From the NCBI GenBank assembly GCA_964588685.1, contig CAZPQG010000005.1, positions 5,916-69,915 on the forward strand: a stretch of 64,000 nucleotides of DNA, written 5' to 3'. This document shows positions 1 through 64,000 of the stretch, one piece after another. The position numbers were made by a program, and so were the translations under genes. This DNA comes from an uncultured Pseudomonadales bacterium. Lineage in GTDB: Bacteria > Patescibacteriota > Microgenomatia > UBA1400 > PJMF01. The stretch's first letter is position 1; each line of letters opens with the position of its first letter. The notes below the pieces were generated by a model, which was not told the origin of the DNA, ran no database searches, and was given only the letters and a program-made list of their open reading frames with translations.

Positions 1-436
1 CAGTAAATTTTTTATTTTGTGTAGTTAATTGTTTATTTTTAATGATTTGATATTCAAGTTCAACCCAAGTCCAGCGCGGTACCGGGCCGTAAACATTGGG
101 AATTGACAAACAGCCTTCGTAATCCGGTTCGTCTGGGTCTGTGCCAAAAGTTTTGTCACTGCTGTGGGCTTTAATAGTCGGATTGAGCAAGATTTTAGCT
201 TCTCGACTTTCTTTTTTAAAATTTTCTGCAGTAATTTTATCAGGCTTAAAAGCAAAGGCTTGCAGTGATTTATTAATTTGAGGGAAAGCTAAACCTACAC
301 CTTGCGGGTCTTGTTCGTAGTCAAGAGCTGTGATTAACAATTTAATATTGTCAAGCAGTTTTTTGTCAACTTTTTTTATTGGTTGAGCTTTTTTTCTCAA
401 GGTGGGATGGGGGGCGGTGATAATAGGATTGCTCAT
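1..436 (-). CDS. def: Peptide deformylase, N-terminal part. The gene runs off the window start, and the HExxH motif would lie beyond position 1.
   Basis: Minus-strand ATG at 436..434. I translated it by hand as MSNPIITAPHPTLRKKAQPIKKVD...GVGLAFPQI...EGCLSIP with no stop codon down to position 2. GVGLAxPQI matches PDF motif 1 and EGCLS matches motif 2. It is absent from the ORF track because it is truncated. Confidence 0.75.
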   Translation of the reverse strand, partial: MSNPIITAPHPTLRKKAQPIKKVDKKLLDNIKLLITALDYEQDPQGVGLAFPQINKSLQAFAFKPDKITAENFKKESREAKILLNPTIKAHSSDKTFGTDPDEPDYEGCLSIPNVYGPVPRWTWVELEYQIIKNKQLTTQNKKFT

Positions 437-587
437 GGTTGTGTTTAAGGCAGTTGATATTGCTGATTTTTATGCGTTTGATATTTAGTTGCTGATAGTT
501 GCTAGTTAATTTAGTTGCTAGTTAATATTGCCGGCGATTTTATTTTACTATTTTTATTTTAGGTTAAACTGAAACGAATATTATACC

Positions 588-1337
588 TTAAAGCTTAACT
601 TTAATCGGGTAAGAGGCCAGCTGAATTGCTTGCTGCTTGATAGTGGACGGCTTGATTGCGGGCAACTCATTTGAGGTTTGGGCATTAAGCTGTTGTTCGA
701 GTTTTAAAGCAGCTTGCTGCCGTTGCTCAAAGATGGTTTTGTTTTTCCAAGTGTTGTCTTGCGCTTGATATCGATTTTTTAAATCAAGCACTCTGGTTTT
801 TACAGAACTTAAGCCTTGAGGCGTAAAGCGTAAATCGCAGTAATGAATAATTTTTTTCTGCCACTTATTATCTTGAAGTAAAAGCTGTTTTAGTTGGTCA
901 AATGTATGATTATTTAATAACTCGGCGCAAGAATTAAGACCCAGCTGTTGTAAAATTGTTAAATTGGCCTGAGCAGCACTCGAATTGTATCGAGCTTTCA
1001 TTTGTGTTTGCTTTTTACGCCACCAGTTGCGCTGATGATGTTGCTGAATATCAAGCGGCAGTGTGCGGGCGGTTAATTCCAGACCGGCGGTAAGATCGAA
1101 TTTAATTAAATTAGCTACATCATGGAGCAGCAAAGTGGTAATAATTAAGGGCGGTTTAATTGCGCTCGCCTGGCCGGTCCAGTGTTGGCAGATAATTTGG
1201 CCCATAGCTGCGGTTAGCAGCATATGTTCTGCCAGATTGTCAGGCACAGGGCAGCGGCCGTAAAGTTGCTGAATAGTTAAAGTCTGCATGTTAATAAATT
1301 GATAAACAATAGCCGGCTGGGAGCAGTGAACAGTCAA
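588..1337 (-). CDS. HD-domain phosphohydrolase-like protein. The start is probably a later Met (MQTLTIQQ...).
   Basis: H...(LLLHD) arrangement: AEHMLL...LLLHDVANLIKFD, with a later His/Asp (IIHYCDLRF). There is no other recognisable motif, so this is a family-level guess only. Confidence 0.35.
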   Translation of the reverse strand: MTVHCSQPAIVYQFINMQTLTIQQLYGRCPVPDNLAEHMLLTAAMGQIICQHWTGQASAIKPPLIITTLLLHDVANLIKFDLTAGLELTARTLPLDIQQHHQRNWWRKKQTQMKARYNSSAAQANLTILQQLGLNSCAELLNNHTFDQLKQLLLQDNKWQKKIIHYCDLRFTPQGLSSVKTRVLDLKNRYQAQDNTWKNKTIFEQRQQAALKLEQQLNAQTSNELPAIKPSTIKQQAIQLASYPIKVKL

Positions 1338-1366
1338 TTACTAATCAAGCTTGCCAGTTTCAACTG

Positions 1367-3619
1367 TTAATTAAGCTCACCCTCTCTAGCTTTTATTTTT
1401 GATTGTAAATTTTCTATTCTTTCTTTTAGAGCATGGTCGTTGGGTAGTAAATTGCGCAAGTTATATTGATACTGTTCTAAAGCCTGGGTGTAATTACCAC
1501 TGTGTTCGTAAATTAAACCTAATTGGTGGCGCGCTTGATGATAATCAGGCTTCATGATAATAGCCTGCTTAATAGTGTCAATGGCTTGCTCTTGTTTGCC
1601 CATCCTGTATTCAATTAAGCCCTGTTGATAAACTAATTTTGGGTCAGTTGGAGCTTTATTTTGAGCCTTTAGTAATATTTTTCGAGAAGTTTCTAAATGT
1701 TGTTCATCAATAACAGCCAGTCGAGAATAAATGGCTGATTGACTTTTATAAAAATTTAAATGATGAGGGTTTAGCTCCAGTGTTTGTTCAGCTGCGGCTT
1801 TAGTTAGAGCAGTATATTGCTGCGCTGCTTCTGGTTTTCCTTCTTCAAAAAGGTTGACTGCGGCTTGGGCGTAGCCGTCAGCTAACTCATCATAAAATAA
1901 TGCTTCTTGCGGGGCAAGCAATACAGCTCGCTGTAAATCGGCAATGCCTTGGGAGTAATTGTGTTTAGCTAACTGCTGTTTGCCTTTAAAATGCAGATGA
2001 TCAGCATGCCAAATGGCTGTCAGCCGCATCAATAAATAAAAAGCGATTAAGCCTAACCAAAATAAGGTAATAATTTGGAAAAAAGATAGTTTTTTGCCGG
2101 AGTTTGCAGCTTGAGTTGAAGTAGTAAAAGAGCTGCTGCCGGCTGCTGCCTGATTTAAACTTAAATAAGACATGAAAAATACCCAAAGCACAGATACCAT
2201 GACTGTAGAAAACCCTAAAATGTTGGTGATATTGAAGCCCACTAGGCTGGCGCCAAGGCTGAGTATCAGCTGCTGTTGAGCGGAAAAATTATTGGATTGT
2301 TGATGCGGCTGTTTTGTTAAAGTCGGCCAAAGCGCTTTTGCCGTCAAGTAAAAACAGCTGCCCATCAGGAAAAGATAGGTGCTCAAACCCACAATGCCGG
2401 TGGTAGCAAGTAAGTTTAAAAGTTCGTTGTGAGCTTTATTATATAAAAAATCCCACTCTGATACCAAGTTGTGTTCTTGAGGTCGATCAAGATAATAAGT
2501 ATAAGCAAATGTTTCAGGGCCGGAGCCTAGCCAGGGATAGCGTTGCCAGATTTTTAAAGCTCCTTGCCAAACAATTAACCTAATTTTTTCTGAAGGAGTG
2601 ATGGTGATGCCGGCTTGCTGATTTTTATTTGATTCAGACCGCGGCGGTATTGGGTCTTCTGTTGTAGAATCAGGTCTCCAAATAGGCAAAAGCCGGCCTA
2701 AAGAGTGGGTAAAATCAGTGCCGACTACGACAGTTAGGCCGGCTATTAATAAGATTAATGACACCATAGCTTTTTTACTTGCAGTTTGGAGTTTGAATTT
2801 CTTTTCAAGCATAGTTTTGAGAGTGGAGCCGCTTTTAACAAGGCAGCCCAGCATTAACATTAAGCTGACAGCAATTGCCAGCAAAGCTGATCTTGATTGA
2901 GTAAAGAGGAGAGCCAGAAAAATTGCCAAACTGCCCAACAGCCAGCGCTGTCGGAGTAAATTGAAAAGGGTTGATTGATTAAAATTGGTTTTTGGTGTTA
3001 AAACAGTGTGCAGATGAAAGCTAATTCCTAGAGGTAAAAGCATGGCTAAATATGCTCCAAGCCAATTAGGCTGGCCAAAAGTAGCAAAAACTCTGTGCCG
3101 CACGTCTTGCATCCAGCAATTGTCATTGAAGCGTCCACTAATGATAAAACAGCTGGGCGACATACCTAGTTTTTCGGGAATGGCGTATAAACTGACGCCG
3201 ATACCGGCTAAAACGGCTGTTTTGAGTAAGGTTAATACTTGATTTTTATTAAAATTGCTGACAAAAGCCCAATAGAGCAGGGCGTAAGAGAGAGTTGAAA
3301 GCAGCCCGCCGTGAAAGCGGGAATAGTACCCGAAAATTGAGGTATAAGGATGCAGAGAAAAAAAAGTAGCTAACATATTGCTGAGTAAAAAGGCCAGCCA
3401 AGCCCAATCAAGGAAAGTGTGTTTAAAAATAATTTTTTTAGCAGTGATCATGCGTCCAATCCAGGCAGTGGTAATCACAATTGTTATGCCATAAACAAAC
3501 AGCATTTTATTAAACTCAAAAAGCTCCACATTAAACCAGGTAAATAAAAAGGGTGTGACAGCCAAGAGTAAGTTGGCGCCTAAAAAGATGGTTTTTTTAA
3601 AAAATTTATTTAAAAACAT
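1367..3619 (-). CDS. Polytopic membrane protein with an O-antigen ligase/polymerase-like (Wzy_C/WaaL-like) core and a C-terminal TPR repeat domain.
   Basis: Many predicted TM helices. QPNWLGAYLAMLLPLGISF-type segment as in O-antigen ligase family proteins. The C-terminal roughly 230 aa show TPR-like repeats (ALFYDELADGYAQA; HQLGLIYEHSGNYTQALEQY). Confidence 0.55.
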   Translation of the reverse strand: MFLNKFFKKTIFLGANLLLAVTPFLFTWFNVELFEFNKMLFVYGITIVITTAWIGRMITAKKIIFKHTFLDWAWLAFLLSNMLATFFSLHPYTSIFGYYSRFHGGLLSTLSYALLYWAFVSNFNKNQVLTLLKTAVLAGIGVSLYAIPEKLGMSPSCFIISGRFNDNCWMQDVRHRVFATFGQPNWLGAYLAMLLPLGISFHLHTVLTPKTNFNQSTLFNLLRQRWLLGSLAIFLALLFTQSRSALLAIAVSLMLMLGCLVKSGSTLKTMLEKKFKLQTASKKAMVSLILLIAGLTVVVGTDFTHSLGRLLPIWRPDSTTEDPIPPRSESNKNQQAGITITPSEKIRLIVWQGALKIWQRYPWLGSGPETFAYTYYLDRPQEHNLVSEWDFLYNKAHNELLNLLATTGIVGLSTYLFLMGSCFYLTAKALWPTLTKQPHQQSNNFSAQQQLILSLGASLVGFNITNILGFSTVMVSVLWVFFMSYLSLNQAAAGSSSFTTSTQAANSGKKLSFFQIITLFWLGLIAFYLLMRLTAIWHADHLHFKGKQQLAKHNYSQGIADLQRAVLLAPQEALFYDELADGYAQAAVNLFEEGKPEAAQQYTALTKAAAEQTLELNPHHLNFYKSQSAIYSRLAVIDEQHLETSRKILLKAQNKAPTDPKLVYQQGLIEYRMGKQEQAIDTIKQAIIMKPDYHQARHQLGLIYEHSGNYTQALEQYQYNLRNLLPNDHALKERIENLQSKIKAREGELN

Positions 3620-3667
3620 ATTAAAAATAAGGTGATTTAAAATCGGTTGGATAATGCAGTATTAAAT

Positions 3668-4077
3668 TTAATTCTGATTATACCCCGCAGCTTGCTACGG
3701 GGAACAAATCAGAATGGGGTGTAGACTAATTAGGTAATAAAGTTTTTTGCTTATTATTAATTATATTATTTAAAGTTTATTCTAAATCTTTTGTTTATTT
3801 TCTGTGTTGCCTTCTCCTTAAGTGCTTGAGTGCAACACTAGTGTCGTCAGCGCCTTGAAAATAAAACAAAATCTTTATGAAATCAATGCAACTTTATTAC
3901 CCGATTAGTCTATTCAAGGGGGAATCCCCCTTGGTGTGACTGGGGGTTTAATACCCCTAGTCACAGGGGAGCAGGCTTTGTTCTTGCAAAGCAAGACAAA
4001 ACGCTGAGGGCCCTCCCTCAGAATTTATTATACTCTGATCATTGTTGAGCCCATAAAGAATCTATTTTAACAGGCGG
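3668..4077. repeat. Structured, hairpin-dense intergenic element (copy A, full length). A 23-bp module TTAATTCTGATTATACCCCGCAG sits at 3668-3690. A 34-bp module AAAACGCTGAGGGCCCTCCCTCAGAATTTATTA sits at 3997-4030, and TTAACAGGCGG follows at about 4067-4077. Both modules recur at 63845-63951.
   Basis: The same modules occur at both loci, seen directly in the sequence. Between the modules copy A carries at least four strong hairpins: CCAAGGGGGAATCCCCCTTGG, GTGACTGGGG..CCCCTAGTCAC, TTTGTTCTTGCAAAGCAAGACAAA and CTGAGGGCCCTCCCTCAG. The inverted repeat ATTCTGATT/AATCAGAAT lies at 3671-3716. Confidence 0.55.
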
Positions 4078-4227
4078 ACAAGTAGTTAATGTTATTGATT
4101 GTTATAGTTATAGAATTTATGTAATATTTTGCTGCGTCAATGTTTACTATGGCTGTTTCATTAACTGATTTTTGTTGTTATTATTAAAGATAATACTATT
4201 ACTATTTATTAACTTATATTACTGCCT

Positions 4228-5709
4228 ATGCACGTACAAAAAAAGCAAAATCAACAGATGAATGATAATCAAACACAAAACCAGCCAGTACAGCCCGGCC
4301 AGCCCGGCCAACCTGCTCAACCCGGCCAGGCTAAGCAAGCCAACCAACAAGCTCAACCCGGACAAGCAATTCAAACTGAGTCAACAAAAAAAATAACTAA
4401 GCCAAAGCAAAATCAACCGGCTCAGCAGGCGCAATCCAAACAACAGGCCCAACCGGCACAACCTAAACAACCGGCGCAGCCTAAACAAGCCAAAGCACCG
4501 GCCAAACCCAAACAGCCTGCCCAACCTGCGCAGCAACAGCAGGCTGAAAAAACACCACAGCAAGCTGCCAATACACAGCCCGAGCAAAAACAGCAGGAGG
4601 CTTCAGGCAGTCAACAAGCACAACAGGCCGCTGATAACACTGATTATGTTAAATCGTATAATCCACCTGATACAGATAAAGACTCAACTGCTCACAAACA
4701 AACAAAGCAATCAACCGAGGATGACCAGCAAGCAGGGCAGCAACCGGGCAATGACCAACAGCCTGCACAGCAAAATGAGGATCAACAGTCATCAAAGCAA
4801 AAGACTGACCAGCAGCAGAAAAAAGCTGATTTTGAAGAAGTTGATAAAAAATTAGAAGAGGAAATTCAACGCCTTGAAGAAATGGTAAATAAATTTTCCG
4901 GGGAAGCTCCAAAAGCAAAAGCTCCGGAAGAATCAGCTGAGACAGCTAACGCAGGCGAGGTAGCCGGTCAAGCTGGTAAAGGACAGGAGAAAAGCGACCA
5001 GTCAAAATCAGCCGCAGCCCAACCAAAACAACCAGGCCAGCCTGCCCAACCAAAGCAGCCCGGCCAACCTGTGCAACCAAAACAACCAGGCCAGCCCGCA
5101 CAGCCACAGCAGGCTGAAAAAACACAGCAGCAGACATCACAACAGCAGGCATCTCCCTCTGAAGCAGCTCAAACTGATCAGGATCAGACTACTCAAGCTC
5201 AAACAGCACAAGCTCAAACTTCCGGTAGTGAACAGGCAGATTCTGTTCTTCCTAACTCTGAAAAGCTTATTGATCAAAACATTTTTTATTTACTAGGTAT
5301 TCAAAATAATGATCAGCGAGAAAAAGACGATTTTTTAGGTGACCTGCAGGAGATTATTTGGGAGGATTTCTTGGAAAATGATTTGCCGGCCATGATTGAT
5401 GATGACAAGCGAGCTGAAGTTGATAAAATTTTGCAAAATGATCAAGCCGATAATTGGCAAAAACAAGAGCAAGTTTTATCTTTTTTGGAAAGAGAAATGT
5501 CAGATCTGGAACAGGTGATGGAGAAAAAGGCGTTGGTCTTTAAGCAAAAATTAGTAGAGCAAAGAATTGAAGATATGAAAGAGCAATTTGCTCAGAATAA
5601 TGATGTTTTGCAAAAGATCAAGCAAGCAGAGGTAGAGATCGGCCAAGGGAATTGGAAGTCAGGCTCAATTTTGTTAAATGAAGCCGCTGCCATGGCAGCG
5701 GAGGGCTAA
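4228..5709 (+). CDS. Large low-complexity Q/P/A/K-rich protein (predicted intrinsically disordered) with internal PKQPGQPAQ-type repeats and a C-terminal coiled-coil/acidic domain. Function unknown.
   Basis: The protein is 493 aa. QPGQPAQP / KQPAQPKQ repeat blocks occur at about aa 20-110 and aa 265-300. There is no signal peptide or TM segment. The C-terminal 150 aa are non-repetitive. The gene lies immediately upstream of the mreB-like gene. Confidence 0.45.
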   Translation: MHVQKKQNQQMNDNQTQNQPVQPGQPGQPAQPGQAKQANQQAQPGQAIQTESTKKITKPKQNQPAQQAQSKQQAQPAQPKQPAQPKQAKAPAKPKQPAQPAQQQQAEKTPQQAANTQPEQKQQEASGSQQAQQAADNTDYVKSYNPPDTDKDSTAHKQTKQSTEDDQQAGQQPGNDQQPAQQNEDQQSSKQKTDQQQKKADFEEVDKKLEEEIQRLEEMVNKFSGEAPKAKAPEESAETANAGEVAGQAGKGQEKSDQSKSAAAQPKQPGQPAQPKQPGQPVQPKQPGQPAQPQQAEKTQQQTSQQQASPSEAAQTDQDQTTQAQTAQAQTSGSEQADSVLPNSEKLIDQNIFYLLGIQNNDQREKDDFLGDLQEIIWEDFLENDLPAMIDDDKRAEVDKILQNDQADNWQKQEQVLSFLEREMSDLEQVMEKKALVFKQKLVEQRIEDMKEQFAQNNDVLQKIKQAEVEIGQGNWKSGSILLNEAAAMAAEG

Positions 5710-5737
5710 AACTGAAAATATTAGTTAAGATATTTGC

Positions 5738-5766
5738 TAAACCCGGGTTTCAGCCCGGGTTTCATT
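5738..5766 (+). terminator. Candidate intrinsic terminator downstream of the 4228..5709 CDS.
   Basis: AAACCCGGG-TTTCAG-CCCGGGTTT forms a perfect 9-bp GC-rich stem followed by TTCATTC. Confidence 0.4.
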
Positions 5767-5837
5767 CACTCTAGTTAAGACTATTAATAAATATAGTACA
5801 ATAGTTAAACTTTAGATAAAGTAAACACCAGCCGACC

Positions 5838-7040
5838 ATGTTTAACATCACTCAATCTTTAGCTGCAGTTAAAAAAAATTTAAAGCTTAGTAAAATAAGA
5901 TGCGCTTTTGATATTGGGAGTTTTTGCACTAGAGTAATGGTGAACGATCAATTAGCACTTAATCAGCCCAGTTGTTTTTTGTTTAACTACAGTGATCAAA
6001 GAGTGCTGTCATGGGGTGATGAAGCCATCCCAATGTTTGGTCGAGAGCCGTCTGGAACTGAAGTGGTTTTTCCTATTATGCAGGGTGTGGTTTATGATCA
6101 AGACCAGTTTGAATTATTTTTAAAAGCAATAGTCGATACACTTAAACAAGAGCTTGACTGGGCTTGGTTGTCAAGAGCAGAAGCAGCTTACGCTCTCCCA
6201 GCTAATGCTACAGAGCTTGATAAAGATATTATCAAGCAAAGTTTAACTCAAACTGGGTTTAATAAAATCAGTTTAATAAATCGAGCTTCGGCTGTAATGG
6301 CCAGCCTGCATCAAGCTCGAAGCAGTGCGGCTCCGGACGCTTCAATCGAGAGTCAGATTGTGGTGATTGATTTAGGTGATGAGACAACAGAAGTGGTGAT
6401 TGGCAGCGGCGGCAGGGTGAATTTTGCTCAAACTATTCCCAGCGGAGGAAAAAAAATTACAGCGGCCATCAGCAATAAGTTAAAACAAGAACATAATTTG
6501 GTGATTAGTGAGCAGCAGGCACTTAAAATTAAACATAATTTTTATCAGAGTTTGAGCGGGCACGAATTGACTCTTGTCCAGCAGAAGGCGGTTCCAAATA
6601 ATCAGACGCAGGCCGCTGCTCCCTTTTCTCAGGAAAATGATGGAGCTCACGCAAATAGTGATGCTAATCGTAAAGCTGATCATGATGCTGCAGCTGATAT
6701 CATGCAAAAAAATCAAAGCCATAAGCTTAACATCAGAGGTATTAATGCCGCTGACTATATGATTGAAACCAAAACAATTGAGGTAGATGAGCTGAAAGCA
6801 GTGATAGAGCAGGAGCTGGAGCAATTAATGCGTCATATTAAGCAAGTATTAAGTTTAGCTAAATCAGAACAGTTGGTTGCAGCTTTGGGCAACGGAATAA
6901 TTTTAACCGGCGGCGGTAGCAAATTGTGGGATATTGATGACTATTTTTCAATGCAGCTGCAGGCGAATACTGTTAAGTCCAAGCAACCTTTTTTAGACGT
7001 AGTACAGGGGGTAAGTTTAAAAACGGCAGCTGATAAATAA
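5838..7040 (+). CDS. mreB: Divergent actin-like rod-shape protein MreB, with an insertion of about 90 aa.
   Basis: [13 protein letters not shown] resembles the MreB phosphate-1 segment [36 protein letters not shown] resembles [48 protein letters not shown] matches phosphate-2 [20 protein letters not shown] matches VLTGGGALL. The gene is followed by mreC, mreD and mrdA. An extra Q/A/D-rich segment lies at about aa 235-320. Confidence 0.65.
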   Translation: [400 protein letters not shown]

Positions 7041-7184
7041 GATTAAGCAAAAGATGTTAAGAAAATTTTTAAAAAAATGGCGATATAAGTTTTTGGTAGC
7101 AGTTTTTAAGAATGCCTTGAGCAGCTAATTTTCTAAGCAGCTCTAAGCAACCGGTTTTGAATTATTAACTGAATTTTTAGTGAT

Positions 7185-7988
7185 ATGATTTTTTCTTTAG
7201 TGCCAATCTCACTTCAAGATAAAGTTAAAAAACCACTCATATTAATAGTGTTTGTATTGCTGCTGGCTTTTTTTGAGATGCTGGGGATAACCCGGCCTAT
7301 TATTCAAGCCGGCCAAACAAGCTTAACACCTTTGCTGCAGTTTAATGTTAGGCTGGTGGGCAGTTTTTATCAATTTTTTGAGGAAGCAAAAGGCTGGCGC
7401 AGTACAGCGCGCCGGGTGCGTGATTTAGAAATAAAATTAGCTCAGACTTCAGCCCAGTTAGGTGAGTTGCAGCAGCTGCGCCAGGAAAATCAACAGCTGC
7501 GAGAATTGTTGCAAACTGTTGGTCCGGCAAGCAGCGAAGTGTTGATTACCAGGCCGATTTTATCCATTGCTCAGCCGGCAGTGGGCTTACCGGCAGCTGC
7601 AGAGGATGAGCTGAAAGTACAGCCTGGTTTGGCTGTTTTGGTTGAAGAAACACTGGTGGGAGTAGTGAGCCGGGTGCAAAATAATGTGGCTTATGTCGGC
7701 TTATTGTGGCAGAAAGACAGTCCTTTTGTTTTGGCGCAAACTGAAACCGGAGTAAATGGTTTACTGGCTGGTGACGGCAGAAGAGTGCTGCTGACTGAAA
7801 TCCCGGTTGATGAACAAGTTGTAGTAGGTGATCGAGTGACAACAACCGGTCAAGAGGGCATTGCCCAAGGTTTATTTGTTGGCGAGGTACGCAGTATTCA
7901 AAGCGGTGATACGTCAGCTGTTAAAACAGCAGTAATTGAGCAATATGTTTCTTTTTATGAGTCCGGATTAGTCGAAATTAAATTGTAA
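7185..7988 (+). CDS. mreC: Rod shape-determining protein MreC.
   Basis: N-terminal TM segment, a coiled-coil (LEIKLAQTSAQLGELQQLRQENQQLRELL), then a beta-rich domain (LVGVVSRVQNNVAYVGLL...). The position between mreB and mreD/mrdA fits. Confidence 0.7.
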   Translation: MIFSLVPISLQDKVKKPLILIVFVLLLAFFEMLGITRPIIQAGQTSLTPLLQFNVRLVGSFYQFFEEAKGWRSTARRVRDLEIKLAQTSAQLGELQQLRQENQQLRELLQTVGPASSEVLITRPILSIAQPAVGLPAAAEDELKVQPGLAVLVEETLVGVVSRVQNNVAYVGLLWQKDSPFVLAQTETGVNGLLAGDGRRVLLTEIPVDEQVVVGDRVTTTGQEGIAQGLFVGEVRSIQSGDTSAVKTAVIEQYVSFYESGLVEIKL

Positions 7989-8034
7989 GAGCCGGATAAA
8001 AAGCAAAATTAAGCATCCGTTAAAATCTAAAAAC

Positions 8035-8490
8035 ATGAAATTAAAAAAAGTTGCCGTTGCTTTGTTAAAGATAATTGGCTTGGTCTTGTTGATTAGTGTA
8101 GAGAGAGTAATTTATCTGCCGTTTTTATTTATTTTGTTTGGCTTGGTTTGGTTGGATCAAGTAGAAGACTCATTTTATGCTTATCTATTGTTGCTGCTTT
8201 TTTTAAGTTTTGTGTTAGCTGCTACCTACAACGTGCTGTGGCCGGTTAGTTTTTTGGTCTGGGCTGTAACTAGTTTATTAACTTCACTGACTACTGATGT
8301 TATTAAAAGTAAAAATAAAAGATTTTTTATAATGACAATAGCGCAGGTAATATTTTGGTTATGGAGAACGCAAATAGTGTTGACTTATTTGAGTTTAATT
8401 CAGTTTATTGTTAGTTATTTAGTAGTATTGCTGTGGATGAGGCTGCTACAGCCCAAGTTTAACAAACAAACTGTGAAACACACAATTTAA
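8035..8490 (+). CDS. mreD: Putative MreD (small polytopic membrane protein).
   Basis: 151 aa with about five TM helices. It lies between mreC and the PBP2 gene. The call rests on position and topology only. Confidence 0.45.
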   Translation: MKLKKVAVALLKIIGLVLLISVERVIYLPFLFILFGLVWLDQVEDSFYAYLLLLLFLSFVLAATYNVLWPVSFLVWAVTSLLTSLTTDVIKSKNKRFFIMTIAQVIFWLWRTQIVLTYLSLIQFIVSYLVVLLWMRLLQPKFNKQTVKHTI

Positions 8491-8502
8491 GATAAGATAA
8501 CT

Positions 8503-10347
8503 ATGAAAATTAAATTATTGCTGGCTCCTATTTTAGCTCTTTTTTTCTTGTTAACGGTGCGGCTGCTTCATTTACAGGTTTTACAGGGAGCGGATTATCG
8601 TGATTTGGCTGATCGCAATCGTTTTTTCAGGCAAGTTGTGCCGGCGGAACGCGGTATTATTTACGATCGTTATCAACAGCCGCTGGTTAAAAATAAAAAG
8701 CTTTATTTTAGAGATATAGGTGAGGGTTTATATTCACCGCAAGAGGCAATTACGGCTGATCAAGCGCTGCAGCTGATGACACAGCAGCCGGAAAAGGTTA
8801 GTTATGAATTGCGGCGGCATTATCTTTATCCCACGCAATTAGCACATGTCTTGGGTTATACTGCTCCGGCCACGGCGCAGGATTTAATTGGTAATAAGCA
8901 GCTGCGCACCAATGACTGGCTGGGTCGAATGGGTTTGGAACAGCAGTTCGACCACTTATTGCGTGGTCAAGATGGGCATCAGGTTTATGAGGTTAATACT
9001 TTAGGTGAAAAACAGCGCTTGTTGTCAGAAAAGAAGCCGACAGCGGGACATGATCTTTATACTAATTTTGATCCTTACTTAGCCAAGATAGCTTATGAGT
9101 CTTTAGGGCAGATGAAAGGAGCAGCAGTGGTTTTGGATGCAGAGACGGGCGGGGTGTTGGCTATGGTTAGCAAACCCTCGTTTAACCCCAATGATTTAAG
9201 CTCAATATTATTGGATGCAAGTCATGAGCAGCAGCGTCAATTAAATTTAAAAAATTATTTACAAAATGAAGATAAAGTATTTTTTAATCGAGCGGTAAAT
9301 GGTACCTATGCTCCTGGGTCAATTTTTAAGTTGGTGACAGCTTTGGCCGGTTTGGAAAATGAGGCTTTTGATGAACATCAAACAGTGTTGGACGAAGGCG
9401 TTTTAAAAGTAGGGGATTATAGTTATGCCAACTGGTTGTACACTCAGCGTGGAGCTACAGACGGTGAGATTGCTTTAGTGCGAGCTATTGCGCGCAGCAA
9501 TGATATTTATTTCTATAAGGCAGCAGAATGGACCGGGCCTACTACTATTGCCCAACAGGCCAGAGAGTTTGGCTTTGGGCAGATTGCGAATATTGAATTG
9601 CCGAGCGAAGCAGCAGGAATAGTGCCTGATCCGGTGTGGAAAGAAGAAACCACGGGAGAACGCTGGTTTTTAGGCAACACTTATCACTTTGGAATTGGTC
9701 AAGGTGATATGTTAGTGTCGCCGCTGCAAGCTGCGCAGATGGTGCAGGCTTTATTTAAAGAAGGAGAAAGGTGCCAGCCCAGGTTAATAGATAATGCTCA
9801 AACAGGGATTAGTGAACAACAGCTAACAGACAACTGTAAAGGCATGGCTTTAGATCAAAAAAATTTAGAACTGGTATTAAAAGGCATGATTGCTGCCTGT
9901 CAGCCGGGCGGCACAGCTTCTTTGTTGTTTGATTTAAATCAAGGTGTTGTGGAAGCCAATCAGGCAGAAAGCGCTTATGATTTATTGCAGCAGGGAGCAG
10001 TGGCTTGCAAAACCGGTACTTCAGAATTTGGCGGTTTAGATGAACAGGACCGCTACAAAACCCACGGCTGGTTTGTGGCAGCGACCACCATAGAAGTGGA
10101 GGAAATGGTTAAAGCATTGGAGCAAAGAGCAGAGGCAGCAACATCCAGAGAAGACGAAATGACAATCAGCGGCCAGTTAACAGCTGATGAATTAGAACAA
10201 TGGGCAGCACAAATTAAAGAACAGGGCTTTCCTAGCAAGGTGGTATTAACAGCCTTGGTGGAGAGCGATGAAGCCATTCCTTATAAGGAAGGATCACACC
10301 ACGCAGCTCCGATTGTGAAAGAATTGTTGGAATGGATGGGGAAGTAG
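8503..10347 (+). CDS. mrdA: Penicillin-binding protein 2 (elongasome transpeptidase).
   Basis: N-terminal TM segment. SxxK motif (GSIFK), SxN (RSND) and KTG (ACKTGTSE). The gene is adjacent to mreBCD. Confidence 0.85.
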   Translation: MKIKLLLAPILALFFLLTVRLLHLQVLQGADYRDLADRNRFFRQVVPAERGIIYDRYQQPLVKNKKLYFRDIGEGLYSPQEAITADQALQLMTQQPEKVSYELRRHYLYPTQLAHVLGYTAPATAQDLIGNKQLRTNDWLGRMGLEQQFDHLLRGQDGHQVYEVNTLGEKQRLLSEKKPTAGHDLYTNFDPYLAKIAYESLGQMKGAAVVLDAETGGVLAMVSKPSFNPNDLSSILLDASHEQQRQLNLKNYLQNEDKVFFNRAVNGTYAPGSIFKLVTALAGLENEAFDEHQTVLDEGVLKVGDYSYANWLYTQRGATDGEIALVRAIARSNDIYFYKAAEWTGPTTIAQQAREFGFGQIANIELPSEAAGIVPDPVWKEETTGERWFLGNTYHFGIGQGDMLVSPLQAAQMVQALFKEGERCQPRLIDNAQTGISEQQLTDNCKGMALDQKNLELVLKGMIAACQPGGTASLLFDLNQGVVEANQAESAYDLLQQGAVACKTGTSEFGGLDEQDRYKTHGWFVAATTIEVEEMVKALEQRAEAATSREDEMTISGQLTADELEQWAAQIKEQGFPSKVVLTALVESDEAIPYKEGSHHAAPIVKELLEWMGK

Positions 10348-10461
10348 GGAAAATTACAATAAATTTGTCGATTTGATGTATTAGTTTTTTATCATTCTTT
10401 TTCAGTTTCATGTAAGCTTTTTGAGCCAAAGTACTTAATCAATAAGTACTTTCTTTATCAT

Positions 10462-11766
10462 ATGGCAGCGGCTGTTCAAAGTTTTCACACTCTTCCCAAC
10501 AAGCTTTCCGGCGCTAATGCTAATGCTGACACCGTCGCTGCTTCTGCTTCAGCAGCTCTTACGCGTAAACAACACCATACAGCCTTGATTTCTGTGAACG
10601 GAATTGGTCCGAAAACTTTTTTTAATATTTTACAACACCTGAAAATTAACCAAATCTCTTGGCAGGAGTTTTGGGTCAATCAGGATCAAATTTGGGCTAA
10701 AATGCGTTTATCAAAAAAGATTGCTTCATCAATTAAAAAGTTTAAAAAAGAGCATACAATTAGTTCTTTTTGGCAGCTATTGCAGCGCAAAAATATTTCG
10801 GTCATTACTTTTCAGGATCAGTCCTATCCTTGGTTGCTGAAACAAACTGATGCCTATCCACCGGTGCTATTTGTGAAGGGTGATATTAAACTCTGCGCCA
10901 AACTGCCCATTGCCGTCATTGGCACCAGGCGCATGACTGCTTACGGTAAAATGGTGACCACTAAAATCAGCCAAGAATTAACAGCGCACGGTGCGGCAGT
11001 GGTGTCAGGCTTTATGTATGGGGTAGATGTTCAAGCCCAGCAAATAGCTCTTCAGGCCGGCGGCGCCACAGTCGGGGTGTTAGGTTTTGGCTTTGATCAT
11101 ATTTACCCGCGTCGGCATAAAAGTATTATGAAACAGATGTTGCAAAGCAAGCAAGCAGTTTTTATCAGCGAATATCCGCCTGATGTTAAACCGGACCGCG
11201 GTACTTTCCCCAGGAGGAATCGTTTGATTGCGGGCTTATCTCTGGCAGTAGTAGTAACCGAAGCCGGACCCAAAAGCGGGACTCAGATTACAGTCGGCTA
11301 TGCTTTAGATTACGGCCGTGATGTGTTTGCTGTTTCAGGTCCGGTTACTTCTCCTTACCATTTAGGAGTAAAGAAGATGCTAAACCAAGGAGCGCTATTG
11401 ATCGGCAGCGGGCAGGAGGTAATGGCTAACTTATCAGCCCGCCATTGGGGTGTAGCCAAACAAACTACCAAGTTGGTGCAGTCACAAACAAATCAAGCTC
11501 GCCAAATTCAAACTCACCAAGCTCAACCAACAGAGCCAATCCAAACAACTCAACCACAAAAACTAGCTTTAACCGGTCTGCAGTTTAATCCGGTGCAAAA
11601 AAAGATTATGACAGCCCTGCGCACCACCACTCTTTCTACCCGGCAGTTAAGCCAGCAGCTTGAACTGGATGCAGTTGAGGTCAGCACAGCCCTAATTGCT
11701 TTAGAATTAAGAGGTTTGGTGAAATGTTGTGCTCATCAATGGATCATAGTGCCATTGTCAAATTGA
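10462..11766 (+). CDS. dprA: DNA processing protein DprA (Smf).
   Basis: IAVIGTRRMTAYGKMVT..VVSGFMYGVD..GGATVGVLGFGFDHIYP matches the DprA Rossmann core. An N-terminal SAM/HhH-like extension (VNGIGPKT) and a C-terminal winged-helix tail are present. Confidence 0.8.
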   Translation: MAAAVQSFHTLPNKLSGANANADTVAASASAALTRKQHHTALISVNGIGPKTFFNILQHLKINQISWQEFWVNQDQIWAKMRLSKKIASSIKKFKKEHTISSFWQLLQRKNISVITFQDQSYPWLLKQTDAYPPVLFVKGDIKLCAKLPIAVIGTRRMTAYGKMVTTKISQELTAHGAAVVSGFMYGVDVQAQQIALQAGGATVGVLGFGFDHIYPRRHKSIMKQMLQSKQAVFISEYPPDVKPDRGTFPRRNRLIAGLSLAVVVTEAGPKSGTQITVGYALDYGRDVFAVSGPVTSPYHLGVKKMLNQGALLIGSGQEVMANLSARHWGVAKQTTKLVQSQTNQARQIQTHQAQPTEPIQTTQPQKLALTGLQFNPVQKKIMTALRTTTLSTRQLSQQLELDAVEVSTALIALELRGLVKCCAHQWIIVPLSN

Positions 11767-11809
11767 GTTATGTTAGTATAAACTACATTGGAAAAGTTAA
11801 GCTGCCGGA

Positions 11810-11890
11810 CAGTGAGTAAAAACACAGTGAGTAAAAATCATTGGGCTGCTGAGTAAAAATGCCTGCCCGGTGCAAAAATTGCTGCCCGGC
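11810..11890. repeat. Direct repeat cluster upstream of topA. CAGTGAGTAAAAA occurs twice, with a third copy CTGAGTAAAAA. AAAAATGCCTGCCCGG and AAAAATTGCTGCCCGG each occur once.
   Basis: Seen directly in the sequence. The repeats lie 70-150 bp upstream of the topA start, so they could be operator or UP-like elements. Confidence 0.4.
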
Positions 11891-11957
11891 TAAGCAGCAC
11901 TCAAGAGATCAACAATAATAAACAAACCGGCAATAATAATTGTTAAAATAATGTTTT

Positions 11958-14093
11958 ATGAATTTAGTAATAGTAGAGTCACCAACCAAAGCCCGTAAAT
12001 TAACTGATTATTTGGGCAATAAATTTAAAATTGAGGCCTCAGTCGGCCATATCCGTGATTTGCCTAAAAGCAAATTAGGAGTTGATCTGGAAAATGATTT
12101 TGAACCGACTTACACTATTCCCCACGGTAAGGGTAAGGTGGTGAAAAAACTGCAAAAAAGCGCCAAAGAAGCTGATGCCATTTATTTAGCCATGGACCCG
12201 GACCGTGAAGGTGAGGCCATTGCCTGGCATGTAAAACATTTACTGCAGGAAGCCGGCCTAACAGATAAAGAATTGTTCAAGCGCAGTGTTTTTTTTGAGA
12301 TCACCAAGCAGGCTGTCTTAGAAGCCATTGATGAACCGGGAGAAATTAATCGAGATTTAGTTGACGCCCAACAAGCCCGTCGAGTGCTGGACCGGCTGGT
12401 CGGTTACAAACTGTCACCAGTGTTGTGGCGTAAGGTGCGGCGCGGCTTGTCTGCCGGCCGGGTGCAATCAGTAGCTTTACGCTTGATTGTTGAGCGCGAA
12501 CGCGAACGAGAAGCCTTTGAACCGGATGAATACTGGGAGATTGATGTGGCCCTGGACACCGCTGACAGCCAAGTACCGGACAAAATTTTTGTTGACGGTA
12601 AAGCTGTTGAAGACTTGCCGCTTGAAGTTTTAATGGCTGATTTAAAAAGAATTAATGATGATACCCAGGATATAAGCAGCGAAAAAGAAGCTGAGCCGGT
12701 TATTACCGATTTGAAACAAGCTGACTATAAAGTCGATGAAGTAGAGCGCAAAGAACGGCGTAAAAATAGTTATCCCCCTTTTACTACCTCCACCTTGCAG
12801 CAAACCGCAGCCTACACTTTAGGCTTTTCTGCCAAGCAAACTATGATTTTAGCCCAGCAGTTATATGAGGAAGGGTTGATTACCTATCATCGTACGGATG
12901 CTGTTAATTTAAGCTCCGGCGCTGTTAAGATGGCGCGTAATTTTATTAACGAAGAGTACGGAGATAAATATTTACCTAAAAAGCCGCGTGTTTTTAAAAG
13001 TAAATCAAAAACTGCTCAGGAAGCGCACGAAGCCATTCGCATCACTGATATTGGTATTACTAACAAGCAAGTCCCTGACCAGGGGGAAAAATTATCAGGC
13101 CGCCATGCCCGCTTGTATGATTTAATTTGGCGCCGTTTTGTGGCCAGCCAGATGACCCCGGCAGTTTATGACCAAACCAGTATTGTTATTGAGGCTGTTA
13201 ACCCGGAGCACAAAGATACTGTTTACCAACTGCGAGCAGCCGGCTCAATTATGAAATTTCCCGGCTGGCGCAGATTATTTCCGGCCGGCCAAGATACACA
13301 ATTACCTGAGGTGGAAGCGGGCCAGGCTTTAAATTATTTAGCAATTAACCCGCAGCAGAAATTTACTCAGCCGCCGGCACGCTATAATGATGCTTCTTTA
13401 GTGAAGGAACTGGAAAAACGAGGCATTGGCCGGCCCAGCACTTATGCCAATATCATCTCAGTCATTCAAGCTCGAGCCTATGTGGAGCGGGAAAATAAAT
13501 CATTTTTTCCGACTGCTATTGGCTACACTGTCAACGATTTTTTATTGGAGCACTTTCCCGGAGTAATGGATTATGATTTTACAGCTGAGATGGAAGAAGA
13601 TTTAGACCGCATTGCGCGGGGTGAAAAAGAATGGCGAAAAGTGGTGGCTGCTTTTTGGGAACCGATGGCTGACAAAGTTGAAGATGTTATTGAAAATGCT
13701 GAACGCACCCAGATTCCGGTTGAGAAAACAGGTGAAAAATGTCCGTTGTGCGGTGAAGAAGAAGGCGGAGAAATAGTACTGCGCACCGGTAAATACGGCA
13801 AATTTAAAAGTTGCAGTCGTTATCCGGACTGTGAATATACAGACGACTATACTGAAACTTTAGATGATCGACCCTGCCCCTTATGCAGTGAGGGCACTAT
13901 TGTCATTAAAAATACCCGTTGGGGCAAGAAGTTTTACGGCTGCAGTCGTTATCCGGATTGTGATTGGGCCAGTTGGAAAAAACCTGAGCCCGGTTTAAAA
14001 GTCAGTGAGGAAGAATGGGCTGAGATTCAGAAGAAAAAAGAAGCTCGCAAAGCAGCTCGCAAGAAAGCTAAAGCCAAGAAGAAAGGCAAGTAG
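11958..14093 (+). CDS. topA: DNA topoisomerase I.
   Basis: MNLVIVESPTKARKL (Toprim). YQLRAAGS..., and C-terminal CxxC...CxxC zinc ribbons (CPLCG..C; CPLCSEG..C). Confidence 0.9.
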   Translation: MNLVIVESPTKARKLTDYLGNKFKIEASVGHIRDLPKSKLGVDLENDFEPTYTIPHGKGKVVKKLQKSAKEADAIYLAMDPDREGEAIAWHVKHLLQEAGLTDKELFKRSVFFEITKQAVLEAIDEPGEINRDLVDAQQARRVLDRLVGYKLSPVLWRKVRRGLSAGRVQSVALRLIVEREREREAFEPDEYWEIDVALDTADSQVPDKIFVDGKAVEDLPLEVLMADLKRINDDTQDISSEKEAEPVITDLKQADYKVDEVERKERRKNSYPPFTTSTLQQTAAYTLGFSAKQTMILAQQLYEEGLITYHRTDAVNLSSGAVKMARNFINEEYGDKYLPKKPRVFKSKSKTAQEAHEAIRITDIGITNKQVPDQGEKLSGRHARLYDLIWRRFVASQMTPAVYDQTSIVIEAVNPEHKDTVYQLRAAGSIMKFPGWRRLFPAGQDTQLPEVEAGQALNYLAINPQQKFTQPPARYNDASLVKELEKRGIGRPSTYANIISVIQARAYVERENKSFFPTAIGYTVNDFLLEHFPGVMDYDFTAEMEEDLDRIARGEKEWRKVVAAFWEPMADKVEDVIENAERTQIPVEKTGEKCPLCGEEEGGEIVLRTGKYGKFKSCSRYPDCEYTDDYTETLDDRPCPLCSEGTIVIKNTRWGKKFYGCSRYPDCDWASWKKPEPGLKVSEEEWAEIQKKKEARKAARKKAKAKKKGK

Positions 14094-14261
14094 AACCAAT
14101 AGCTGTTAAGAGTATTTAAAAAAGCAGCCCACAGCTTTTAAATTTATTACACTTAGTTTCAACAGCAGTCCATCAATCAACAATCCATAGTAATAAGCAT
14201 AATTGATGTTTTAGACAATGTTTTTTATGACAAACAATAATAATTATTTTTAATTCTAAGT

Positions 14262-14873
14262 ATGAAGATTGCGGTTTTTGGCGGAGCTTTTGACCCTCCG
14301 CATTTAGGTCATCTTCAAATTATCAAAACTTTGTTTCAACAAGAAGTTGCAGACGAAGTGTGGCTGGTGCCGACAGGTATTCACGACTTTGACAAACAGA
14401 TGCAGCCTGCTCGACATCGCATTACTATGCTGAAACTGTTAATTGAGGCTGCGCCTGACCGGGTGCAAGATAAAATTAAGATTAATCGCTGTGAGCTGGA
14501 ACGCGGCGGAGTCAGTCAAACTTATGATACTTTAGCCGAGCTAGCCGGCCGGCATCCACAACATCAGCTTTCTTGGGTCATGGGTTCTGATAATTTAGCT
14601 AAATTCCATGTGTGGGAAAATTATCAACGCTTGTTGACTGAATTTTTAGTTTATATTTATCCCCGTCTAGGTTTTGCTCTGCAGCCAATGTACACCGGCA
14701 TGATTCCTTTAACAGGCGTGGAGCGCATCAAGGTTTCTTCAACTAAGATAAAAGAACTATTGCAGTCGGCAGAAGTGGAGAATCCGGCTGCCAAACAAGT
14801 CAGGAACCAATTAAATGAATTATTACCGGCAGAAATTTTAAAACATATTAAAGATGAATCGCTTTATCAATAA
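14262..14873 (+). CDS. nadD: Nicotinate-nucleotide adenylyltransferase.
   Basis: IAVFGGAFDPPHLGHL is the HxGH nucleotidyltransferase motif typical of NadD. The protein is about 200 aa. Confidence 0.75.
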   Translation: MKIAVFGGAFDPPHLGHLQIIKTLFQQEVADEVWLVPTGIHDFDKQMQPARHRITMLKLLIEAAPDRVQDKIKINRCELERGGVSQTYDTLAELAGRHPQHQLSWVMGSDNLAKFHVWENYQRLLTEFLVYIYPRLGFALQPMYTGMIPLTGVERIKVSSTKIKELLQSAEVENPAAKQVRNQLNELLPAEILKHIKDESLYQ

Positions 14874-14941
14874 ACTTTAGTTAAAATTAGTATTGATTTT
14901 AATTTTTCAATCTATAATAAAATCAAATTGCGGAAAGGAAG

Positions 14942-15247
14942 TTGATGGCGCAGGCAAAATACAAACAATATTATCAAAAAATGATGGCAGAGAATGAGGC
15001 CTTGTTTGCCCGTTTTCGCCAAGTACATGAGCAGTATCGACAGAATAAAGCTAAACATCAACCTGAGTTTGATAAGATTGGCCAAAAGGTGACGACCTTA
15101 ATTCGTGATTGGGATAAAAGACTCTGTTCAGCCATGGGCAAAACCCGCTATGCTCATTATTCGCATGCGGTGTCAGAAAAGTTTTGGAATTTAGTTAGGG
15201 AAGAATTTGATCAAATTGATATGGTTGGTGTTAAAATTGAACAGTAA
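14942..15247 (+). CDS. Hypothetical protein, 101 aa.
   Basis: ORF only; I recognised no motif. Confidence 0.3.
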   Translation: MMAQAKYKQYYQKMMAENEALFARFRQVHEQYRQNKAKHQPEFDKIGQKVTTLIRDWDKRLCSAMGKTRYAHYSHAVSEKFWNLVREEFDQIDMVGVKIEQ

Positions 15248-15460
15248 AAATATAGATATTGAAATAATATAGATGTTTATTCTGATAATTTTGAGGTAAA
15301 TTTAAGAAGACTTATTTTGCATCTGCAATAGTTAACTATTATTAATTACTAATCACTACTATGGCACAACACAAAAAGCAACCACAAAGCACAGCTGACG
15401 GCTATTATTCTGAAGACGAATTAAGTTTTGACAGCGATGAGCTGGATCTAAGCTTTTTAG

Positions 15461-16846
15461 ATGACGAGGACGAAGAGTAGAGCTCGAAATTTTAGCGGTG
15501 CTGCATTTACTAATTTCCAGGCCTGCTTTAATTTTATGAAACTTGCTTTGGTTGTTCCTCATATTTTTATGAACCAGGAGCTGCTGCCTCGGGTTATTTT
15601 TTCGCCCGGACAGTTGGCTTTAACTTTAAGTCATGGTTTGGCTGAGCTGGGTCATGAAGTTACGCTTTTCACTCCCGGTTCAGTGGCTGATTTGCTTGAA
15701 AGCAATCATGTCCATAATGTAACTGCTGATTTAGCTTTTTTTGCAGCAGAGCTGGAGCAGCGGCAAGATGATTATCTGGCATTATTGAAAAAGCACCCCT
15801 TAACTTTTATTACTTTGTCGCGCCAAGTGCAGTCGGAATTAACAGCCCAAGCTTATCAGTTGGCTAACGAGGGTCGATTTGATCTGGTCCATGTGTGGTG
15901 TAATGAAGAAGAGCATGCTGTGATTAACGCCCGCTTTTGTCAAAAGCCGGTTGTTTTTAATCACCATGAGCCGTTTAACTTTTTAGTGCGCTATCGTTCT
16001 ATTTTTCCCAAATACGCTGCTTTAAATTGGATTTCTATCTCTTTTGCCCAGCGGCAAACTTTTGCGCAGCAGCAGGCTTTTACCGAACAAGCAAGAGAGG
16101 AGCGGCAGGCGGGCAGTTTGCAGCAGCGAAGCCAACAATTACCGGCAGTAAATTGGGTAGGCAATGTCTATCACGGCCTGAATCTTCAACAGTTTCAGTT
16201 TAATTCTCAACCTAAAGACTATTTATTGTATATGGGTCGAGTTATCCGGCCCAAGGGTGTACATTATGCTATTGTCTGCGCCAAACAGCTGCAAATGAAA
16301 TTGAAGATTGCCGGCAAACATTATGCCGGCCACAGTAAGGACCAGTATTGGCAGGAGTTTGTTGAACCGGAGTTGGACCATGATCTAATTGAGTATGTCG
16401 GCTATATTAAAGAGCAGTGTGTAAAGCAAAAATTATTGGGCCAGGCTCAGGTTTTACTGATGCCTTCAATTTGGCAGGAGCCGTTTGGCTTGGTGATGTT
16501 GGAAGCCATGGCTTGCGGCACACCGATCGCTGGTTTTGAAGAAGGCGCTGTGGCTGAAGTGGTGAAGCCTAAAAAAAGCGGCGCTTTAGCAGCCTATCAG
16601 GCGGAAGAAAAAGTATTTAAAAACGGTAAAGCAGTCAATAAAAGTTGGCAGCAGCTGCAGCAAGATTCTCAATTTCAAGAAAATGTAAAAGCATTGGCTC
16701 AGGCCGCAGCACAAGCCAAGCAAGTTGATCGAGCCGGCTGCAGAGCTTATTTTGCCGCCAATTTTTCCAGCCAACAGATGTGTCAAGGCTATGAGCAGAT
16801 TTATAAAAAGTTAATTGACAAGCAAAACAATAAAAATAGAAGTTAG
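15461..16846 (+). CDS. Glycosyltransferase, GT4/group-1 family. The true start is probably the ATG at 15536 (MKLALVVPHIF...).
   Basis: The C-terminal EPFGLVMLEAMACGTPIAG is a GT4-type EX7E motif region. The N-terminal LALVVPHIF resembles a GT-B Rossmann start. Confidence 0.65.
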   Translation: MTRTKSRARNFSGAAFTNFQACFNFMKLALVVPHIFMNQELLPRVIFSPGQLALTLSHGLAELGHEVTLFTPGSVADLLESNHVHNVTADLAFFAAELEQRQDDYLALLKKHPLTFITLSRQVQSELTAQAYQLANEGRFDLVHVWCNEEEHAVINARFCQKPVVFNHHEPFNFLVRYRSIFPKYAALNWISISFAQRQTFAQQQAFTEQAREERQAGSLQQRSQQLPAVNWVGNVYHGLNLQQFQFNSQPKDYLLYMGRVIRPKGVHYAIVCAKQLQMKLKIAGKHYAGHSKDQYWQEFVEPELDHDLIEYVGYIKEQCVKQKLLGQAQVLLMPSIWQEPFGLVMLEAMACGTPIAGFEEGAVAEVVKPKKSGALAAYQAEEKVFKNGKAVNKSWQQLQQDSQFQENVKALAQAAAQAKQVDRAGCRAYFAANFSSQQMCQGYEQIYKKLIDKQNNKNRS

Positions 16847-16944
16847 ATAACTGAAAAACGTAGAAAATTGAGTTTTAGAGAGCTGGAAAATACAGAGAAT
16901 TGGGGAAAATAGAGAGCTGTAAAAGCGTTAATACGGCAGAAACA

Positions 16945-17769
16945 TCAAATCACCACCAAGTCTGCTTTAATATGCGGGTGAGATTCATAATTTACCAGCT
17001 TAAAATCATTAATCGTAAAGTCGTCAATATCTTTCACTTCAGGATTAACCCACAATAGGGGCCTTTTTTTTGGCTTTCTGTGAATTTGCTCCTCGGCTTG
17101 CCGTAAATGATTTTTATATAGATGCAAGTCGCCGATCGTATGCACAAACTCGCGCGCTTCCAAGCCTGTTACTTGAGCCACCATCAACAGTAATAGTGAA
17201 TATTGACTTATATTAAAGGGTAGACCTAAAAAAGCGTCAGCGCTGCGTTGATACAACTGCAAGCGTAATTTACCCTTAGTGACGTTGAATTGAAAAAAAG
17301 TGTGACACGGAGGCAGCCTCATTTCGTCAAGTTGAGCCGGATTCCAAGCTGAAACCAGCATAGCTTTGGAATAAGGCTGGGTTTTTATTTCTTGGATAAC
17401 ATTTTTAAGCTGATCAATATGGCCGCCCTCATAATCAGGCCATTTTCGCCATTGATAGCCGTAAACCGGTCCCAGCTCACCATCTTCTTCAGCAAAATCA
17501 TCCCAATAGTGAATTTTTTTCTCTTGCAGCGGTTTTATATTAGTGCTGCCTGATACAAACCATAATAGTTCATTGGTCATGGTCTTAAAAGGCATTTTTT
17601 TTGTGGTTAGAATGGGAAAACCACGCCGGAAGTCAAAACGCATTTGATAGCCAAAAGTGCTTTTGATGTCGTGTACACCGCGAGTTTTTTTACTTTTGCC
17701 GTTTTCCAAAATGTGTTTGAGGGCTTGTAGGTATTGCTGCATGGTGTTTAGTATAGCATTGTCAAACAA
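16945..17769 (-). CDS. thyA: Thymidylate synthase ThyA. The start is probably the internal Met, MQQYLQAL..., near 17742.
   Basis: RMLPPCHTFFQF active-site Cys. SAWNPAQLDEM and DLHLYKNH conserved blocks. Confidence 0.9.
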   Translation of the reverse strand: MFDNAILNTMQQYLQALKHILENGKSKKTRGVHDIKSTFGYQMRFDFRRGFPILTTKKMPFKTMTNELLWFVSGSTNIKPLQEKKIHYWDDFAEEDGELGPVYGYQWRKWPDYEGGHIDQLKNVIQEIKTQPYSKAMLVSAWNPAQLDEMRLPPCHTFFQFNVTKGKLRLQLYQRSADAFLGLPFNISQYSLLLLMVAQVTGLEAREFVHTIGDLHLYKNHLRQAEEQIHRKPKKRPLLWVNPEVKDIDDFTINDFKLVNYESHPHIKADLVVI

Positions 17770-17888
17770 AGAATAAAACTGAGTTTAGAACTAAATAATT
17801 GTTTAAAAAAGAATGTTGATAAGCGATTTTTTTGCCGCTTGACCGTTATAGATTATGGGTATATATTCATAATTAGTATTAACTAATT

Positions 17889-18218
17889 ATGACAAAGGAG
17901 GCAAATATGCCAGCATTAGATCAAACAGGACCAAGAGGTCAGGGGCCAATGACCGGTCGCGGCTTAGGTGCTTGCAATGATGGCCCGGGTTTAGGTATGG
18001 GGCGAGGAAGAGGCTATGGACAGGGTTTCGGACGAGGTTTAGCTAGAGGTTGGGGTAGAGGTTACCCTTGTTATTTGATAGGGCGTCATTTTTTTGCGCC
18101 GGAAAATCAAATAGCTATGCTAGAGCAGCAAAAAGCTATGATGGTAGAAGAAAAAGAGATGCTTGAGCGGGAGATTACAGCTGTAGACGAAGAAATTGAA
18201 GCTTTGCAAGAAGAATAA
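17889..18218 (+). CDS. DUF5320-like small protein: a Gly/Arg-rich N-terminus followed by a coiled-coil.
   Basis: MPALDQTGPRGQGPMTGRGLGAC... then GRGRGYGQGFGRG, and a C-terminal heptad-repeat segment. The DUF5320 assignment comes from remembered family features. Confidence 0.5.
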   Translation: MTKEANMPALDQTGPRGQGPMTGRGLGACNDGPGLGMGRGRGYGQGFGRGLARGWGRGYPCYLIGRHFFAPENQIAMLEQQKAMMVEEKEMLEREITAVDEEIEALQEE

Positions 18219-18261
18219 TATTTTATGTGCTGTAGTCAGTTCAATTTTTAGCTGATTGTGT

Positions 18262-18310
18262 AAAAACAGCCTGTGTTTATGCTAGAATAATTTTAAACCA
18301 GGCTGTTTTT
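18262..18310 (+). terminator. Candidate long-loop hairpin/terminator after the DUF5320 gene.
   Basis: AAAAACAGCCTG...(25 nt)...CAGGCTGTTTTT has 12-bp perfect arms and ends in a T-run. Confidence 0.35.
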
Positions 18311-18398
18311 GTGATTAGGTTACTTTTGGAAGCGTTAATCACAAAGGGCTGCCGATGAATTATACTGCTGTTAGTTTTTTAAATTTAATAATCACACT

Positions 18399-18680
18399 AT
18401 GCCGAGACCTAAACTTTGTAAAAGAATTAGATTTGATCCTGAAGTATGCTATTTTAAACCTAAAGGGGTTCCTTTACGCGAATTGCAAGTGGTAGAGTTA
18501 TCTTTAGAAGAAGTTGAAGCTCTACGCTTAAAAAACATTAAAAATTTGTCACAAATAGAATGTGCTCAAAAAATGAACACTTCTCAGAGCACTGTGCAAA
18601 GAATTTTAAGCTCTGCTTATCAAAAAGTTTCACAAGCTTTAATTGAGGGCCAAGCCATTCGCATCAGTCAATCAGAGTAA
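18399..18680 (+). CDS. DUF134/UPF0251 family putative DNA-binding protein.
   Basis: MPRPKLCKRIRFDPEVCYFKPKGVPLRELQVVELSLEEVEALRL, plus a sigma-70 region-4-like HTH (QKMNTSQSTVQRIL). Confidence 0.6.
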   Translation: MPRPKLCKRIRFDPEVCYFKPKGVPLRELQVVELSLEEVEALRLKNIKNLSQIECAQKMNTSQSTVQRILSSAYQKVSQALIEGQAIRISQSE

Positions 18681-18801
18681 CAAAGTTGGCTAATTAGGTA
18701 AGAGAGTTAGCTAATCATTATGATAAGAATTTTGGCTAAGAGTAATCTTTGTTTTCATCTACTCAATTTTTAAACTAAACCTTTTTACTTTCCAATCAAA
18801 C

Positions 18802-19776
18802 TTAATTTATTTTCTTTACGGTAATGCCTGCCTGCTCCAGCATTTTTTTACCGTAACCGGCTGAGTGGTCATGCTGATAAACTACTGCCTGCAAATTAGT
18901 TCTAGCTAGCATCCGAGCGCAATTAGGGCAGGGCAGCAGATTAATGTATAGGCAGGCGCTGTCCAACTTCACTCCCCGGCGCAAGGCTTTAAGCACGAGT
19001 TCAACTTCAGCATGATTGGTGTCGCAATATTGCAAATCTTGAGGAGGTGTTAAATGTTTTTCCTTGCTTGCGCCCTGATGAAGCATGTAAGTTTCATAAG
19101 GCACAACTTGATTATGGGCTGACAGTACAAAACGCTGTTTTTTAGCTAGTACCGCTGCAGTTTGAAAAGTATAGTCAAAAGAGAGTCGGCTTTCTAGTGT
19201 TGCCAGCTGCATCAGTTCTGATTCAGCATATTGCTGTTTGCGGGCAGGTTCAATGGCCGGCATATTTTTTTTAATTTGTTCTAAATAGCTTAAGGCTTCA
19301 GTCTTATCCACAAATGAGCTGACTAATTTATAAGGAAGCTGTCTCTTTTTTAATTGGCGAAATTCTGCGCGGTAATGAAAAGCTCGATGCCAAGAGCCGT
19401 TAATACCGATTACAGCGGCCCAATTGCCTTGTTGAATAAGGCGTGGCGCTTCAGCTTGAGGGTAGAGTAGAGTCTTAATTTGTTCGCCGTCGCTGTGTTT
19501 AATTTTGCCGCTCCTGTATTTCAGTTGCTTTAGAGCTGAAGTTAATGGCGCTAGACTTAAGGCCTTAAAAGGCAACGAGTTTTCTAAGCCGGCAATATAT
19601 TCTTCTTCAATACAACCCCAAATTAATTTTTTATCAGTATTGCTTAATAATTGGCGTGACAGCTGCCTGATACGTTCTCCTGAAATTTCTCGGGGGCCTA
19701 GAATTAAAATTGGCTGCTCTGTGGTCAGCTGTTTTAAGTCTTGAGGAGTGAGATCAGACCAAGAGTAGTGATTCAT
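18802..19776 (-). CDS. Fusion protein: an N-terminal domain of about 220 aa of unknown function, plus a C-terminal dCMP/cytidine deaminase zinc-binding domain.
   Basis: The C-terminus carries HAEVELVL...PCPNCARML, the CDA-fold HAE...PCxxC motif. The N-terminal 220 aa have no recognisable motif. Confidence 0.6.
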   Translation of the reverse strand: MNHYSWSDLTPQDLKQLTTEQPILILGPREISGERIRQLSRQLLSNTDKKLIWGCIEEEYIAGLENSLPFKALSLAPLTSALKQLKYRSGKIKHSDGEQIKTLLYPQAEAPRLIQQGNWAAVIGINGSWHRAFHYRAEFRQLKKRQLPYKLVSSFVDKTEALSYLEQIKKNMPAIEPARKQQYAESELMQLATLESRLSFDYTFQTAAVLAKKQRFVLSAHNQVVPYETYMLHQGASKEKHLTPPQDLQYCDTNHAEVELVLKALRRGVKLDSACLYINLLPCPNCARMLARTNLQAVVYQHDHSAGYGKKMLEQAGITVKKIN

Positions 19777-19840
19777 AACAAATGGAGTTGATGATTAATA
19801 TTTTGATTGGTATTTTTTGATATTTTTCTAGTTGATATTT

Positions 19841-20416
19841 TTATGGTTGATATTTTTTTTCAAATCTTTTGAGAATTCTTTTAATTTTTTTGGCCTCCTT
19901 TTTGTAAAGAGCTGCGTTTTCCAACGGGGTATACCGCAGCCGCCGGTAATTCCATTGGCATAAATCAGGCTCATCAAAAGGAATAAACTGCATATGCAGA
20001 TGATCAGTAACTGTCATTTGGGCTTTCTCGCCTCCTTCACGAATTAAACTCCACATACCTTTGCAGCCATGCACTTGTTTGATAATTTTTTTGGCTAAGT
20101 AGGCAAACTTGCGCATTGTTTCCCATTGCTTTGGCGTGAGTTCTTTGGGGGATCGAATATGCCGGCGGGGGATAGCCATGAGTTGGCCGTCAATATAGGG
20201 ATACAAATTAATCGTCAATACTATTTCATTTTCCTCCAGCAGAATATATTTGTCTTTTAAGTCGCAGAAGACGCACTTGCCGGTGTTTTGCCAAATTTGA
20301 TCATAATGCCCCTTTGCCCGGGCATTTTTTTTATAGTTCTGACCCGTTTTTTGATGCGAGCTTTTAGAATTAGAAGAGCTGTGTGCCATGGCTTGATTAG
20401 ATGGGTTGTACGGCAT
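19841..20416 (-). CDS. HIT-superfamily protein, HxHxQ variant (GalT/Ap4A-phosphorylase-like branch), with a low-complexity N-terminal extension.
   Basis: CVFCDL (HIT N-terminal CxFC). ...GQLMAIPRRH. DHLHMQFIP carries HxHxQ instead of HxHxH. Confidence 0.5.
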   Translation of the reverse strand: MPYNPSNQAMAHSSSNSKSSHQKTGQNYKKNARAKGHYDQIWQNTGKCVFCDLKDKYILLEENEIVLTINLYPYIDGQLMAIPRRHIRSPKELTPKQWETMRKFAYLAKKIIKQVHGCKGMWSLIREGGEKAQMTVTDHLHMQFIPFDEPDLCQWNYRRLRYTPLENAALYKKEAKKIKRILKRFEKKYQP

Positions 20417-20461
20417 GACTTGCTAAAATAGAAAATAATGCCGATAATACGCTGCTAGTTG

Positions 20462-21040
20462 TTATTTAATTTCGGCGTCTTTTAACGGATTTTTCAAAGG
20501 ATTTTTTCCGTTTTTAAGATATTCTTTTAAAATTTCATTGAGTTGAGCGCTGACACCCTTTTTTAAAATTTTGGTAGTGGAAATAAAAGGGGATTGCCGG
20601 TCAACCAATTTTACCTGGCCGCCGTTTCTGACAACTGTGTTATATTCCGGTGATTCTTTATAGCCTTTATTCCATTCCTCCCTAACAGTGACATAAAAAT
20701 CAGGTTTTAGTTGTTCTAAAGTCGGCTGATTACTCATTTGAGGGACAATAGTGACTAAATCAACAAAGCGGACGTAGCTCAGCATTTCAGCTCGGATTTT
20801 TTCATCTAAAATTGGTCGGTTAGGGCCTTTTAAAGTGCTAATGGTTTGATTGGAACTGATGCCGACCACTAAGACGTCAGCCAGTTTTTTAGCCTCATGC
20901 AGGTACCTTACTTGCCCGACGTGCAGCATATCCCAGGCGCCGGCAGTATAGACAATAGTTTTGCCTTTGGCTCTGATTTTTTCTCCGGCTTTTTTAATTT
21001 GTTGAGGTGCGATTAAGCGCTTTTTCCAGATGAAGGACAT
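20462..21040 (-). CDS. Cytidylyltransferase-superfamily sugar/alcohol-phosphate nucleotidyltransferase, closest in pattern to RfaE domain II or TagD.
   Basis: TIVYTAGAWDMLHVGQVRYLHEAKKLADVLVVGISSNQTISTLKG aligns with RfaE-II [45 protein letters not shown]. C-terminal GGQVKLVD...STTKILKK resembles GGEV..L....STTNIIKK. Confidence 0.65.
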   Translation of the reverse strand: MSFIWKKRLIAPQQIKKAGEKIRAKGKTIVYTAGAWDMLHVGQVRYLHEAKKLADVLVVGISSNQTISTLKGPNRPILDEKIRAEMLSYVRFVDLVTIVPQMSNQPTLEQLKPDFYVTVREEWNKGYKESPEYNTVVRNGGQVKLVDRQSPFISTTKILKKGVSAQLNEILKEYLKNGKNPLKNPLKDAEIK

Positions 21041-21095
21041 AGTTTAAGCTTACTTTTAATAATTTTTAAGTTTGTTTTAGTCGTATTAAAAAACT

Positions 21096-21128
21096 TTACC
21101 CGCACAAGCGAGCGGGCAGCAGACAGGA
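21096..21128 (-). terminator. Weak candidate terminator between the APH-like kinase gene and the nucleotidyltransferase gene.
   Basis: On the minus strand: CCCGC-TCGCTTGT-GCGGG, followed by TAAAGTTTTTT. Confidence 0.3.
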
Positions 21129-21168
21129 TTAGCTCCAACCTATTTATACCAGTTTTGATAAAGATAAA

Positions 21169-22368
21169 TCAACTGCTGTTATTGCTAGTTGACAATAAAT
21201 TCTGTTTTAACAACCAATTTTTAGTACGCACAAAATGTTCGTTTTGAGGCAAAAATTGATAGGGATTGTGCCGTAAAAATTTATAAAAATCATAGAATAG
21301 AAAAAAAGTTGTTAAAGACTGCAACAATTTAGGTTCCGGTAGTTGCTGCTGGCCGCGCTTGGCATAACCGGAGTTGAGAAAGTATTTTTTAACTTGGAGT
21401 TCAGTTTTGTATTGGCAGTCAATCAGTAAAAAGGCCAGTGTTCTGGCCACGTCGAGTACTCTTGGTCCTAGAGCTGCTTTTTCAAAATCTAAAATACCGC
21501 TCACAGTCAGTAATTCTTGGCTTGATTGATTGTCATCCGGGCTTGATTGATTATGATTTGTTTGATTTTTTTGCCTAGTTTTTTGAGGATCTAAAATAAA
21601 TTTTTTGGCAGCCGGATTCTTTTGTACAAAAGTGTATGGCTTATTTTGAAATAAAATATTGCCGCGCACAAAATCTAAATGTAAAATTTGTTGATTTGGT
21701 AAATTTGTAAGATTTTTTAAAACTTGTTGCAAATAAGGAAAGACGTTAAGTTTTGGGTTAAGTTTTAGTTTTTCTTTAAGTGCTTTTTGCACCCCTTCTT
21801 TATAAAAATATGTATTCATTACGTTTAATTTTTCCTCTAAAATCAATCTTTCTCGTTTTATTAAATTGAACTGCTTTGGCTTAAATGCTGCTAAATCGTG
21901 ATGCAGCTGACCCAAAACTTGGCCCAACAGTTTAATGTGCTTCATAGTATAATTGTCCCAGTTAATAGTAGAGCCGGGTAGGTAGTTATACAAGCAGCAA
22001 TAGTATTTGCTGTTGGAATGAGTAATTTGAAGGATGGATTTTAGCCGGCCGGCTTTTTTGTTATTAGCAGCCTTATGAGCGGCTGTGCCGGGAGTGTTAG
22101 TTAATCCAGAGTAGGTTTGGCGGGTCGGCCAGCCTTGCCGGGCTAAGTAATTTGAGACAAGATTGGCTGTTTTAATTTTAGGCAGGATATCAGGTTCATT
22201 TTTGTAAAAAATTAAGGCCAATTTTTTCTCATCCTTTAGTTCCAAAGGAATAATATTGTTGCGATATCCGGTTTGTGGTTGTAAAATTCGTATAGCTTTT
22301 GTCTCTAAGCCATAAGCAGCCAGCACTTTTAAGATTAACGCTTGGTTATGATAAGGCTTGTTAAGCAT
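21169..22368 (-). CDS. Phosphotransferase of the APH/choline-kinase/homoserine-kinase-II fold. Substrate unknown.
   Basis: HLDFVRGNILF is the HxDxxxxN catalytic-loop motif. ILDFEKAALGP is a DFG-like DxE/D segment. The protein is 399 aa. Confidence 0.55.
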   Translation of the reverse strand: MLNKPYHNQALILKVLAAYGLETKAIRILQPQTGYRNNIIPLELKDEKKLALIFYKNEPDILPKIKTANLVSNYLARQGWPTRQTYSGLTNTPGTAAHKAANNKKAGRLKSILQITHSNSKYYCCLYNYLPGSTINWDNYTMKHIKLLGQVLGQLHHDLAAFKPKQFNLIKRERLILEEKLNVMNTYFYKEGVQKALKEKLKLNPKLNVFPYLQQVLKNLTNLPNQQILHLDFVRGNILFQNKPYTFVQKNPAAKKFILDPQKTRQKNQTNHNQSSPDDNQSSQELLTVSGILDFEKAALGPRVLDVARTLAFLLIDCQYKTELQVKKYFLNSGYAKRGQQQLPEPKLLQSLTTFFLFYDFYKFLRHNPYQFLPQNEHFVRTKNWLLKQNLLSTSNNSS

Positions 22369-22417
22369 GTGATTAAAGTTAAGACTTTGAGTCTATCTTT
22401 ATTACTTTTATAATTTT

Positions 22418-23218
22418 ATGCGTATTACTGCTATTAAAACTCCGCTTGTTAAACCTCATGAAGATTTGCAGCAGCTAATTGCTGATAATATTGAGCAGAT
22501 CAGTGAAAAATCGGTTTTAGTTATTACTTCAAAAATAATTAGTTATGCTCAAAATCGATTAGTGCCTATTAAGACCGGCACCAGGCAAGAAAAGCATCAA
22601 CTGGTTCAACAGGAAGCTGATCAGTACCTTGCTCACACCTATTCCCAATATGATATCATTTTAGCAATTAAAAATGGTCATTTAACAGCTAATGCCGGAA
22701 TAGATCAATCAAATGCTGACGGCCATTATGTTTTATGGCCTGAAAATTTACAAGAGACTATCAATCAACTTTGGCATTTTGCGCGCCGGCATTATCAAGT
22801 GCAGGAACTGGGCATCATTGTTACTGACAGTCGCACCTGGCCTTTAAGGTGGGGGGTGGTAGGCACTTGTTTGGCTCACTGTGGTTTTAAACAGCTGCAT
22901 GATTATCGAGGCAAAAAAGATTTATTTGGCCGTAAAATTAAATCAGTGCAGCTCAATATTGCAGAAGCAATTGCCTCAGCAGCCGTACTGGCTATGGGTG
23001 AGGTGGCAGAGCAAACACCGCTGGCTCTAGTCAATCAAATCAACCACATTGCATTTCAGGATCGAGTGCCCACTGAACAAGAATTAAAAGATCTTAAAAT
23101 TAAGTTGGCGGATGATATGTATGGTCCGTTTTTAAAAAGTGTTCCGTGGCAGAAAAACAAATCCAAGCATAAACCTGACCAAGAAGTTGGGTTAGGGCAG
23201 AAAAATAAGTCTATTTAA
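22418..23218 (+). CDS. CofE-like (F420-0:gamma-glutamyl ligase family) protein.
   Basis: VLVITSKIISYAQNRL, IIVTDSRTWPLRWGVVGTCLAHCG and AEAIASAAVLAMGE resemble conserved CofE-family blocks. Confidence 0.5.
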   Translation: MRITAIKTPLVKPHEDLQQLIADNIEQISEKSVLVITSKIISYAQNRLVPIKTGTRQEKHQLVQQEADQYLAHTYSQYDIILAIKNGHLTANAGIDQSNADGHYVLWPENLQETINQLWHFARRHYQVQELGIIVTDSRTWPLRWGVVGTCLAHCGFKQLHDYRGKKDLFGRKIKSVQLNIAEAIASAAVLAMGEVAEQTPLALVNQINHIAFQDRVPTEQELKDLKIKLADDMYGPFLKSVPWQKNKSKHKPDQEVGLGQKNKSI

Positions 23219-23222
23219 GGTT

Positions 23223-23504
23223 TTAAATATCGCTAAAATCTTCTTCCAAAATCACTGTCTCTTCTAATTCCTGCCAAATTGTTTCCAAGTCATCGTCATT
23301 ACTTATTTCCGGCTGTGAATCCAACTCCTGTTCAATTAATTCTTCTTCACTAGGGAGATCTTCAGCCCTTTCGATCTTAGCTTCTTCTGTAGTCGGTTCA
23401 TAATCGGCTTCAAATCCACCAAATCGATAAACATAAAATAATGCTCCAAAGCCGATAGTTAACAGAGCGATCAGCACAATTAAAAAAAGTAGGTTGTTTT
23501 TCAT
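23223..23504 (-). CDS. Small membrane-anchored protein with an acidic C-terminal tail.
   Basis: N-terminal TM segment (LLFLIVLIALLTIGFGALFYV), then a D/E-rich tail. Confidence 0.3.
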   Translation of the reverse strand: MKNNLLFLIVLIALLTIGFGALFYVYRFGGFEADYEPTTEEAKIERAEDLPSEEELIEQELDSQPEISNDDDLETIWQELEETVILEEDFSDI

Positions 23505-23573
23505 AGATAAATTTTATTTAGTAGATGAAGTAGTGATGAGGTAATGTCGTATTTTTAATAATTGTTAAAAGAT

Positions 23574-24260
23574 TTATTCCATTACAGCCAGCACAGCCTG
23601 ACGCATTTCAAGTAATGTTTGCATGAATAAAGCTTGAGCTTGCAACGCATCATCTCGTGCTTGCAAAGCTATGCGGCGCTGCGCCTGATAATCTTCAGGA
23701 TCAACATTGTTAAATCCTTCTTGAGCTGTTTCTGCTTTTTCCATGGCTTGCTCCAGCAGTTTCAAGGCGTCAGCCAATCTTTCTTGACCTTGAGTAACAT
23801 CTTTTCCTTCTTCAGCCAATTTTTCTAACCGTGTTTCAATCTTTTCTGAAATTGAAGTTAGTCGTTGATAATAAAAAGTATATCTTTTTTGAATGCGCAT
23901 GGCGTGCTGATTAAGCATTTGAGCTCTGGCTTGAGTTTGTTTTTGCGTTTGCTGGGCTGTTTCCTGGTCCGGTAGTGTTCCATCGCGGGCTTGTTCAGCT
24001 TTTTTTTGTGCTTGTCCGGGCTGTTCTTGAATTTGGATGCTCGCCTCTTCATCAGGGGCGGTGTTCGGCTCGGTTTCGTCGTCATAATTTTCTTCTATAA
24101 TAATTTTTTCTTGATTTTGCTGCTCTTGTTCATGACTGTTAGGCTGAGCAGTATTGATTGGTTGAGCCAAAACTTTGGGAACACTGACGGCTAAAAGCAG
24201 GGCTGTTAACAATAGTGCAGAGGCAGTAGGAAAGAAGGGAGTTTTTTTCATAGTTTTCAT
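23574..24260 (-). CDS. Secreted or anchored coiled-coil protein, hypothetical.
   Basis: Signal-peptide-like N-terminus (MKTMKKTPFFPTASALLLTALLLAVSVPKVLA), then a Q/E-rich coiled-coil. Confidence 0.3.
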   Translation of the reverse strand: MKTMKKTPFFPTASALLLTALLLAVSVPKVLAQPINTAQPNSHEQEQQNQEKIIIEENYDDETEPNTAPDEEASIQIQEQPGQAQKKAEQARDGTLPDQETAQQTQKQTQARAQMLNQHAMRIQKRYTFYYQRLTSISEKIETRLEKLAEEGKDVTQGQERLADALKLLEQAMEKAETAQEGFNNVDPEDYQAQRRIALQARDDALQAQALFMQTLLEMRQAVLAVME

Positions 24261-24321
24261 TTCAATGGTTTTTAAGGTAATCGCTACTTCCTAGTATAGG
24301 GGGTTATTGAGTAAAAGTAAA

Positions 24322-25638
24322 CTATGGAGCTGTTGAAAACAGATCAGCGGCTGCATTGACCAGTTCGGGGTTGCTGAAGTATTGATTCAGCTGTGCCTGC
24401 CAATCCGGATCTTTTATATGTATCATTGGTTCCACACCATTGCCTTCAATCGGTGCGCCGTCCTCGCGCAAAGTTAAGTGATGCACCAAAAATACAGAGT
24501 ATTTTTCTTGATCTGTGAGCTGATTTTCCAGGGGAAAAACTTTTTCGATAGTACCCCAGCCCATGGTAGGAGTGCCGACTAGCACGCCGACATTATATTT
24601 TTTAAGCACACTAGCCATGACTTCAGCCGTCGATTGAGTTTGATCGTCTATAAGAATAATTATTTTCTTGTAACGAACTAAACTGGGCAGCCAGCCGGTG
24701 CGAGTTTTGTAATCTACAATCTGATCTTGTTGTATGAATTGATAAGCGTATCGATTATTGCCGATAAACGGTCCTAAAAAATAGGGCAGGCCATCAATAG
24801 CGCCGCCAATATTACCCCTTAGGTCTAAGATTAAGCTGTCCAGTCCGTCGCCTCTGTCATCTACTTTTTCAGTAACTTCGGCTAATTCTTGGACAGTGGT
24901 TGGCGAAAATTGCTTGATTCTTAAATAAAAAATTTGATCGGACAGCAGACGCCATTCCATGGTGGGGTTAACGCCTGTTTCATCATATCGCGAGCGGGCA
25001 GCTTCATCGCCTAAAGTTTGACGGGCAGCTTTGACTTGGGCTAACTGTTCTTGTGCTTCAGGACTGTCATCTTGGGTTAGTTCCTGGCTTTTTTGTTCAT
25101 AAGCTTGCACTATTTCTTCTTGCGAGGATTCCGAATCTACTTCCAGAGCTTGATAATGGTCGGTTTCAGGATCAATATTGCTTACTTTTTCCACTAGATC
25201 TTGTTCTAATTGTTGTGAATAGAGCCGGCTGCGGCTAAACGGTTCAAGGTTAGCTAAGACCATATCAGCTAGCTGCACAGCAAACTCGCGCTTGGTTTCA
25301 TCATTGGAATATTGTTTGAGTAGTTCTAAAATTTTATCGTCTAATTCATTATAAGTTTGAACAGTATTACCCAGAGGTTGGGCTGTTAATTTTTCAATGG
25401 CTAAAACATGTATTTTAACTAATTGCTGCTCACTGACTTTATTCCAATAATTATCTAAAATAATGCTGCGAATTTCGCGTAAAAATGCCAGCTGCGGATG
25501 AGCTGTTTCTTGTTCACTGTCGGAAAATTGATTAAGCAGCGGTAGTTGATCTTGATGATTGGCAATCAATAGCCCACCGCCCAACCCAATTAAGAGTGCC
25601 ATTGCGATAGATAAAAGCAGTTTGTAAATTTTTTTCAT
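24322..25638 (-). CDS. S41-family (tail-specific/C-terminal processing) peptidase-like protein, membrane anchored.
   Basis: N-terminal TM segment. LILDLRGNIGGAIDG matches the S41 DLRxNxGG motif. TQSTAEVMASVLK resembles the SxSASE Ser region. Confidence 0.55.
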   Translation of the reverse strand: MKKIYKLLLSIAMALLIGLGGGLLIANHQDQLPLLNQFSDSEQETAHPQLAFLREIRSIILDNYWNKVSEQQLVKIHVLAIEKLTAQPLGNTVQTYNELDDKILELLKQYSNDETKREFAVQLADMVLANLEPFSRSRLYSQQLEQDLVEKVSNIDPETDHYQALEVDSESSQEEIVQAYEQKSQELTQDDSPEAQEQLAQVKAARQTLGDEAARSRYDETGVNPTMEWRLLSDQIFYLRIKQFSPTTVQELAEVTEKVDDRGDGLDSLILDLRGNIGGAIDGLPYFLGPFIGNNRYAYQFIQQDQIVDYKTRTGWLPSLVRYKKIIILIDDQTQSTAEVMASVLKKYNVGVLVGTPTMGWGTIEKVFPLENQLTDQEKYSVFLVHHLTLREDGAPIEGNGVEPMIHIKDPDWQAQLNQYFSNPELVNAAADLFSTAP

Positions 25639-25848
25639 GGCTTGTTGTTAACTTAACATAGTTTGGTTGCAGGTAAAAGACAAAATTAAGCTGTTTTTTT
25701 AAATTAAATTTAAATGGAAAAAATTTCCGACAGCAATTTAATTGTTGACTGATTTAAAGTTTTAATAAATGCATTAACTGGACATTTTTAAAAAGATATT
25801 ATAAAATTACCTCTGGTTACTTATTAAATACATACTTGTTTTTATAAA

Positions 25849-26745
25849 ATGAAAAAAGAAAGAGGAATAAATCCAAAGCAAAATAATCATGTTGAGAAAT
25901 CAGCAGAAGCCCCAGAGTGCTTAGGGGAAGAAAAAAATCTTGAACAGTTAGCTGCAGATATTTTAGAAATGTGCGATCCATTATTAGGAGAAGAGTTATT
26001 AAAAAAGGGTACACGAAACTTTATTTTTTACAAAATGGAATGTTTAGAAGAAGTAATTAATCGTGAAAAACAATCTGAGAAAAAATGCCGAGAAATTATT
26101 GAAAACATATATGATTTATTTAGCTTTGTGATTAAAAGCTTGATAACCCTGATAGATGATTCGGAAAATGGGCACGACTTTGTTTTTGTTGAAGATCCGG
26201 CGCTTTATAATAATTCGAAACCGAAAATTAATGATTTATTAAAAGAATTAAGTGGTAAGTTGAAAAATTCAAATGAATTATCAGAAGAACTAGAATTATT
26301 GGTGGAAAATAAGCTGGAACCATTAAGCAAATTGAGCGAAGCATTGGAAGCTATGCACAGTTTGGCAGCAATGGTTGAAGAAGCAGAAATAACAATTCAA
26401 AATATAGTTCTAATCAATGAAGAGCTCAGCTTAAATCAAGATTGTCAAACATTAGAAGAATTAGTTGGAGAAGCATATAATTTGCTTAATGAATCTCAAA
26501 TAATCGGTCAAAATTTAGCAGATTTTGAGGAAGCAAAAACAAAACTTTGGACAACTAGAACCCAAACTTTATTTGAGTTAAAAAAAGAAATTAAGATGTC
26601 TGAACCTCCAACTGACGATCTTAAAAGAACAGTTCAAAAAATAATTAGTAGATATCCGCAAAAAGATTGTAATTATGGGGGAAACGGCTTCATGGTTTTA
26701 GGGGATTATTTTCCCTCTAAAATTTTGAGATATATGATCTCTTAG
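25849..26745 (+). CDS. Hypothetical protein, strongly AT-rich and compositionally atypical relative to its flanks.
   Basis: 298 aa, E/K/L/N-rich, with no recognisable motif. The local GC content is visibly lower than the surrounding genes. Confidence 0.35.
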   Translation: MKKERGINPKQNNHVEKSAEAPECLGEEKNLEQLAADILEMCDPLLGEELLKKGTRNFIFYKMECLEEVINREKQSEKKCREIIENIYDLFSFVIKSLITLIDDSENGHDFVFVEDPALYNNSKPKINDLLKELSGKLKNSNELSEELELLVENKLEPLSKLSEALEAMHSLAAMVEEAEITIQNIVLINEELSLNQDCQTLEELVGEAYNLLNESQIIGQNLADFEEAKTKLWTTRTQTLFELKKEIKMSEPPTDDLKRTVQKIISRYPQKDCNYGGNGFMVLGDYFPSKILRYMIS

Positions 26746-26807
26746 AGAAAGTTTTTTAAGCAAATAACCACTTAGCTCGCGCCAACTGTTGTTGTATACT
26801 AAACTCC

Positions 26808-27347
26808 ATGCAAGTATTTTTAATTGTGGCTGTCAGCCTAGATGGCTTTATTGCTCAAACAATTGAGCAACCGTCAACTGACTGGACCAGTGCGGAAGAT
26901 AAACAGCATTTTCATCAAAAAACTAAGCAGGCGGGTATAATTGTAATGGGCAAAACAACTTTTGATACCATTGGCAAACCTTTGCCTAAGCGTCTTAATA
27001 TTATCTACAGTTATAAGACTAAGCAGGATTTAACGGCAAACTATAATTTAACAGCTGATCAGACAGCAGAAGATAGGCTGAGAGTCACATCTTTGCCGCC
27101 GGCTCAATTGGTGCAGCAGCTTAAAAAAGAAGGCAGACAGCAACTGGCTATTTGCGGCGGTAGTTCGATTTATACGCAATTTATCCAAAGCGAGGTAGTT
27201 GACAAAATGTTTTTAACAGTTGAACCTGTTATTTTTGGCGACGGCATTAAACTTTTCAATCAACCTCTAGAGCAAAAGTTAACCTTAGTCAACAGCCGGC
27301 GCCTAAATGAAGCCGGGACTTTGTTGTTGGAGTATGATTGCTGCTAG
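26808..27347 (+). CDS. Dihydrofolate reductase family protein (DHFR/RibD-C fold).
   Basis: LIVAVSLDGFIAQ...IIVMGKTTFDTIGKPLPKRLNIIYS matches the DHFR N-terminal pattern (IAALA.D..IG....MPW......GR.T.ESIGRPLPGR.NI.LS). Confidence 0.6.
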   Translation: MQVFLIVAVSLDGFIAQTIEQPSTDWTSAEDKQHFHQKTKQAGIIVMGKTTFDTIGKPLPKRLNIIYSYKTKQDLTANYNLTADQTAEDRLRVTSLPPAQLVQQLKKEGRQQLAICGGSSIYTQFIQSEVVDKMFLTVEPVIFGDGIKLFNQPLEQKLTLVNSRRLNEAGTLLLEYDCC

Positions 27348-27464
27348 AGTATTGGCATGTGATCATTCAGCAAGATGATGAAGCTTAATTAATTGCTAAT
27401 GGCAGTTAGTCTTTACAATACAATAAATAAAATAACTAATTTTAAAAATGAATGAGGTTTAAAA

Positions 27465-27920
27465 ATGAGTCAGGCATCAAAAAATTCTATAACAGTAACA
27501 GTTAAACGTTTCGATAAAAGCCTGCCTTTGCCGCAATATCAGAGCCAAGGGGCGGCGGCATTGGATTTAGCAGCCCGCTGCTCAAAAACCATTCCGCCTC
27601 AAACTGTGAAGCTAGTGCCGCTGAATATTGCGCTGCAGCCGCCGCCCAATTATTGGGTGTTGATGTCTGCGCGCAGTAGTTTATACAAAAAAGGCTTGAT
27701 GCTGGCCAATGGTATTGGAGTAGGAGATTCTGATTATCGAGGCGACAATGATGAATATCAAGCAGCTTTATTTAATTTTACTGACCGGCCGGTTAAAGTT
27801 GAAAAAGGAGAACGGCTCACTCAAATGATGCTTTTATCCAGAAAGAAAATCATCTGGCAAGAGCGCGATAATTTTAAGACGGATGATAGAGGTGGTTTTG
27901 GCTCCACCGGGCAAAGTTAA
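27465..27920 (+). CDS. dut: dUTP diphosphatase.
   Basis: GVGDSDYRGD is the dUTPase motif 3. QGAAALDL is motif 1. RLTQMML is motif 4. Confidence 0.85.
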   Translation: MSQASKNSITVTVKRFDKSLPLPQYQSQGAAALDLAARCSKTIPPQTVKLVPLNIALQPPPNYWVLMSARSSLYKKGLMLANGIGVGDSDYRGDNDEYQAALFNFTDRPVKVEKGERLTQMMLLSRKKIIWQERDNFKTDDRGGFGSTGQS

Positions 27921-27999
27921 TTTTTTTAAACCTGATGCCGTATATGTGCTGTTTGCGGCTTAGTATTTATTATTAATTTTAAAGACTGGAACAATAAAA

Positions 28000-28644
28000 A
28001 TGGGAAAATCATACCCCGGTTATTTGATTACTTTTGAGGGCGGTGAAGGAGGAGGTAAGACCACTCAATCTGTCCGCATCCGCAACAACTTGACCGAAGC
28101 CGGACATGATGTGGTAGTATTAAGAGAACCCGGTGGAACAGTTATCAGCGAGCAAATTCGTCAAGTTGTGTTGTCGCCGAACAATACAGGGATGGCTTTT
28201 ACTACAGAAGTATTGCTTTTTCAGGCAGCTCGAGCTCAGATTTACCGCGAAATTGTTTTGCCGTCCTTAAAAGCCGGTAAAATTGTTTTGATGGATCGTT
28301 CACGCGACAGCAGCGTAGTTTACCAAGGAATGGTGCGCGGCTTTGGACGGGATTTAATTGAGCAGCTTAATAATCTCTCCACTAAAAATATTTACCCTGA
28401 TTTAACTATTTTGCTTGATTTGCCAATAAAAATAGGTTTGGCAAGAAAAAATGATGCCGGGGAAATGAATCGTTTGGAAATGGAAGACAAAAATTTCCAC
28501 CAACAAGTACGCGAAGCTTATTTACAACTAGCAAAAGAGAATGAGCAGCAGCGTTGGATAATAGTTGATGCGCAGCAGAGCATGGAGGAAGTTGAGGCAG
28601 AAATTTGGCAGACAGTAGCAGAGGAATTAAACAGCTCAGATTAA
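28000..28644 (+). CDS. tmk: Thymidylate kinase.
   Basis: ITFEGGEGGGKTTQ (P-loop). DRSRDSSVVYQG (DR(Y/F) motif and lid). Confidence 0.9.
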   Translation: MGKSYPGYLITFEGGEGGGKTTQSVRIRNNLTEAGHDVVVLREPGGTVISEQIRQVVLSPNNTGMAFTTEVLLFQAARAQIYREIVLPSLKAGKIVLMDRSRDSSVVYQGMVRGFGRDLIEQLNNLSTKNIYPDLTILLDLPIKIGLARKNDAGEMNRLEMEDKNFHQQVREAYLQLAKENEQQRWIIVDAQQSMEEVEAEIWQTVAEELNSSD

Positions 28645-28720
28645 TTGTAATTAAAAGTAGTTTTCATAACTCATAGCTCGCAGCAAAAAAAATTGAATGT
28701 AATTTTTAATTATTTAAATT

Positions 28721-29326
28721 ATGGCAAAATTACCCAAAGCAGTCACTAAATTAATTGACCAATTTGAACACTTACCCGGTATTGGGCCAAAATCAGCTCA
28801 GCGCTTAGTATTTTATCTACTCCATAATCCGGAAGAAAAGATCAATGACTTTGCCGAACGTTTGAAGGCGATTAAAACTGATACTGTTTTATGTTCTCAG
28901 TGCCATAATGTGACAGAGCATGACCCGTGTCGTATTTGCGAGGATCAAAGTCGGGATGAAACGGTGCTGTGTGTGGTTGAACGTCCTTTAGACTTAATTG
29001 CGATTGAAAGTTCAGATAAATTTCAGGGTCAATATCATGTCTTGCATGGGGCAATTGATCCCTTAAATAATATCGGTCCGGAGCAGTTATTTTTACTTGA
29101 TATTAAAAGTAAACTGAATGGCTTGGATGAGTTAATATTAGCCACCAACCCTACCATGGAAGGCGAAGCTACAGCGCTTTATATTAAAGAGATGATTAGT
29201 AAAATGGGCCAATATCAAGATTTAAAAATTACCCGCATTGGCCACGGGCTGCCGATTGGAGCTGATATTGAATATGCCGACGGCGTTACTTTGGCTAGAG
29301 CATTAGAGGGTAGGAAAAAGATATAG
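28721..29326 (+). CDS. recR: Recombination protein RecR.
   Basis: LPGIGPKSAQRL (HhH). C4 zinc finger CSQCHN...CRIC. C-terminal Toprim domain. Confidence 0.9.
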   Translation: MAKLPKAVTKLIDQFEHLPGIGPKSAQRLVFYLLHNPEEKINDFAERLKAIKTDTVLCSQCHNVTEHDPCRICEDQSRDETVLCVVERPLDLIAIESSDKFQGQYHVLHGAIDPLNNIGPEQLFLLDIKSKLNGLDELILATNPTMEGEATALYIKEMISKMGQYQDLKITRIGHGLPIGADIEYADGVTLARALEGRKKI

Positions 29327-29598
29327 TTTTAACAGCTGCTTATAACAGAAAAAAGGAATAGGTACTTCAAAACTGAAAACAACCGGATTTAAGACCTAAA
29401 AATATTTAATAGTTGAAAATGTGCCATCCAAAGCTTACATTGTAAGTAATGAGATTTTTCTCACGATTATATATCCGACCAAAGTTTATTCATAAACTTG
29501 AGCCGGATTTTTTAATTTCCTTGGTTATTTTTCTGTTTGCTCTCCGGAAATAACGGCAGGTTGGTAATCCATATCAACTAATAAAAAGGAACAAGCAT

Positions 29599-29904
29599 AT
29601 GAAAATTTTAGTCCAGGCTAAGAATATGAGGGTTACTCAAGGTATTAAAAATTTTGTAGAGGCAAAAGTAGTACGTCAAATTTCTAAATTAGGTAAAAGA
29701 GCTTTGACGGTTAAAGTGTATTTGGAAAACATCACTCGTAAAAAAAATGATCCTAACGCTTCTCAAGCAAAAGTACAAATAGATATGCCGGGTGAAAGTA
29801 TTGTCGTAGAGCAAAAATCATTTGATCCCTATCAAGCAATTAGTAAGGCTATTAAAGCTAGTGCTCGTAAATTAAGAAAAACTAAAGAAAAAAGGGAATA
29901 CTAA
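29599..29904 (+). CDS. hpf: Ribosome hibernation promoting factor / RaiA (sigma-54 modulation protein family).
   Basis: MKILVQAKNMRVTQGIKNFVEAKV...DPYQAISKAIKASARKLRK matches the HPF short-form pattern. Confidence 0.7.
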   Translation: MKILVQAKNMRVTQGIKNFVEAKVVRQISKLGKRALTVKVYLENITRKKNDPNASQAKVQIDMPGESIVVEQKSFDPYQAISKAIKASARKLRKTKEKREY

Positions 29905-29982
29905 AGTTAGATCAACTTTCACAGTAGGTTTTTACCACTTTGTTATTGGGGATATAAATACAGATATGTTATTATTAACTAT

Positions 29983-30393
29983 ATGCCAAATGACAAAACT
30001 CAAGATTCAGCTCAACAAAAAATTAGCCAAACTTCTCAGGGTCAAAAATCTTCTGTAAATGATGGCAATGACCCCATTGATTCTTTGGAGGATTTAATCA
30101 AAAAATCGCAGCGAAGACAGAAACTGCGCTCGCAAGATGAACCCCAATTTCAGGATAATGAAGCAGAAAATGAGAAAAGTAGGATAGCGGAATTAAAAAA
30201 ACAAAAAAAACAACAGACTTCAGCAAGATTAAAAGCGCAGCAGGCACAACTGCAGCAAGTTATTACGCAATCGTCTCAAAAAGAAAAAAATAATGCGTCC
30301 AAACAAAATAACAAAGATTCGGAGCAAGAAGAGCAAAGCTCAGCCATCAAACAGCTGTCTTGGAAAAATATTAAAAAACCGGTTGAAGAATAA
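29983..30393 (+). CDS. Low-complexity Q/K/S-rich hypothetical protein.
   Basis: ORF only. Confidence 0.3.
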   Translation: MPNDKTQDSAQQKISQTSQGQKSSVNDGNDPIDSLEDLIKKSQRRQKLRSQDEPQFQDNEAENEKSRIAELKKQKKQQTSARLKAQQAQLQQVITQSSQKEKNNASKQNNKDSEQEEQSSAIKQLSWKNIKKPVEE

Positions 30394-30446
30394 GAAGAAT
30401 AAAAAGCTGAAGAATAAAAATTATTAACAAAATTGTTGTTATTGTT

Positions 30447-31070
30447 ATGAAAAAAACTAAGCCATCACTGGTTCGACAGTCCGGGGGCAGTCGTTCTAAT
30501 TTGGGAGGTTTAGATAGTGAGCGCATGGAAAAACAAGCTGTGCAGGCAGCAGTGCAACAAAAAGCACAGCAGCAAACAGGCAGCACTGCCGGCAGCCAAA
30601 GCCGTCAATTAAAGCAAAGTCGAGCTCAAGCTGAACAAAGTAAAACCAAAACTCACAGCCCGCGTGCGGTCGGTTCTTTAAAACAGGAATTAATTGCCAG
30701 GCCGGTAGAGGATATGAAAGATGCTTTTACCAGTTTTTTTGACATCAATGTTTTATTAAACATTGATCAGGAAAGCGACAGCCCAGCAGAACAAGCCAAG
30801 AAAAGAGAGATTCACCGTCGCTTACGGCAGCTCACTCAAGCCGAACAAGAGGAGGCTCAAAAGCAGTTTCGTTTAAGAATGAAGCAAAAACAGGCAGAAG
30901 AAAAGGAAAAAGAGTTAAAAAAACAGCAAAGCAAAGAACAAGAAAAAAAGCCTTTGACCCCACCGTCAGGTAAAGTAAACAGAAAAGGTTTATTTTTAAC
31001 CGGTCAAAGCAATAAGAAAAAAGCACAAAATAGGCTGCAGCAGCAGAGGAGAACTATTGGTACGGTTTAA
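30447..31070 (+). CDS. Low-complexity Q/K/E-rich hypothetical protein.
   Basis: ORF only. Confidence 0.3.
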   Translation: MKKTKPSLVRQSGGSRSNLGGLDSERMEKQAVQAAVQQKAQQQTGSTAGSQSRQLKQSRAQAEQSKTKTHSPRAVGSLKQELIARPVEDMKDAFTSFFDINVLLNIDQESDSPAEQAKKREIHRRLRQLTQAEQEEAQKQFRLRMKQKQAEEKEKELKKQQSKEQEKKPLTPPSGKVNRKGLFLTGQSNKKKAQNRLQQQRRTIGTV

Positions 31071-31112
31071 TTAGGTAGGCGCCACTTTATTTATATTTAA
31101 CGTTAAAGATTT

Positions 31113-32594
31113 ATGCAGCTTTATAATTCACTCACTAATCAACTGGAAAAGTTTGCCCCGCTTAATCCTCCTGAAGTAAAGTTATATGCCTGCGGTCCTA
31201 CTGTCTATGACTATGCTCATTTGGGTCATCTGCGCAAATATTGTATGGATGATGTTTTGCGCCGCACACTGATTAATCAAGGTTATCAAGTGACTCATGT
31301 GCAAAACGTAACTGATGTTGGTCATTTGGCTTCTGATGCTGACACCGGTGAAGATAAAATTGAAAAAGGAGCGCGCAAGTACTCTTTAGATGTTCATGCT
31401 TTGGCTCAAAAGTTTGAGGATTATTTTTATTATTCAATGGATTTAATGAATAATTTACGCCCGACTGTGATCTGTCGAGCAACAGAACATATTCAAGAAA
31501 TGTTGCAGCTGGTTGAGACTTTAGAGGAGAAAGGCTATACCTATGTTATTGAGGGTGACGGTGTTTATTTTGATACCGGCAAATTAGACGATTATGGACA
31601 ATTGGCCGGCATTGATCCGGATGAACTGCAAGAAGGAGCTAGGGTTGAAAAGGTGCCGGGTAAACGGAATCTGACTGATTTTGCGCTTTGGAAGTTTGAG
31701 CGCCCTAATGAAAATCGAGCTATGGCTTGGTCCAGCAAGTGGCATGAACGCAGTTTTCCAGGCTGGCATATTGAATGTTCAGCCATGAGCATGAAGTATT
31801 TAGGAGAGCAAATCGATATTCATACCGGGGGGATAGATCATATCCCGGTTCATCATACTAATGAGATCGCTCAATCGGAGGCTGCCACCGGCAAAAAACC
31901 CTTTTGTAAATATTGGGTGCACCATAATTTTTTATTAGTTGAGGGTGAAAAAATGAGCAAGTCAAAAGGTAATTTTTATACTATTGATGATGTGCTGGCT
32001 AAAGATTTTTCGCCGTTGGCATTACGATTGTTGTTTTTATCAGCTCATTATCGCAAAGAGATGAATTTTACGTGGGAAAATTTGGCAGGCGCTCAGAAGA
32101 GTTGGGTTAGGTTGAAAAAATTGACAGCCGGGTTAAAAACAAAACAAGATGAGCAGCTGCCTAATGAACGGCCGGCCGATCAACTCCCACCCAAGCCTTC
32201 AGCTCAATTTCAACACTACCAAACTGAATTTAAACGGTCACTGGCTAGAGATATAAACACACCGGAGGCTCTGGCAGTGTTATGGTCTGTAGTTAAAGAT
32301 GAGCAGCTGGGAGGAGCTGAAAAACTAGAGCTGCTTTTACAGTTTGGCCAAGTGCTGGGTTTGGATTTAGCTAAAGTTGAAAAATTACAGCATTCTACTG
32401 ATTCATTCCTTCACTTTAGCAAACAGCAGCTGCCTGCTAAAATTCAAAGCTTACTTAAAAAAAGACAACAAGCCAGACAGAATGAGAATTTTGATCAAGC
32501 GGACCAGCTGCGCCGACAACTATCGCAGCTGGGTTACAAAGTAGAGGATACGGCGCAAGGTCAAAGGATAATAAAACAAAAGAGCAGCCATTAA
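31113..32594 (+). CDS. cysS: Cysteine--tRNA ligase.
   Basis: YACGPTVYDYAHLGHLR (HIGH motif). KMSKSKGNF (KMSKS motif). Class I anticodon-binding tail. Confidence 0.9.
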   Translation: MQLYNSLTNQLEKFAPLNPPEVKLYACGPTVYDYAHLGHLRKYCMDDVLRRTLINQGYQVTHVQNVTDVGHLASDADTGEDKIEKGARKYSLDVHALAQKFEDYFYYSMDLMNNLRPTVICRATEHIQEMLQLVETLEEKGYTYVIEGDGVYFDTGKLDDYGQLAGIDPDELQEGARVEKVPGKRNLTDFALWKFERPNENRAMAWSSKWHERSFPGWHIECSAMSMKYLGEQIDIHTGGIDHIPVHHTNEIAQSEAATGKKPFCKYWVHHNFLLVEGEKMSKSKGNFYTIDDVLAKDFSPLALRLLFLSAHYRKEMNFTWENLAGAQKSWVRLKKLTAGLKTKQDEQLPNERPADQLPPKPSAQFQHYQTEFKRSLARDINTPEALAVLWSVVKDEQLGGAEKLELLLQFGQVLGLDLAKVEKLQHSTDSFLHFSKQQLPAKIQSLLKKRQQARQNENFDQADQLRRQLSQLGYKVEDTAQGQRIIKQKSSH

Positions 32595-32596
32595 TT

Positions 32597-33679
32597 TTGA
32601 TTTTTAAGATATTTAATATGATGTTTGAGACACGTTTAGTTGAATTTACTACTACTGACAATTTACAGCTGCCTGGTGTATTGTTTGTCCCCGAGAAGGC
32701 AGCAACAACAGTTAATCAAAATCAACTCAATAAGCGAGCCAAAGTCAATCATCGGGCTAAAACCAATAGCTCGCAAGATAAAAAGGCAGCTATTTTTTTA
32801 CACGGCAATGGCAGCGCTTCTGTTTTTTATTCGCAAAAAAGGGCTAAAGCTTTAGCCAAACAACTTGCCGTCTGTCAAATTTCCTTATTAATGTTTAATA
32901 ACCGCGGCGCTCATTTTATTAAAACCATTAATCAAGCTGATGACCAAGTTAATCAAGTTCAATCTGCCGACAGCAACAACCCTCATGATCATGACGTGAC
33001 GTTGGGCACTGCTTATGAATTAATCAAAGATTGCCGCTATGATATTGAGGGAGCAGTTAACTTTTTACAGCAATTAGGTTACAGTGAATTTTATTTAATC
33101 GGCCACTCTTCAGGAGCTAATAAAATTTGCGTTTTTAACCATTACCAGCCTCAGAACTCAATTAAAAAATATGTTTTGTTGAGCGGAGGCGATGACACCG
33201 GTATTTACTATAAATTGATCGGCAGCAGAGAGAAACTTTTCCAATACTTGCAGCAGGCTCAAGAAAAAATTAAACAAGGTAAGGGTCAAAAATTAATTCC
33301 TCAGTATATAGTAGACAGGATTTTATCTTATCAGTCGTTTTATGATACAGCCAATCCCGACGGGGACTACAACACTTTCCCGTTCACTGAATATTGGACA
33401 CAAATTGAATTATCAACTAAACCTTTATTTCGCTATTTTAAACAGCTGCAGAAGCCCAGTTTAGTGATGTATGGTGAAAATGACAGCTGCTTACCACAAA
33501 AAGACTTGCCGCAAAAAGAGATCGTCAAAATGTCCGGTTTCCAAGCAGTTGAAATTTTGCAAGAGCAAGTGCAAGACAAGGATAATTTCAAGCTGCAGGC
33601 CATGCCCGCAGCAGACCACAGCTTTCATGGTAAAGAGGAGCAGTTGGGCCAAATAATTGCAGAGTGGTTATCTGCTTAA
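32597..33679 (+). CDS. Alpha/beta-hydrolase fold protein.
   Basis: LIGHSSGAN (GxSxG nucleophile elbow). AADHSFHG is a late His. Confidence 0.5.
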   Translation: MIFKIFNMMFETRLVEFTTTDNLQLPGVLFVPEKAATTVNQNQLNKRAKVNHRAKTNSSQDKKAAIFLHGNGSASVFYSQKRAKALAKQLAVCQISLLMFNNRGAHFIKTINQADDQVNQVQSADSNNPHDHDVTLGTAYELIKDCRYDIEGAVNFLQQLGYSEFYLIGHSSGANKICVFNHYQPQNSIKKYVLLSGGDDTGIYYKLIGSREKLFQYLQQAQEKIKQGKGQKLIPQYIVDRILSYQSFYDTANPDGDYNTFPFTEYWTQIELSTKPLFRYFKQLQKPSLVMYGENDSCLPQKDLPQKEIVKMSGFQAVEILQEQVQDKDNFKLQAMPAADHSFHGKEEQLGQIIAEWLSA

Positions 33680-33731
33680 CCTGTTTGGCTACCGTACAGC
33701 TGTTAAGCCCTCTGAGTTTGCTATGCCAAGG

Positions 33732-34433
33732 CTAGTTTTCTTTGCCCCTCCAGGCTGCCAAGCCTGCTTTTTTTAGCGAAAAATAGCTCCTGCTCGTCAC
33801 AATAACATGGTCAACAAGATTGACTCCTACCAAATTGGCCCCTTGAGCCACTTGTTTAGTGACTGCAATATCTTGTGTGCTGGGTTGAGGATTGCCTGAA
33901 GGGTGATTGTGCACCAAGATAAATCCCGCTGCGGGCAGAATCAGAGCCGGTTTTAATAATTCCCTGAATTCTAAAAAATTTTGGTTCAATGAGCCGATGG
34001 CTAAAGTTTTCTTTTTTAATAAGTGTTGGCTGCCGTCAATATAAAAAGCTAAACAAAATTCCTGCTTTTTATCTTTAATGCCGTAAGCTTGTTGAAATAC
34101 TTTGGCGGGATTATTTAAGGCTGCCAACTTGTTTTGCTGATGATACCGCTGGCTGAGTTCAAAACAGGCCAGCAATGTGCTGGCCTTGGCCGGCCCAATA
34201 CCGCTGAATTCACATAATTTTTGTTGGGATAGCTGAAAAAGCTCAGTTAATTTGTATTGCTTCATCACTTGCTGCGCTAATTGCAAGACTGATTGACGAT
34301 GAGAGCCGGAACGCAGTAAAATTGCCAGCAATTCTTGGTTAGTGAGATTTTTTACACCCAGAGCAGTCAACCTTTCTCGAGGTTTTTGAATTTCGGCTAA
34401 ATCTTTAATAAATAATTTTGAGTGCTGAGTCAT
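33732..34433 (-). CDS. radC: RadC-like JAB/MPN domain protein.
   Basis: HNHPSGNPQPSTQDIAVT is the JAMM motif typical of RadC. N-terminal HhH-like GIGPAKA. Confidence 0.8.
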   Translation of the reverse strand: MTQHSKLFIKDLAEIQKPRERLTALGVKNLTNQELLAILLRSGSHRQSVLQLAQQVMKQYKLTELFQLSQQKLCEFSGIGPAKASTLLACFELSQRYHQQNKLAALNNPAKVFQQAYGIKDKKQEFCLAFYIDGSQHLLKKKTLAIGSLNQNFLEFRELLKPALILPAAGFILVHNHPSGNPQPSTQDIAVTKQVAQGANLVGVNLVDHVIVTSRSYFSLKKAGLAAWRGKEN

Positions 34434-34559
34434 GATGCGATTGATTAAAAATTAGTTTTAAGAAATACAACAGAGAAAGTGAGCACTAACGAAGCAACTA
34501 AAATTTGGATGGCACTGGCAGTTGTTTGACAAACTATAATATAATGAGAGAAACTGAAA

Positions 34560-34931
34560 TTAGACTGACAGCAATGAGTCTAAAGTAATGAGAGTTAGTT
34601 TTTTTGAAGCATTGTGGGTTAGAATAGCAACTTTGTCTCCCCACTGAGTGCCGGAGACAGTTGAAATTGGTTGAGTAAGATCAACTACTAACAATAAAGG
34701 AATAATATTTTGTTTGAAATTATATTTAAAACTGTTGAGCAGTGATAATTGTTTTTCCGGGGAAAAACTGGTGCTGAGGATAAAACAGTCAAAATTAGTT
34801 TTAGCAAGCTGTTTGTGGGCATCCTTAATGGAATCTACTTTAGTCATTTGTAGTTTAGCAGCTAGATAGTCATAGGGATGAATTAGTTTAGCGTTAGGCT
34901 CAATAACTAGGGCAGTTAAATTTTCAGTCAT
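34560..34931 (-). CDS. Hypothetical 123-aa protein, possibly a degenerate CheY-like receiver fold.
   Basis: An alternating beta/alpha pattern with FDCFIL (a position like the phospho-acceptor Asp) and PLLLVV. The canonical DD/T/K residues are not all present. Confidence 0.25.
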   Translation of the reverse strand: MTENLTALVIEPNAKLIHPYDYLAAKLQMTKVDSIKDAHKQLAKTNFDCFILSTSFSPEKQLSLLNSFKYNFKQNIIPLLLVVDLTQPISTVSGTQWGDKVAILTHNASKKLTLITLDSLLSV

Positions 34932-34987
34932 TTAAAGATTTAAAAATCTATATATATTAGAATTATTCTACTTAAATTAGAGCAGCT

Positions 34988-35311
34988 ATGTCAAATAATA
35001 AACAAGCAGAGAATAAGCAACTAAAGTTAATAGCGCGTAAAATTAAAGCTGCCAGACAGGAGATTGGCTATTCGCAAAAAGAATTGGGAAAAGCTTTAAA
35101 TTTGTCAGATAAAACTGTTAGTTCCTATGAAGTAGGGCGGGCTCAGCCGAATCTGCAGACACTAACCCAATTAAGTAAAATTACTCATAAACCGGTCAGC
35201 TACTTCTTAACTGCAGAGGATGATAAAGATATAGATTTAGAATTAAAGATTAAGAAGATTGAGCAGGAATTGCTGGCAATTAAGAAGTTATTGCAAGAAG
35301 ATAAAAAATAA
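34988..35311 (+). CDS. XRE-family helix-turn-helix transcriptional regulator with a C-terminal coiled-coil.
   Basis: IKAARQEIGYSQKELGKALNLSDKTVSSYEVGRAQPNLQTLTQLSKI is a Cro/C1-type HTH. Confidence 0.65.
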   Translation: MSNNKQAENKQLKLIARKIKAARQEIGYSQKELGKALNLSDKTVSSYEVGRAQPNLQTLTQLSKITHKPVSYFLTAEDDKDIDLELKIKKIEQELLAIKKLLQEDKK

Positions 35312-35387
35312 GACTTATAAAAAATTTAAAAAGACTGAAAAGCCAATTGTGGCAAATTTCTTTAATCTATTTTAATTTATTCTAAAT

Positions 35388-36497
35388 TTAAATATTTCCA
35401 CCTTTTAATCTTAATTGTTTCATGAGCTCGGCATAAAAATGAAGATTATGAATAGTAGCCAGTCGCAAGGCTAAAGTGTCTTTGATTTTAAACAAATGGT
35501 GCAGGTAAGCTCGAGTGTAGTGTCGGCAGGCCGGACAAGAGCAGAAGTCGCTAATAGGATTGTCATCTGCAGCACAGGCTCCTCGGCTTAAATATAAATA
35601 TTGATACCATTCTTCTTGGGGTTGGAATCCGATTTCATTGGGATTTTTAGTAAAAACGTACAGCCGTTGATGCCTAGCATCACGAGTTGGCAAAACGCAG
35701 TCAAACAAGTCATAACCCATTTGGGAAAGTTGAGTAATGTTTTCCGGTTTGCCAATGCCTAAGGCAAAGCGTAATTTATTGTCTGGTGTGAGTGCGCTGT
35801 TGCGCCGTGCCATTTCATAATCAAAATCACCGTTGTCATTAAAAGGCCAGCCTCCTAAGCCGTAGATGTCAAAGTCAAGAGCCATTAATTTTTGAGCACA
35901 TTTTTGCCGTAGTTTCCAATTTCGGTGGCCTTGAATTACTCCGGTTAACAGGGGGCGTGTTTCTTCAGAATAATCGTTTTTTTGCACTAACGACTCAAAT
36001 TTTTTTTTGCTGCGTTTGGCCCAATGAATAGTTCTGGCGACACTGTCCTGAGCTCTTTTTTCATCGGCGTCCGGAGGAGTAAAATCATCCAAACAGATCA
36101 TAATATCAGTCTGCAAAGCAAATTGAAGCTCAATTGAATCTTCAGGTGTAAACACTTGCTTGGTTTGTTTATTTTTGCCGGTGTAAGTTACTACGCCTTC
36201 ATCGGTGATTTTGCCTAAAGATGGATTTTTATTGATTAAAGAAAATAGTTGAAAGCCTCCGGAATCAGAGGCTGTAATTCCGGACCAATTCATTAATGAC
36301 TTAATACCATCTAGTTTTTTAAGAATTTTTATACCGGGAGAGCGGCGTAAATGATAAGTGTTGACCATTAAGGCTTGAATACCGGCTTGAATTAAATCTT
36401 GGCTTGACAAGCCTCGCACCACACCATAAGTAGCATCGGGTAAAAATAAGGGGAGGGGATGATTTTTGTTGGCAAGCTGCTGTGGGTTAAGTTTCAT
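35388..36497 (-). CDS. tgt: Queuine tRNA-ribosyltransferase.
   Basis: DLFDCVLPTRDARHQ. Zinc site CSCPACRHYTRAYLHHL. Catalytic Asp context LPDATYGVVRG. Confidence 0.9.
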   Translation of the reverse strand: MKLNPQQLANKNHPLPLFLPDATYGVVRGLSSQDLIQAGIQALMVNTYHLRRSPGIKILKKLDGIKSLMNWSGITASDSGGFQLFSLINKNPSLGKITDEGVVTYTGKNKQTKQVFTPEDSIELQFALQTDIMICLDDFTPPDADEKRAQDSVARTIHWAKRSKKKFESLVQKNDYSEETRPLLTGVIQGHRNWKLRQKCAQKLMALDFDIYGLGGWPFNDNGDFDYEMARRNSALTPDNKLRFALGIGKPENITQLSQMGYDLFDCVLPTRDARHQRLYVFTKNPNEIGFQPQEEWYQYLYLSRGACAADDNPISDFCSCPACRHYTRAYLHHLFKIKDTLALRLATIHNLHFYAELMKQLRLKGGNI

Positions 36498-36552
36498 GTT
36501 TGGTTGATGGCGTTGAGTTTAATGTGTAGTTGGCATTGGTTTGCTTTAATAT

Positions 36553-37986
36553 TTACCTACTGCTATTTTTTTCACAATTATAGATGCCAATGTCGGTAAA
36601 AAGTTCCTCTTTAGGGCCGTCAATAATGGTTAATCTGTGGCAGTATTGGTCAAAAATTTCCTGATCAAAAAAACCATCAAAGCCGTGATCTAAATTTGGA
36701 TTTTGCGGAATATTAGCAATTTTAACAAGTAAATAGGCTCCTTGCTCGACTACTTGTTGTGAAATTTGTTTTTTATTAAGAACGCCTGACCCAAAAAGTT
36801 GAGCATTAGTATCAGCATAATTGCCTAAAAGTTTTCGTTCGCTTTTGAGTGCCACTAAAGGAGCCACTTCGTGTGAGCCGTAAAGTGGTTTAACAGGTAG
36901 GTTTTTAATATATGCTGCTGCTGTTTCAACATGAGCGAATTGGCCTTGCTGCTGGGTTGATTGTTGATAGAGATAAACCCCTACCGCTTGGCTTAAGATA
37001 AGAGTTGTTATTACTATAGCTGACAACTGAGCTTGATTTTCAGCCAACCAAGGAGGCTGTTTTTGATTTTTAAAATAAAGCAGCAGCTGTTTAACAGCCA
37101 GCACTAGCCAGAAAGCTAGCACTCCTAAGTATAAATAATATAAATCTTTAAAAATTAAATAAAAGTTGAGCCAAGCAATAATAGGTAGCAAGAGCTTTTT
37201 GTTTTTAGTGAGAACAAGACTGGCAGTAGTTAACAGCAATAAAGTGAAATCATGCAGTACAAAGAATCTAAAAATATTAATTTTGCTTAAACCGATCGGC
37301 CGATTAAATTGATGAATGATAATGTAATTAATTACAGTTTTGGGAGCAATAAATAAAAAAGGCAGCATAAAGAAAGTTCCGGTGGTTATATAAGCTAAAA
37401 TGGTTTTTCGTATATTTTTAATTTGCCCACTTAACTTTAACCAAAGCAGCCAACCTAAAAAACCCGGGATAACATAGAGTTTGATGAGTGTGGCCAGTCC
37501 CCAAAAAAATCCTGATAAATAGGGGTTCTTTCTAAAATAATAAGCTAAGGCAATCAGCAGTGTAACAAAGTGCAAACCGGTTAAATAATCAGTTGTGGCT
37601 AGGATTAAAAAAGAAAATAGATATAAGACGGGAAAGAATTTGGCATAGTTGGGCAGGCTTTTTTTAACTTCAAGATATATCACTAAAGCAGTCATAGTTT
37701 CCAGCACAATGGGGACAGCTTGAAATAAAATAATATTTGAACCAATGACGCTTTTAATACCGGCCAGCAACAAGATCAATAGAGGAGGATCGGCAATTAA
37801 AAAATCGCGGTAAGGTAGAAAACCGCTTAGTATTTGTTCTGCCATATAAAAATAGGCATTGCCGTCGCCAAAACGATATGAAAAACCTCCGGCTTTTACT
37901 AGATAAAAAATAACAAAAGTGAAAGTGATGATTAGTAAATCAAATAGCAGTGGACGTTTTAATTTTAAAGTTTTGATTGAGAACAT
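36553..37986 (-). CDS. GT-C fold membrane glycosyltransferase (PMT_2/ArnT-like, GT39/GT83-like).
   Basis: About 11 TM helices. The first-loop motif GDGNAYFYMAEQILSG..PYRDFLIADPPLL resembles the DE..Y...A..M...G.....EKPPL of the ArnT/PMT family. A C-terminal soluble domain follows. Confidence 0.5.
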   Translation of the reverse strand: MFSIKTLKLKRPLLFDLLIITFTFVIFYLVKAGGFSYRFGDGNAYFYMAEQILSGFLPYRDFLIADPPLLILLLAGIKSVIGSNIILFQAVPIVLETMTALVIYLEVKKSLPNYAKFFPVLYLFSFLILATTDYLTGLHFVTLLIALAYYFRKNPYLSGFFWGLATLIKLYVIPGFLGWLLWLKLSGQIKNIRKTILAYITTGTFFMLPFLFIAPKTVINYIIIHQFNRPIGLSKINIFRFFVLHDFTLLLLTTASLVLTKNKKLLLPIIAWLNFYLIFKDLYYLYLGVLAFWLVLAVKQLLLYFKNQKQPPWLAENQAQLSAIVITTLILSQAVGVYLYQQSTQQQGQFAHVETAAAYIKNLPVKPLYGSHEVAPLVALKSERKLLGNYADTNAQLFGSGVLNKKQISQQVVEQGAYLLVKIANIPQNPNLDHGFDGFFDQEIFDQYCHRLTIIDGPKEELFTDIGIYNCEKNSSR

Positions 37987-38267
37987 ATGAGCTTGCTTTA
38001 GCTTTTTGCTTTAAATGATTTGGTTAAGGTTATTGGCTTATTTATCGCGGGCAGCGGTGTTTAAAGGATGCCAATAAAGTTGTTATTTTTTTTAGCCGCT
38101 ACCACTATATTTTTTTGCTTATTTATTAATCGTTTTAACTATTGTAATATATATAATCAAAATGAAAGCAGTTAGGGTAGTAATGCAGCGGTTTAAATAA
38201 GAAAATAATAAGAAATGAAATAAAGTGGATTAGAAGATGTTTTTTATCAATTAATCATCTAAAAGCA

Positions 38268-38849
38268 ATGAAAAATAAAAATATTTTAATCATAGTAGGT
38301 TTAGCTGCTGTAGCAGTGATAGGTTTAGTCCTTTTTAATCGTTATGAAGCTCAAGATTTAGTACTGGAAGAGGATCGAGAGCAGGAAGCATTGATGGAAG
38401 AGCAGAATGAAGCAGAGGAACCGGCTGATTTGGAATTTACCATCAAGCAGCCTGAAGATGAAACTGAAGAAGCAGCAGGAGACACTGAAGAACTAACAGC
38501 ACCGGAAACTGAAGAACCCGGTGAAGAATTAGACGAAGCTGCTGCGGATGAAGCGGTATTAAGCACTACCAGCGAAGAGAAGGAAGTTTACACCTTTTTC
38601 TACGGCGACACTTGTCCATATTGTCATGATGTCATTGATTGGTTTGAAGAAACCGGCATTGAGTCAACTCTGAATATTGTGAGAAAAGAAACTTACAATG
38701 ATCTAGCTAACAGCGAGCAATTAAAGTTAGCGGCAGAAACTTGCGGCGAGAAAGGCACCGGTGTACCATTCCTATTTACTCCTGACAAAGAATGTATTAT
38801 TGGTTCTAATATGATTATTGATTATTTATCTGAAGAAGCCGGGCTGTAA
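38268..38849 (+). CDS. Membrane-anchored acidic protein with a C-terminal glutaredoxin-like CPYC thioredoxin-fold domain.
   Basis: N-terminal TM segment, an E/D-rich linker, then FYGDTCPYCHDVIDWFEE with the CPYC active-site motif. Confidence 0.45.
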   Translation: MKNKNILIIVGLAAVAVIGLVLFNRYEAQDLVLEEDREQEALMEEQNEAEEPADLEFTIKQPEDETEEAAGDTEELTAPETEEPGEELDEAAADEAVLSTTSEEKEVYTFFYGDTCPYCHDVIDWFEETGIESTLNIVRKETYNDLANSEQLKLAAETCGEKGTGVPFLFTPDKECIIGSNMIIDYLSEEAGL

Positions 38850-38953
38850 AATTAAGCAAAACAGAGTTGTAAAATTAGTTGAAGCAAAGCGGCAAAACTA
38901 GTCAAGAATAGTTAGAGGTTTTAAAAAGATTGGCTATAAAACAGAAATTACTC

Positions 38954-38983
38954 TTGCAATGTTGAGTAATTTTTGCGTAGAAT
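38954..38983 (+). promoter_or_regulatory. Candidate sigma-70-type promoter for the pyrE leader.
   Basis: TTGCAA, an 18-bp spacer, then TAGAAT. Confidence 0.35.
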
Positions 38984-39052
38984 GGTTTTTTAGTGCTTAA
39001 TCTAAAAAAGCCGCTAATTCAGATATTAATTTTTTACATTTTTATATTTCAG

Positions 39053-39080
39053 ATCCCGCTGTTAAGCGGGATTTTTTAAT
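39053..39080 (+). terminator. Intrinsic terminator/attenuator hairpin in the pyrE leader, about 27 nt upstream of the pyrE start.
   Basis: ATCCCGCT-GTTA-AGCGGGAT forms an 8-bp stem followed by TTTTTTAAT. Confidence 0.45.
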
Positions 39081-39106
39081 GATAATTTATATTATTTGTT
39101 ATATTA

Positions 39107-39760
39107 TTGGCCATGCCGGAAACACAATCATCAGTCATCAAAATTTTGAAATCTGTCGGAGCAATCTTAACTGATAATCATTTTGTTTATACATCAGGCA
39201 AACATGGCAGTGTTTATATTAATAAAGACGCCTTGTATCCGCATGCAGTAAAAACTTCTTTGATTTGTGAACAGATGGCCCGCCAATGTTTTTCTTTGGA
39301 CGTAGATACAGTGGCAGCTCCGGCCTTAGGCGGCATTATTTTATCGCAGTGGGTAGGTTATCACCTGTCAAAATTAAAAGAAAAACCGATTCATGCAGTG
39401 TATGCAGAAAAAGACGGGCAGGGAGGATTTGTTTTTACTAGAGGTTATGACGCTTTTATAAAAGACAAAAATGTTTTAGTGTTAGAAGATTTAACTACCA
39501 CCGGAGGTTCAGTTAAAAAAGTAGTAGATGCGGTGCGTTTTTATCAAGGACAAGTGACAGGTGTTTGTGTCATGATTAATCGCAATCCTGACCATGTAAA
39601 TCAAAATTTATTTCAGGCGCCATTTTTTTGTTTGGGGGAAATGTTGGTTAAAGCTTATGATGAAAGTGAGATGCCGGCTGAACTTCGCTCGCGGCCAATT
39701 AATACGCAAGTGGGCCATGGTCAAGAATATCTTGACCAGCAGAAGAAAAAGTCCGGCTAA
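39107..39760 (+). CDS. pyrE: Orotate phosphoribosyltransferase. The track start is a TTG; the in-frame ATG is at 39113.
   Basis: VLVLEDLTTTGGSVKKVV (PRPP-binding motif). YTSGKHGSVYIN. Confidence 0.85.
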   Translation: MAMPETQSSVIKILKSVGAILTDNHFVYTSGKHGSVYINKDALYPHAVKTSLICEQMARQCFSLDVDTVAAPALGGIILSQWVGYHLSKLKEKPIHAVYAEKDGQGGFVFTRGYDAFIKDKNVLVLEDLTTTGGSVKKVVDAVRFYQGQVTGVCVMINRNPDHVNQNLFQAPFFCLGEMLVKAYDESEMPAELRSRPINTQVGHGQEYLDQQKKKSG

Positions 39761-39792
39761 TTATAAATTGTAGAAAATCTAAATAAAAAACA

Positions 39793-40623
39793 GTGTTATT
39801 TATGAAAAAGAACAACAAACAATTAGGGCAGATTGAACAAAAGCTGCGACAGAGAATAAATAAGGTTAATTCTTTATTGTGTGTGGGTTTGGATAGCAAT
39901 ATAGACCGGCTGCCTGCTCAGTTTAAAGAACAAGACCAACCTCAATTTGCTTTTAATCGCTGGATTATTGACCAAACTCACCACTTAGTGTGTGCTTATA
40001 AACCGAATTTAGCTTTTTATGAAGAACGAGGCGCAATTGGCTGGCAAGAATTGGGGTTAACCACTCAATATTTACAAGAACATTATCCTGATATTGTGTT
40101 AATTGCTGATGCCAAACGAGCTGATATTGGCTCAACCAATCAAGGCTATGTAACTGCTATTTTTGACCAGCTTGGCTGTGATGCTGTCACACTTAATCCT
40201 TATTTAGGCCAAGAAGCACTGCAGCCGTTTTTACAACGGACTGATAAAGCTTGTATTATTTTGTGCCGTACTTCCAATGAAGGAGCAGGGGAGTTTCAAG
40301 ATTTGGAAGCTGATGGCAAGGCGATTTGGCAGCATGTGGCCGAAAATGTGGTTAAAAACTGGAACCAAAACAACAACTGTATGTTGGTTGCGGGTGCCAC
40401 TTATCCGGCAGAGTTAGCTGAGATCAGAGAAATTACGGGAGAGATGACGCTGCTGGTTCCGGGTATTGGAGCTCAGGGAGGAGATTTAGAGGCCGTACTG
40501 CAAGCCGGTTTACTGCGAAATTCACAAGGCTTAATTATTAATTCTTCCAGAGGTATTATCTTTGATGATGAGCCCGGTCAAGCAGCAGCTTCTTTACAGC
40601 AGCAAATCAATGAATATCGTTAG
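39793..40623 (+). CDS. pyrF: Orotidine 5'-phosphate decarboxylase (type 2).
   Basis: LCVGLDSNIDRLP, LIADAKRADIGSTNQ (DxKxxDIxxT) and LLVPGIGAQGG. Confidence 0.85.
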   Translation: MLFMKKNNKQLGQIEQKLRQRINKVNSLLCVGLDSNIDRLPAQFKEQDQPQFAFNRWIIDQTHHLVCAYKPNLAFYEERGAIGWQELGLTTQYLQEHYPDIVLIADAKRADIGSTNQGYVTAIFDQLGCDAVTLNPYLGQEALQPFLQRTDKACIILCRTSNEGAGEFQDLEADGKAIWQHVAENVVKNWNQNNNCMLVAGATYPAELAEIREITGEMTLLVPGIGAQGGDLEAVLQAGLLRNSQGLIINSSRGIIFDDEPGQAAASLQQQINEYR

Positions 40624-40857
40624 CTTTTTAAATTAAATTAAAATTAAACGTGCAGCGCTATTAATTTTTATACCCCCAATCTTATATAATAAGGCAGCTT
40701 AGTTGCTAAATATATTAGCTAGTTGTTAGCTAGTTAAATTTTTGGACAAGACAGCTAGCTAAAGTTTCAACCGTCAATAAAAAATTTGTCACTATAAACT
40801 AGCTTGAAACTATCCTACTAACTGTTTTATTAATTGTTATAAAATTGAATTTTAAAT

Positions 40858-41988
40858 ATGAATCTATCAGTCGGGATTGTCGGCTTACCCAATGTAGGCA
40901 AGTCCACCTTATTTAATGCTTTACTAAAAAAACAAGCGGCTTTATCCGCCAATTATCCCTTTGCCACCATTGAGCCTAATGTGGGTGTAACAGAAGTACC
41001 TGATTCACGCTTACCTGTTTTAGCTGAAATTGTTGACACAGAAATTATTAAACCGGCTTTGGTGGAGTTTATTGATATTGCGGGCTTAGTAAAAGGAGCT
41101 GCTCAGGGTGAGGGCTTGGGCAACAAATTTTTGTCCCATATTCGTACTACTGATGCTATTTGTCATGTTTTGCGTGCTTTTGAGGATCAAACAGTGGCGC
41201 GCGAAGGTTCAGTTAATCCTCAAGAAGATTTGGCTGCAATTAGAACTGAATTGCAGCTTGCAGATTTAGCTATTGTTAATAAACAAAAAGAAACTAGAGG
41301 CGCTGTTGATCAAGCTGAACAGGAGCGGTGGCAGGCAATTGTTAACTTTAAAGTCAGATTAGAAGCAGGACAGAATGCTTTACCCGCTAGTCAGTTTAAT
41401 AAAAAAACGCAGCACCTGACTTCTCAAGAAAAAACTAATTTTCAAGTAGCCCGTGAGCTGAATTTATTAACTTGTAAACCCGAGCTGTTTGTTTTAAATG
41501 TAAATGAGATAGATTTAAAACAAACAGCTGCGTTGAGAAAAAAATACGCGCATTTGCTGTCAACAAAACAGCAATCAATTAAGCCTGAACAAATAGTGGT
41601 GGTTAGTGCTAAAATTGAGAGCGAATTGGCAGCCTTGTCAGCTCAAGAGCAGGCTTTATATATGCAGGAGCTGGGGTTAGAACAATCCGGTTTAGCAAGA
41701 TTGGCTCAAGTGGCTTATCAAACCTTAGGTTTGCAAAGTTTCTTAACCGCCGGTGAATTAGAAGTGAGAGCTTGGACTATTGAAAAAGGGACAACCGCTC
41801 TTGAAGCTGCTGGTGTTATTCACAGCGACTTTGCCCAAAATTTTGTGAAAGCGAAAATAGCAAGTTTTAAAGACTTTGTTCAGCATCAAGGCTGGATTGG
41901 TTGCAAAGAAGCCGGCAAATTACGTTTGGAAGGCCGTGATTATGTCATGCAGCCGGATGATGTGGTGGAGTTTATGGTCGGCCGCTAA
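40858..41988 (+). CDS. ychF: Ribosome-binding ATPase YchF.
   Basis: VGIVGLPNVGKSTLFNAL (G1), TIEPNVG and DIAGLVKGA (G3). C-terminal TGS domain (MQPDDVVEF). Confidence 0.9.
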   Translation: MNLSVGIVGLPNVGKSTLFNALLKKQAALSANYPFATIEPNVGVTEVPDSRLPVLAEIVDTEIIKPALVEFIDIAGLVKGAAQGEGLGNKFLSHIRTTDAICHVLRAFEDQTVAREGSVNPQEDLAAIRTELQLADLAIVNKQKETRGAVDQAEQERWQAIVNFKVRLEAGQNALPASQFNKKTQHLTSQEKTNFQVARELNLLTCKPELFVLNVNEIDLKQTAALRKKYAHLLSTKQQSIKPEQIVVVSAKIESELAALSAQEQALYMQELGLEQSGLARLAQVAYQTLGLQSFLTAGELEVRAWTIEKGTTALEAAGVIHSDFAQNFVKAKIASFKDFVQHQGWIGCKEAGKLRLEGRDYVMQPDDVVEFMVGR

Positions 41989-42037
41989 AGGTAATTGCTA
42001 AAAGCAATTCGTTAGTTAAAAATAGACAAGAAATAGC

Positions 42038-42098
42038 ATTCAGCAATAAATTTGACGAAAATATTATTCAGCAATTAAATAGTGCTCAGCAATTGAAG
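42038..42098. repeat. Three direct repeats, ATTCAGCAATAAAT, ATTCAGCAATTAAAT and GCTCAGCAATTGAAG, upstream of rpsF. A TATAAT box follows at 42149-42154.
   Basis: Seen directly in the sequence. The repeats lie 190-250 bp upstream of the rpsF start. Confidence 0.4.
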
Positions 42099-42285
42099 GT
42101 CAAAGAACAGTCTCGGAGAACAGTTATAGAATTTTTAAAAGAATGCTGTATAATATATTTCTCAAGCGTAATATACGAACATAATATGTGACCCAAAATA
42201 CGAAATGGGAAACGCAGCATAAACCTTAATTAAAAGAAATAAAATATAAATATAAATAAGTTTACAAAAATAGAAAATTTTAATT

Positions 42286-42609
42286 ATGAAGATTCCACCT
42301 AAAGTCAGTAATCGAAGTTATGAGTTGACTTGTTTACTCAATCCGGATTATTCACAAGATGAATTAAAAGAAGTTTCCGAAATTATTCAAGAAGTTATTG
42401 CCGACAATGGCGGCGAAGTTCAAGAAACTGAAGAATGGGGTAAGAAGGATCTGGCTTATAAAATTAAAAATGAGGGCAGGAAGTATCAACAGGCTCATTA
42501 TCTCCATTTTATTTTTGAGGCAGCAGCCAGTCAGGCTACTGACATCAAAGAAGCGGTTAATATGAATGAGAATATCATTAGGTATTTATTAGTACAGCAA
42601 GAGAAATAA
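42286..42609 (+). CDS. rpsF: 30S ribosomal protein S6.
   Basis: YELTCLLNPD...WGKKDLAYKIKN...GRKYQQAHYLHFIFEA. Confidence 0.85.
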   Translation: MKIPPKVSNRSYELTCLLNPDYSQDELKEVSEIIQEVIADNGGEVQETEEWGKKDLAYKIKNEGRKYQQAHYLHFIFEAAASQATDIKEAVNMNENIIRYLLVQQEK

Positions 42610-42768
42610 GATTTTAAATTACGGAAAAATTATCCTAAATAAAAAAATCCTAACCCATATATTTTAAATTTAATTTGGAATTGTGTTTTTAATTTATACG
42701 CTTTTTGAAAGAATTGTTGTTTAATATCTAAAGTTATCTATAAATTAGTCTGATAGAGGAGGAAAAAT

Positions 42769-43254
42769 ATGGCTGTCAGATCATTAAATAAAGTTATGTT
42801 AATCGGGAATCTCACCCGCGATCCAAATTTGAGATACACTCCCAGCAATACGGCAGTTTGTTCTTTTGGGATTGCCACCAACCGCTCGTGGACAACTAGT
42901 GAAGGCGAGCTGGAAGAAAGGACAGATTTTCACAATTTAGTGGCGTGGGCAAAATTAGCTGAAATTTGCGATCAGATTTTGCGCAAAGGCGATAAAGTTT
43001 ATGTTGAGGGGCGAATACAAACTAGAGATTGGAAAAGCGATGATGAGCAAGATCGCCGAGTGACCGAGGTCGTGCTAGACAGCATGATTAAACTAGGATC
43101 ACCTCGCAGCAGAAGAAGAGATTCAACTGAAGAAGACGAGGCACTAGCAGCTGATGAGGATAGTGAAAAAGAAGCAAAAGCAAGCAGCGAACAAACAGAA
43201 TCGGAAGAAAAAGAAGTTGATGTCGATGAGGTCAGTGATGAGATGCCTTTTTAG
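42769..43254 (+). CDS. ssb: Single-stranded DNA-binding protein.
   Basis: NKVMLIGNLTRDPNLRYTPS (OB fold). Acidic tail ending DEMPF. Confidence 0.85.
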   Translation: MAVRSLNKVMLIGNLTRDPNLRYTPSNTAVCSFGIATNRSWTTSEGELEERTDFHNLVAWAKLAEICDQILRKGDKVYVEGRIQTRDWKSDDEQDRRVTEVVLDSMIKLGSPRSRRRDSTEEDEALAADEDSEKEAKASSEQTESEEKEVDVDEVSDEMPF

Positions 43255-43287
43255 TTAAGAACTGAATGCAATTAAACACAGCCCTTT

Positions 43288-43330
43288 AAACATTAGCCAA
43301 GAAATTGGCTAGTGTTTAATGTTGCTTTTA
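43288..43330 (+). terminator. Intrinsic terminator between ssb and rpsR.
   Basis: AAACATTAGCCAA-GAAA-TTGGCTAGTGTTT forms a 13-bp stem with one mismatch, followed by AATGTTGCTTTTATT. Confidence 0.55.
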
Positions 43331-43458
43331 TTAGAAAGATGATTCTCTGTAATCCTGTTAAGGGTTTTAAAATATAAAAAAAATACTATAATTTGTAGAA
43401 CTAACTTAAATTAAAAGAATAACACTAAACTGTAATTATCTTTAGGAATAATTTTATT

Positions 43459-43632
43459 ATGCAAAAATTTTCGTATAAAAGACCACAACAACTAACTAAA
43501 TATATGAACAGGCAGGGGATGATTTTGCCTAGAGCAAAAACGGGTTTGAGTAAAAAAGAACAAAAAAAGCTTTCCCAAGCAATTGAAAGAGCCAGGCATC
43601 TGGCTTTAGTGCAGTACACTCAAACCTTATAG
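43459..43632 (+). CDS. rpsR: 30S ribosomal protein S18. It is 57 aa, so it is missing from the ORF track.
   Basis: Hand translation: MQKFSYKRPQQLTKYMNRQGMILPRAKTGLSKKEQKKLSQAIERARHLALVQYTQTL, which matches the S18 core (..TGL..KQQR.LA.AIKRAR.LALLPY). AGGA lies 11 nt upstream. Confidence 0.8.
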   Translation: MQKFSYKRPQQLTKYMNRQGMILPRAKTGLSKKEQKKLSQAIERARHLALVQYTQTL

Positions 43633-43706
43633 ATTTAAACCTATCTTTAATTGTTGATATTTTTAGATATATAATTTTAATATAGTGAATGATTTTGTAA
43701 TTTAAT

Positions 43707-44972
43707 ATGAAATCAGTTTTCAGCATCATCCGCAATCTAGTCATCGCTATTTTATTAATAGTGTTGGGTATTGTGATCGGACAACGCTACAGCAGCAGCA
43801 TTCCTTTAATGGCTCCTAATCTAGAAAAACAGGACTCTATTCTTCAAGAGTTTACAGATGGCTTAAGGGACAGATCAATTTTATCTGAAGATAGAACAGA
43901 AACCAGCTTTAATGTTTTTTGGGAAGTGTGGAGCATTTTAGATGAACATTATTTAGAGCCGGAAAAACTTGATGATACTCAGATGATTGACGGAGCTATA
44001 CAAGGTATGGTTGGAGCTCTGGATGACCCTTACACTGTTTATTTGCCTCCTGATGACCATGAAAGAGCTGGTCAAGATTTGGATGGTGCTTTTTATGGAG
44101 TTGGCATTGAATTGGGTTATAAAGATGATGTGTTGGCTGTTGTCTCTCCGTTAGAAGGGACTCCGGCTGATCAGGTTGGTTTGGAAGCCGGTGATTTAAT
44201 TTTACATGTTTACGATGAAAATAAAGGTATTGATGAAGATAGTTCGCAATGGAGCCTGACGGAAGCAGTAGAAAAAATTAGAGGGCCTAAAGGGACAGAA
44301 ATTACTTTTAGCATTTACAGAGAAGGGGTTGAAGAGCCTTTTGATGTCACAATGGTGCGTGGTGAAATTTTGGTAGATACAGTTGATTTGAGAATAATAG
44401 AAGATCAGGGCAGTCAAATAGCTCATGTTAAAGTCAGCCGTTTTGGCGGTCGTACTAAACAAGAATGGGATTCAGCCGTGGGAACAATTTTAGCTCACCA
44501 ACCCGCAATAGCAGGGATTGTACTGGATTTACGTAATAATCCGGGCGGTTATTTTGATGGGGCCATTGATTTAGCTAGTGATTTTATTGAGCATGACGTA
44601 GTAGTGACGCAAAAAGGTAGATTTTCTCAACAAGATTTTTATAGTAATGGAGAAGGGAGATTAAAGCATTATCCTTTGGTAGTTTTAGTTAATAAGGGTA
44701 CTGCTTCAGCATCAGAGATTTTAGCAGGAGCTTTGCGTGATGATTTAGGAGTTAAGTTAGTGGGCACTCAGACTTTTGGTAAGGGGACAGTACAAGATAG
44801 AATTGAATTATCTAATCAAGGCGGTGTTCATGTTACTGTTGGCAGATGGATGCTGCCGGGAGGGGACTGGATTCATGATGAAGGTATTCCGGTTGATGTG
44901 GAAGTAGAATTTGATCGAGATACCGAAGAAGATGAGGTTTTTAACAAAGGGCTGGAAGTATTAAATTTTTAA
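43707..44972 (+). CDS. ctpA: Carboxy-terminal processing protease (S41A) with a PDZ domain.
   Basis: IVLDLRNNPGGYFDGA. NKGTASASEILAGAL (catalytic Ser region). N-terminal TM segment. Confidence 0.8.
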   Translation: MKSVFSIIRNLVIAILLIVLGIVIGQRYSSSIPLMAPNLEKQDSILQEFTDGLRDRSILSEDRTETSFNVFWEVWSILDEHYLEPEKLDDTQMIDGAIQGMVGALDDPYTVYLPPDDHERAGQDLDGAFYGVGIELGYKDDVLAVVSPLEGTPADQVGLEAGDLILHVYDENKGIDEDSSQWSLTEAVEKIRGPKGTEITFSIYREGVEEPFDVTMVRGEILVDTVDLRIIEDQGSQIAHVKVSRFGGRTKQEWDSAVGTILAHQPAIAGIVLDLRNNPGGYFDGAIDLASDFIEHDVVVTQKGRFSQQDFYSNGEGRLKHYPLVVLVNKGTASASEILAGALRDDLGVKLVGTQTFGKGTVQDRIELSNQGGVHVTVGRWMLPGGDWIHDEGIPVDVEVEFDRDTEEDEVFNKGLEVLNF

Positions 44973-44988
44973 CAATTTAAGGTTAATA

Positions 44989-46182
44989 ATGTTCAGTAAT
45001 AAAGAAATTAAATCAATTTTAATCGGGCTGCTTACAGCTGTTATTGTCATTGTTAGTTTTTTTGTTGGCGGGATAGCAGACAGGTTGTTTGTTCTTAAAC
45101 CAATTAATCTAATTTTACAGAGCACAGATTGGCAAAGAATGGCCGGGTCGGAAGAGCGGCAAGATTTTTCTCACACTAGCTTAGGCGAAATGATGGCATC
45201 AGGATTTTATAACGTGGCAGATGTGGCAGAAAAAGCTTCAGAATCAGTCGTGACTGTTTCTATCAAAAAACAACAAAGAGTTATTGAGCCCGGTAGTATC
45301 TTTGGCTCTTTTGGCTTATTTGGCTTTGGTGATCAAGAAATTCAGTTAGAAGAAATACAGAGAGATATTGGCAGCGGCTTTGTGGTAGAGGAAAATTTAA
45401 TAGTGACTAATAAACATGTGGTTAATGATCCCGCTGCTGAATATTTGATTATTGATAAAGAGGAAAAAGAATATCAGGTGACTGAAATTTATCGTGATCC
45501 GGGTTTGGATTTAGCTATTTTGCAAGTGAAAGATTTTTCAGCGCCTTCTCTTCCTCTAGGCAACAGCGATAAGGTGAGAGTAGGTGAGCCGGTAATAGCA
45601 ATTGGTACAGCTTTAGGTCAGTTTAGGCACACAGTCACTACCGGAGTTATTTCCGGTGTGGGCCGATCTTTAGATACTGCCATCGGCAGGCATTCTGAAA
45701 GTTTCCAAAATATGCTGCAAACTGATGCTGCCATCAACCCCGGTAATTCCGGCGGGCCGTTGATTAATGAAAAGGGAGCAGTGATTGGAGTGAATGTGGC
45801 TACTACTGCTGCTGATAATGTCAGTTTTTCTATTCCTATTAATGTAGTCACAGCAGCGATTGATAATTTTAATGAAACCGGTCAGTTTGAACGACCAATG
45901 CTGGGCGTTCGCTACTCCATGATCAGTGAAGAAGCAGCTATCGTTAATGAGGTTCCTCAGGGAGCTTATGTGGCAGAAGTGCTGCCTGACAGCAGTGCAG
46001 ATCAGGCTGGGATAAGAGAGGGAGATATAATCGTTGAGTTTAATGATCAAAAATTGACAGATGATCTTGAGCTGGCTCAATTAATTAATCAGCAGAAAAT
46101 AGGGTCCACAGTTCAGGTTAGATTGTGGCGAAAGGGAGAGTTTCTCACCAGGAGCCTTGAATTAACCGGTCAAAGTCAATAA
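44989..46182 (+). CDS. htrA: HtrA/DegP-family serine protease with a C-terminal PDZ domain.
   Basis: TNKHVV (His), DLAILQV (Asp) and GNSGGPLIN (Ser), followed by a PDZ domain (GDIIVEFNDQKL). Confidence 0.85.
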   Translation: MFSNKEIKSILIGLLTAVIVIVSFFVGGIADRLFVLKPINLILQSTDWQRMAGSEERQDFSHTSLGEMMASGFYNVADVAEKASESVVTVSIKKQQRVIEPGSIFGSFGLFGFGDQEIQLEEIQRDIGSGFVVEENLIVTNKHVVNDPAAEYLIIDKEEKEYQVTEIYRDPGLDLAILQVKDFSAPSLPLGNSDKVRVGEPVIAIGTALGQFRHTVTTGVISGVGRSLDTAIGRHSESFQNMLQTDAAINPGNSGGPLINEKGAVIGVNVATTAADNVSFSIPINVVTAAIDNFNETGQFERPMLGVRYSMISEEAAIVNEVPQGAYVAEVLPDSSADQAGIREGDIIVEFNDQKLTDDLELAQLINQQKIGSTVQVRLWRKGEFLTRSLELTGQSQ

Positions 46183-46267
46183 GAAAATATATCCAAAATT
46201 ATAACTTTAATTACAATTTTTATAAATTGAGCGATAAAATATTAGTTATGGCAAAGAGCTTTATATT

Positions 46268-46831
46268 ATGAGCAATAATAATGATAAGGATAATCCATTT
46301 AAGGTAGGCGATAAGATTATTCGCTTTGGCAAAGTGCATGAAATATTTAAGATTGAAGAGGAAGAAAACCCCCAAAGCGGTGAAGTAGATGAAATTTTGT
46401 ATTTTAAACCTGTTTATGAAACACAAGCTAACAAAAGTTTGGTTTGTTCAATTGCCGCTTCCAATTTGGAGCTGACTGAAATACGCCGCCCTTTATCAGA
46501 AGAGGGATTAGATGAATTAATTGAATTTTTGCGCTCAAAAATTGATATGGAAGGCAGGTTTAATACACGCTCTGCTAAGGAAGTTATCAAATCTAATGAT
46601 CCTAAAAAAATAGCTATGATCTTGAAAAAGTTAGCAATTGTAAGGCGTGATCCTGATACTAATTTCACTTATACAAAAAAAAGGCTTTTTAAGAGAGGCG
46701 TAAAAAAAATAAGAGAAGAAATAGCTCTAGTCAGGGACATATCAATAAAAGAAGCTCATGATTTAGTGTTGGAAATTCTTATAGAACAAGCAGTTAAAAG
46801 TTTTGATATAGAGGAAGAAGAATCAGATTAA
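46268..46831 (+). CDS. CarD/CdnL-family RNA polymerase-binding regulator (tentative).
   Basis: N-terminal FKVGDKIIRFGKVHEIFKIEE resembles the CarD FKVGD.VV.P.HG motif. The downstream spacing of hydrophobic blocks resembles CarD. Confidence 0.45.
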   Translation: MSNNNDKDNPFKVGDKIIRFGKVHEIFKIEEEENPQSGEVDEILYFKPVYETQANKSLVCSIAASNLELTEIRRPLSEEGLDELIEFLRSKIDMEGRFNTRSAKEVIKSNDPKKIAMILKKLAIVRRDPDTNFTYTKKRLFKRGVKKIREEIALVRDISIKEAHDLVLEILIEQAVKSFDIEEEESD

Positions 46832-46923
46832 TTAGTTGTTTTAGCTTTATTAAGCCAGAAGATATTTTTATTTTAAAGCCGCTTTAATTTTTTTCAACTG
46901 TCTTTCTGACCCTCGCGAGTTAC

Positions 46924-47943
46924 TTATTTATCCATAGTATGTTCATCTGAGGTATCCGAAATTTTTGCTTTGACAGTGCTGATAACAGGATCTAGGTCGC
47001 CTTCAATAATGTTTTCTAATTGATGCCAGCTCTCATTAATGCGATGATCAGTCACTCTGTTTTGGGGATAATTATAAGTACGTATTTTTTCAGCTCGCAT
47101 ACTGCGGCCGATAGCTGATCTGGCTGATTGAATTTTTTCCTCTTTTTTTTCCTGCTCGATTGACCATAATTGACTTCTTAATAATTCTAGCGCTAAAGCT
47201 CGGTTTTGCAACTGCTTTCTTTCCTGGCTGACTCTTATGACAATGCCGCTTGGTTTATGGGTTAAGCGGACTGCGCTGCTGGTTTTATTAACTGATTGGC
47301 CACCGGCTCCACTGGAGCGCATAAACTCCCAATTTAAATCTGTATCCTTAATTTTAATTTTATCAGCTTTTATTTCCGGCAAGACCGCTACCGAAGCAGT
47401 GGAAGTATGTATTCTGCCTTGCGTCTCGGTGGCAGGTACTCGCTGTACTCGATGGACTCCTGCTTCATGTTTAAATAACTGATATGGATAAAGAGTTTTG
47501 TTGACAGTCTTAGTTTCTTTGCTGTCAGAGTCTACTAATGTTATCTTAAGTTTGGTTTTTTTAGAAATTTTCAGGACTGAATTATCAATAAATTCCACTT
47601 TTAGATTTTTATTTTGACTATAACGAACATACATTCTTAAAAGATCTTCTGCCCAAATTTTAGCTTCATCACCCCCAGCACCGGCTCTTAATTCTAGAAT
47701 GGCGCTTGAAGTAAGAGTTTCATCTTGCTCGGCTTCTTCTTGCTCGGTTAAAGTGTCTTTGTATTCTTGAGCGTATTTGTTTAAAGAGGCAAGTTCTTTT
47801 TTAAGGCGGGAGATTTCTTCTTCAGCCAAAGATTTAAATTCAGGATCAGACAACAGCTTTTTATTGTCAGCAATTTTTGTTTTAAGCTGCTTGATTTGTT
47901 TCTGGTAAATATCAGGGTTGTCGGACATATTATTGGGCTTCAT
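46924..47943 (-). CDS. prfA: Peptide chain release factor 1.
   Basis: GGQ motif (SGAGGQSVNKT). The tripeptide anticodon PAT (RVQRVPATETQGRIHTS) is the RF1 PxT, not the RF2 SPF. Confidence 0.85.
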   Translation of the reverse strand: MKPNNMSDNPDIYQKQIKQLKTKIADNKKLLSDPEFKSLAEEEISRLKKELASLNKYAQEYKDTLTEQEEAEQDETLTSSAILELRAGAGGDEAKIWAEDLLRMYVRYSQNKNLKVEFIDNSVLKISKKTKLKITLVDSDSKETKTVNKTLYPYQLFKHEAGVHRVQRVPATETQGRIHTSTASVAVLPEIKADKIKIKDTDLNWEFMRSSGAGGQSVNKTSSAVRLTHKPSGIVIRVSQERKQLQNRALALELLRSQLWSIEQEKKEEKIQSARSAIGRSMRAEKIRTYNYPQNRVTDHRINESWHQLENIIEGDLDPVISTVKAKISDTSDEHTMDK

Positions 47944-48152
47944 TAATGCTGCTCACATTATTTGTTGCAGCGATGTTTTGTATTATGTTTAATATTGTAT
48001 CTATTATAGCTCAAGGTCTACAAATTTCTCGTCATTAGTATTTTGCTATTAATATAAAGATTTCTGTAATATCAACAGAATTAACATAAAGCTAATTAAA
48101 ACTGGAAGAATTAAATTGCCTGCGAAAAGCAAAATTATTTTTTAAGCTATTT

Positions 48153-48482
48153 TTACTTTTCTTTTCTGAGTTGAGAGCGTTTTTCTCGAAGGATTTGTTG
48201 ATAACTAAGAGGTTCTTCTTCTTTAGTTTCGTTTTCATCTTTTGCTTTCTTTTTCTTAGCCGCTTGCTGCTGTTGCTTTTTAGCTTGTTCCATTTTTTTT
48301 CTAAATTTATCAACTCTGCCTTGTTGATCAACAAACTTCATTTCACCAGTAAAAAATGGGTGGCATTTACTGCAAATCTCAACTTCAATTTTTTCTAAAG
48401 TAGAGCCTGTAGTAAAAGTGTTGCCGCAACTGCAAACCACTGCAGCGTTATCGTGCCAGTTAGGATGAATATTTTTTTTCAT
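48153..48482 (-). CDS. rpmE: 50S ribosomal protein L31, with a lysine-rich C-terminal extension.
   Basis: [10 protein letters not shown]...CSCGNTF...[10 protein letters not shown] (Zn ribbon). About 40 extra K/E/Q-rich residues. Confidence 0.85.
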
Positions 48483-48593
48483 AATGAACAGTAATTATAA
48501 CATAAAAAATATAAGATTATAAAATACGGCTGCAGCACAGGGGCAGAAATTTATGAAAGCAGAGCTAAAAAATGAATTTAATATTGTGTTTAT

Positions 48594-49568
48594 TTAGCGA
48601 TGAACTCTCTTTTCCGCCAACAGTACTCCCAGCAAAACTAAAAATAAGCTCAAAATTTGCTGCGCTGAGACCGTCTCACTCAACAGCAGGATACCCAAAG
48701 GCAGGTAAACTAAGGGCTGCAGGTAAGTAAACAAGCTCGCTTCAGAAGCTTCAATTTTATCTTGTCCTTTAATATAGCTGATTAAACCAATCACTGAGCC
48801 AAAGATGCCCATGTAGATTGAAGCAAATCTAACTTGAGGAAATTGCCAATCCTGAATGATAAAAGACGTTAACTGTGAAAAATTAAATTCAACTATTACT
48901 AAATTAATTATTAAAAAACTAACTAATCCCACTAGAAAACTAACAGCACCAACCAGAGTTTTATTCAGCCGAGCATAATATTTTTTAGCTAAGATAAAAT
49001 ATAGAGCGTTGGTAACATTAAAGCCAGCCACTAATAAGTTGCCTGCAAGTGAAATTTGATTGACGCAACTGTTTTGAGTGGTGACAATTAAGATAGAACC
49101 AAGCAAAGAGACAGCTAAGCCCACCCATTCCCAGCCTTCCTGTTTTTCTTTAAGTAAAATTACGCCTGCTAAGGTGATGAAAACAGGCCCTGTGGTGCCG
49201 ATTAAGCTGGCTTCAATGGCTGATGTTTGAGCTAGGCCGAAAAATAAGATGCTTAAAGAAAAAACTGTACCCAAAAGTTCGATAGAAATTATTTTAAAGA
49301 GTTGTTTGGTTGTTAGTTCTTGGACAGCGGTGTTTAGTTTTTGGCCGGTAATATTCGATTTTCGCTGGATAATATATAAATAGGGCACAGAAAACAACAG
49401 CCCGGCTATTAAGTAGCGGTAAAATAAAAACCGAAAAGCAGTAGTGAACTCAAAAGCAGGTTTAACAAAAACTAGAGCGGCACCCCAGCACAAAGTATTA
49501 ATCAGTAGATAAAAATAGGATTTTTTTCTAATTGAGCTTAATTTGCCTTGAATAATTTTTTTACCCAT
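48594..49568 (-). CDS. EamA/DMT-superfamily transporter.
   Basis: About 10 TM helices arranged as two repeats. This is a pattern-only call. Confidence 0.45.
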   Translation of the reverse strand: MGKKIIQGKLSSIRKKSYFYLLINTLCWGAALVFVKPAFEFTTAFRFLFYRYLIAGLLFSVPYLYIIQRKSNITGQKLNTAVQELTTKQLFKIISIELLGTVFSLSILFFGLAQTSAIEASLIGTTGPVFITLAGVILLKEKQEGWEWVGLAVSLLGSILIVTTQNSCVNQISLAGNLLVAGFNVTNALYFILAKKYYARLNKTLVGAVSFLVGLVSFLIINLVIVEFNFSQLTSFIIQDWQFPQVRFASIYMGIFGSVIGLISYIKGQDKIEASEASLFTYLQPLVYLPLGILLLSETVSAQQILSLFLVLLGVLLAEKRVHR

Positions 49569-49681
49569 TACGAATATTGGTCCTGAACCTAATAATAATT
49601 AATCTGTGAAACAGGCACTCCAACTATGAGAATAGACAGCAAACAATTAAGTTTATTATTAGCAATTAAATTAATAATTAA

Positions 49682-50935
49682 TTAATTGCGTTTTTCTTTT
49701 AATAATTGAATTACCTCAGATAATGATAACTGTTTTTGTTTGCCGGTTTTCATATTCTTTAAGGTCGCTTGATTATTTTTTTGTTCATCTTCGCCGATAA
49801 CAATGGTAAAAGGTATTTGTTTTTGATCAGCCATTTTAAACTGTTTGCCTAACTTATCAAGTTCGGGGTAGATTTCCACTGCGATACCGGCTTGCCGCAG
49901 CTGGTTGGCTGCTTTTAATGAATTGCTAACAGTATTTTCATTAAAGAGAGTAATTAACACTTGACTACCGGCTGCAAAGTCAGGAAATAAATTGGCTTCA
50001 GAAGCTGCTGCCACTATTCGATCTACTCCAAAACTAAAACCAACAGCTGGAATAGCAACGCCGCTTAATTCTTTTATTAAATTATCGTAACGACCGCCGC
50101 CGCCGCAAGAACCGCTTTGATACGCAGGGAGATTAACTTCTACAATCATGCCGGTATAGTAATCTAAGCCGCGAGCTAGAGTAGGGGAGTAAATTAAATT
50201 TTCAGCTTTCACTCCTAATTTGATAGCTTGCTCTTTAATAGTTTCTAAATTTTGATTAATTTTAAGCTGCGAAACAGTTTTTATTACGTCTTGAGCAGTA
50301 GCAGCTGTCAATCCTTTTTCAGTTAGCTCTGCTCGTACCTCTTCTTGACTGAATTTATCTAATTTGTCTAAGCTTTGAATTAAAGAAAAGACATCTGCTT
50401 GCTCAGTGGCAACAGCTTTAAGTTTTTCAACTAATAATTGTCGGTCATTAATTAATAGTTGAACTTGATCAAACCCAATATTAATAAAGGCTTGATAAGT
50501 GCAAGCTAAAATTTCAGCGTCTGCTAACTGAGAAGTGGTGCCAAAAATATCCATATCGCACTGCATAAATTCTCTAAACCGACCCTGCTGTGGGTTTTCT
50601 GCTCTAAATACATTTTGAATCTGATAGCGTCTAAAAAATTTAGGAAGATTATTGCGGTATTGAGCTAAAATACGAGCCGTGGGTACTGTTTGATCGTAGC
50701 GCAGCCCCAGCTTGCGGCCGCCTCTGTCAGTAAAGGTATAAATTAGCTTGTCAGCTTCAGTGCCGTATTTGTCTAATAATAACTCTGCGTATTCTAAAGT
50801 AGGAGTTTCCAAGGGCTCAAAAGCAAATAATTCAAAAGCCTTGATAATTTTATTAATAATAAAATTACGCTGCCGTTTTTGCTGCGGCATTATGTCGCGA
50901 AACCCTTTCAGTGTTTGCAGTTTTTGTTTATCCAT
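49682..50935 (-). CDS. hisS: Histidine--tRNA ligase.
   Basis: LKGFRDIMP (motif 1 region). LRYDQTVPTARI. GGGRYDNL (motif 3). Confidence 0.9.
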   Translation of the reverse strand: MDKQKLQTLKGFRDIMPQQKRQRNFIINKIIKAFELFAFEPLETPTLEYAELLLDKYGTEADKLIYTFTDRGGRKLGLRYDQTVPTARILAQYRNNLPKFFRRYQIQNVFRAENPQQGRFREFMQCDMDIFGTTSQLADAEILACTYQAFINIGFDQVQLLINDRQLLVEKLKAVATEQADVFSLIQSLDKLDKFSQEEVRAELTEKGLTAATAQDVIKTVSQLKINQNLETIKEQAIKLGVKAENLIYSPTLARGLDYYTGMIVEVNLPAYQSGSCGGGGRYDNLIKELSGVAIPAVGFSFGVDRIVAAASEANLFPDFAAGSQVLITLFNENTVSNSLKAANQLRQAGIAVEIYPELDKLGKQFKMADQKQIPFTIVIGEDEQKNNQATLKNMKTGKQKQLSLSEVIQLLKEKRN

Positions 50936-51181
50936 GTTAATTAAAATAAATTAAATAATTTTTTGTTTATAAATAGATTGGCAAATAAATGGCAGCCAAG
51001 TAATTAAAATAATAAGTCGTAAATAATTAAAATAACGAGTTGTTAAAAGCAATTTTAAATCAGTTTTAACAACAACAGTATTATAACGCGGCGGCATTTA
51101 AAAATCAGGGGAAATTTAATGATTTGTGATAAAATGGAAATTAGTTTATTAACGAGTATACTTTTGAAAAGCGTTTATTCA

Positions 51182-51255
51182 GGGCTTGTAGCTCAGTTGG
51201 CTAGAGCGCTGCTATCGCACAGCAGAGGTCAGGGGTTCGATTCCCCTCAAGTCCA
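51182..51255 (+). tRNA. tRNA-Ala (anticodon CGC). CCA is not encoded.
   Basis: Hand-folded cloverleaf: acceptor GGGCTTG/CAAGTCC with a G3:U70 pair; D-stem GCTC/GAGC; anticodon stem CTGCT/AGCAG, loop ATCGCAC; T-arm AGGGG-TTCGATT-CCCCT. Total 74 nt. Confidence 0.8.
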
Positions 51256-51329
51256 CAAAGAAGAAGATTTTGTTATTGATTACGTTGCTTTGCCTTTAAT
51301 CTTTTTGATTAAATTTTTTTAATTAAAAA

Positions 51330-52028
51330 TTAAAGATCACTTACTAAGGATTTTACTACTTGAGTATATTTTGTTTCTGTATCCTGCTCCTCATCAGTCT
51401 CAATATATCCGGCCATAATCATCTGCATGTCTTGAAAAAGATCAGTTCTGTTTATTTTATCTCCAACTAAATCTTCGTATCTGGTTTGGGTAGTAGTTAC
51501 TATTTGATGCTCTTTTCCATCTTTTCTTGATGCCAGCGTTATTCGATTGCCGTCGAGATTTAAGATAGTGCCGATTAAGACTAATTGTGGTTTTGGTCTA
51601 AAATCATTTTCTGTAATAATAATTCTTAAAGGTGTAAAATCATTTTCTTCTTGATAACCTAAAACAATGGCTGAATTTTCAATTTCAATATCTCCAACTT
51701 CAATGGCTTGATCATTTTTAATAAGTTCTACAGTTTCTGCTAATGAGACAACTTGAGGACCTTTCATATTATTAATTGTGATCGTTTCTTCAGAAACTCT
51801 TTCAACTTGTCCCACAAATCCTCGTTTTGTTTTGCCGTTATCCTGTCCATTGGCCGAATTTTTTTCTTGAACTGCTTTTTCAATTCTATCTTTTAGTGCT
51901 TCGGTTGCAGCAGGGTTTGCTTCGGAGTCTTCATCAGTAGTTTCAGTTTGAGCAAAAATTGTACCGGCGCAAATAAGAGCAGATATACTCAAAAAAACAA
52001 ATAGGAGTTTAATTTTAGGGATTAACAT
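51330..52028 (-). CDS. Secreted hypothetical protein.
   Basis: Signal-peptide-like N-terminus. No motif recognised. Confidence 0.3.
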   Translation of the reverse strand: MLIPKIKLLFVFLSISALICAGTIFAQTETTDEDSEANPAATEALKDRIEKAVQEKNSANGQDNGKTKRGFVGQVERVSEETITINNMKGPQVVSLAETVELIKNDQAIEVGDIEIENSAIVLGYQEENDFTPLRIIITENDFRPKPQLVLIGTILNLDGNRITLASRKDGKEHQIVTTTQTRYEDLVGDKINRTDLFQDMQMIMAGYIETDEEQDTETKYTQVVKSLVSDL

Positions 52029-52058
52029 TTTTTTATTTAGGGATATTAGCTATTGTTG

Positions 52059-52574
52059 TTAATTAGTTTCTGTTTCTGTTTCTGTTTCTGTTTCATCATC
52101 AACCTCTGCTTCTTCTGTTTCACTTTCTTCTTCCTCAGAAACAGGCATATATTCTTGATCGTAAACAATGACGGTTCTTTTAATGACTTCATGTTCGCCT
52201 AATTTGTCTATTACATGTATGTGAATAATATTGGCAAAATTTTGTAATTGAACCTCTTTTGAAAAATTGCCTGTTTCATCAGCTTGAGTAATGATAGGTT
52301 GATCATTGACATAAATAATGACAAATACTCCAGGCGCAGCTTTGCCGGTGACAGTAGTAGATTTTTCTTTAATTACGCTTTCATCAGTCGGCAAAAATAC
52401 AGTGGTTCGGCCATTAGATTCTTGAGATTCTTTAGGCTCTGTCTGCTCAAGTTTGTCAATAGTGGCAGCAGTTTGAGTTTTCTCCTCAGTTTTTTGAGAA
52501 TAATAGTAGCCATAAGTGATAAATAGGCCCATGGTTAAGCCAATCAGGATGGCAATAATAAATTCTTTTTTCAT
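52059..52574 (-). CDS. Membrane-anchored protein with an acidic C-terminus ending in an (ET)n repeat.
   Basis: N-terminal TM segment. The C-terminus reads ...EEEESETEEAEVDDETETETETETN. The ET repeat is encoded by the (GTTTCT)n tract at 52066-52095. Confidence 0.3.
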   Translation of the reverse strand: MKKEFIIAILIGLTMGLFITYGYYYSQKTEEKTQTAATIDKLEQTEPKESQESNGRTTVFLPTDESVIKEKSTTVTGKAAPGVFVIIYVNDQPIITQADETGNFSKEVQLQNFANIIHIHVIDKLGEHEVIKRTVIVYDQEYMPVSEEEESETEEAEVDDETETETETETN

Positions 52575-52868
52575 TATATTAACTATTATAACTCATTCCG
52601 ATGATTATTTTAACTATTTTGACTTGAATTTAATCTAAAATGACCGACAGCACTTTTAACAGTATCCTTAACATCATTTTTAAGCTGTATTAATTTGAGA
52701 CTTTTAAATTTGCAGCAAGCTGCCTGAAATTTATTTAGCAGCAGCTGTTATAATAAAATGGTTGTTAAAATAAAAAATAGTTGATAAAACTAATTACTAC
52801 ATAAACAAAGACGGAAGCTGTAGGTTGAGCGAATTTATTACTTATTTTTTTACTAAAGAAAGGTAATT

Positions 52869-53531
52869 ATGATTATTAAATATTACGGCCACGCCTGCTT
52901 CAAACTTAGGGGCACTGATGGGTCAGTTGTTACTGACCCTTATCATGATTTTATTGGCTTTGACTTGCCGAACTTAAGCGCAGATATTGTGACAGTGTCG
53001 CATGATAATCCGGCTCATAATAATTATGAAGCTATTAATAACACCTCGCGGCGTGAAAGCCCGTTTATTATTGAGAAACCGGGTGAATATCAAATTCAAA
53101 ATATTTCCATCTTTGGAGTTAAAGCGTATCAAGATGATAAACAAGGATCATTGAGAGGGGAAAACTATATTTTCAGTCTTTTAGTTGACGGCCTCAAGGT
53201 ATGTCATTTAGGGGGCTTAGGTCATAAATTAGATGATAAAAAAGTTGCTGAAATTGGATTGGTTGATATCCTTTTTTTACCTATTGGCGGAGGGATGACT
53301 TTAAATCCTAAAGAGGCAACACAGGTGGCTCGTTCTTTAGAGCCTAACATTGTGATCCCCATGATTCATAAACTGCCTGATCATAATCAAGAAAATTTTT
53401 CAGAATTAAGCTCTTTAGAAGATTTTTACAAAGCTTATGAAGCTGAGCCGAAACCAATCAATAAGCTTAATATCGCCCGCAGCAATTTACCTGAAGAAAT
53501 GGAATTAATGGTTCTAAACAAATTTAATTAA
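52869..53531 (+). CDS. Metallo-beta-lactamase-fold hydrolase (UPF0173-like).
   Basis: MIIKYYGHACFKL...VTVSHDNPAHNN (HxHxD-like). A later CHLGGLGH. Confidence 0.5.
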   Translation: MIIKYYGHACFKLRGTDGSVVTDPYHDFIGFDLPNLSADIVTVSHDNPAHNNYEAINNTSRRESPFIIEKPGEYQIQNISIFGVKAYQDDKQGSLRGENYIFSLLVDGLKVCHLGGLGHKLDDKKVAEIGLVDILFLPIGGGMTLNPKEATQVARSLEPNIVIPMIHKLPDHNQENFSELSSLEDFYKAYEAEPKPINKLNIARSNLPEEMELMVLNKFN

Positions 53532-53809
53532 GCATTAACCAGCTGGCTAAACTCTAATAAAATTCTAGGAAATTTTAACAGCATTAGGCAGCTAACAGCT
53601 CAACCGATAGAATAAAAGTCTTGCATAAGTATTAAAAGTTGCTAAACTAAAAATTGCACTATAGTTTAGATATTAATAGTGCTTTTCCTGCCCGTATGAG
53701 GTGATGTCATTTGAAGAGGTTAATCTTCAATCAGTGCTTTATTTAGAGTTATTATTTAGAGTTGCCTTTAATTTATTTTGATTTTAATTTTTAATTTACT
53801 TTTTAACTC

Positions 53810-55114
53810 ATGGATTCAAAAATACCTCCACATGATCTAGAAGCAGAGCGGTCTGTGCTGGCAGCTATTTTAATTGATGACGAAGCTATTATTAAAGTGT
53901 CTGATTATCTTAACGTAGAAAGTTTTTACGACCGTTCTCATCAGTTAATTTACCAAAGTGCTGTTGAACTTTACGAAGACAGAGAAGCAATAGATGTAGT
54001 GACTCTAACCAATCAACTTAAAAAAAATGAAGTTTTGCAAAGAGTTGGCGGTGCCAGCGCTATTGCTAAACTGTCTAATTTATTGTCAACAGCAGCAAAT
54101 GTTGAAAGTTATGCCAAATTAATCAAAGAACATTTTATTAAGCGGCGTTTAATTAGTATTTCCGGTAATTTGAGTGAACTGGCTTTTGATAATAGCAAGA
54201 CTGCTCAGGAAGCTTTAAACATGGCCGAGGCTAAGGTCTTTAAGGTTTCACAGGCTCATTCTGATCGCGATTTTATTCCTCTTAAAGATACTTTAGTTGA
54301 AAGTTTTGAAAGATTGGATGAGCTGCAGAAGAGCGGAGGAGACCTGCGCGGAGTGCCGACAGGTTATAAGGATATTGATGATTTGCTGGCCGGATTGCAG
54401 AAGTCAAATTTAATTATTTTAGCAGCGCGGCCGGGCATGGGAAAAACAGCTCTCTCTTTAAATATTGCTCAAAACATTGCAGTCAAATACAGCAAAAAAG
54501 TTGGGTTTTTTTCTCTAGAAATGAGTAAAGAAGAGTTAGTTGACCGTTTGCTAGTGTCACAAGCTGATATTGATGCCTGGAAATTAAAGACGGGTAGACT
54601 CAATCAACAGGATTTTTTAAAAATATCTGATGCTATGGGGGTCTTGGCTGAAGCTAATTTATTTATTGACGACACTCCCGGTTTGAGCATTTTTGATATG
54701 AGAACTAAAGCTAGAAGATTGATGTCGGAGCAAAATATTGATGTTTTGGTTGTTGATTATTTACAGTTGGCCCATGGACGGACTAAAGATAATCGCGTGC
54801 AAGAGGTGTCAGAGATATCACAAGGTTTAAAAAATATAGCTAGGGAGTTAAGAGTGCCGGTTTTATCTTTATCTCAACTATCTCGTGCTATCGAGAATAG
54901 GGGAGAGAAAAGACCTCAATTGTCTGATTTAAGGGAGTCCGGTGCTATTGAGCAGGATGCAGATGTGGTGATGTTTTTGTATCGCAAAGATGAAGACATT
55001 AGAGAGCAAGTGACATTGAGAGTTTCTAAGCATCGTAATGGTCCGTTGGGTGAGGCTGAGCTTTACTTCAGAGGTGATAGAATCAGATTTTATGGGATGG
55101 AAGATAGGATGTAA
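53810..55114 (+). CDS. dnaB: Replicative DNA helicase DnaB. It has a normal length and no intein.
   Basis: PHDLEAERSVLAAIL (N-terminal domain). ILAARPGMGKTALSLNIAQN (Walker A). VDYLQL, and an arginine-finger region. Confidence 0.9.
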   Translation: MDSKIPPHDLEAERSVLAAILIDDEAIIKVSDYLNVESFYDRSHQLIYQSAVELYEDREAIDVVTLTNQLKKNEVLQRVGGASAIAKLSNLLSTAANVESYAKLIKEHFIKRRLISISGNLSELAFDNSKTAQEALNMAEAKVFKVSQAHSDRDFIPLKDTLVESFERLDELQKSGGDLRGVPTGYKDIDDLLAGLQKSNLIILAARPGMGKTALSLNIAQNIAVKYSKKVGFFSLEMSKEELVDRLLVSQADIDAWKLKTGRLNQQDFLKISDAMGVLAEANLFIDDTPGLSIFDMRTKARRLMSEQNIDVLVVDYLQLAHGRTKDNRVQEVSEISQGLKNIARELRVPVLSLSQLSRAIENRGEKRPQLSDLRESGAIEQDADVVMFLYRKDEDIREQVTLRVSKHRNGPLGEAELYFRGDRIRFYGMEDRM

Positions 55115-55277
55115 TAAAAAATCTTGCACGAGGTTTAATTCAAGAGATTTAAATCAAGATTTTTTGCTGCGATAATTTTTAATGCCAACAAAGAATTTTC
55201 AACTGATAATTTTTATTACTACTGTAAACGAAAAAGTGCTGCGCAGAAAATAAGGTGTTGCAGAGGCTAGGTTGTTG

Positions 55278-55511
55278 TTAACGAGGAGCCATCCCAAAGA
55301 GAAGGAAAATTAGACTACTTGAAACCGCAATTAAGATGAGGAACGATCCTAAGTATGATTTTGTACCTTGTTTAATTTGATCAGGGTCCGGATTGTCGGT
55401 AGCTATCAGGATTAAAATTGAAACAATGATCCAGATTAAAGCCCTAAAAACTACTGACCAAGTGTTAGTGACATCAAATAAACTAAAAGCAATTGATTTT
55501 ACAAACTCCAT
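55278..55511 (-). CDS. Small two-TM hypothetical membrane protein.
   Basis: ORF only. Confidence 0.25.
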   Translation of the reverse strand: MEFVKSIAFSLFDVTNTWSVVFRALIWIIVSILILIATDNPDPDQIKQGTKSYLGSFLILIAVSSSLIFLLFGMAPR

Positions 55512-55649
55512 ATCTTAATAATGCTTTAATTTCTAGTAAAATGCAAGGGTTATTGATAGAATAAAGCTGTAGTTAGTGAAGTTTTAAGGTTGATAATTAA
55601 AATTTTCAGCAGATTATTAATTAATTGTTAGCCTTAGTCGTTATTTTGA

Positions 55650-55735
55650 GCCGCGGTGGCGGAACTGGCAGACGCGTGGGTCTCAAAAACCCATGAGTTT
55701 TAACACTCGTGTGAGTTCGATTCTCACCCGCGGCA
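55650..55735 (+). tRNA. tRNA-Leu (anticodon CAA), type II with a long variable arm. CCA is not encoded.
   Basis: Hand fold: acceptor GCCGCGG/CCGCGGC; anticodon stem TGGGT/ACCCA, loop CTCAAAA; a 17-nt variable arm with a GAGT/ACTC stem; T-arm GTGAG-TTCGATT-CTCAC. Total 86 nt. Confidence 0.8.
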
Positions 55736-55905
55736 CAAAAAAAGATAAACACAGAAATAGATTTAAATAGTGCAACAAGTTGAAGCGCATATTGAAACGC
55801 ATATTGAAACGCATAAACAACTTTAAACACAGTAGTAAGTTTTGATATTTGGCAAGGCGCAATTAGGTTACAATATTAATTAGGTATTTATTAACCACAT
55901 TTTTT

Positions 55906-56718
55906 ATGTTTCCTACGCTTTTAAATATAGGCTCATTTCATTTGCGAACCTTGAGTGTTTTTCAAGCTATAGCTTTTTTTGCCTGCGCTTTAGTATTTTG
56001 GAAAAGAGCAAGAGAAGAAAGCTATTCAGAAGTAAAAGTATTCGACGGCTTTTTAATATCTTTTATTATCGGCTGGCTGAGCGGCAGAGTAGGGCATATT
56101 GTTATTAATTATGATCAATTCGGGTTTGATGTTTTGAAATGGTTGAATGTGGTGCACTATCCGGGCCAGCTGTTGTCGTTTTTTTTATTAGGCGCCACAC
56201 TATACCTTTATTTTTATGCAAAAAAAGAAAAATGGGATGCTTTTGAAATTTTGGACTGGTGGGCCCAGGCATTGACAATGGGGTTAATATGGTTAAATTT
56301 GGGCTTTTTTTTCACAGGTATACTTTTCGGTAAAACTACTAACTTGCCTTGGGGAGTAGTTTTTCCGGGCGTTTTTGAACCCCGACATCCGGTGCAAATA
56401 TATTATGTCATATTTTTAGTCATACTTTATAAATTTTTAAATTGGCTGGAATTCAACTATCGTACTTTTAGCTGGTATCGCGCCGGTAAGAAGACTGCTC
56501 AAACAGGGTTTTTATTTATTGTTTTTTTATTTAGTTATGGTTTATTTTCATTATTAATGAAATTTTTTCAACCTGCTTTGATTGTGGTTGGCGAATTTTC
56601 ATTTGATACTTTGTTTTATTTAGGTTTAATTTTTTTTGCTTTATATTTACTGCTGCTGCGTTCAAATCGATCCTTTTTCTCTGTTAATAAAAAGAAATTC
56701 TTTGCGATTAAAAGATAA
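55906..56718 (+). CDS. lgt: Prolipoprotein diacylglyceryl transferase.
   Basis: Polytopic membrane protein. GWLSGRVGHIVINYDQFG resembles the Lgt signature G.RLGNF.N.E..G. Confidence 0.6.
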   Translation: MFPTLLNIGSFHLRTLSVFQAIAFFACALVFWKRAREESYSEVKVFDGFLISFIIGWLSGRVGHIVINYDQFGFDVLKWLNVVHYPGQLLSFFLLGATLYLYFYAKKEKWDAFEILDWWAQALTMGLIWLNLGFFFTGILFGKTTNLPWGVVFPGVFEPRHPVQIYYVIFLVILYKFLNWLEFNYRTFSWYRAGKKTAQTGFLFIVFLFSYGLFSLLMKFFQPALIVVGEFSFDTLFYLGLIFFALYLLLLRSNRSFFSVNKKKFFAIKR

Positions 56719-57596
56719 TGGTTAAGGCAAGCAATTTTTCTTTACTAGATTCTTCTTTAATTTTTGAAGACAATTTTTTATTGGCCATTAATAAGCCGAC
56801 TGGGATTGTAGTTAACAACTCTGCTACTATTCAGGAACCAACAGTCCAGCACTGGATTTATAAAAAATTAGGGGGAGAGCAGGGGGTAAAAAAAATAATC
56901 GCTGCCAAGAAGCAGTGGGCGAAGCTAGTGCCGTCTGATTTTGACAACAAATTTGGCACACCAAAAGAGATTTTTTTACGCCGGCAGGGACTAGTTCATC
57001 GGCTTGATAAAGAAACCAGCGGAGTTTTGCTCTTGGCTAAAGATCCGGGAACATTGGTTAATTTAATGAGTCAATTCAAAGCTAGAAAAGTTAGAAAGAA
57101 ATACTTAGGTTTAGTGCATGGAAAAATGAAGGTGGATAGCTCTGCTGTTAATGCTGCTATTGCTAGATCTAAGGCCAACCCATTTCAGTTTAGGGCAGAA
57201 ATAGACGGCCGAGCTGCCACTACTTATTATCGAGTTATTGACTTTTTCCCCGGCTTAGCAGTCAGCAGAATTAAAGATATTAGCAAGAAAAATAGGAATA
57301 AAATTATAAAGAATATTAATTCTTATCAACAAGGCTTTTCTTTACTGGAATGTATTCCCAAGACCGGGCGTACCCATCAAATTAGAGTCCATTTGGCTCA
57401 TTTAAACCATTCTATTGTGGCTGACAAGACTTATTCTGGTAAAAAAAGAAGCCGTTTGGATCGACGCTGGTGTCCTCGGCAATTTTTACATGCTTGGCAG
57501 CTGCAATTTAAGCATCCTCACACCAATAACAAGAAAACTATTAAAGCCGAGCTGCCTTCAGATTTGGCAACAGTGTTGGATTATTTAAAGGCCTAA
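56718..57596 (+). CDS. RluA-family pseudouridine synthase (RluD-like).
   Basis: HRLDKETSGVLLLAKD is the catalytic Asp motif. TGRTHQIRVHLA. Its start overlaps the lgt stop by 1 nt. Confidence 0.8.
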   Translation: MVKASNFSLLDSSLIFEDNFLLAINKPTGIVVNNSATIQEPTVQHWIYKKLGGEQGVKKIIAAKKQWAKLVPSDFDNKFGTPKEIFLRRQGLVHRLDKETSGVLLLAKDPGTLVNLMSQFKARKVRKKYLGLVHGKMKVDSSAVNAAIARSKANPFQFRAEIDGRAATTYYRVIDFFPGLAVSRIKDISKKNRNKIIKNINSYQQGFSLLECIPKTGRTHQIRVHLAHLNHSIVADKTYSGKKRSRLDRRWCPRQFLHAWQLQFKHPHTNNKKTIKAELPSDLATVLDYLKA

Positions 57597-57606
57597 AGGT
57601 TATTGA

Positions 57607-57668
57607 GGCAGCCCGGATTAAGGCAGCCCGGATTAAGGTTGCCGGGATTAAGGTTGCCCGGGCCTAAA
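57607..57668. repeat. 15-bp tandem repeat: GGCAGCCCGGATTAA, GGCAGCCCGGATTAA, GGTTGCCGGGATTAA, then GGTTGCCCGGGCC. It lies between rluD-like and nfo.
   Basis: Seen directly in the sequence: 3.5 units, each with a palindromic GCCCGG/CCGGG core. Confidence 0.6.
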
Positions 57669-57699
57669 AAGGTATTTTTAAGAGCCGGGGGTAGGCGAG

Positions 57700-58596
57700 T
57701 TGCTGAAGATATCCAACTTTCATCATTTTATGATTGATTTCAAAATTGGGGCGCATGTTTCTATAAAGGGAGGGCTGCATCTTGCTGTAGAGCGAGCAGC
57801 GGCTATAGGTTGTAATTGTATGCAGGTTTTTTCGGGAAATCCTCGGTCATGGCAAAGGTCTATGTTAGCTGACGAAATTGTCAAAAAAATGTTTGCAAAA
57901 CAGCAAGAATTAAAGGTAGCGTCAATATTTATTCATGCTTCATATTTAATTAATTTGGCTTCTGATAAACAAGAACTTGTTGCTAAATCTGTTCGGTCGT
58001 TGATCTTTGATTTACGCGTTAATAGTTTGGTAAAAGGTTCGGGAGTGATTGTACATTTAGGCAGCCATCAAGGTAGAGGTTGGGCTGCTGCTAAAACTCA
58101 AGTAAAAGAGGCGATTAATGAAATTTTAGCCCAAACTCCTCAAGATAGTGTTTTGTTGATTGAAAATTCAGCTGGCCAAAAAGGCAAAATTGCTTCCGAT
58201 TTGAAGGAAATTAAATGGTTTTTAGATCAATTGCAATCGTCTAGAATCGGTTGGTGTGTCGATACTAGCCATAGTTTTGCTGCCGGTTATCCATTGGTTA
58301 AAAGTTCTGTTTTTAATCAAAAATCAAATAATCAAGATCTGATTAGTACTATTACGGCTCTAAAACTTGACACTGCTCTTAAATGCATTCATGTTAACGA
58401 CAGTAAGACCGCTTTCAATTCAGGCCGGGACCGCCATGAAAATATTGGTGATGGCTTAATTCCCCGCCAAGACTTACGTGGTTTTTTACGGAATAACTTA
58501 TTTCGCCATATGCCAATGATTGCTGAAGTGCCGGGTTTAGACGGCACTGGTCCGGATAAAGAAAATATTAAAAGACTCAAGGAGATTGTGAGTTAA
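57700..58596 (+). CDS. nfo: Endonuclease IV (AP endonuclease family 2). The start is probably MIDFKIGAH near 57730.
   Basis: IGAHVS.KGGL...HASYLINLAS...VVHLGSH...IENSAGQ...HVNDSK are the Endo IV metal-binding blocks. Confidence 0.85.
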   Translation: MLKISNFHHFMIDFKIGAHVSIKGGLHLAVERAAAIGCNCMQVFSGNPRSWQRSMLADEIVKKMFAKQQELKVASIFIHASYLINLASDKQELVAKSVRSLIFDLRVNSLVKGSGVIVHLGSHQGRGWAAAKTQVKEAINEILAQTPQDSVLLIENSAGQKGKIASDLKEIKWFLDQLQSSRIGWCVDTSHSFAAGYPLVKSSVFNQKSNNQDLISTITALKLDTALKCIHVNDSKTAFNSGRDRHENIGDGLIPRQDLRGFLRNNLFRHMPMIAEVPGLDGTGPDKENIKRLKEIVS

Positions 58597-58816
58597 TAAT
58601 AATTAGTAATTAATAAGTTGCAAGTTAATGAGAGCCAGTAATTAACAAGTTGCTAAGAAATTTTGAATTTTAGACTTTTTATGCTATACTTTCATCCTCT
58701 GCAGGAGATATTATATTATTAATTTAAGCTTGTTTAACTTCTCTCCTGAGTCCTGAATTTAAGTTAAACAAACATTTCCTTGCTTTAATAAAGCGGGAAA
58801 AAACAAGGACGCTATT

Positions 58817-59791
58817 ATGACTAAAATAAATCTTTCCAAACTACCTGATAAGGCTCCTGATTATGATTTACGGGATTTGTTAGAGGCTGGCTGTCATTTT
58901 GGACACCAGCGCGACAAATGGAACCCGAAAATGGCGGAATATGTATATCGTGATAAAGAAGGGGTTAATATTTTTGATTTAGCAAAAACAGCGGAGCAGT
59001 TAAGCTTGGCTTACAACTATTTTTATCAATTGGGCAAAAAGAATAAAAAGGTTATTATGGTTGGCACTAAACGCCAAGCAAGAAAGGCTGTTCGGGAAAC
59101 AGCTCAAGATGCAGGCATGATGTATATTTCTTCACGGTGGCTGGGAGGTTTTTTAACAAACTGGAAGCAAATTAAACAATCTTTGGATAAATTAAAAACA
59201 ATGAAAGATAATTTTGAAAAAGACGAGTATGACAATTTAACTACTTATGAGCAAGCTCAGCTTAAAAAAGAAATAACTAGGCTGGAGAGATTTTTTGAAG
59301 GTATAATGGATTTGAATTCCCGTCCGGATGTTATCTTTGTAGTTGATCCTGTTAAGGAGGATATAGCGGTTAAAGAGGCAAATTTGATGGATGTTCCCGT
59401 TGTGGCAATTGCAGACAGTGATGCTAATCCTGATTTATTAAAGATTACAATTCCGGCTAATGATGATGCAATTAAAAGTGTCAGTTTTTTGGTCAAGCAA
59501 ATAGGCGAGGCTTATAAAGCCGGCAGTGAAGGGGAGTTGGTTAAGAAAAAACAAGCTGGTAAAAAATCCGGCGAAAAAGAGTCAGTTGAGAAAGAAGAAC
59601 AAAAAAAGGAAGAGCAAGCTGGCAAGGAAAAAAAGCAAACTGATAAAAAAGAAAAAGCTGAACCCGAAAAAAAAGATGAAAAAGAACCAGTTGACCAGAA
59701 TAAGAAGGACAAGGAAACTGACCAGAATAAGAAAGGCAAGAAAAAAGAAAAACCTGCCAAAGATGAAAAAGATATCAAAGATGAAGAGTAG
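58817..59791 (+). CDS. rpsB: 30S ribosomal protein S2 with a K/E-rich C-terminal extension of about 80 aa.
   Basis: LLEAGCHFGHQRDKWNPKMAEYVY...GVNIFDL. The tail is KKKQAGKKSGEKE...KDEE. Confidence 0.9.
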   Translation: MTKINLSKLPDKAPDYDLRDLLEAGCHFGHQRDKWNPKMAEYVYRDKEGVNIFDLAKTAEQLSLAYNYFYQLGKKNKKVIMVGTKRQARKAVRETAQDAGMMYISSRWLGGFLTNWKQIKQSLDKLKTMKDNFEKDEYDNLTTYEQAQLKKEITRLERFFEGIMDLNSRPDVIFVVDPVKEDIAVKEANLMDVPVVAIADSDANPDLLKITIPANDDAIKSVSFLVKQIGEAYKAGSEGELVKKKQAGKKSGEKESVEKEEQKKEEQAGKEKKQTDKKEKAEPEKKDEKEPVDQNKKDKETDQNKKGKKKEKPAKDEKDIKDEE

Positions 59792-60002
59792 TTTAGTTTT
59801 CTATTCATCACTCAATATAATATACTGCTTATTAATGGTGTTAATCAGGAGATAGAGCAATAAGTTGAACGGCTGGTAATAACTAGCAATAAGCGGTTGG
59901 CAATAATTAGACTAGTAATAATTAGAGCAGTAATAGTTGCTTTATCTACATTTTTATATCTCAGATAGTTAATAAATTTATAATAAAATAAGGTAAGAAG
60001 TT

Positions 60003-60467
60003 ATGAAAAAAAATAAACTTGATGTAAAAGCTATTAAAAAGCTGAGAGATGAAACTGGAGCTCGAATGATAGATTGCAAAAAAGCTTTGGAAGAAGCAGA
60101 AGGTGATTTTGATGAGGCGATTGAGATAGTTGAAAAAGCGGGTTTGGCTAGGGCAGAGGAGGTTCAGAAAAGAAAAGCCGGAGCAGGTTTAATTGAAAGT
60201 TATGTTCATAACAACGGCAAAATTGGAGCTTTAGTGGAACTGCATTGTGAGACAGATTTTGTAGCTAAAAATAATGAGTTCCGAACACTGGCCCGAGATA
60301 TTGCGATGCAAGTAGCAGCCATGAAGCCACAGGATGTGGATGAGCTTTTAGAGCAGGAGTTTATTAAAGATTCTACGGTTACTATTAAAAGATTAATTAA
60401 GAGGTTGAGCGGCAAGATTGGTGAGAAAATGAAAGTTGAACGTTTTGTTAGGTTTTCTTTAGATTAA
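60003..60467 (+). CDS. tsf: Elongation factor Ts, short form (154 aa).
   Basis: IKKLRDETGARMIDCKKALEEAEGDFDEAIE (UBA-like N-terminus). YVHNNGKIGALVELHCETDFVAKN. Confidence 0.8.
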   Translation: MKKNKLDVKAIKKLRDETGARMIDCKKALEEAEGDFDEAIEIVEKAGLARAEEVQKRKAGAGLIESYVHNNGKIGALVELHCETDFVAKNNEFRTLARDIAMQVAAMKPQDVDELLEQEFIKDSTVTIKRLIKRLSGKIGEKMKVERFVRFSLD

Positions 60468-60569
60468 GTTAGCCTAATTTTAGAAAAAGTTGTTGCGAGA
60501 CAAGTATAATTTCTAGTTTAAATTAAAATAATTTAATTTTAAAAATATCTCAACTGTCCAGCTGCATAA

Positions 60570-61532
60570 TTGCATCTTATGAGAGATTTTGCCAGCAAAT
60601 CTGCTAATAAAAAAAAGAGAAAAACACTAGTTGCTTTTTTAAAAAGCTGCGTTGCTTTTTTTATAAAATTTATTAAATTAAGTTTAACTCTCCTGGCTAG
60701 CTTATTGTTGTTCGGCTTGCTTGTTTGGGTAATTTTACCTCACTTAATAACACCTCAGCACCACAGAAGTATTGTATTCATTAATTATATTGAAAATGGA
60801 TATGAAGGTGAAATGTTATTTGCATCATTTGATGCTGATATTAATAAAATTAAGGCTTATTTAATCACCCAAGAACATCAAGCCAACTTTATTAATGAAC
60901 AGACACGATCTGTTGAGTCTATTGCTTTTAATACAGCAGTTGAAGATTTAGAAATTGAAAAAATTAATACCACGCAGATTTCGTGGTTAACAGGCAGAGT
61001 AGTGAATGAGGTGGTGTTATTATCGGGCGAAAAAGGTATTGAGCTGTCAAAGCTGCATAATTTAACACGATTATTGAAAGAAAAACTGTTTTCTGATTTA
61101 GCTTCTGTTAAGAAAATTGCAGATATTAAAAAAATGCAAGAGCTTTTTTACCTCTTACTAGTGTTAAGAAAAATGGATTATGACTTTATTCCTCAAGAAA
61201 GCAATTTGCCTCAAACTGCAGTCTTACCTGATAATTGCGCAGCAGCTGTTATTAATACTACTGATATTGTTGACTACGCCTCAACGTTTACTTCAATTTT
61301 AGAAACAAGTGGGGCTAGAGTGATAAGAGTTGATACCGGTTTTCAAGATCGGACGTATGAACAATCTGTCTTAGCTTTTAATCAAGAAAAGAAAGCTTGC
61401 AATTTATTGGCTGAGCTTTTGCAAGAGAATCTTTTTATCCAACCACTACAGCAAATTAGAGGTCCGCAAGCAGAATCTCTTTTAAATCGCTATCGGGCTG
61501 ATTTAATTATTTTATTGGGAGCTAATTATTGA
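60570..61532 (+). CDS. Membrane-anchored hypothetical protein.
   Basis: N-terminal TM segment. No motif recognised. Confidence 0.3.
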   Translation: MHLMRDFASKSANKKKRKTLVAFLKSCVAFFIKFIKLSLTLLASLLLFGLLVWVILPHLITPQHHRSIVFINYIENGYEGEMLFASFDADINKIKAYLITQEHQANFINEQTRSVESIAFNTAVEDLEIEKINTTQISWLTGRVVNEVVLLSGEKGIELSKLHNLTRLLKEKLFSDLASVKKIADIKKMQELFYLLLVLRKMDYDFIPQESNLPQTAVLPDNCAAAVINTTDIVDYASTFTSILETSGARVIRVDTGFQDRTYEQSVLAFNQEKKACNLLAELLQENLFIQPLQQIRGPQAESLLNRYRADLIILLGANY

Positions 61533-61581
61533 AAAGCCAATTATTGAAAAGCTAATAAATCAATTACCAAGGATCGGCCTG

Positions 61582-62295
61582 CTAATTATTAGTAATAGGA
61601 TAGTTGGTTGATAAATTAGTTAAATTATCTTCTTCTAATTTTTTATTAACCGGGAAAGAAGTAACGCCTTTGTTTTCCTCTGAAACTTTGCTTTCTTTTA
61701 CTAAAACTTTGCACTCTCTTTTTTCCGGGTTAATAGAATGAATAGTGCATTCATATTCATTATTTTTTTTAATTAATTTAATTAATCTTGAGGAAATTTT
61801 TTGCGGCAAAGTTCCTAAATATTGCGATTGAGTACTCTTATCAGCTGCCTTAGTGTCAGTTGTATATATTGAAATATATTTATTTTTTGGTTCTAACACA
61901 CAATTTTGCCCCATAGATAATTCAGACAATGTTTTTTTGTCCGCAGTTCTAGTGAGCGCTATTACTTGAGATTTGCCCGGTTCTTCAATGTAAGCTGGAT
62001 TTTGATTAAATTGAATAGTCGGTCCGGTGCTTTTTTTCTTAGCCCGCTCAAGATTTTTGGCGGCAATTTTATTATGTTTATCAAGTCGTAAAATCTGTTT
62101 TAATAGTTTTTCTGCAATTCGGTTATGCCCCAATTGCATTCGAGCCAAGGCTAATCTATTCAGAGCACTGATGTTATGAGCGTCTATTTCTAAAATTTCT
62201 TTATTAATCTCTTTGGCAAGCCTCCAATCCTTATTTTTTGCCGCTGCGATCGCTTTTTTAGTTAAAGGGGCAATATTTCTCATAATATAATGCAT
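61582..62295 (-). CDS. Hypothetical protein with an N-terminal TPR-like region.
   Basis: ORF only. Helical repeat pattern (ALNRLALARMQLGHNRIAEKLLKQIL). Confidence 0.3.
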   Translation of the reverse strand: MHYIMRNIAPLTKKAIAAAKNKDWRLAKEINKEILEIDAHNISALNRLALARMQLGHNRIAEKLLKQILRLDKHNKIAAKNLERAKKKSTGPTIQFNQNPAYIEEPGKSQVIALTRTADKKTLSELSMGQNCVLEPKNKYISIYTTDTKAADKSTQSQYLGTLPQKISSRLIKLIKKNNEYECTIHSINPEKRECKVLVKESKVSEENKGVTSFPVNKKLEEDNLTNLSTNYPITNN

Positions 62296-62430
62296 GATTG
62301 CTATCTAGGTCAGTTTGAGTCAAAGAATACTGATTTTTAGGCGAATTGTCAAGCATGATAAAATAAAGGTGTAATAAAGCAAGGGTTAAATTTTAAACTA
62401 ATTATTAATTATCATAGGATTTATCAAATT

Positions 62431-62985
62431 ATGGCAGGACATAGCAAATGGTCTAATATTAAACATAAGAAGAAAGCAGAGGATCGTAAAAGAGGTAAAA
62501 TTTTTAGTAAATTGTCTCGAAAAATTAGAGCTGCTGTTAGAGAAGGGGGGACTGATCCTGAAACTAATGTTAATTTAAGAACTTGGCTGGATAAAGCTCG
62601 AGACGCTAATATGCCAAAGGAAAATGTACAGCGAGCGATTGACGCCGGAGCTGGCAAAGGAGAGAATGGGCCGCTGCAGGAAGTGGTTTATGAGGCTTTT
62701 ACTCCTTTCGGCGCCGGAATGTTAATTGTGACTACTACAGATAATAAAAATAGAACTACAGCTAAGATTAGGAATGTGCTGACTGAAGCCGGAGGATCGC
62801 TTGGAGCTCCCGGTTCGAGCAGCTATATGTTTAAGCGAACTGATCAAGGTAAATACCAAGCAACTATTACTGTCCCCCAAGACGATGAACAAAGGAAAAA
62901 TTTAGATGCTATGATAGAGAAGTTGTTGGAACTGGAAGATGTGACAGATATTTATTGCGCAATAGACGGTTGGGAAAGTCCTTAG
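62431..62985 (+). CDS. YebC/PmpR-family (DUF28) transcriptional regulatory protein, shortened (184 aa).
   Basis: MAGHSKWSNIKHKKKAEDRKRGKIFSKLSRKI is the canonical YebC N-terminus. The middle subdomain appears reduced. Confidence 0.8.
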   Translation: MAGHSKWSNIKHKKKAEDRKRGKIFSKLSRKIRAAVREGGTDPETNVNLRTWLDKARDANMPKENVQRAIDAGAGKGENGPLQEVVYEAFTPFGAGMLIVTTTDNKNRTTAKIRNVLTEAGGSLGAPGSSSYMFKRTDQGKYQATITVPQDDEQRKNLDAMIEKLLELEDVTDIYCAIDGWESP

Positions 62986-63033
62986 CTTTTGATAATTATT
63001 ATTAATAAAATATCTTAACTATTTAATTAACCA

Positions 63034-63801
63034 ATGAGGCGAAGAGAAAAATTTGTACTTTCTACTATCTTTTTATCAATATTGTTTTTTGCCATTCAAT
63101 ATGTGAGCTTAGATTGGCGCTATCTGGCTATTGCCGGTTTAACGGTTGTGACTTATATTGTGGCTTCTTTTGCTTTGTCAGACGATTTAGAGTTTCATGA
63201 GCGCTTAACTATTGTGCCGCTGCCGACTATGTATGCCATGGCAGTGGCATTATTTTACTTTTTATTACCGGATAATTTTTTAAGCCAATTATTAATTTTA
63301 ATTTTATTCAGCATCGGACTTTATGCCTTATTTTTAACAGCTAATATTTACTCTGTTGTTAAGGGCAAAACAATTCAGTTATTGTATGCAGCCCGCACCA
63401 TCGGTTTTTTCTTTACACTTTTAACTTCTTTATTACTTACCAATACTATTTTATCTTTAAATTTACCTTTCTGGGCAATAGGGTTGTTGGTGGGATTGGC
63501 TCATTTCCCTTTACTTTTCATATCTTTGTGGGCGGTTAATTTTGAAGATTTTATTGCTAAAGATATTTTAATTTATTCTTCAGTCATCAGTTTATTTTTG
63601 ATGGAATTTGCCATCTTATTATCTTTGATTCCAATGCCAGTGTGGAATGCTTCTTTATTCGTGATCGGGGTCGTTTATTTAGTATTGGGTTTGCTGCAAT
63701 CTTATTTAAGAGGCAGGTTGTTTAAAAATACTATAGCTGAATATTCTTTAATGGCCGCTATTTTAGCTTTTCTCTTCATCATTTTTTTTCCTTTTAAGTA
63801 A
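63034..63801 (+). CDS. Polytopic membrane protein, hypothetical.
   Basis: About 7 TM helices. No motif recognised. Confidence 0.35.
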   Translation: MRRREKFVLSTIFLSILFFAIQYVSLDWRYLAIAGLTVVTYIVASFALSDDLEFHERLTIVPLPTMYAMAVALFYFLLPDNFLSQLLILILFSIGLYALFLTANIYSVVKGKTIQLLYAARTIGFFFTLLTSLLLTNTILSLNLPFWAIGLLVGLAHFPLLFISLWAVNFEDFIAKDILIYSSVISLFLMEFAILLSLIPMPVWNASLFVIGVVYLVLGLLQSYLRGRLFKNTIAEYSLMAAILAFLFIIFFPFK

Positions 63802-63844
63802 GAATTTAGTTTTAAAGAATTACAACTGGTCAATTTACCTCTAG

Positions 63845-63951
63845 TTAATTCTGATTATACCTCGCAGTTAATTCTGATTATACCTCGCAGTTTGGCCATA
63901 TTTAACGGATAAAACACTGAGGGCCCTCCCTCAAAATTTATTAACAGGCAG
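63845..63951. repeat. Second, shortened copy of the 3668-4077 element. The 23-bp module TTAATTCTGATTATACCTCGCAG is tandemly duplicated (63845-63867 and 63868-63890). AAAACACTGAGGGCCCTCCCTCAAAATTTATTAACAGGCAG follows at 63911-63951. The window ends 49 bp later.
   Basis: Direct comparison by eye. The two loci share the end modules but not the hairpin-rich roughly 300-bp core, nor a 37-bp segment present in copy A. Confidence 0.55.
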
Positions 63952-64000
63952 TTTGGTTGGTTTACTTGGCGGTTATATCGGGGGCAGCAGCTGATCAGTA

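What the first reader, a model, noticed from the sequence alone, without database searches (positions are those of the whole stretch)
3668..4077. Hairpin-dense structured element of about 410 bp in a divergent 600-bp intergenic gap, with a reduced second copy 60 kb away
The intergenic gaps in this window are usually 50-150 bp. This one is 608 bp and GC-rich in its second half. It contains four consecutive near-perfect hairpins: CCAAGGGGGAATCCCCCTTGG, GTGACTGGGG..CCCCTAGTCAC, TTTGTTCTTGCAAAGCAAGACAAA and CTGAGGGCCCTCCCTCAG. It also has a nested inverted repeat, ATTCTGATT..CCCCG..CGGGG..AATCAGAAT. Its two end modules (a 23-mer and a 34-mer) recur at 63845-63951, where the 23-mer is tandemly duplicated but the roughly 300-bp hairpin core is missing. 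Copy A also carries a 37-bp segment between TTA and TTAACAGG that copy B lacks. That pattern fits either a MITE-like mobile or recombining repeat family with full-length and deleted forms, or a small structured ncRNA gene flanked by repeat modules. I could not match it to tmRNA, RNase P, SRP or 6S RNA signatures.
Basis: seen in the sequence. Interest (0 to 1): 0.65.

Follow-up and report, generated by a model that had tools for sequence, protein, structure and literature searches.

The report
Dispersed six-hairpin intergenic repeat family
The 410-bp hairpin cluster is one damaged copy of a previously uncatalogued ~210-base repeat, scattered between housekeeping genes of a few uncultured small-genome bacteria, that folds into six conserved hairpins and behaves like a small non-coding mobile element.

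Summary
In detail: every hairpin and both end modules are present, and none is expected by chance. The unit was misjudged, though. The real unit is a ~210-nt element. I found at least 33 copies in 29 metagenome loci and 2 MAGs, up to 3 copies in 7.8 kb. It has six consecutive hairpins (H1-H6), near-invariant linkers and a ~46-nt invariant core, GGGGAGCAGGC-H4-ACG-base of H5.

Covariation is strong: 94% of cells are paired against 40-53% in slid controls, and 25 pairs show changes on both sides. No Rfam family matches.

Window copy A (3666-4066) is this unit split by a foreign 191-nt hairpin insert (3722-3912), with a decayed last hairpin. Copy B (63845-63943) is an internal-deletion relic.

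Copies sit next to unrelated genes, are present or absent at orthologous spacers, and lack terminal inverted repeats. They follow an ATT(T/A)ATT motif that the element repeats at its own 3' end. In co-directional gene contexts they face the same way as the genes 12:2. The opposite strand carries a terminator.

Best reading: a non-autonomous, hairpin-dependent mobile element resembling the protein-less derivatives of IS200/IS605 (PATEs), tolerated only in the transcription-permissive orientation. No transposase was found. An RNA-level function of the copies is not excluded.

The parts
3666..3673 (+). 5' boundary motif ATTTAATT. The family consensus is ATT(T/A)ATT, target-like. Its last three bases are the first bases of H1.
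   Evidence: Position frequencies over 29 copies; consensus in alignments A1 and A2.
3671..3715 (+). Hairpin H1. Outer stem ATTCTGATT/AATCAGAAT, internal loop, inner stem CCCCGCAG/CTACGGGG, loop CUUG.
   Evidence: pair I23. CM hit 3669-3781, 49.7 bits. Helices 1-3.
3716..3721 (+). Remnant of linker L1 (GGGGTG; family consensus UGGGGGUU).
   Evidence: Alignment A1.
3722..3912 (.). Nested 191-nt AT-rich hairpin insertion with 23-nt terminal inverted repeats (TAGACTAATTAGGTAATAAAGTT / AACTTTATTACCCGATTAGTCTA). Not part of the family unit.
   Evidence: (pair I1), (z = -5.0). Absent from all other copies. No other copy in any sequence held.
3915..3933 (+). Hairpin H2 (CAAGGGGG AAU CCCCCUUG).
   Evidence: Helix 4: 3 of 8 pairs show changes on both sides.
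3935..3965 (+). Hairpin H3 (UGUGACU.GGGG ... CCCC.AGUCACA).
   Evidence: Helices 5-6: 9 of 11 pairs show changes on both sides.
3966..3976 (+). Near-invariant linker L2, GGGGAGCAGGC.
   Evidence: Commonest base has mean frequency 0.96.
3977..4003 (+). Invariant hairpin H4 (UUUG-U-UCUUGC AAA GCAAGA CAAA) plus linker ACG. On the minus strand this is the U-rich tract that follows H5.
   Evidence: (helix 7). A copy found without the search pattern keeps it.
4004..4021 (+). Hairpin H5 (CUGAGGG CCCU CCCUCAG). Read on the minus strand and followed by CGUUUUGUCUU, it matches an intrinsic terminator.
   Evidence: The same antisense site occurs in other copies. Helix 8.
4022..4066 (+). Degenerate H6/tail of copy A. 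It starts with AATTTATT and ends with AATCTATT. The family consensus is AAAUGAGC...GCGAAUUUAUU.
   Evidence: CM alignment of 3894-4066, 108 bits, with mismatches in H6.
63845..63890 (+). Copy B: the H1 5' arm (23-mer) twice in tandem. One public assembly (L004) has it only once.
63891..63916 (+). Copy B: degenerate remnant of L2/H4 (TTTGGCCATATTTAACGGATAAAACA). It is joined to H1 through a GCAG microhomology, which indicates an internal deletion of the H1 3' arm, H2 and H3.
   Evidence: read directly. Analogous deletions occur in L017/L028, L025 and L034 2328-2502.
63917..63943 (+). Copy B: H5 (last pair broken, G>A) followed directly by the 3' motif AAATTTATTA. H6 is missing.
   Evidence: family D9.

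Best explanation
Window 3666-4066 is a damaged copy, and 63845-63943 a deletion relic, of a ~210-nt non-coding repeat family. The family is dispersed through the intergenic spacers of a narrow group of uncultured small-genome bacteria.

Shown:
- The unit is six consecutive hairpins with conserved linkers and a ~46-nt invariant core.
- The stems co-vary.
- Copies lie beside unrelated housekeeping genes and are present or absent at orthologous spacers.
- There are no terminal inverted repeats.
- The DNA just 5' of each copy reads ATT(T/A)ATT, and the element itself ends in (GCGA)ATTTATT.
- In co-directional gene contexts the element points the same way as the genes, 12:2.
- The opposite strand carries a hairpin plus U-tract terminator.

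Inferred:
- It is, or was, a non-autonomous mobile element moved in trans by a hairpin-recognising single-strand mechanism, most like the protein-less PATE derivatives of IS200/IS605. It inserts 3' of the ATT(T/A)ATT motif, including behind the 3' end of older copies.
- Selection then keeps mainly insertions whose sense strand lets transcription pass into the downstream gene.
- In the reverse orientation the element supplies a terminator to convergent genes.

In this genome the family is decaying: copy A is interrupted and its H6 is degraded, and copy B has an internal deletion.
For: Family and copy number:
- 3 hits in 2 MAGs.
- 30 exact-pattern hits in 29 metagenome loci, with 4 on one 101-kb contig.
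- The covariance model found 29 full copies at 145-246 bits, plus degenerate ones and 3 copies within 7.8 kb of L034.
- Public short-read assemblies of the window's genome break inside the element.

Structure:
- 94.3% of cells are paired, against 39.6-53.2% when partners are slid.
- 25 pairs have changes on both sides, against 4-10 when slid.
- 0 of 500 shuffles reach the observed values.
- G.U-type cells number 43 in 20 columns; A.C-type cells number 18 in 7 columns.

Conservation outside the search pattern: L2 0.96, H4 5' arm 0.98, L1 0.93. By contrast the H1 inner stem is 0.68, H3 0.69 and the H6 inner part 0.60.

Not a gene-specific leader: the downstream genes are ADP-forming acetyl-CoA synthetase, GlmS, RpoA, SHMT, LeuRS, ThyA, RadA, an NTPase, a DUF4012 protein and a tRNA.

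Insertion polymorphism:
- The rpsD-rpoA spacer is occupied in L018 and empty in L019; the empty site reads AAATTATT|AAATATCC.
- The spacer upstream of thyA is occupied in L027 and empty in the window.

Ends:
- No inverted termini.
- The 5' flank is T/T/(T,A,G)/A/T/T and the 3' end is GCGAATTTATT.
- Relics of an older 3' end lie directly upstream of L011 and L030.
- In IS200/IS605 the flanking target motif (TAM) and the element's own terminal motif (TEM) differ only slightly, and protein-less PATE copies exist (PMC10055086).

Orientation and terminator:
- In co-directional contexts, 12 copies face the same way as the genes and 2 the opposite way.
- The antisense terminator appears in every copy scanned.
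- Stop codons of convergent genes abut or overlap the element's 3' end in L009b, L030, L035 and L036.
Against: - No transposase of any kind was found. A crude motif filter for TnpB-like and Y1-like proteins on 251 ORFs (~300 kb of associated contigs) gave nothing plausible, and there is no multi-copy protein. No copy encloses an ORF.
- The most conserved part is internal (L2-H4), not terminal. That fits a functional RNA core better than transposase-binding ends.
- CUUG and GNRA-type loops and tandem G.A pairs look RNA-like, although the same motifs are also stable in DNA.
- H1 starts inside the supposed target motif, unlike IS608-type left ends.
- No covariation was found between the flank motif and an internal 'guide' position.
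- radA has a copy upstream in two genomes whose radA genes are only 71% identical. This could mean retention by selection rather than repeated insertion.
Confidence: 0.5

Rival explanations
1. The copies are host-selected cis-acting RNA modules inside mRNAs, in 5' leaders and intercistronic spacers. The folded six-hairpin RNA with its invariant core would bind a protein or ribosome component, or control processing, stability or translation start of the downstream gene. Mobility would only be the way it spread.
For: - The pattern 'variable stems with compensatory changes plus invariant single-stranded linkers' is typical of functional RNAs.
- G.U-type cells exceed A.C-type cells on the gene-sense strand.
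- The loops are CUUG or GAAA, and tandem G.A pairs occur in H6 and H3.
- The element is co-oriented with genes 12:2.
- In about 15 copies its 3' end lies 0-35 nt from the start codon. GlmS and RadA start 0 nt after it, with no Shine-Dalgarno sequence.
- Near-identical paralogues differ by compensatory changes in H1, e.g. CCCC/GGGG against CUCC/GGAG.
- radA has the element upstream in two distant genomes.
Against: - The downstream genes share no function.
- One copy precedes a tRNA gene, and others sit between convergent genes.
- Orthologous spacers often lack it.
- Degenerate and internally deleted copies are common, and both copies in the window are damaged.
- Closeness to start codons is expected for any insertion into 50-100-nt spacers.
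Confidence: 0.25
2. It is a PATE-like element whose conserved core encodes a guide-RNA scaffold (omega-RNA-like) for a TnpB/IscB-type nuclease encoded elsewhere. The guide would be the flanking DNA, and the T-rich flank motif would be the TAM.
For: - PATEs often carry omega-RNAs used in trans (PMC10055086).
- The conserved structured core lies in the 3' half and ends at the element boundary.
- The flank motif is T-rich.
Against: - There are no Rfam hits to the omega-RNA/HEARO/IS605-orfB families.
- No TnpB-like ORF turned up in about 300 kb.
- The element's own 3' end carries the same motif as the flank. A nuclease using that motif as TAM would therefore also cut occupied sites (inference and PMC10055086).
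Confidence: 0.08
3. The repeats are recombination sites for a site-specific (tyrosine) recombinase, att- or attC-like, such as the XerC/D-type gene 2 kb beyond copy B.
For: - The same ~7-nt core appears as a direct repeat at both junctions. In three copies a rare variant at position -4 occurs on both sides (L005, L009a, L013).
- A recombinase gene lies near copy B.
Against: - Only copy B lies near such a gene. No recombinase domain turned up among the ORFs scanned beside copies.
- Per-copy similarity between the 5' and 3' motifs is not above the between-copy level (476 of 5000 permutations reach it).
- The unit carries no cargo.
Confidence: 0.04
4. It is a stand-alone small-RNA gene family (trans-acting sRNAs), or merely a cluster of terminators.
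For: - Very stable fold: z = -7.1 for a compact copy.
- Multi-copy sRNA families do exist (own knowledge).
Against: - There is no conserved promoter and no sense-strand terminator.
- The flanks are not conserved beyond 7 nt.
- Only one of the six hairpins is terminator-like, and only on the antisense strand.
- Covariation and invariant linkers are not expected of plain terminators.
Confidence: 0.04

Closest known systems
PATEs (palindrome-associated transposable elements): protein-less derivatives of IS200/IS605 moved in trans by the Y1 HUH transposase TnpA
   Same: - Short, non-coding and multi-copy.
- No terminal inverted repeats.
- Hairpins near both ends on one strand.
- A conserved short motif on the left flank resembles the motif at the element's own right end, as with TAM and TEM (PMC10055086).
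- Orientation bias.
   Different: - No TnpA or TnpB was found.
- Six hairpins, with the most conserved block internal.
- H1 overlaps the flank motif.
- No guide-motif covariation was seen.
- No Rfam omega-RNA match.
Classical bacterial MITEs and related transcribed repeats (Correia/NEMIS, ERIC/IRU, RUP), from own knowledge and PMC3184786 (seen only as a search-result abstract)
   Same: Small intergenic, AT-target-associated repeats. They are co-transcribed with neighbouring genes, fold as RNA and can carry terminators or affect expression.
   Different: Those have terminal inverted repeats and target-site duplications and fold as one long hairpin. This family has neither inverted termini nor a single-hairpin fold. 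Only the 191-nt insert nested in copy A looks like that kind.
BOX elements of Streptococcus pneumoniae (modular boxA-boxB-boxC; own knowledge)
   Same: - Modular non-coding repeat.
- Conserved end modules with a variable or deletable middle.
- Stable predicted RNA structure.
- Located close to gene starts.
- No known transposase.
   Different: No sequence relation was tested or expected. BOX modules vary by copy number of boxB; here the reduced forms arise by microhomology deletions.
REP/BIME/REPIN elements with RAYT (Y1) transposases (own knowledge)
   Same: Intergenic hairpin repeats maintained by a trans-acting HUH enzyme, often acting as mRNA 3' stabilisers or terminators.
   Different: REPs are 20-40-nt palindromes with a GTAG head. 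This unit is ~210 nt with six different hairpins.
Rfam RF02937 Clostridiales-2 RNA
   Same: Sub-threshold cmscan alignments over H2-H3 in three copies (20.7-21.5 bits, E = 0.4-0.7).
   Different: Far below the gathering score of 58.6. The alignment covers only two generic hairpins, and the three hits are homologous copies, not independent evidence. Not a member.

Membership tests
IS200/IS605-derived PATE | No terminal inverted repeats | tested here: met
   The 5' end CTGATTATAC... and the reverse complement of the 3' end AATAAATTCGC... do not match. The shared motif is a direct repeat, not an inverted one.
IS200/IS605-derived PATE | Insertion 3' of a short conserved target motif (TAM), with a similar motif (TEM) at the element's right end | tested here: met
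   The 5' flank reads T T (T/A/G) A T T in 25-29 of 29 copies. The 3' end is GCGAATTTATT, and the right flank is unconserved. The empty site in L019 reads AAATTATT|. Feature definition from PMC10055086.
IS200/IS605-derived PATE | Subterminal hairpins on one (top) strand at both ends | tested here: met
   H1 lies at the 5' end and H5/H6 at the 3' end. Strand asymmetry: G.T-type 43 cells against A.C-type 18.
IS200/IS605-derived PATE | Covariation between TAM/TEM and internal DNA guide bases | tested here: inconclusive
   Mutual information between flank position -4 and every column is at most 0.33 bit, with no clear partner. Only 29 sequences, and the motif varies little.
IS200/IS605-derived PATE | A Y1 (HUH) TnpA, or a TnpB/IscB element with the same ends, in the same genome | tested here: inconclusive
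   A crude motif filter on 251 ORFs from about 300 kb of carrier contigs found none.
Classical TIR-type MITE | Terminal inverted repeats plus target-site duplication | tested here: not met
   There are no inverted termini. The match between 5' and 3' motifs within a copy is not above the between-copy level (476 of 5000 permutations reach it).
Any Rfam 15 RNA family (tmRNA, RNase P, SRP, 6S, HEARO/omega-RNA, ribozymes, riboswitches) | Covariance-model score at or above the gathering threshold | tested here: not met
   No hit was found in the window region even at E <= 10 beyond noise. Compact copies give only Clostridiales-2 at 21 bits against a threshold of 58.6.
Riboswitch / gene-specific cis-regulatory leader | Consistent association with functionally related downstream genes | tested here: not met
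   The ten downstream proteins scanned belong to unrelated pathways, and one copy precedes a tRNA gene.
Stand-alone sRNA gene | Own promoter and terminator bounding the conserved RNA | tested here: not met
   No consistent sigma-70-like site and no sense-strand terminator. The scan covers only the sigma-70 consensus.
Intrinsic terminator (antisense strand only) | GC-rich hairpin followed by a U-tract | tested here: met
   H5 followed by CGTTTTGTCT on the antisense strand in the window and in L026, L019 and L005. This region is invariant across the family.
IS110-type element with bridge RNA | Conserved target on both flanks, and internal loops complementary to target or donor | tested here: not met
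   The right flank is unconserved. There is no copy-specific identity or complementarity between internal sequence and a copy's own flanks: own mean 6.2-6.9 against 6.2-6.6 for other copies' flanks.

The most novel reading that the evidence does not exclude
The family is not a passive transposon relic but a new class of RNA. It would be a ~210-nt six-hairpin RNA with an invariant 46-nt core, spread as a cassette in front of many housekeeping genes of reduced-genome bacteria, and working at each locus. Possible roles are a leader that organises Shine-Dalgarno-independent translation starts or mRNA processing, or an RNA whose own fold (ribozyme- or guide-like) drives its mobility without a conventional transposase.
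Probability: 0.12. Interest if true: 0.8.

Novelty: new variant of a known kind. Interest (0 to 1): 0.5.

Why it matters
Small-genome uncultured bacteria are thought to carry very little repeated or non-coding DNA. This family is an exception. A strongly structured, sequence-constrained ~210-nt repeat sits in otherwise minimal spacers, even inside the conserved rpsD-rpoA operon and directly against start codons.

- If it is a PATE-like element, it marks active single-strand transposition in these lineages. It also explains assembly breaks in their MAGs.
- If the invariant core works as RNA, it would be a new multi-copy RNA motif worth adding to Rfam and testing.

Either way, the covariance model built here gives a concrete handle for annotating these loci.

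Tried and rejected
- **Known RNA families.** Rfam at gathering and at permissive thresholds, on the window and on compact copies: nothing usable.
- **tRNA/tmRNA.** ARAGORN finds only two ordinary tRNAs, elsewhere in the window.
- **Prophage or island bounded by the two copies 60 kb apart.** Rejected, because the ORFs scanned at the left end of the interval are chromosomal housekeeping genes: MreB, MreC, PBP2, TopA, with ribosomal protein S2 and EF-Ts near its right end.
- **Phage or plasmid origin.** No match in viral contigs, INPHARED phages or PLSDB plasmids.
- **Riboswitch or leader.** Rejected by the unrelated downstream genes.
- **Outward promoter in H6.** Hand inspection and the scanner gave no consistent -35/-10.
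- **Bridge-RNA-like programmable loops.** No complementarity between a copy and its own flanks.
- **Pseudoknot or alternative pairings of linker L2 with the H1 apex or the H6 5' arm.** Not conserved across subfamilies.
- **Target-site duplication.** The permutation test was not significant, although three rare variants match on both sides.
- **Replication-strand test by GC skew.** 24:8 in favour, but confounded with coding-strand bias.
- **Orthologous-locus comparison for the window's own site.** MreB has no relative above 47% identity.
- **Source contig.** The 95-kb NCBI source contig could not be fetched.
- **Literature.** Searches for the core sequence and for CPR repeat elements found nothing.
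Full report
**1. The observation**

The gap between the divergent ORFs 1367-3619(-) and 4228-5709(+) is 608 bp. The first ORF is a Wzy_C/TPR membrane protein; the second is a Q/P-rich protein with no Pfam match. The second half of the gap is richer in GC than the first.

There is one letter error: the first hairpin is TCAAGGGGGAATCCCCCTTGG, not CCAAGG....

The 23-mer occurs at 3668, 63845 and 63868. The H5/tail module occurs at 4004 and 63917. Zero matches are expected in shuffles for either.

The region folds much better than shuffled sequence on both strands, z = -6.4 and -9.3. No Rfam family matches on either strand, even at E <= 10. ARAGORN finds only two ordinary tRNAs, elsewhere in the window.

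**2. What the unit really is**

*Finding more copies.* A scan of species-representative genomes with the 5' module found compact versions of about 190-210 nt in two MAGs. In these, H1 is followed directly by H2. A 25-mer common to all copies (TTGCAAAGCAAGACAAAACGCTGAG) then retrieved 30 copies in 29 metagenome loci. No viral contig matched.

*The family unit*, written 5' to 3':
- ATT(T/A)ATT overlapping H1 (AUUCUGAUU..CCCCG..loop..CGGGG..AAUCAGAAU)
- linker UGGGGGUU
- H2 (CUAGGGGG..CCCCCUAG)
- H3 (UGUGACU...AGUCACA)
- linker GGGGAGCAGGC
- H4 (UUUGAUCUUGC AAA GCAAGACAAA)
- linker ACG
- H5 (CUGAGGGG..CCCCUCAG)
- H6 (AAAU GA GC...GC GA AUUU)
- AUU

*Window copy A* is this unit with two defects.
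- A 191-nt AT-rich hairpin with 23-nt terminal inverted repeats (3722-3912) is inserted in the H1-H2 linker. It occurs nowhere else in the sequence I hold.
- The last hairpin, H6, is degenerate.

*Window copy B* keeps four things: the 5' arm of H1 (duplicated), a degraded L2/H4, H5, and the terminal AAATTTATT.
- The junction CGCAG|TTTGG fits a deletion between GCAG in H1 and GCAG in linker L2.
- Independent deletions of the same kind occur in L017/L028, L025 and L034 2328-2502.
- The 23-mer duplication is polymorphic: L004 has one copy. It is flanked by AGTT microhomology, so it is a trivial slippage event.

**3. Structure**

I built a covariance model from 20 copies with a hand-drawn six-hairpin structure. 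It recovered 29 full-length copies at 145-246 bits. One of them (L034 4145-4368) does not contain the search pattern. It nevertheless keeps H4 exactly and differs only in ACG to AUG.

Pair counts on the model alignment:

| Measure | Observed | Partners slid by 1-3 columns |
|---|---|---|
| Cells forming standard pairs | 94.3% | 39.6-53.2% |
| Pairs with changes on both sides | 25 | 4-10 |
| Cells with such changes | 108 | 9-31 |

None of 500 shuffles reaches the observed values. The alignment was fitted to the model, which favours the structure. However, the MAFFT-only alignment already showed the compensatory changes in H2 and H5.

*Where the variation lies.* H2, H3 and the inner stem of H1 carry most of the covariation. 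H4 never varies. Outside the ascertainment pattern, mean frequency of the commonest base is as follows:

| Segment | Mean frequency |
|---|---|
| H4 5' arm | 0.98 |
| Linker L2 | 0.96 |
| H6 5' arm | 0.94 |
| Linker L1 | 0.93 |
| H6 3' arm plus end | 0.90 |
| H3 | 0.69 |
| H1 inner stem | 0.68 |
| H6 inner part | 0.60 |

*Which strand.* G.U-type cells (43, in 20 columns) outnumber A.C-type cells (18, in 7 columns) on the strand written above. The mismatches at two H3 pairs in one subfamily, and in H6, are tandem G.A/A.G. Loops are often CUUG, or GAAA/GAA in copies with a short H6.

These features favour this strand over its complement. They do not separate RNA from single-stranded DNA. GCGAAGC and GCGAAAGC are also classic stable DNA mini-hairpins (own knowledge).

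**4. Context**

*Neighbouring genes.* The downstream genes are unrelated:
- ADP-forming acetyl-CoA synthetase
- GlmS
- a DUF4012 protein
- an NTPase
- RpoA
- SHMT
- LeuRS
- ThyA
- RadA
- one tRNA gene

The genes between the three L034 copies are likewise ordinary: DNA ligase, Fic, RecF and others.

*Orientation.* Only co-directional gene contexts are informative about orientation. There the element faces the same way as the genes in 12 cases and the opposite way in 2.

*Promoters and terminators.* There is no consistent sigma-70-type promoter and no sense-strand terminator. On the antisense strand, H5 followed by CGUUUUGUCUU matches an intrinsic terminator in every copy scanned. Several convergent genes end within a few bases of the element's 3' end, or overlap it.

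This gives a simple reason for the orientation bias. An antisense insertion between a promoter and its gene, or inside an operon, would be polar. This step is inference.

*Distance to start codons.* The 3' end lies 0-35 nt from the downstream start codon in about 15 copies. In some it is 0 nt, with no Shine-Dalgarno sequence (GlmS in L009, RadA in L011). In genomes with 50-100-nt spacers this closeness is largely expected for any insertion.

**5. Evidence for insertion**

*Present or absent at orthologous spacers.*
- The rpsD-rpoA spacer carries the element in L018. The orthologous spacer in L019 reads TAAAAATTATT|AAATATCC... with no element.
- thyA has the element upstream in L027 but not in the window.
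- radA has it upstream in two genomes whose radA genes are 71% identical (L011, L031). This means either retention or a hot spot.

*Ends.*
- In 29 copies the six bases before CTGATT read T,T,(T16/A10/G3),A,T,T. The element ends in GCGAATTTATT. The right flank is unconserved.
- There are no inverted termini.
- The 5' and 3' motifs are not more alike within a copy than between copies (476 of 5000 permutations reach the observed similarity). However, the three rare 3' variants at position -4 all match their own 5' side.
- L011 and L030 have relics of an older 3' end (H5-H6, or H6 alone) directly upstream of the current copy. New copies therefore seem to land behind the 3' motif of old ones.

*Assembly behaviour.* Short-read assemblies of the window's own genome break inside the element, as expected for a repeat.

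**6. Comparison with known kinds**

*Closest: PATEs.* The combination 'no inverted repeats, conserved left-flank motif, similar motif at the element's right end, hairpins near both ends on one strand, protein-less multi-copy forms' is that of PATE-type derivatives of IS200/IS605. In those elements the flanking TAM and the element-encoded TEM differ only slightly (PMC10055086).

The defining partner, a Y1 TnpA (or TnpB) element with matching ends, was not found.
- A crude motif filter over 251 ORFs from about 300 kb of carrier contigs gave nothing.
- No protein is multi-copy.
- No covariation between the flank motif and an internal guide base was detected.

I therefore say it works like a PATE, not that it is one.

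*Rejected kinds.*
- Classical MITE: no TIR or TSD.
- IS110/bridge-RNA: unconserved right flank, and no loop-flank complementarity.
- Riboswitch: unrelated downstream genes.
- sRNA gene: no promoter or terminator.
- Any Rfam family: no score near a gathering threshold.

*An omega-RNA reading* is weakened because the element's own 3' end carries the putative TAM. A nuclease using that TAM would cut occupied sites as well.

**7. What stays open**

The invariance of an internal 46-nt block, together with compensatory change in the stems, is more typical of a working RNA than of a selfish DNA whose constraints sit at the ends. I give the cis-acting RNA-module reading 0.25 and the PATE-like mobile-element reading 0.5. 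The two are not exclusive.

The host lineage is uncertain.
- Pfam families DUF5654, DUF5656 and DUF4012 and the very short spacers suggest Patescibacteria (inference).
- The two MAG records are titled 'uncultured Pseudomonadales bacterium'.
- The window's MreB has no relative above 47% identity among 5.8 billion proteins.

**8. Verdict**

This is a real, non-chance feature and a new, uncatalogued family of structured dispersed repeats. Both copies in the window are damaged. Its kind is known (bacterial non-autonomous interspersed repeats), but its architecture is unusual. Interest is moderate: 0.5.

Noticed in passing
L003 8147-10164 (starts at window ~63802 and runs ~1.8 kb past the window end): About 2 kb with no ORF of 51 aa or more (the longest on the + strand is 40 aa; a 76-aa and a 50-aa frame lie on the - strand), in a genome whose spacers are usually 50-150 bp. 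It begins right after copy B and is followed by a XerC/D-type tyrosine recombinase gene (L003 10164-11141). No Rfam hit at E <= 1. It contains three tandem TTGTGAAAAY units near L003 9816-9845.
   Followed up: partly
L007 ~2238-2262; L014 (H5 loop); L031 ~180-200; L025 ~1290-1340: A GC-rich 18-20-nt palindrome, CCTGCC(T/G)NCCGGNAGGCAGG, appears as an extra insert at different positions of family copies: in the H5 loop, or inside linker L2, and twice in tandem in L025. It may be a second, tiny palindromic insertion family or a product of snap-back duplication.
   Followed up: no
window 3722-3912: A 191-nt AT-rich hairpin with 23-nt terminal inverted repeats is nested in copy A. It is single-copy in everything held. 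L013 has an unrelated 45-nt insert at the same linker, so this linker tolerates insertions.
   Followed up: partly
window 4228-5709: A 493-aa Q/P/A/K-rich protein with 9-nt periodic DNA repeats and no Pfam match, directly downstream of copy A.
   Followed up: no
window 63845-63890 versus L004: The tandem 23-mer of copy B occurs once in one public assembly (SRR31818007) and twice in another (SRR14492187) and in the window. This is either a strain-level length polymorphism or an assembly collapse.
   Followed up: yes
L009 10494/10495; L011 1275/1274; L034 7113/7111: The start codons of GlmS, RadA and a small ORF follow the element's last base by 0-1 nt, with no Shine-Dalgarno sequence. These genomes seem to start translation without one at many genes.
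   Followed up: no
window 52818-52840 and L008 6010-6125: These may be further relics of the family. The window has GAGCGAATTTATT just upstream of the gene at 52869. L008 has a degenerate H1-H5-H6 remnant ending in GTTAACGAATTTATT (CM E = 0.5).
   Followed up: partly
L005, L006, L007 (MAGs CAYXBZ01, CAZSQY01): The record titles call these MAGs 'uncultured Pseudomonadales bacterium'. The gene content of carrier contigs (DUF5654, DUF5656, DUF4012, tiny spacers) looks Patescibacteria-like, so the label may be wrong.
   Followed up: no

What the first reader, a model, noticed from the sequence alone, without database searches (positions are those of the whole stretch)
4228..5709. A 493-aa Q/P/A-rich repeat protein encoded directly upstream of the mreB-mreC-mreD-mrdA cluster
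The protein is almost entirely low-complexity. It has (K)QPGQPAQP repeat blocks at both ends of a long Q-rich region. There is no signal peptide or TM segment. Only the last 150 aa or so look like a folded, coiled-coil/acidic domain. It sits head-to-tail with the cell-shape operon, followed by a hairpin and a 129-bp gap. It could be a disordered scaffold or cytoskeleton-associated protein specific to this lineage. The repeat-encoding DNA (CAGCCCGGCCAGCCCGGCCAACCTGC...) could also drive length variation.
Basis: partly seen in the sequence, partly recalled or inferred. Interest (0 to 1): 0.5.

Follow-up and report, generated by a model that had tools for sequence, protein, structure and literature searches.

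The report
Unknown conserved gene preceding mreB operon
This is a real gene for a mostly disordered protein whose acidic, all-helical tail domain defines an undescribed family; that family sits directly in front of the cell-shape (mreB) operon in nearly every sampled species of one group of ultra-small Patescibacteria, so it is a likely but untested extra part of their cell-wall elongation machinery.

Summary
ORF 4228-5709 encodes a 493-aa protein. Residues 1-339 are Q/A/K/P-rich, carry imperfect 9/27-nt repeats and are predicted disordered. Residues 340-493 form a confidently predicted all-alpha domain (pLDDT 97).

The C-terminal domain defines a family: 305 clusters at 50% identity and 530 at 90%. 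All are "hypothetical". There is no Pfam, NCBIfam, PDB-sequence or fold match. Named sources are Patescibacteria (Pacebacteria/Woesebacteria labels).

In 59 of 60 species-level genomes the gene lies on the same strand just upstream of a divergent mreB-like gene (median gap 34 bp), followed by mreC-mreD-PBP2. This block is tighter than the surrounding synteny.

Family architecture: an N-terminal short motif (S-Y-V-D-x-Y-x-P-P; D139-P147 here), a disordered linker of 11-339 aa (this window has the longest in that set), and the conserved domain. The domain evolves more slowly than PBP2 and far more slowly than the MreB-like protein. It also occurs fused to a membrane M48 peptidase on plasmid-like elements and to a STAND NTPase.

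Best reading, inferred and not shown: a cytoplasmic two-site adaptor of the Rod complex. No interaction evidence was obtained, and rate covariation with MreB was absent. Interest is moderate.

The parts
4228..5709 (+). Gene X: 493-aa protein (stop codon included). First gene of the X-mreB-mreC-mreD-PBP2 block.
   Evidence: ORF listed. The 'MHVQ' start resembles the 'MHVQ'/'MF(V/A)Q' starts of the closest relatives. Homologues were found.
4228..5244 (+). N-terminal disordered region (aa 1-339), Q/A/K/P-rich. It is the longest linker among the 60 species loci compared.
   Evidence: pLDDT 41-56. Composition. Family range is 11-339 aa with a median of about 69.
4291..4329 (+). 9-nt tandem repeat (CAGCCCGGC x4.3) encoding QPG repeats.
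   Evidence: TRF; repeat family D1.
4414..4534 (+). Imperfect 27-nt repeats encoding (K)QPAQPAQP-type units. Part of the left copy of an internal duplication.
   Evidence: family D2: 4447-4562 against 5017-5132, 71% identity.
4642..4668 (+). Short linear motif D-Y-V-K-S-Y-N-P-P (aa 139-147). This is the window's version of the family motif S-Y-V-D-x-Y-x-P-P.
   Evidence: P146 and P147 fall in columns that are at least 90% conserved in alignment A6. The motif Y[VAIL][DENSKT]xYxPP has 43 hits in 657,116 residues of six-frame ORFs of all loci, and every hit is in X. It is present in at least 70 of 152 representatives.
4810..4899 (+). Isolated amphipathic helix (aa 195-224, ...ADFEEVDKKLEEEIQRLEEMVNKF...) inside the disordered region.
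   Evidence: AF2 helix 195-224, pLDDT 72-80. Similar helices occur in relatives P0007 and L012.
5017..5096 (+). 27-nt x3 tandem repeat encoding PKQPGQPAQ units (right-hand repeat block).
   Evidence: TRF: 81% matches, score 118.
5245..5706 (+). Conserved C-terminal domain (aa 340-493): acidic, all-alpha with 6-7 helices. This domain defines the family.
   Evidence: AF2 pLDDT 96.8, pTM 0.87. 305 clusters at E<=1e-3 and 530 proteins. No Pfam, NCBIfam, PDB or fold match.
5739..5762 (+). Hairpin (10-bp stem AAACCCGGGU/GCCCGGGUUU, 4-nt loop) in the 128-bp spacer between X and mreB. Possibly a weak terminator or attenuator.
   Evidence: Not scored as a terminator. A promoter-like site lies at 5775-5802.
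5838..7040 (+). Divergent MreB-like actin (400 aa), immediately downstream.
   Evidence: Pfam MreB_Mbl 3.4e-43. NCBIfam scores are below cut-off. Only 4e-16 to solved MreBs.
7185..7988 (+). MreC.
   Evidence: Pfam MreC 1.1e-17.
8035..8490 (+). Putative MreD: a 151-aa hydrophobic ORF between mreC and PBP2.
   Evidence: Assigned by position only; no Pfam or NCBIfam hit. An ORF of this size sits between MreC and PBP2 in the related loci (MreC|PBP2 gap about 462 bp).
8503..10347 (+). PBP2-type transpeptidase (mrdA).
   Evidence: Pfam Transpeptidase 1.7e-53 and PBP_dimer 1.4e-20.
1367..3619 (-). Divergently transcribed Wzy_C (O-antigen-ligase-like) membrane protein with C-terminal TPRs. It is a conserved neighbour of X.
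   Evidence: Pfam. Present upstream and divergent in almost all loci. Weak rate covariation with X.

Best explanation
Gene X encodes a cytoplasmic accessory protein of the Rod (MreB-MreC-MreD-PBP2) cell-wall elongation system of one Patescibacteria lineage. I propose it works as a two-site flexible adaptor.

- The conserved acidic helical C-terminal domain is the working module. It docks on a conserved cellular target, most plausibly the cytoplasmic face of the Rod complex. The MreB-like filament is the only sizeable cytoplasmic product of the operon.
- The N-terminal S-Y-V-D-x-Y-x-P-P motif is held at a variable distance by a disordered P/Q/S/T/A-rich linker and engages a second partner.
- The Q/P repeats of this window's copy are simply the local, fast-evolving filling of that linker, and this is the longest seen in the set.

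Shown: the gene is real; the family exists; its architecture; the tight, conserved operon position; strong constraint on the domain; modular reuse of the domain.

Inferred: cytoplasmic location, any binding partner, and the adaptor role.
For: 1. Operon position. X lies directly upstream of and co-directional with an mreB-like gene in 59 of 60 species-level genomes. The median X-to-mreB gap is 34 bp (IQR 23-72), and only 1 of 58 gaps exceeds 300 bp. The neighbouring PBP2|DprA junction is broken by more than 300 bp in 20 of 45 loci. The block is therefore tighter than background synteny.

2. Divergence. These genomes are deeply diverged (median corrected distance TopA 0.54, PBP2 0.88). The X domain nevertheless stays at 0.73. 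It is the second most conserved of the seven genes compared and far more conserved than MreC (1.55) or MreB-like (1.96).

3. Fold. The domain is a confidently predicted autonomous fold (pLDDT 96.8, pTM 0.87) with many nearly invariant polar or charged residues.

4. Location. No TM segment or signal peptide. By sequence inspection, MreC and PBP2 have only about 16 and 4 cytoplasmic residues (translations). MreB-like is thus the obvious cytoplasmic neighbour.

5. Motif. A family-specific N-terminal motif is found only in X among 657,116 residues of ORFs. It is followed by a linker of 11-339 aa whose composition is not conserved. The motif is not predicted to dock on X's own domain.

6. Portability. 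The domain is fused to a membrane M48 peptidase beside a TraG-like coupling protein, ParA and Rep. It is also fused to the C-terminus of a DUF4062-STAND-TPR NTPase in a defence-type island. This is the behaviour of a targeting or interaction module.
Against: - No direct evidence of any interaction was obtained.
- Evolutionary-rate covariation between the X domain and MreB-like (partial r -0.03) or MreC (-0.05) is absent. The only signal is a weak one with the divergent Wzy_C/TPR neighbour (r 0.27, p about 0.004).
- A slowly evolving domain binding the fastest-evolving protein of the cluster is somewhat paradoxical.
- One short contig (L033, 2.7 kb) has X followed directly by mreC with no mreB.
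- In this window a hairpin and a promoter-like site lie between X and mreB, so co-transcription here is not assured.
- Long-range synteny (including dprA-topA) is generally well kept in this lineage, so part of the adjacency may be inheritance rather than function.
Confidence: 0.4

Rival explanations
1. X is a self-assembling hub or scaffold of the PopZ/DivIVA type. The C-terminal helical domain would oligomerise into a matrix or condensate. The disordered linker would tune its material properties, and the N-terminal motif would recruit clients. The link with the Rod system would then be spatial organisation rather than one-to-one binding to MreB.
For: The three-part layout (short conserved N-terminal motif, acidic or proline-rich linker of variable length, conserved helical C-terminal domain, low pI) parallels PopZ as I know it from the literature. 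High conservation of the domain without covariation with MreB fits a self-interacting module.
Against: AF2 predicts the 154-aa domain as a compact, self-contained bundle with very high confidence as a monomer. No long coiled coil is present. No sequence or fold similarity to PopZ, DivIVA or other scaffolds was found. Oligomerisation was not testable here.
Confidence: 0.2
2. X acts with the divergently transcribed Wzy_C/TPR membrane protein (a glycan ligase/polymerase-like enzyme) rather than with MreB. One option is that its tyrosine-proline motif is a TPR ligand. The adjacency to mreB would then be inherited gene order.
For: The Wzy_C/TPR gene is the other invariant neighbour, divergent with a median spacer of 89 bp. 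The only significant rate covariation of the X domain is with this protein (partial r 0.27, p about 0.004). From general knowledge, TPR domains typically bind short peptide motifs.
Against: The covariation is weak and may reflect physical linkage. X is co-directional and nearly contiguous with mreB, not with Wzy. By my hand count of hydrophobic segments after the Wzy_C loop, the TPR domain would lie outside the cell while X has no export signal; this topology was not computed. 16 of 57 loci lack the motif by the loose pattern used, but all keep the neighbour.
Confidence: 0.12
3. X is a lineage-specific protein of unrelated function (for example a regulator or chaperone). It merely happens to be fixed next to mreB in a lineage with slow genome rearrangement.
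For: No homology to anything known. No covariation with Rod proteins. Functionally unrelated dprA-topA is also syntenic. The domain is reused in non-Rod contexts.
Against: The X-mreB junction is far tighter than the nearby PBP2|DprA junction, which tolerates insertions in 44% of loci. Gaps of 0-70 bp on the same strand indicate one transcription unit in most species.
Confidence: 0.2
4. The repeat tract makes X a contingency (phase- or length-variable) gene, possibly for a surface-exposed protein.
For: Tandem 9/27-nt repeats exist, and linker length differs greatly between species.
Against: Repeat units are multiples of 3 and only 60-81% matched, so they cannot switch the frame and are poor slippage substrates. 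No signal peptide or TM. The repeats are not conserved in relatives, which use other low-complexity compositions. No close relatives are available to show polymorphism.
Confidence: 0.05

Closest known systems
RodZ (MreB-binding Rod-complex protein of many bacteria)
   Same: An accessory protein of the MreB system. It combines a small helical cytoplasmic module with a long proline/serine/threonine-rich disordered segment.
ZipA (FtsZ membrane tether of gamma-proteobacteria)
   Same: A P/Q-rich flexible linker joins an anchoring element to a C-terminal globular domain that binds a cytoskeletal protein. This is the same tether-on-a-string logic.
   Different: ZipA is anchored by an N-terminal TM helix, and its C-terminal domain is an alpha/beta fold (general knowledge). 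X has no TM, has an all-alpha domain, gives no ZipA_C Pfam hit, and lies with mreB rather than ftsZ.
PopZ (polar organising protein of alpha-proteobacteria)
   Same: Three-part layout: a short conserved N-terminal interaction motif, an acidic or proline-rich disordered linker of variable length, and a conserved C-terminal helical region. The protein is strongly acidic.
   Different: No sequence or fold similarity. The X domain is about 150 aa and is predicted as a compact monomeric bundle. PopZ is not encoded in the mreB operon (general knowledge).
EzrA (spectrin-like cell-division regulator of Firmicutes)
   Different: The match covers only about one three-helix unit and lies among designed helical bundles with similar scores. 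There is no Foldseek hit. EzrA has an N-terminal TM and about 560 aa of repeats.
Pfam DUF5663 (PF18908, 84-position model of unknown function)
   Same: Sub-threshold matches over most of the model. P0001 residues 96-171 align to profile positions 13-81 of 84 at 15.1 bits. 8 of 147 family members match at E<=1.
   Different: No member reaches the 23.7-bit gathering score, and the window's own domain gives no hit. The count equals that of an obviously spurious family (nuclear hormone receptor, 8 of 147). A remote relationship is unproven.

Membership tests
New 'X' family (C-terminal acidic helical domain, Patescibacteria) | Significant full-length match to the roughly 145-aa C-terminal domain profile | tested here: met
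   The window domain is 53%/42% identical to P0001/P0002. The profile finds 305 clusters at E<=1e-3 and 166 at <=1e-30, and 530 proteins. The window scores 156.9 bits against the 147-member HMM.
New 'X' family | Position directly upstream of and co-directional with mreB-like-mreC-mreD-PBP2, divergent from Wzy_C/TPR | tested here: met
   The window has the same order as 59 of 60 species loci.
New 'X' family | N-terminal motif S-Y-V-D-x-Y-x-P-P followed by a disordered linker | tested here: met
   The window has D-Y-V-K-S-Y-N-P-P at aa 139-147, aligned to the family motif. The linker is disordered. The motif is unusually far from the N-terminus here.
Pfam DUF5663 (PF18908) | Score at or above the gathering threshold (23.7 bits) | tested here: not met
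   No hit for the window protein. The one sub-threshold match examined in detail scored 15.1 bits (P0001), and the lowest E-value among family members was 0.0068. 8 of 147 match at E<=1, the same as noise families.
RodZ | N-terminal HTH, single TM helix and periplasmic C-terminal domain | tested here: not met
   No Pfam or NCBIfam hit. Maximum KD19 is 0.54, so no TM. There is no folded N-terminal domain.
ZipA | N-terminal TM anchor and ZipA_C FtsZ-binding domain | tested here: not met
   No TM and no Pfam hit. Only the P/Q-rich linker is shared.
PopZ | Sequence or fold homology to PopZ; C-terminal oligomerisation helices | tested here: not met
   No Pfam or PDB match. Oligomerisation is not testable with these tools.
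EzrA / spectrin-like repeat proteins | Fold match over the domain, tandem triple-helix repeats, N-terminal TM | tested here: not met
Rod complex (MreB-associated) component | Physical interaction or co-localisation with MreB, MreC, MreD, PBP2 or RodA | not testable with these tools
   Only operon membership is shown. Rate covariation is negative or inconclusive. Complex prediction was not possible.
Simple-sequence contingency locus | Long, near-perfect tandem repeats able to change copy number at high rate or shift the frame | tested here: not met
   Units of 9/27 nt with 60-81% matches and at most 4.3 copies.
MreB (for the downstream neighbour 5838-7040) | Score above family cut-offs for MreB | tested here: inconclusive
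   Pfam MreB_Mbl passes (148 bits against 27). NCBIfam MreB models are far below cut-off (135 against 293; 113 against 366). Only 4e-16 to solved MreBs. It is an MreB-family actin, but a divergent one.

The most novel reading that the evidence does not exclude
X is a previously unrecognised core subunit of the Rod/elongasome system in a large Patescibacteria lineage. Its novel-fold acidic domain would be the conserved handle that partners a fast-evolving MreB-like actin or the synthase complex. The same domain would act as a portable 'go to the cell-wall synthesis site' tag. Conjugative or plasmid-like elements (M48 peptidase fusions next to the coupling protein) and STAND defence NTPases would have captured it for that purpose.
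Probability: 0.22. Interest if true: 0.75.

Novelty: new variant of a known kind. Interest (0 to 1): 0.55.

Why it matters
Almost nothing is known experimentally about how the ultra-small, mostly uncultured Patescibacteria build and shape their cell wall. Their genomes are annotated as simply having MreBCD.

This analysis shows that one large lineage carries a fifth, strongly constrained gene fixed at the head of that operon. It encodes a domain with no detectable relative in Pfam, NCBIfam, PDB or viral structure sets. The MreB-like protein next to it evolves unusually fast.

If X is a Rod-complex subunit, it would be a new type of cytoskeleton accessory factor and a concrete handle for heterologous reconstitution of a CPR elongasome. 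Its capture by mobile elements and a defence-type NTPase would point to a reusable localisation or interaction module.

If it is not, it is still a well-defined, widespread family (more than 500 sequences) that deserves a family entry and a structure.

Tried and rejected
1. **Apparent X-MreB fusion in L052.** This was a script artefact. One search shows two separate ORFs.

2. **X with MreB complex prediction.** I built a chimera (X + Gly/Ser linker + MreB) with unpaired homologue rows (A5). MAFFT aligned the X homologues onto the MreB part. Paired chimeras could not be printed whole, and the tool returns no PAE or coordinates. I used the last structure job for full-length X instead.

3. **Mirror-tree / rate covariation across 49 species.** No X-MreB or X-MreC signal, and only a weak X-Wzy signal. 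The X domain matrix (148 columns) correlates poorly with everything, so the test has low power.

4. **Internal duplication of the domain.** hhalign of the two halves gives probability 0.3%. Rejected.

5. **DUF5663 and DUF4942 sub-threshold Pfam hits.** These are at noise level.

7. **Close relatives for repeat-number polymorphism.** The JGI metagenome scan with the window domain found none. The viral contig scan found none. The window protein itself was not among the hits of the word-based search of the 5.8-billion-protein set, whose best hit is 54% identical on the domain.

8. **Paralogues.** An HMM search of all six-frame ORFs of the window and 68 loci found none.

9. **PHROGs, NCBIfam, PDB sequence profiles.** Nothing.

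10. **Literature.** No paper mentions the family, DUF5663/PF18908, or an extra gene in CPR mreB operons.

11. **Rfam on the structured upstream spacer.** Nothing.
Full report

Yes. The window has an ATG-initiated ORF at 4228-5709 (+) of 493 codons.

- Residues 1-339 are 27% Q, 14% A, 10% K and 10% P.
- Residues 340-493 are rich in E/L/Q/D, with net charge -17 and pI 4.3.
- The highest 19-residue Kyte-Doolittle mean is 0.54, so there is no transmembrane helix or signal peptide.
- The protein is the compositional outlier of the window: Q is 22% against a median of 6% for 54 ORFs, and the richest 40-aa window is 65% Q+P.

Tandem Repeats Finder and the repeat tool confirm imperfect in-frame repeats:

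- 9 nt x4.3 at 4291-4329;
- 27-nt units at 4414-4534;
- 27 nt x3 at 5017-5096 (81% matches);
- a 116-nt internal duplication, 4447-4562 against 5017-5132, at 71% identity.

The spacer to the next gene is 128 bp. It holds a 10-bp-stem hairpin at 5739-5762. The simple scan does not call this a terminator, and a promoter-like site follows at 5775-5802.

Downstream lie four genes:

- an MreB-family gene (5838-7040; Pfam 3.4e-43);
- MreC (7185-7988);
- an MreD-sized membrane ORF (8035-8490; assigned by position only);
- PBP2 (8503-10347).

DprA and TopA follow. Upstream and divergent is a Wzy_C/TPR membrane protein (1367-3619).

**2. What is folded?**

AlphaFold2 on the last 154 residues, with a 147-sequence alignment, gives pLDDT 96.8 and pTM 0.87. 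The model is all-alpha with helices at 24-50, 53-63, 70-84, 88-114, 119-133 and 137-153.

On the full length, residues 1-340 score pLDDT 41-56, except one isolated helix at 195-224 (72-80). The C-terminal domain keeps 91-98.

The domain is a compact bundle rather than a coiled coil.

**3. The family.**

The whole protein and its domain hit nothing in Pfam, NCBIfam or PHROGs.

The domain alone first found two proteins, of 221 and 194 aa, at 54% and 42% identity. Both lie directly upstream of mreB-mreC-(mreD)-PBP2.

- A three-sequence profile against 1.84 billion cluster representatives found 305 proteins at E<=1e-3 and 166 at <=1e-30. The domain is almost always at the extreme C-terminus, behind 8 to about 350 other residues.
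- A 38-sequence profile against the 5.8-billion set found 530 proteins. All are unnamed or 'hypothetical' and none has a Pfam domain.
- A scan of one genome per GTDB species returned 60 loci. Informative titles say Pacebacteria, Woesebacteria, Paceibacterota or 'Patescibacteria group'. Many MAGs are titled 'uncultured Pseudomonadales', 'Vitreimonas' and so on but carry the same locus, so these are evidently mislabelled.

No solved structure is related by sequence. Fold searches also found nothing convincing:

- Foldseek against PDB and BFVD finds nothing below E=1.
- The AlphaFold-DB libraries were unavailable.

Sub-threshold hits to Pfam DUF5663 occur in 8 of 147 members at E<=1. The one sub-threshold match I examined in detail scored 15.1 bits against a 23.7-bit cut-off. 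This is the same frequency as an obviously spurious family. I therefore do not file X under DUF5663.

The domain shows no internal duplication. It has no paralogue in the window or in any fetched locus.

No paper in the library mentions it.

**4. Architecture of the family.**

Before the domain there is always low-complexity sequence of very variable length. In the species set it runs 11-339 aa with a median of about 69, and this window has the longest. Its composition also varies (P/S/T/A-rich in most, Q-rich in the window's sub-lineage).

This region is not featureless. A short motif, consensus S-Y-V-D-x-Y-x-P-P, lies near the N-terminus.

- It is in at least 70 of 152 representatives by a strict pattern and 100 by a loose one.
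- It is in 44 of 57 species loci.
- The pattern Y[VAIL][DENSKT]xYxPP occurs 43 times in 657,116 residues of six-frame ORFs from the window and all loci, and every occurrence is in X.

In the window the motif is D139-Y-V-K-S-Y-N-P-P147 (DNA 4642-4668). It aligns to the family motif (P146 and P147 are in columns at least 90% conserved). Here it is displaced from the N-terminus by the first Q/P repeat block. AF2 does not dock it onto X's own domain.

The nearest relatives share three further features:

- the 'MHVQ'/'MF(V/A)Q' start;
- QP-type repeats of different length and sequence;
- an amphipathic helix like residues 195-224.

The repeats are therefore the fast-evolving filling of a linker, not the conserved element.

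**5. Gene neighbourhood.**

tblastn with the window's proteins shows one gene order in essentially all 60 species loci: Wzy_C/TPR (-) | X | MreB-like | MreC | (MreD) | PBP2 | DprA | TopA.

I resolved the cases where MreB was not detected:

- Eleven are MreB-like by HMM.
- L032 has a run of Ns inside mreB.
- L030 has an overlapping start.
- L005 has a 630-aa secreted-protein gene inserted between X and mreB.

After this, 59 of 60 have the MreB-like gene downstream. Only a 2.7-kb contig (L033) goes from X straight to mreC.

Junction statistics:

| Junction | Median gap | Notes |
|---|---|---|
| X\|MreB | 34 bp | IQR 23-72; 1 of 58 exceeds 300 bp |
| MreB\|MreC | -4 bp | overlapping |
| MreC\|PBP2 | 462 bp | MreD lies between |
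| PBP2\|DprA | not stated | more than 300 bp in 20 of 45 loci |

X-mreB-mreC-mreD-PBP2 therefore behaves as one tight unit inside looser synteny.

The genomes are deeply diverged. Median corrected distances are TopA 0.54, X domain 0.73, PBP2 0.88, Wzy 1.03, DprA 1.22, MreC 1.55 and MreB-like 1.96. The X domain is under stronger constraint than PBP2.

The MreB-like protein is the fastest-evolving gene of the block. It is only distantly similar to solved MreBs (4e-16) and falls below the NCBIfam cut-offs.

**6. Modularity.**

Three representatives carry the domain in other contexts.

- P0100 (685 aa; Pfam Peptidase_M48) and P0130 (785 aa) are membrane proteins. A P/S/T/A-rich linker follows, then the X domain.
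- Both are encoded right after a TraG/TrwB-like coupling protein. For P0100 this sits with ParA and Rep genes, so on plasmid-like or conjugative elements.
- P0148 (1239 aa) is a DUF4062-NTPase-TPR (STAND-type) protein ending in the X domain. It sits among a restriction-modification S subunit, AAA_15/21 ATPases, a resolvase, a PIN protein and a primase.

The domain therefore behaves as an autonomous, portable interaction or targeting module.

**7. Mechanism.**

What is shown:

- a real, constrained gene;
- a novel domain family;
- a motif-linker-domain layout;
- no export signal;
- a fixed position at the head of the Rod operon;
- portability of the domain.

From this I infer a cytoplasmic two-site adaptor of the Rod system. 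The acidic domain would dock on a conserved target. MreB-like is the only large cytoplasmic product of the operon. By inspection of the translations, MreC and PBP2 expose only about 16 and 4 cytoplasmic residues. The tyrosine-proline motif, on a flexible tether of species-specific length, would bind a second partner. I put this at about 0.4.

Several points count against it:

- Mirror-tree analysis over 49 species finds no rate covariation of X with MreB-like or MreC. There is only a weak signal with the Wzy_C/TPR neighbour (partial r 0.27, p about 0.004), and the test has low power.
- A slowly evolving domain paired with the fastest-evolving protein is odd.
- In this window a hairpin and a promoter-like site separate X from mreB.

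Rival readings:

- a PopZ-like self-assembling hub (0.2);
- a partner of the Wzy_C/TPR protein (0.12);
- an unrelated function with inherited adjacency (0.2);
- a repeat-driven contingency or surface protein (0.05; the repeats are degenerate and in-frame, and there is no export signal).

**8. Comparison with known systems.**

X works most like the tether-type cytoskeleton accessories: RodZ, ZipA and PopZ. These also combine a small binding element, a long P/Q/S/T-rich linker and a folded domain.

X fails every membership test for them. It has no TM, no HTH, no ZipA_C, and no sequence or fold match. It is a new family attached to a known system, so I rate it a new variant of a known kind.

**9. 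Verdict.**

The finding is real and more interesting than a lone low-complexity ORF. The conserved part is a novel, well-folded domain fixed at the head of the mreB operon across a major CPR lineage.

Function remains inferred. Interest is 0.55.

The most novel reading not excluded is a new core Rod-complex subunit whose domain is a portable elongasome-targeting tag captured by mobile elements and defence NTPases. I give it a probability of about 0.22 and an interest of 0.75 if true.

Noticed in passing
window 3620-4227: The divergent spacer between the Wzy_C/TPR gene and X is 608 bp here, against a median of 89 bp in related loci. It is strongly structured: RNA fold of 3640-4060 has MFE -142 kcal/mol, z = -7.9. 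It holds several perfect GC-rich hairpins (about 3670-3716, 3915-3935, 3936-3964, 4004-4021) and a 23-nt inverted repeat, 3722-3744 / 3890-3912. There is no Rfam match at gathering or at E<=1, and the 3936-3964 hairpin is unique in the window. It could be an unknown ncRNA, a leader or an inserted element.
   Followed up: partly
window 5838-7040 and MreB-like genes of L003-L062: The MreB-like actin of this lineage is unusually divergent and fast-evolving. It is 19-46% identical to the window's copy across species. Its median corrected distance is 1.96, the highest of the seven genes compared. It scores only 4e-16 to solved MreBs and is below the NCBIfam MreB cut-offs. The window's copy carries a low-complexity insertion around aa 250-300. 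Most copies seen begin with a conserved 'MSRF...' amphipathic N-terminus (sequences).
   Followed up: partly
L063 6001-8058, L064, L065; L066 2241-4598, L067: The X domain occurs at the end of membrane proteins carrying an HExxH zinc-peptidase motif (P0100, which hits Pfam Peptidase_M48, and P0130, which has no Pfam hit). Both are encoded immediately after a TraG/TrwB-like coupling protein, near ParA and Rep genes in the case of P0100. This looks like a plasmid-like or conjugative element of Patescibacteria. These fusions lack the S-Y-V-D-x-Y-x-P-P motif (by inspection).
   Followed up: partly
L068 6001-9720: A 1239-aa DUF4062-NTPase-TPR (STAND-like) protein ends in the X domain. It lies among a type I R-M specificity subunit, AAA_15/AAA_21 ATPases, a resolvase, a PIN protein and a primase, so in a defence or mobile island.
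   Followed up: partly
L003-L062 (record titles): Many MAGs carrying this typical Patescibacteria locus are titled 'uncultured Pseudomonadales bacterium', 'Vitreimonas sp.', 'Methylococcaceae bacterium' or 'Limisphaerales bacterium'. These taxonomic labels are evidently wrong.
   Followed up: no
PBP2|DprA junction in L003-L062; window 10348-10461: The junction between PBP2 and dprA is an insertion hot spot. It exceeds 300 bp in 20 of 45 loci and reaches 3 kb. The window has them adjacent.
   Followed up: no
L005 8507-10399: One species has a 630-aa gene inserted between X and mreB. Its product has an N-terminal hydrophobic segment and repeated C-terminal modules. This is the only broken X-mreB junction seen apart from L033.
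   Followed up: no
window 10462-11766, 588-1337, 23574-24260, 30447-31070: Other proteins of this genome also carry Q-rich stretches. Examples are the DprA tail around aa 340-380 (40% Q+P) and three ORFs with 13-15% Q. Q-rich low complexity is therefore partly a trait of the genome, and X is its extreme case.
   Followed up: no
window 4228-5709 versus public collections: Neither the protein nor a close relative turned up in the word-based search of the 5.8-billion-protein set, nor in the pattern-based scans of JGI metagenome contigs, viral contigs or GTDB species genomes. The best hit is 54% identity on the domain, and the closest locus L003 has PBP2 at 69% identity. The source organism seems to have no close sequenced relative.
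   Followed up: partly

What the first reader, a model, noticed from the sequence alone, without database searches (positions are those of the whole stretch)
17889..18680. Adjacent DUF5320-like (Gly/Arg-rich plus coiled-coil) and DUF134 (HTH) genes between thyA and the deaminase gene
The 109-aa protein (MPALDQTGPRGQGPMTGRGLGAC..GRGRGYGQGFGRG.., then a heptad coiled-coil) and the 93-aa protein (MPRPKLCKRIRFDPEVCYFKPKG..., HTH) are both small and of unknown function. They sit side by side, with a hairpin between them. Both families are widespread but functionally uncharacterised. From memory, their co-occurrence is recurrent, which suggests a two-component regulatory unit.
Basis: partly seen in the sequence, partly recalled or inferred. 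Interest (0 to 1): 0.5.

Follow-up and report, generated by a model that had tools for sequence, protein, structure and literature searches.

The report
Self-regulated DUF5320–DUF134 two-gene operon
Two small genes of unknown function in a Patescibacteria genome form a widely conserved operon that carries a nearly invariant 20-bp palindrome on its own promoter, so the helix-turn-helix protein most likely represses the operon, which in relatives also holds metal-transport and iron-sulfur genes.

Summary
Window 17907-18218 (+) encodes a DUF5320 protein and 18399-18680 (+) a DUF134 protein, both well above Pfam cut-offs, with a hairpin between them.

The pairing is not chance. In 80 Patescibacteria species loci anchored on DUF134, 76 have DUF5320 upstream on the same strand, and the other four are cut or limited by contig ends.

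I also found a 20-bp palindrome, TTATGGGTATATAYTCATAA, that overlaps the -10 of the operon promoter (window 17853-17872). It is present in every locus that could be assessed. In a DNA-only metagenome scan, 111 of 114 usable matches sit in front of DUF5320 and/or DUF134. Related palindromes precede the same cluster in Verrucomicrobia, Spirochaetes, Marinimicrobia and an archaeon.

DUF134 models as a free-standing sigma-70 region-4-like HTH. I infer that it is a dimeric autorepressor. DUF5320 has a conserved Cys-containing N-motif, a disordered Gly/Arg region and a coiled coil. It is the first and probably major product.

In relatives the operon also carries CDF, ZIP, NifX-like and MinD-like 4Fe-4S ATPase genes, as in orange-protein clusters. 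This window lacks them.

"Regulatory unit" is only partly supported, because direct DUF5320-DUF134 contact is untested. Interest is moderate.

The parts
17839..17844 (+). -35 hexamer TTGACC of the operon promoter
   Evidence: Promoter scan gives TTGACC, a 17-nt spacer and TATATT, 10 of 12 matches. TTGACA sits at the same distance from the palindrome in nearly all related loci.
17853..17872 (.). 20-bp palindrome TTATGGGTATATATTCATAA overlapping the -10; candidate operator for DUF134
   Evidence: It is the only match in the 64-kb window. It occurs upstream of DUF5320 in 72 of 76 genome loci, plus L063; the other 3 are at contig edges. In the metagenome scan 111 of 114 usable exact matches precede DUF5320 and/or DUF134. 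Related palindromes occur in other phyla and in an archaeon.
17862..17867 (+). -10 hexamer TATATT, inside the palindrome
17869..17890 (+). Leader inverted repeat ATAATTAGT-atta-ACTAATTAT. It overlaps the right arm of the palindrome and ends in a third TTATG half-site.
   Evidence: Read directly from the sequence. Most relatives have at this position a covarying hairpin with an AAAGGTCG motif. The window lacks that motif.
17895..17901 (+). Shine-Dalgarno AAGGAGG for the 17907 start
17907..18218 (+). DUF5320 gene (103 aa; the mechanical ORF starts at 17889). It has the N-terminal motif MPxxDxTGPxGxGPMTGRGxGxC, a Gly/Arg-rich disordered region and a C-terminal coiled-coil helix.
   Evidence: PF17253, 78.8 bits. 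G8, G13, T16, G17 and G21 are invariant, and C23 is present in 114 of 118 sequences. In the AF2 model residues 1-66 have low pLDDT and helix 67-102 has pLDDT of about 90.
18262..18310 (+). Intergenic hairpin with A-tract and U-tract flanks, resembling a terminator or attenuator
   Evidence: -18.7 kcal/mol. A strong hairpin lies at the equivalent place in 103 of 110 related intergenic regions, with median -29 kcal/mol and z -5.8. Base pairs covary in relatives.
18311..18342 (+). Second intergenic inverted repeat GTGATTA..TAATCAC
   Evidence: Sequence and MFE fold. Its conservation was not assessed.
18399..18680 (+). DUF134 gene (93 aa). It has a basic N-terminal arm, a three-helix sigma-70 region-4-like HTH and a small three-stranded sheet.

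Best explanation
The two genes form one operon, read from a near-consensus sigma-70 promoter. The -10 hexamer of that promoter lies inside a 20-bp palindrome. DUF134 is a free-standing sigma-region-4-type HTH protein. I infer that it binds this palindrome as a dimer and blocks RNA polymerase, so the operon represses itself.

DUF5320 is always the first gene and probably the major product. It is a coiled-coil (probably dimeric) protein with a cationic, disordered Gly/Arg region and a conserved N-terminal motif with one Cys. I infer that it works with metal or metal-sulfur species. The hairpin between the genes probably lowers read-through, or processes or stabilises the transcript, so that less regulator than DUF5320 is made.

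In relatives the same promoter-to-DUF134 frame encloses CDF and ZIP transporters, NifX-like proteins, MinD-like 4Fe-4S ATPases, ferritin-like proteins and peroxiredoxin. The unit is therefore the minimal core of a metal, Fe-S and redox homeostasis operon.

Shown here: family membership, gene order, the operator's conservation and specificity, the HTH fold, and the hairpin's conservation. Inferred: that DUF134 binds the palindrome, that the effect is repression, the signal, and the role of DUF5320.
For: - Gene order. DUF5320 then DUF134 on the same strand in 76 of 80 Patescibacteria loci, and 62 of these are adjacent. The misses are contig-end cases or long operons cut by the contig.
- Operator conservation. 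TTGACA-N11-TTATGRRTATATAYTCATAA is conserved while the flanks are unrelated. The palindrome is found in all 73 loci that can be assessed. It occurs once in the 64-kb window.
- Second copy. In 1.0 Mb of related loci the only other good copy heads the peroxiredoxin-HAD-ZIP-rhodanese operon directly upstream of the pair, in L055 and L056.
- DNA-only test. Of 114 usable exact 20-mer matches in metagenomes, 101 are followed by DUF5320 and 6 directly by DUF134. Four more are followed by another gene and then DUF134 or DUF5320. Three are unlinked. The site therefore tracks DUF134 even where DUF5320 is missing.
- Wider reach. The same or related TTATG-N10-CATAA palindromes sit at cluster promoters in a Verrucomicrobia MAG (upstream of DUF134), an archaeon, Limihaloglobus, Oceanispirochaeta, a Marinimicrobia MAG and others.
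- Fold. DUF134 models as a sigma-4-like HTH.
- Precedent. The sigma-4-type HTH protein EnfR is a dimeric repressor of a pseudo-palindrome and uses its N-terminal residues in DNA binding (PMC10570040).
- Inserted genes. CDF, Nitro_FeMo-Co, CbiA plus Fer4, ZIP, EncFtn-like and YibE_F genes lie between or beside the pair, and 34 of 80 loci have at least one such family within 6 kb.
- Hairpin. 103 of 110 intergenic regions have one. 94.8% of cells are paired, with 59 double changes against 15.5 in shuffles (0 of 500). The AAGAAGG..CCTTCTT form occurs only at this position in 1.0 Mb.
Against: - No binding experiment exists. The assignment of the palindrome to DUF134 rests on co-occurrence.
- The palindrome contains the -10, and its centre is TATATA, so part of its conservation is simply promoter conservation.
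- L208 and L211 have palindromes but no DUF134 within 6 kb.
- Neither protein has an evident ligand-binding domain. Cys7 of DUF134 is present in 99 of 116 Patescibacteria sequences but absent in other phyla.
- The window has no metal-related gene of the recurrent families within 64 kb, apart from one weak thioredoxin-membrane hit at 38184-38846. The metal link is therefore by analogy with relatives.
- The U-tract of the conserved hairpin lies mostly inside the stem, so it is not a textbook terminator. The scan tool did not call the window's hairpin a terminator.
Confidence: 0.55

Rival explanations
1. DUF5320 is a direct protein partner of DUF134, acting as co-repressor, anti-repressor or sensor, by analogy with small anti-sigma factors that clamp sigma region 4. 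Its conserved Cys motif would bind a metal or Fe-S cluster and switch DNA binding by DUF134. This is compatible with the best explanation and would extend it.
For: - The pairing and gene order are nearly obligatory in Patescibacteria.
- In other phyla DUF134 carries RG-rich tails, or RG-rich plus Zn-ribbon tails, so the HTH and an RG-rich segment occur in one chain.
- Many of the closest structural matches are sigma-4 domains crystallised with small anti-sigma partners.
- DUF5320 Cys23 is present in 114 of 118 sequences.
- The EnfR authors also propose an antirepressor for a sigma-4-type repressor that lacks an effector domain.
Against: - DUF5320 occurs without a nearby DUF134 in 3 of 8 loci outside Patescibacteria.
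- DUF134 follows the operator without DUF5320 in at least 6 metagenome loci.
- No fusion of the DUF5320 N-motif with DUF134 was seen.
- DUF134 is far more conserved than DUF5320 (65-78% against about 40-50% identity), which does not suggest tight co-evolution.
Confidence: 0.25
2. DUF5320 is a nucleic-acid-binding protein with a basic RG-rich region followed by a coiled coil, like a bZIP or RGG protein. It would act on the conserved leader motif or the intergenic RNA hairpin. Control of the operon would then be partly post-transcriptional, for example attenuation or antitermination at the hairpin.
For: - The two-stem RNA hairpin is conserved, specific to this locus and covaries, and it has a purine-rich internal loop.
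- The leader motif AAGGTCG is present in 66 of 101 loci against 24 of 535 background windows.
- DUF5320 and DUF134 of M. mazei were flagged as carrying an RG-type quadruplex-binding motif (PMC7565180).
- The AF2 model shows a disordered cationic region and then a long helix.
Against: - The window lacks both the AAGGTCG motif and the AAGAAGG-type hairpin, yet keeps both genes and the palindrome.
- There are no RNA-binding data.
- Outside Patescibacteria DUF5320 sits among metalloprotein genes.
Confidence: 0.1
3. The palindrome is the site of a different regulator, for example a Fur-, PerR- or Zur-type metalloregulator. DUF134 would then be a regulated product with another role, such as a sigma-4 mimic that contacts RNA polymerase.
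For: - The AT-rich palindrome loosely resembles metalloregulator boxes (from my own knowledge; not tested).
- The neighbouring genes are typical of Fur, Zur and PerR regulons.
- DUF134 is conserved to an unusual degree for a repressor.
Against: - The site is linked to DUF134 or DUF5320 in 111 of 114 usable metagenome matches.
- Apart from the L055 and L056 operon next to the pair, it was not found in front of other genes in 1.0 Mb of flanking DNA.
- It follows the cluster across phyla and into an archaeon.
Confidence: 0.08
4. The adjacency is a coincidence of two small, compositionally odd ORFs.
For: None.
Against: Both score far above the Pfam cut-offs. The order and strand are conserved in 76 of 80 loci.
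Confidence: 0.01

Closest known systems
Orange-protein (ORP) gene cluster of anaerobes (Desulfovibrio vulgaris orp3-4-5 and orp7-8-9; PMC6345978, PMC8359166)
   Same: In related loci DUF5320 and DUF134 lie in one cluster with the ORP core families. These are the Nitro_FeMo-Co (orange-protein family), two MinD-like ATPases with 4Fe-4S motifs (Orp3/Orp4-like), and in L083 a Mrp plus NifX-like fusion (Orp9/MrpORP-like).
   Different: In D. vulgaris the cluster is driven by sigma-54 and the Fe-S redox sensor OrpR. Here the regulator is a sigma-70 promoter with a palindrome and DUF134. The window has none of the ORP core genes in 64 kb. My lead that Orp5 might be DUF5320 is not supported: its G20 homologue Dde_3197 is reported as similar to Nitro_FeMo-Co proteins, and no Desulfovibrio hit came back.
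EnfR/Tfx family (TON_1525, PDB 8HNO; PMC10570040)
   Different: [quoted passage not shown] DUF134 instead has a small three-stranded sheet made from its N- and C-termini. There is no significant sequence match.
ECF sigma factor region 4 with small anti-sigma factors (e.g. SigL4-RslA 3HUG, SigD4-RsdA 3VEP, SigW-RsiW 5WUQ)
   Same: These are the best fold matches to the DUF134 HTH. They show the pattern of a sigma-4 domain encoded next to a small partner gene.
   Different: DUF134 lacks sigma regions 2 and 3, so it cannot be a sigma factor. Its conserved DNA site is a palindrome over the -10, not a -35 element. DUF5320 shows no similarity to any anti-sigma factor.
IssA of Pyrococcus furiosus (thioferrate storage protein; PMC5524996)
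   Same: IssA has a disordered cationic tail rich in Gly, Arg and aromatic residues, with a single Cys. The tail is proposed to wrap anionic iron-sulfur polymer and is attached to a NifX-like (IPR003731) domain. DUF5320 has a comparable Gly/Arg/aromatic region with one conserved Cys and is encoded next to NifX-like genes.
   Different: DUF5320 has no IPR003731 domain. It has a sharply conserved N-terminal motif and a coiled coil that IssA lacks. The resemblance is compositional only and was not tested.
Bacillus subtilis DeoR / SorC-family N-terminal HTH (PDB 7BHY)
   Same: It is the only PDB sequence match to the DUF134 profile (E 0.035, 38% identity over about 40 residues). It is an operator-binding repressor domain.
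   Different: DeoR has a large sugar-phosphate-binding effector domain. The match covers the HTH only and is not significant.

Membership tests
Pfam PF17253 (DUF5320) | Score above the Pfam gathering cut-off over the whole profile | tested here: met
   78.8 bits against 27; profile positions 1-99 of 99.
Pfam PF17253 (DUF5320) | N-terminal motif MPxxDxTGPxGxGPMTGRGxGxC, then a Gly/Arg-rich region, then a C-terminal helix | tested here: met
   The window protein has MPALDQTGPRGQGPMTGRGLGAC. All invariant columns (G8, G13, T16, G17, G21) and C23 are present. Helix 67-102 is modelled.
Pfam PF02001 (DUF134 / UPF0251) | Score above the Pfam gathering cut-off | tested here: met
   70.4 bits against 27. 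NCBIfam PRK04217 scores 57.6 against 115, below its cut-off.
Pfam PF02001 (DUF134 / UPF0251) | Basic N-terminal arm with the ..FKPxG.P motif, followed by an HTH | tested here: met
   The protein starts MPRPKLCKRIRFDPEVCYFKPKGVP. The HTH helices are 36-47, 52-58 and 63-83.
Sigma-70 family sigma factor | Region 4 HTH | tested here: inconclusive
Sigma-70 family sigma factor | Region 2 (-10 recognition and core binding) | tested here: not met
   The protein is 93 aa and has no region 2 or 3. It is not a sigma factor.
ORP (orange protein) cluster | A Nitro_FeMo-Co (ORP) gene plus two MinD-like ATPase genes with 4Fe-4S motifs in the same locus | tested here: not met
   HMMs built from relatives find none in the 64-kb window. 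The feature is met in related loci L023, L024, L063, L079, L083-L085 and L209-L211.
Autoregulated repressor operon | Palindromic site overlapping the core promoter of the regulator's own operon, conserved across relatives | tested here: met
Autoregulated repressor operon | The regulator binds the site and lowers transcription | not testable with these tools
   This needs EMSA or footprinting and a reporter assay.
Intrinsic terminator | GC-rich stem-loop directly followed by a U-tract | tested here: inconclusive
   The window hairpin at 18262-18310 ends in TTTTT, but those bases pair with the 5' A-tract and the loop is long. The scan did not call it. In relatives the U-rich CCUUCUUU is part of stem P1.
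Rfam families (any) | Covariance-model match to the leader or the intergenic hairpin | tested here: not met
   There are only weak chance-level hits in the window (best E 0.48). Only tRNAs reach gathering score in 8 related loci.
Tfx/EnfR family | C-terminal Tfx 'note-head' domain | tested here: not met
   There is no such Pfam hit. The model shows only the HTH plus a small sheet.
Anti-phage defence or phage families | Match to PADLOC or PHROGs families other than a generic HTH | tested here: not met
   DUF5320 has no hits. DUF134 matches only sigma-factor or regulator HTH families.

The most novel reading that the evidence does not exclude
DUF134 is an ancient regulator whose TTATG-N10-CATAA operator has been kept from Patescibacteria and Verrucomicrobia to DPANN-like archaea. 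It controls an ORP-type metal-sulfur and metal-transport regulon. DUF5320 is its sensor partner: a coiled-coil dimer whose conserved Cys motif and cationic Gly/Arg region bind an Fe-S cluster or iron-sulfur polymer and report iron, sulfide or redox status to the repressor. In reduced Patescibacteria genomes this pair would be the main metal-homeostasis switch. The locus-specific RNA hairpin and the AAAGGUCG leader motif would be new cis-regulatory RNA elements.
Probability: 0.2. Interest if true: 0.75.

Novelty: new variant of a known kind. Interest (0 to 1): 0.55.

Why it matters
Both families are widespread in anaerobic bacteria and archaea, yet the searchable literature holds no functional study of either. 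This work turns "two adjacent DUFs" into a concrete model that can be tested cheaply: one protein, one 20-bp DNA site, one promoter.

If confirmed, three things would follow.
- DUF134 would get a function, as the repressor of the orange-protein-type Fe-S and metal cluster outside Desulfovibrio.
- It would be one of the few transcription factor and operator pairs known in Patescibacteria.
- It would give a handle on how these reduced organisms control iron, zinc and redox homeostasis.

The locus-specific, covarying RNA hairpin and the leader motif are not in Rfam. They may be new cis-regulatory RNAs.

Tried and rejected
- Literature. Searches for DUF5320, DUF134, UPF0251, COG1342, PF02001 and PF17253 gave no functional paper. 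The UPF0251 hit in the T. saccharolyticum Rex paper is only a transposon insertion in a table.
- Orp5 lead. I suspected that Orp5/DVU2105 of the ORP complex is DUF5320. A protein search from a Desulfobacterota-like DUF5320 returned no Desulfovibrio entry. The Fievet 2011 and Maiti 2016 papers are not held. The G20 homologue Dde_3197 is described as similar to Nitro_FeMo-Co proteins. I dropped the lead.
- Solved structures. No homologue exists for either protein by sequence.
- DUF5320 fold search. The model has mean pLDDT 60 with a disordered N-terminal two-thirds, so I did not run a fold search on it.
- Recognition-helix rule. I looked for a link between an SQ or SR recognition helix and the inner triplets of the operator. 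L189 and L200 have SR helices with the GGG-type operator, so there is no clean rule.
- Second site upstream of DUF134. A TTATCAYA motif is present in only 15 of 110 intergenic regions, so it is a subclade feature.
- Cys7 as sensor residue. Cys7 of DUF134 is absent outside Patescibacteria.
- Defence or phage origin. No support.
- Generic terminator. The AAGAAGG..CCTTCTT hairpin occurs only at this locus in 1.0 Mb, so it is not a general terminator type in these genomes.
Full report
**1. What is in the window**

Two same-strand ORFs lie between a divergent thyA (16945-17769, -) and a convergent deaminase-domain gene (18802-19776, -).
- The first ORF (17889-18218) is a full-length DUF5320: PF17253, 78.8 bits against a cut-off of 27.
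- The second (18399-18680) is DUF134: PF02001, 70.4 bits against a cut-off of 27. It also has sub-threshold sigma-70 region-4 hits.
- The real start of the first gene is most likely ATG 17907, giving 103 aa. AAGGAGG lies at 17895-17901, the Pfam match begins at residue 7, and every relative starts MPxxD.
- The same contig exists in public assemblies, where the gene is called as either 109 or 103 aa.
- The organism is a member of Patescibacteria.

**2. Is the pairing more than chance?**

I anchored on DUF134 only and scanned one genome per species. The scan found 427 encoding loci, and 80 were kept, all Patescibacteria.
- HMMs built from the homologues found DUF5320 upstream on the same strand in 76 of the 80.
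- Two of the four misses have DUF134 at the contig edge. The other two (L052, L053) are long operons cut by the contig start.
- 62 pairs are directly adjacent, with a median gap of 84.5 nt. 14 have 0.8-5.9 kb of inserted genes.
- Outside Patescibacteria I examined eight distinct DUF5320 loci. DUF134 lies within 6 kb in five: Limihaloglobus, Oceanispirochaeta, an unassigned metagenome contig (L085), an archaeon, and a Verrucomicrobia MAG. A NifX-like Nitro_FeMo-Co gene is present in all eight. MinD-like ATPases with 4Fe-4S motifs are present in six.

**3. A conserved operator-like palindrome**

Aligning the DNA upstream of DUF5320 showed a block conserved in otherwise unrelated flanks: cTTGACA-N11-TTATG(G/A)(G/A)TATATA(C/T)TCATAA. 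TTATGAATATATATTCATAA is a perfect 20-bp palindrome.
- In the window the block is TTGACC (17839-17844), a 17-nt spacer and TATATT (17862-17867). The palindrome at 17853-17872 covers the -10.
- It is present within 350 nt upstream of DUF5320 in 72 of 76 loci. L063 has it 367 nt upstream, in front of an inserted ferritin-like gene. The last three loci are at contig edges.
- It occurs once in the 64-kb window.
- In 1.0 Mb of related loci the only other good copy heads a peroxiredoxin-HAD-ZIP-rhodanese operon lying just upstream of the pair, in L055 and L056.

As a test that does not depend on the proteins, I scanned the metagenome collection for the exact 20-mer. It returned 120 loci, of which 114 have at least 150 nt downstream.
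- 101 are followed within 400 nt by DUF5320.
- 6 are followed directly by DUF134.
- 4 are followed by another gene and then DUF134 or DUF5320. The intervening genes are an SDR, a NifX-like gene, an EncFtn-like gene, and an RG-rich plus Zn-ribbon variant.
- 3 are unlinked.

The site is not confined to Patescibacteria.
- The unassigned contig L085 has the exact site upstream of DUF5320, and a Verrucomicrobia MAG has a one-mismatch copy upstream of DUF134.
- An archaeon with Gins51, S3Ae and L44e neighbours has a one-mismatch copy upstream of DUF5320.
- Limihaloglobus, Oceanispirochaeta, a Marinimicrobia MAG (two tandem copies) and L211 have variants. These keep the outer TTATG...CATAA but change the inner triplets (AAC/GTT or CAC/GTG).

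**4. The proteins**

*DUF134.* It is 65-78% identical across Patescibacteria, with 30 of 93 positions invariant, including the whole recognition helix TSQST(F)QRIL. The AF2 model (pLDDT 83.7) has a three-helix HTH and a small sheet formed from the N- and C-terminal strands.
- EnfR is a useful precedent. It is a stand-alone sigma-4-type HTH, a dimeric repressor of a pseudo-palindrome, and its N-terminal residues contact DNA (PMC10570040).
- DUF134 lacks sigma regions 2 and 3, so it is not a sigma factor.

*DUF5320.* It has an almost invariant N-terminal motif: G8, G13, T16, G17 and G21 are invariant, and C23 is present in 114 of 118 sequences. It also has a Gly/Arg-rich segment and a C-terminal helix.
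- In the AF2 model residues 1-66 are disordered and helix 67-102 is confident.
- Some family members carry two copies of the N-motif.
- In other phyla DUF134 proteins carry RG-rich tails or RG-rich plus Zn-ribbon tails. The same Zn-ribbon type appears as a 70-aa protein after DUF5320 in L057 and as the C-terminal tail of a CDF transporter in L079.
- Neither protein has a solved homologue by sequence.

**5. What the operon contains in relatives**

The genes inserted between DUF5320 and DUF134 are of these families:
- CDF cation efflux (12 loci; it abuts the DUF134 start codon)
- Nitro_FeMo-Co (11 loci)
- CbiA/ParA plus Fer4 ATPases (6 loci)
- split ArsP_1-like permeases
- thioredoxin-fold membrane proteins
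- peroxiredoxin
- EncFtn-like ferritin

ZIP, YibE/F and FeoAB genes lie beside the pair. In all, 34 of 80 loci have at least one of these families within 6 kb.

The NifX-like plus two Fer4-ATPases (plus a Mrp-NifX fusion in L083) is the core of the orange-protein (ORP) cluster of anaerobes. In Desulfovibrio vulgaris that cluster is controlled by sigma-54 and the Fe-S redox sensor OrpR (PMC6345978, PMC8359166). L210 shows that arrangement, with a sigma-54 activator and no DUF134. In D. alaskensis the ORP-type genes Dde_3197-3199 change in expression together with feoA and flavodoxin (PMC10533852).

The window has none of these families within 64 kb, apart from one weak thioredoxin-membrane hit. 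It holds the minimal form of the operon.

**6. The hairpin**

Its position is conserved.
- Of 110 distinct intergenic regions, 103 fold at -15 kcal/mol or lower within 80 nt. The median is -29.1 kcal/mol and the median z is -5.8.
- In 98 of them the hairpin starts within 6 nt of the stop codon.
- In about 40% of loci it takes a specific two-stem form: P1 AAGAAGGY/RCCUUCUU, a purine-rich asymmetric internal loop, and a GC-rich P2.
- On 40 sequences, 94.8% of cells pair, and 10 of 13 pairs show compensatory changes. There are 59 double-change cells against 15.5 in shuffles (0 of 500). G-U pairs are frequent, which points to the sense-strand RNA.
- This pattern occurs nowhere else in 1.0 Mb of the same loci and matches no Rfam family.
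- Its U-rich 3' side lies inside P1, so it is not a textbook terminator.

I read it as an attenuator or a processing or stability element that sets the DUF5320 to DUF134 ratio. That is inference. The window's hairpin has a different sequence; among the window's closest relatives, L005 carries a similar one.

**7. How it most likely works**

*Shown:* the operon structure; a promoter with an embedded palindrome that is conserved and specific; the sigma-4-type HTH fold; the conserved intergenic RNA structure; and the metal, Fe-S and redox gene content in relatives.

*Inferred:*
- DUF134 binds the palindrome as a dimer and occludes the -10, which gives autorepression.
- A metal, Fe-S or redox signal relieves or strengthens this repression.
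- DUF5320 is either the main regulated product or the sensor partner of DUF134. As a product, it could be a cationic coiled-coil protein that handles metal-sulfur species, compositionally like the IssA tail (PMC5524996).

My confidence is about 0.55 for the autorepressor model and about 0.25 for a direct DUF5320-DUF134 partnership. The two are not exclusive.

**8. Novelty and verdict**

The two genes are ordinary members of two known but uncharacterised Pfam families, in their standard arrangement. The new findings are:
- the operator, which reaches across phyla and into archaea;
- the link to ORP-type and metal-transport genes as one transcription unit framed by DUF5320 and DUF134;
- the locus-specific RNA elements.

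I rate it a new variant of a known kind, namely an autoregulated HTH repressor operon. Interest is moderate, because it makes the function of two widespread DUFs directly testable.

Noticed in passing
Related loci L004-L079 and L088-L207, between the palindrome and the DUF5320 start; absent from the window: The leader motif AAGGTCG (usually AAAGGTCG) is present in 66 of 101 metagenome loci against 24 of 535 random 50-nt windows. It often sits on the 3' side of the loop of a short hairpin whose stem covaries (GATAGTC/GACTATC, TAGGTAAT/ATTACCTA, GAGGG/CCCTC). In L063 it occurs twice. There is no Rfam match and its function is unknown.
   Followed up: partly
Related loci, DUF5320-DUF134 intergenic region (e.g. 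L015:9908-9960, L050:9915-9962): A two-stem RNA hairpin (AAGAAGGY..RCCUUCUU, with a purine-rich internal loop) covaries and occurs only at this position in 1.0 Mb. It is not in Rfam and may be a new cis-regulatory RNA.
   Followed up: yes
L055:6031-6050 and L056:7021-7040: A second copy of the operator-like palindrome (TAATGGGTATATACTTATAA) heads a peroxiredoxin-HAD-ZIP-rhodanese operon directly upstream of the DUF5320-DUF134 pair. This hints at a small regulon.
   Followed up: partly
L057:9165-9377; L079:8950-9999 (C-terminal ~60 aa); L086:6429-6851; L189 (first ORF after the palindrome): A recurring module of an RG-rich segment plus a Zn-ribbon (C-x-C-x2-C ... PHQRG(I/Q)PC ... CPxCG) appears in four settings: as a free 70-aa protein, as the tail of a CDF transporter, as the tail of an archaeal DUF134, and fused behind a DUF5320-like N-motif.
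   Followed up: partly
Proteins P0026, P0034, P0253: Some DUF5320 proteins carry two tandem copies of the N-terminal motif MPxxDGTGPxGxGPxTGRGxGxC, so the motif behaves as an independent module.
   Followed up: no
L208:5700-5790 (Marinimicrobia MAG): Two tandem copies of the palindrome variant TTATGAACTATAGTTCAT(T/A)A lie at a TTGAC promoter. They sit in front of a short DUF5320-like ORF (63 aa, no coiled coil) and then a full DUF5320. No DUF134 lies within 6 kb.
   Followed up: no
window 18802-19776 (-): The 324-aa deaminase-domain protein has its dCMP/cytidine deaminase domain only in residues 185-300. The N-terminal ~180 residues have no Pfam match. It lies next to thyA, a HIT-family gene and a cytidylyltransferase-like gene, so the DUF pair sits inside a nucleotide-metabolism neighbourhood. 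A dCMP-deaminase-like gene also follows DUF134 on the same strand in 6 related loci.
   Followed up: no
window 17869-17890: The perfect inverted repeat ATAATTAGT-atta-ACTAATTAT overlaps the right arm of the palindrome and ends in another TTATG. The window therefore has three TTATG/CATAA half-sites in a row: TTATG-N10-CATAA-N14-TTATG.
   Followed up: no
window 14942-15247 (+): A 101-aa ORF has no Pfam match. It is also called as a gene in the public assembly of the same contig.
   Followed up: no
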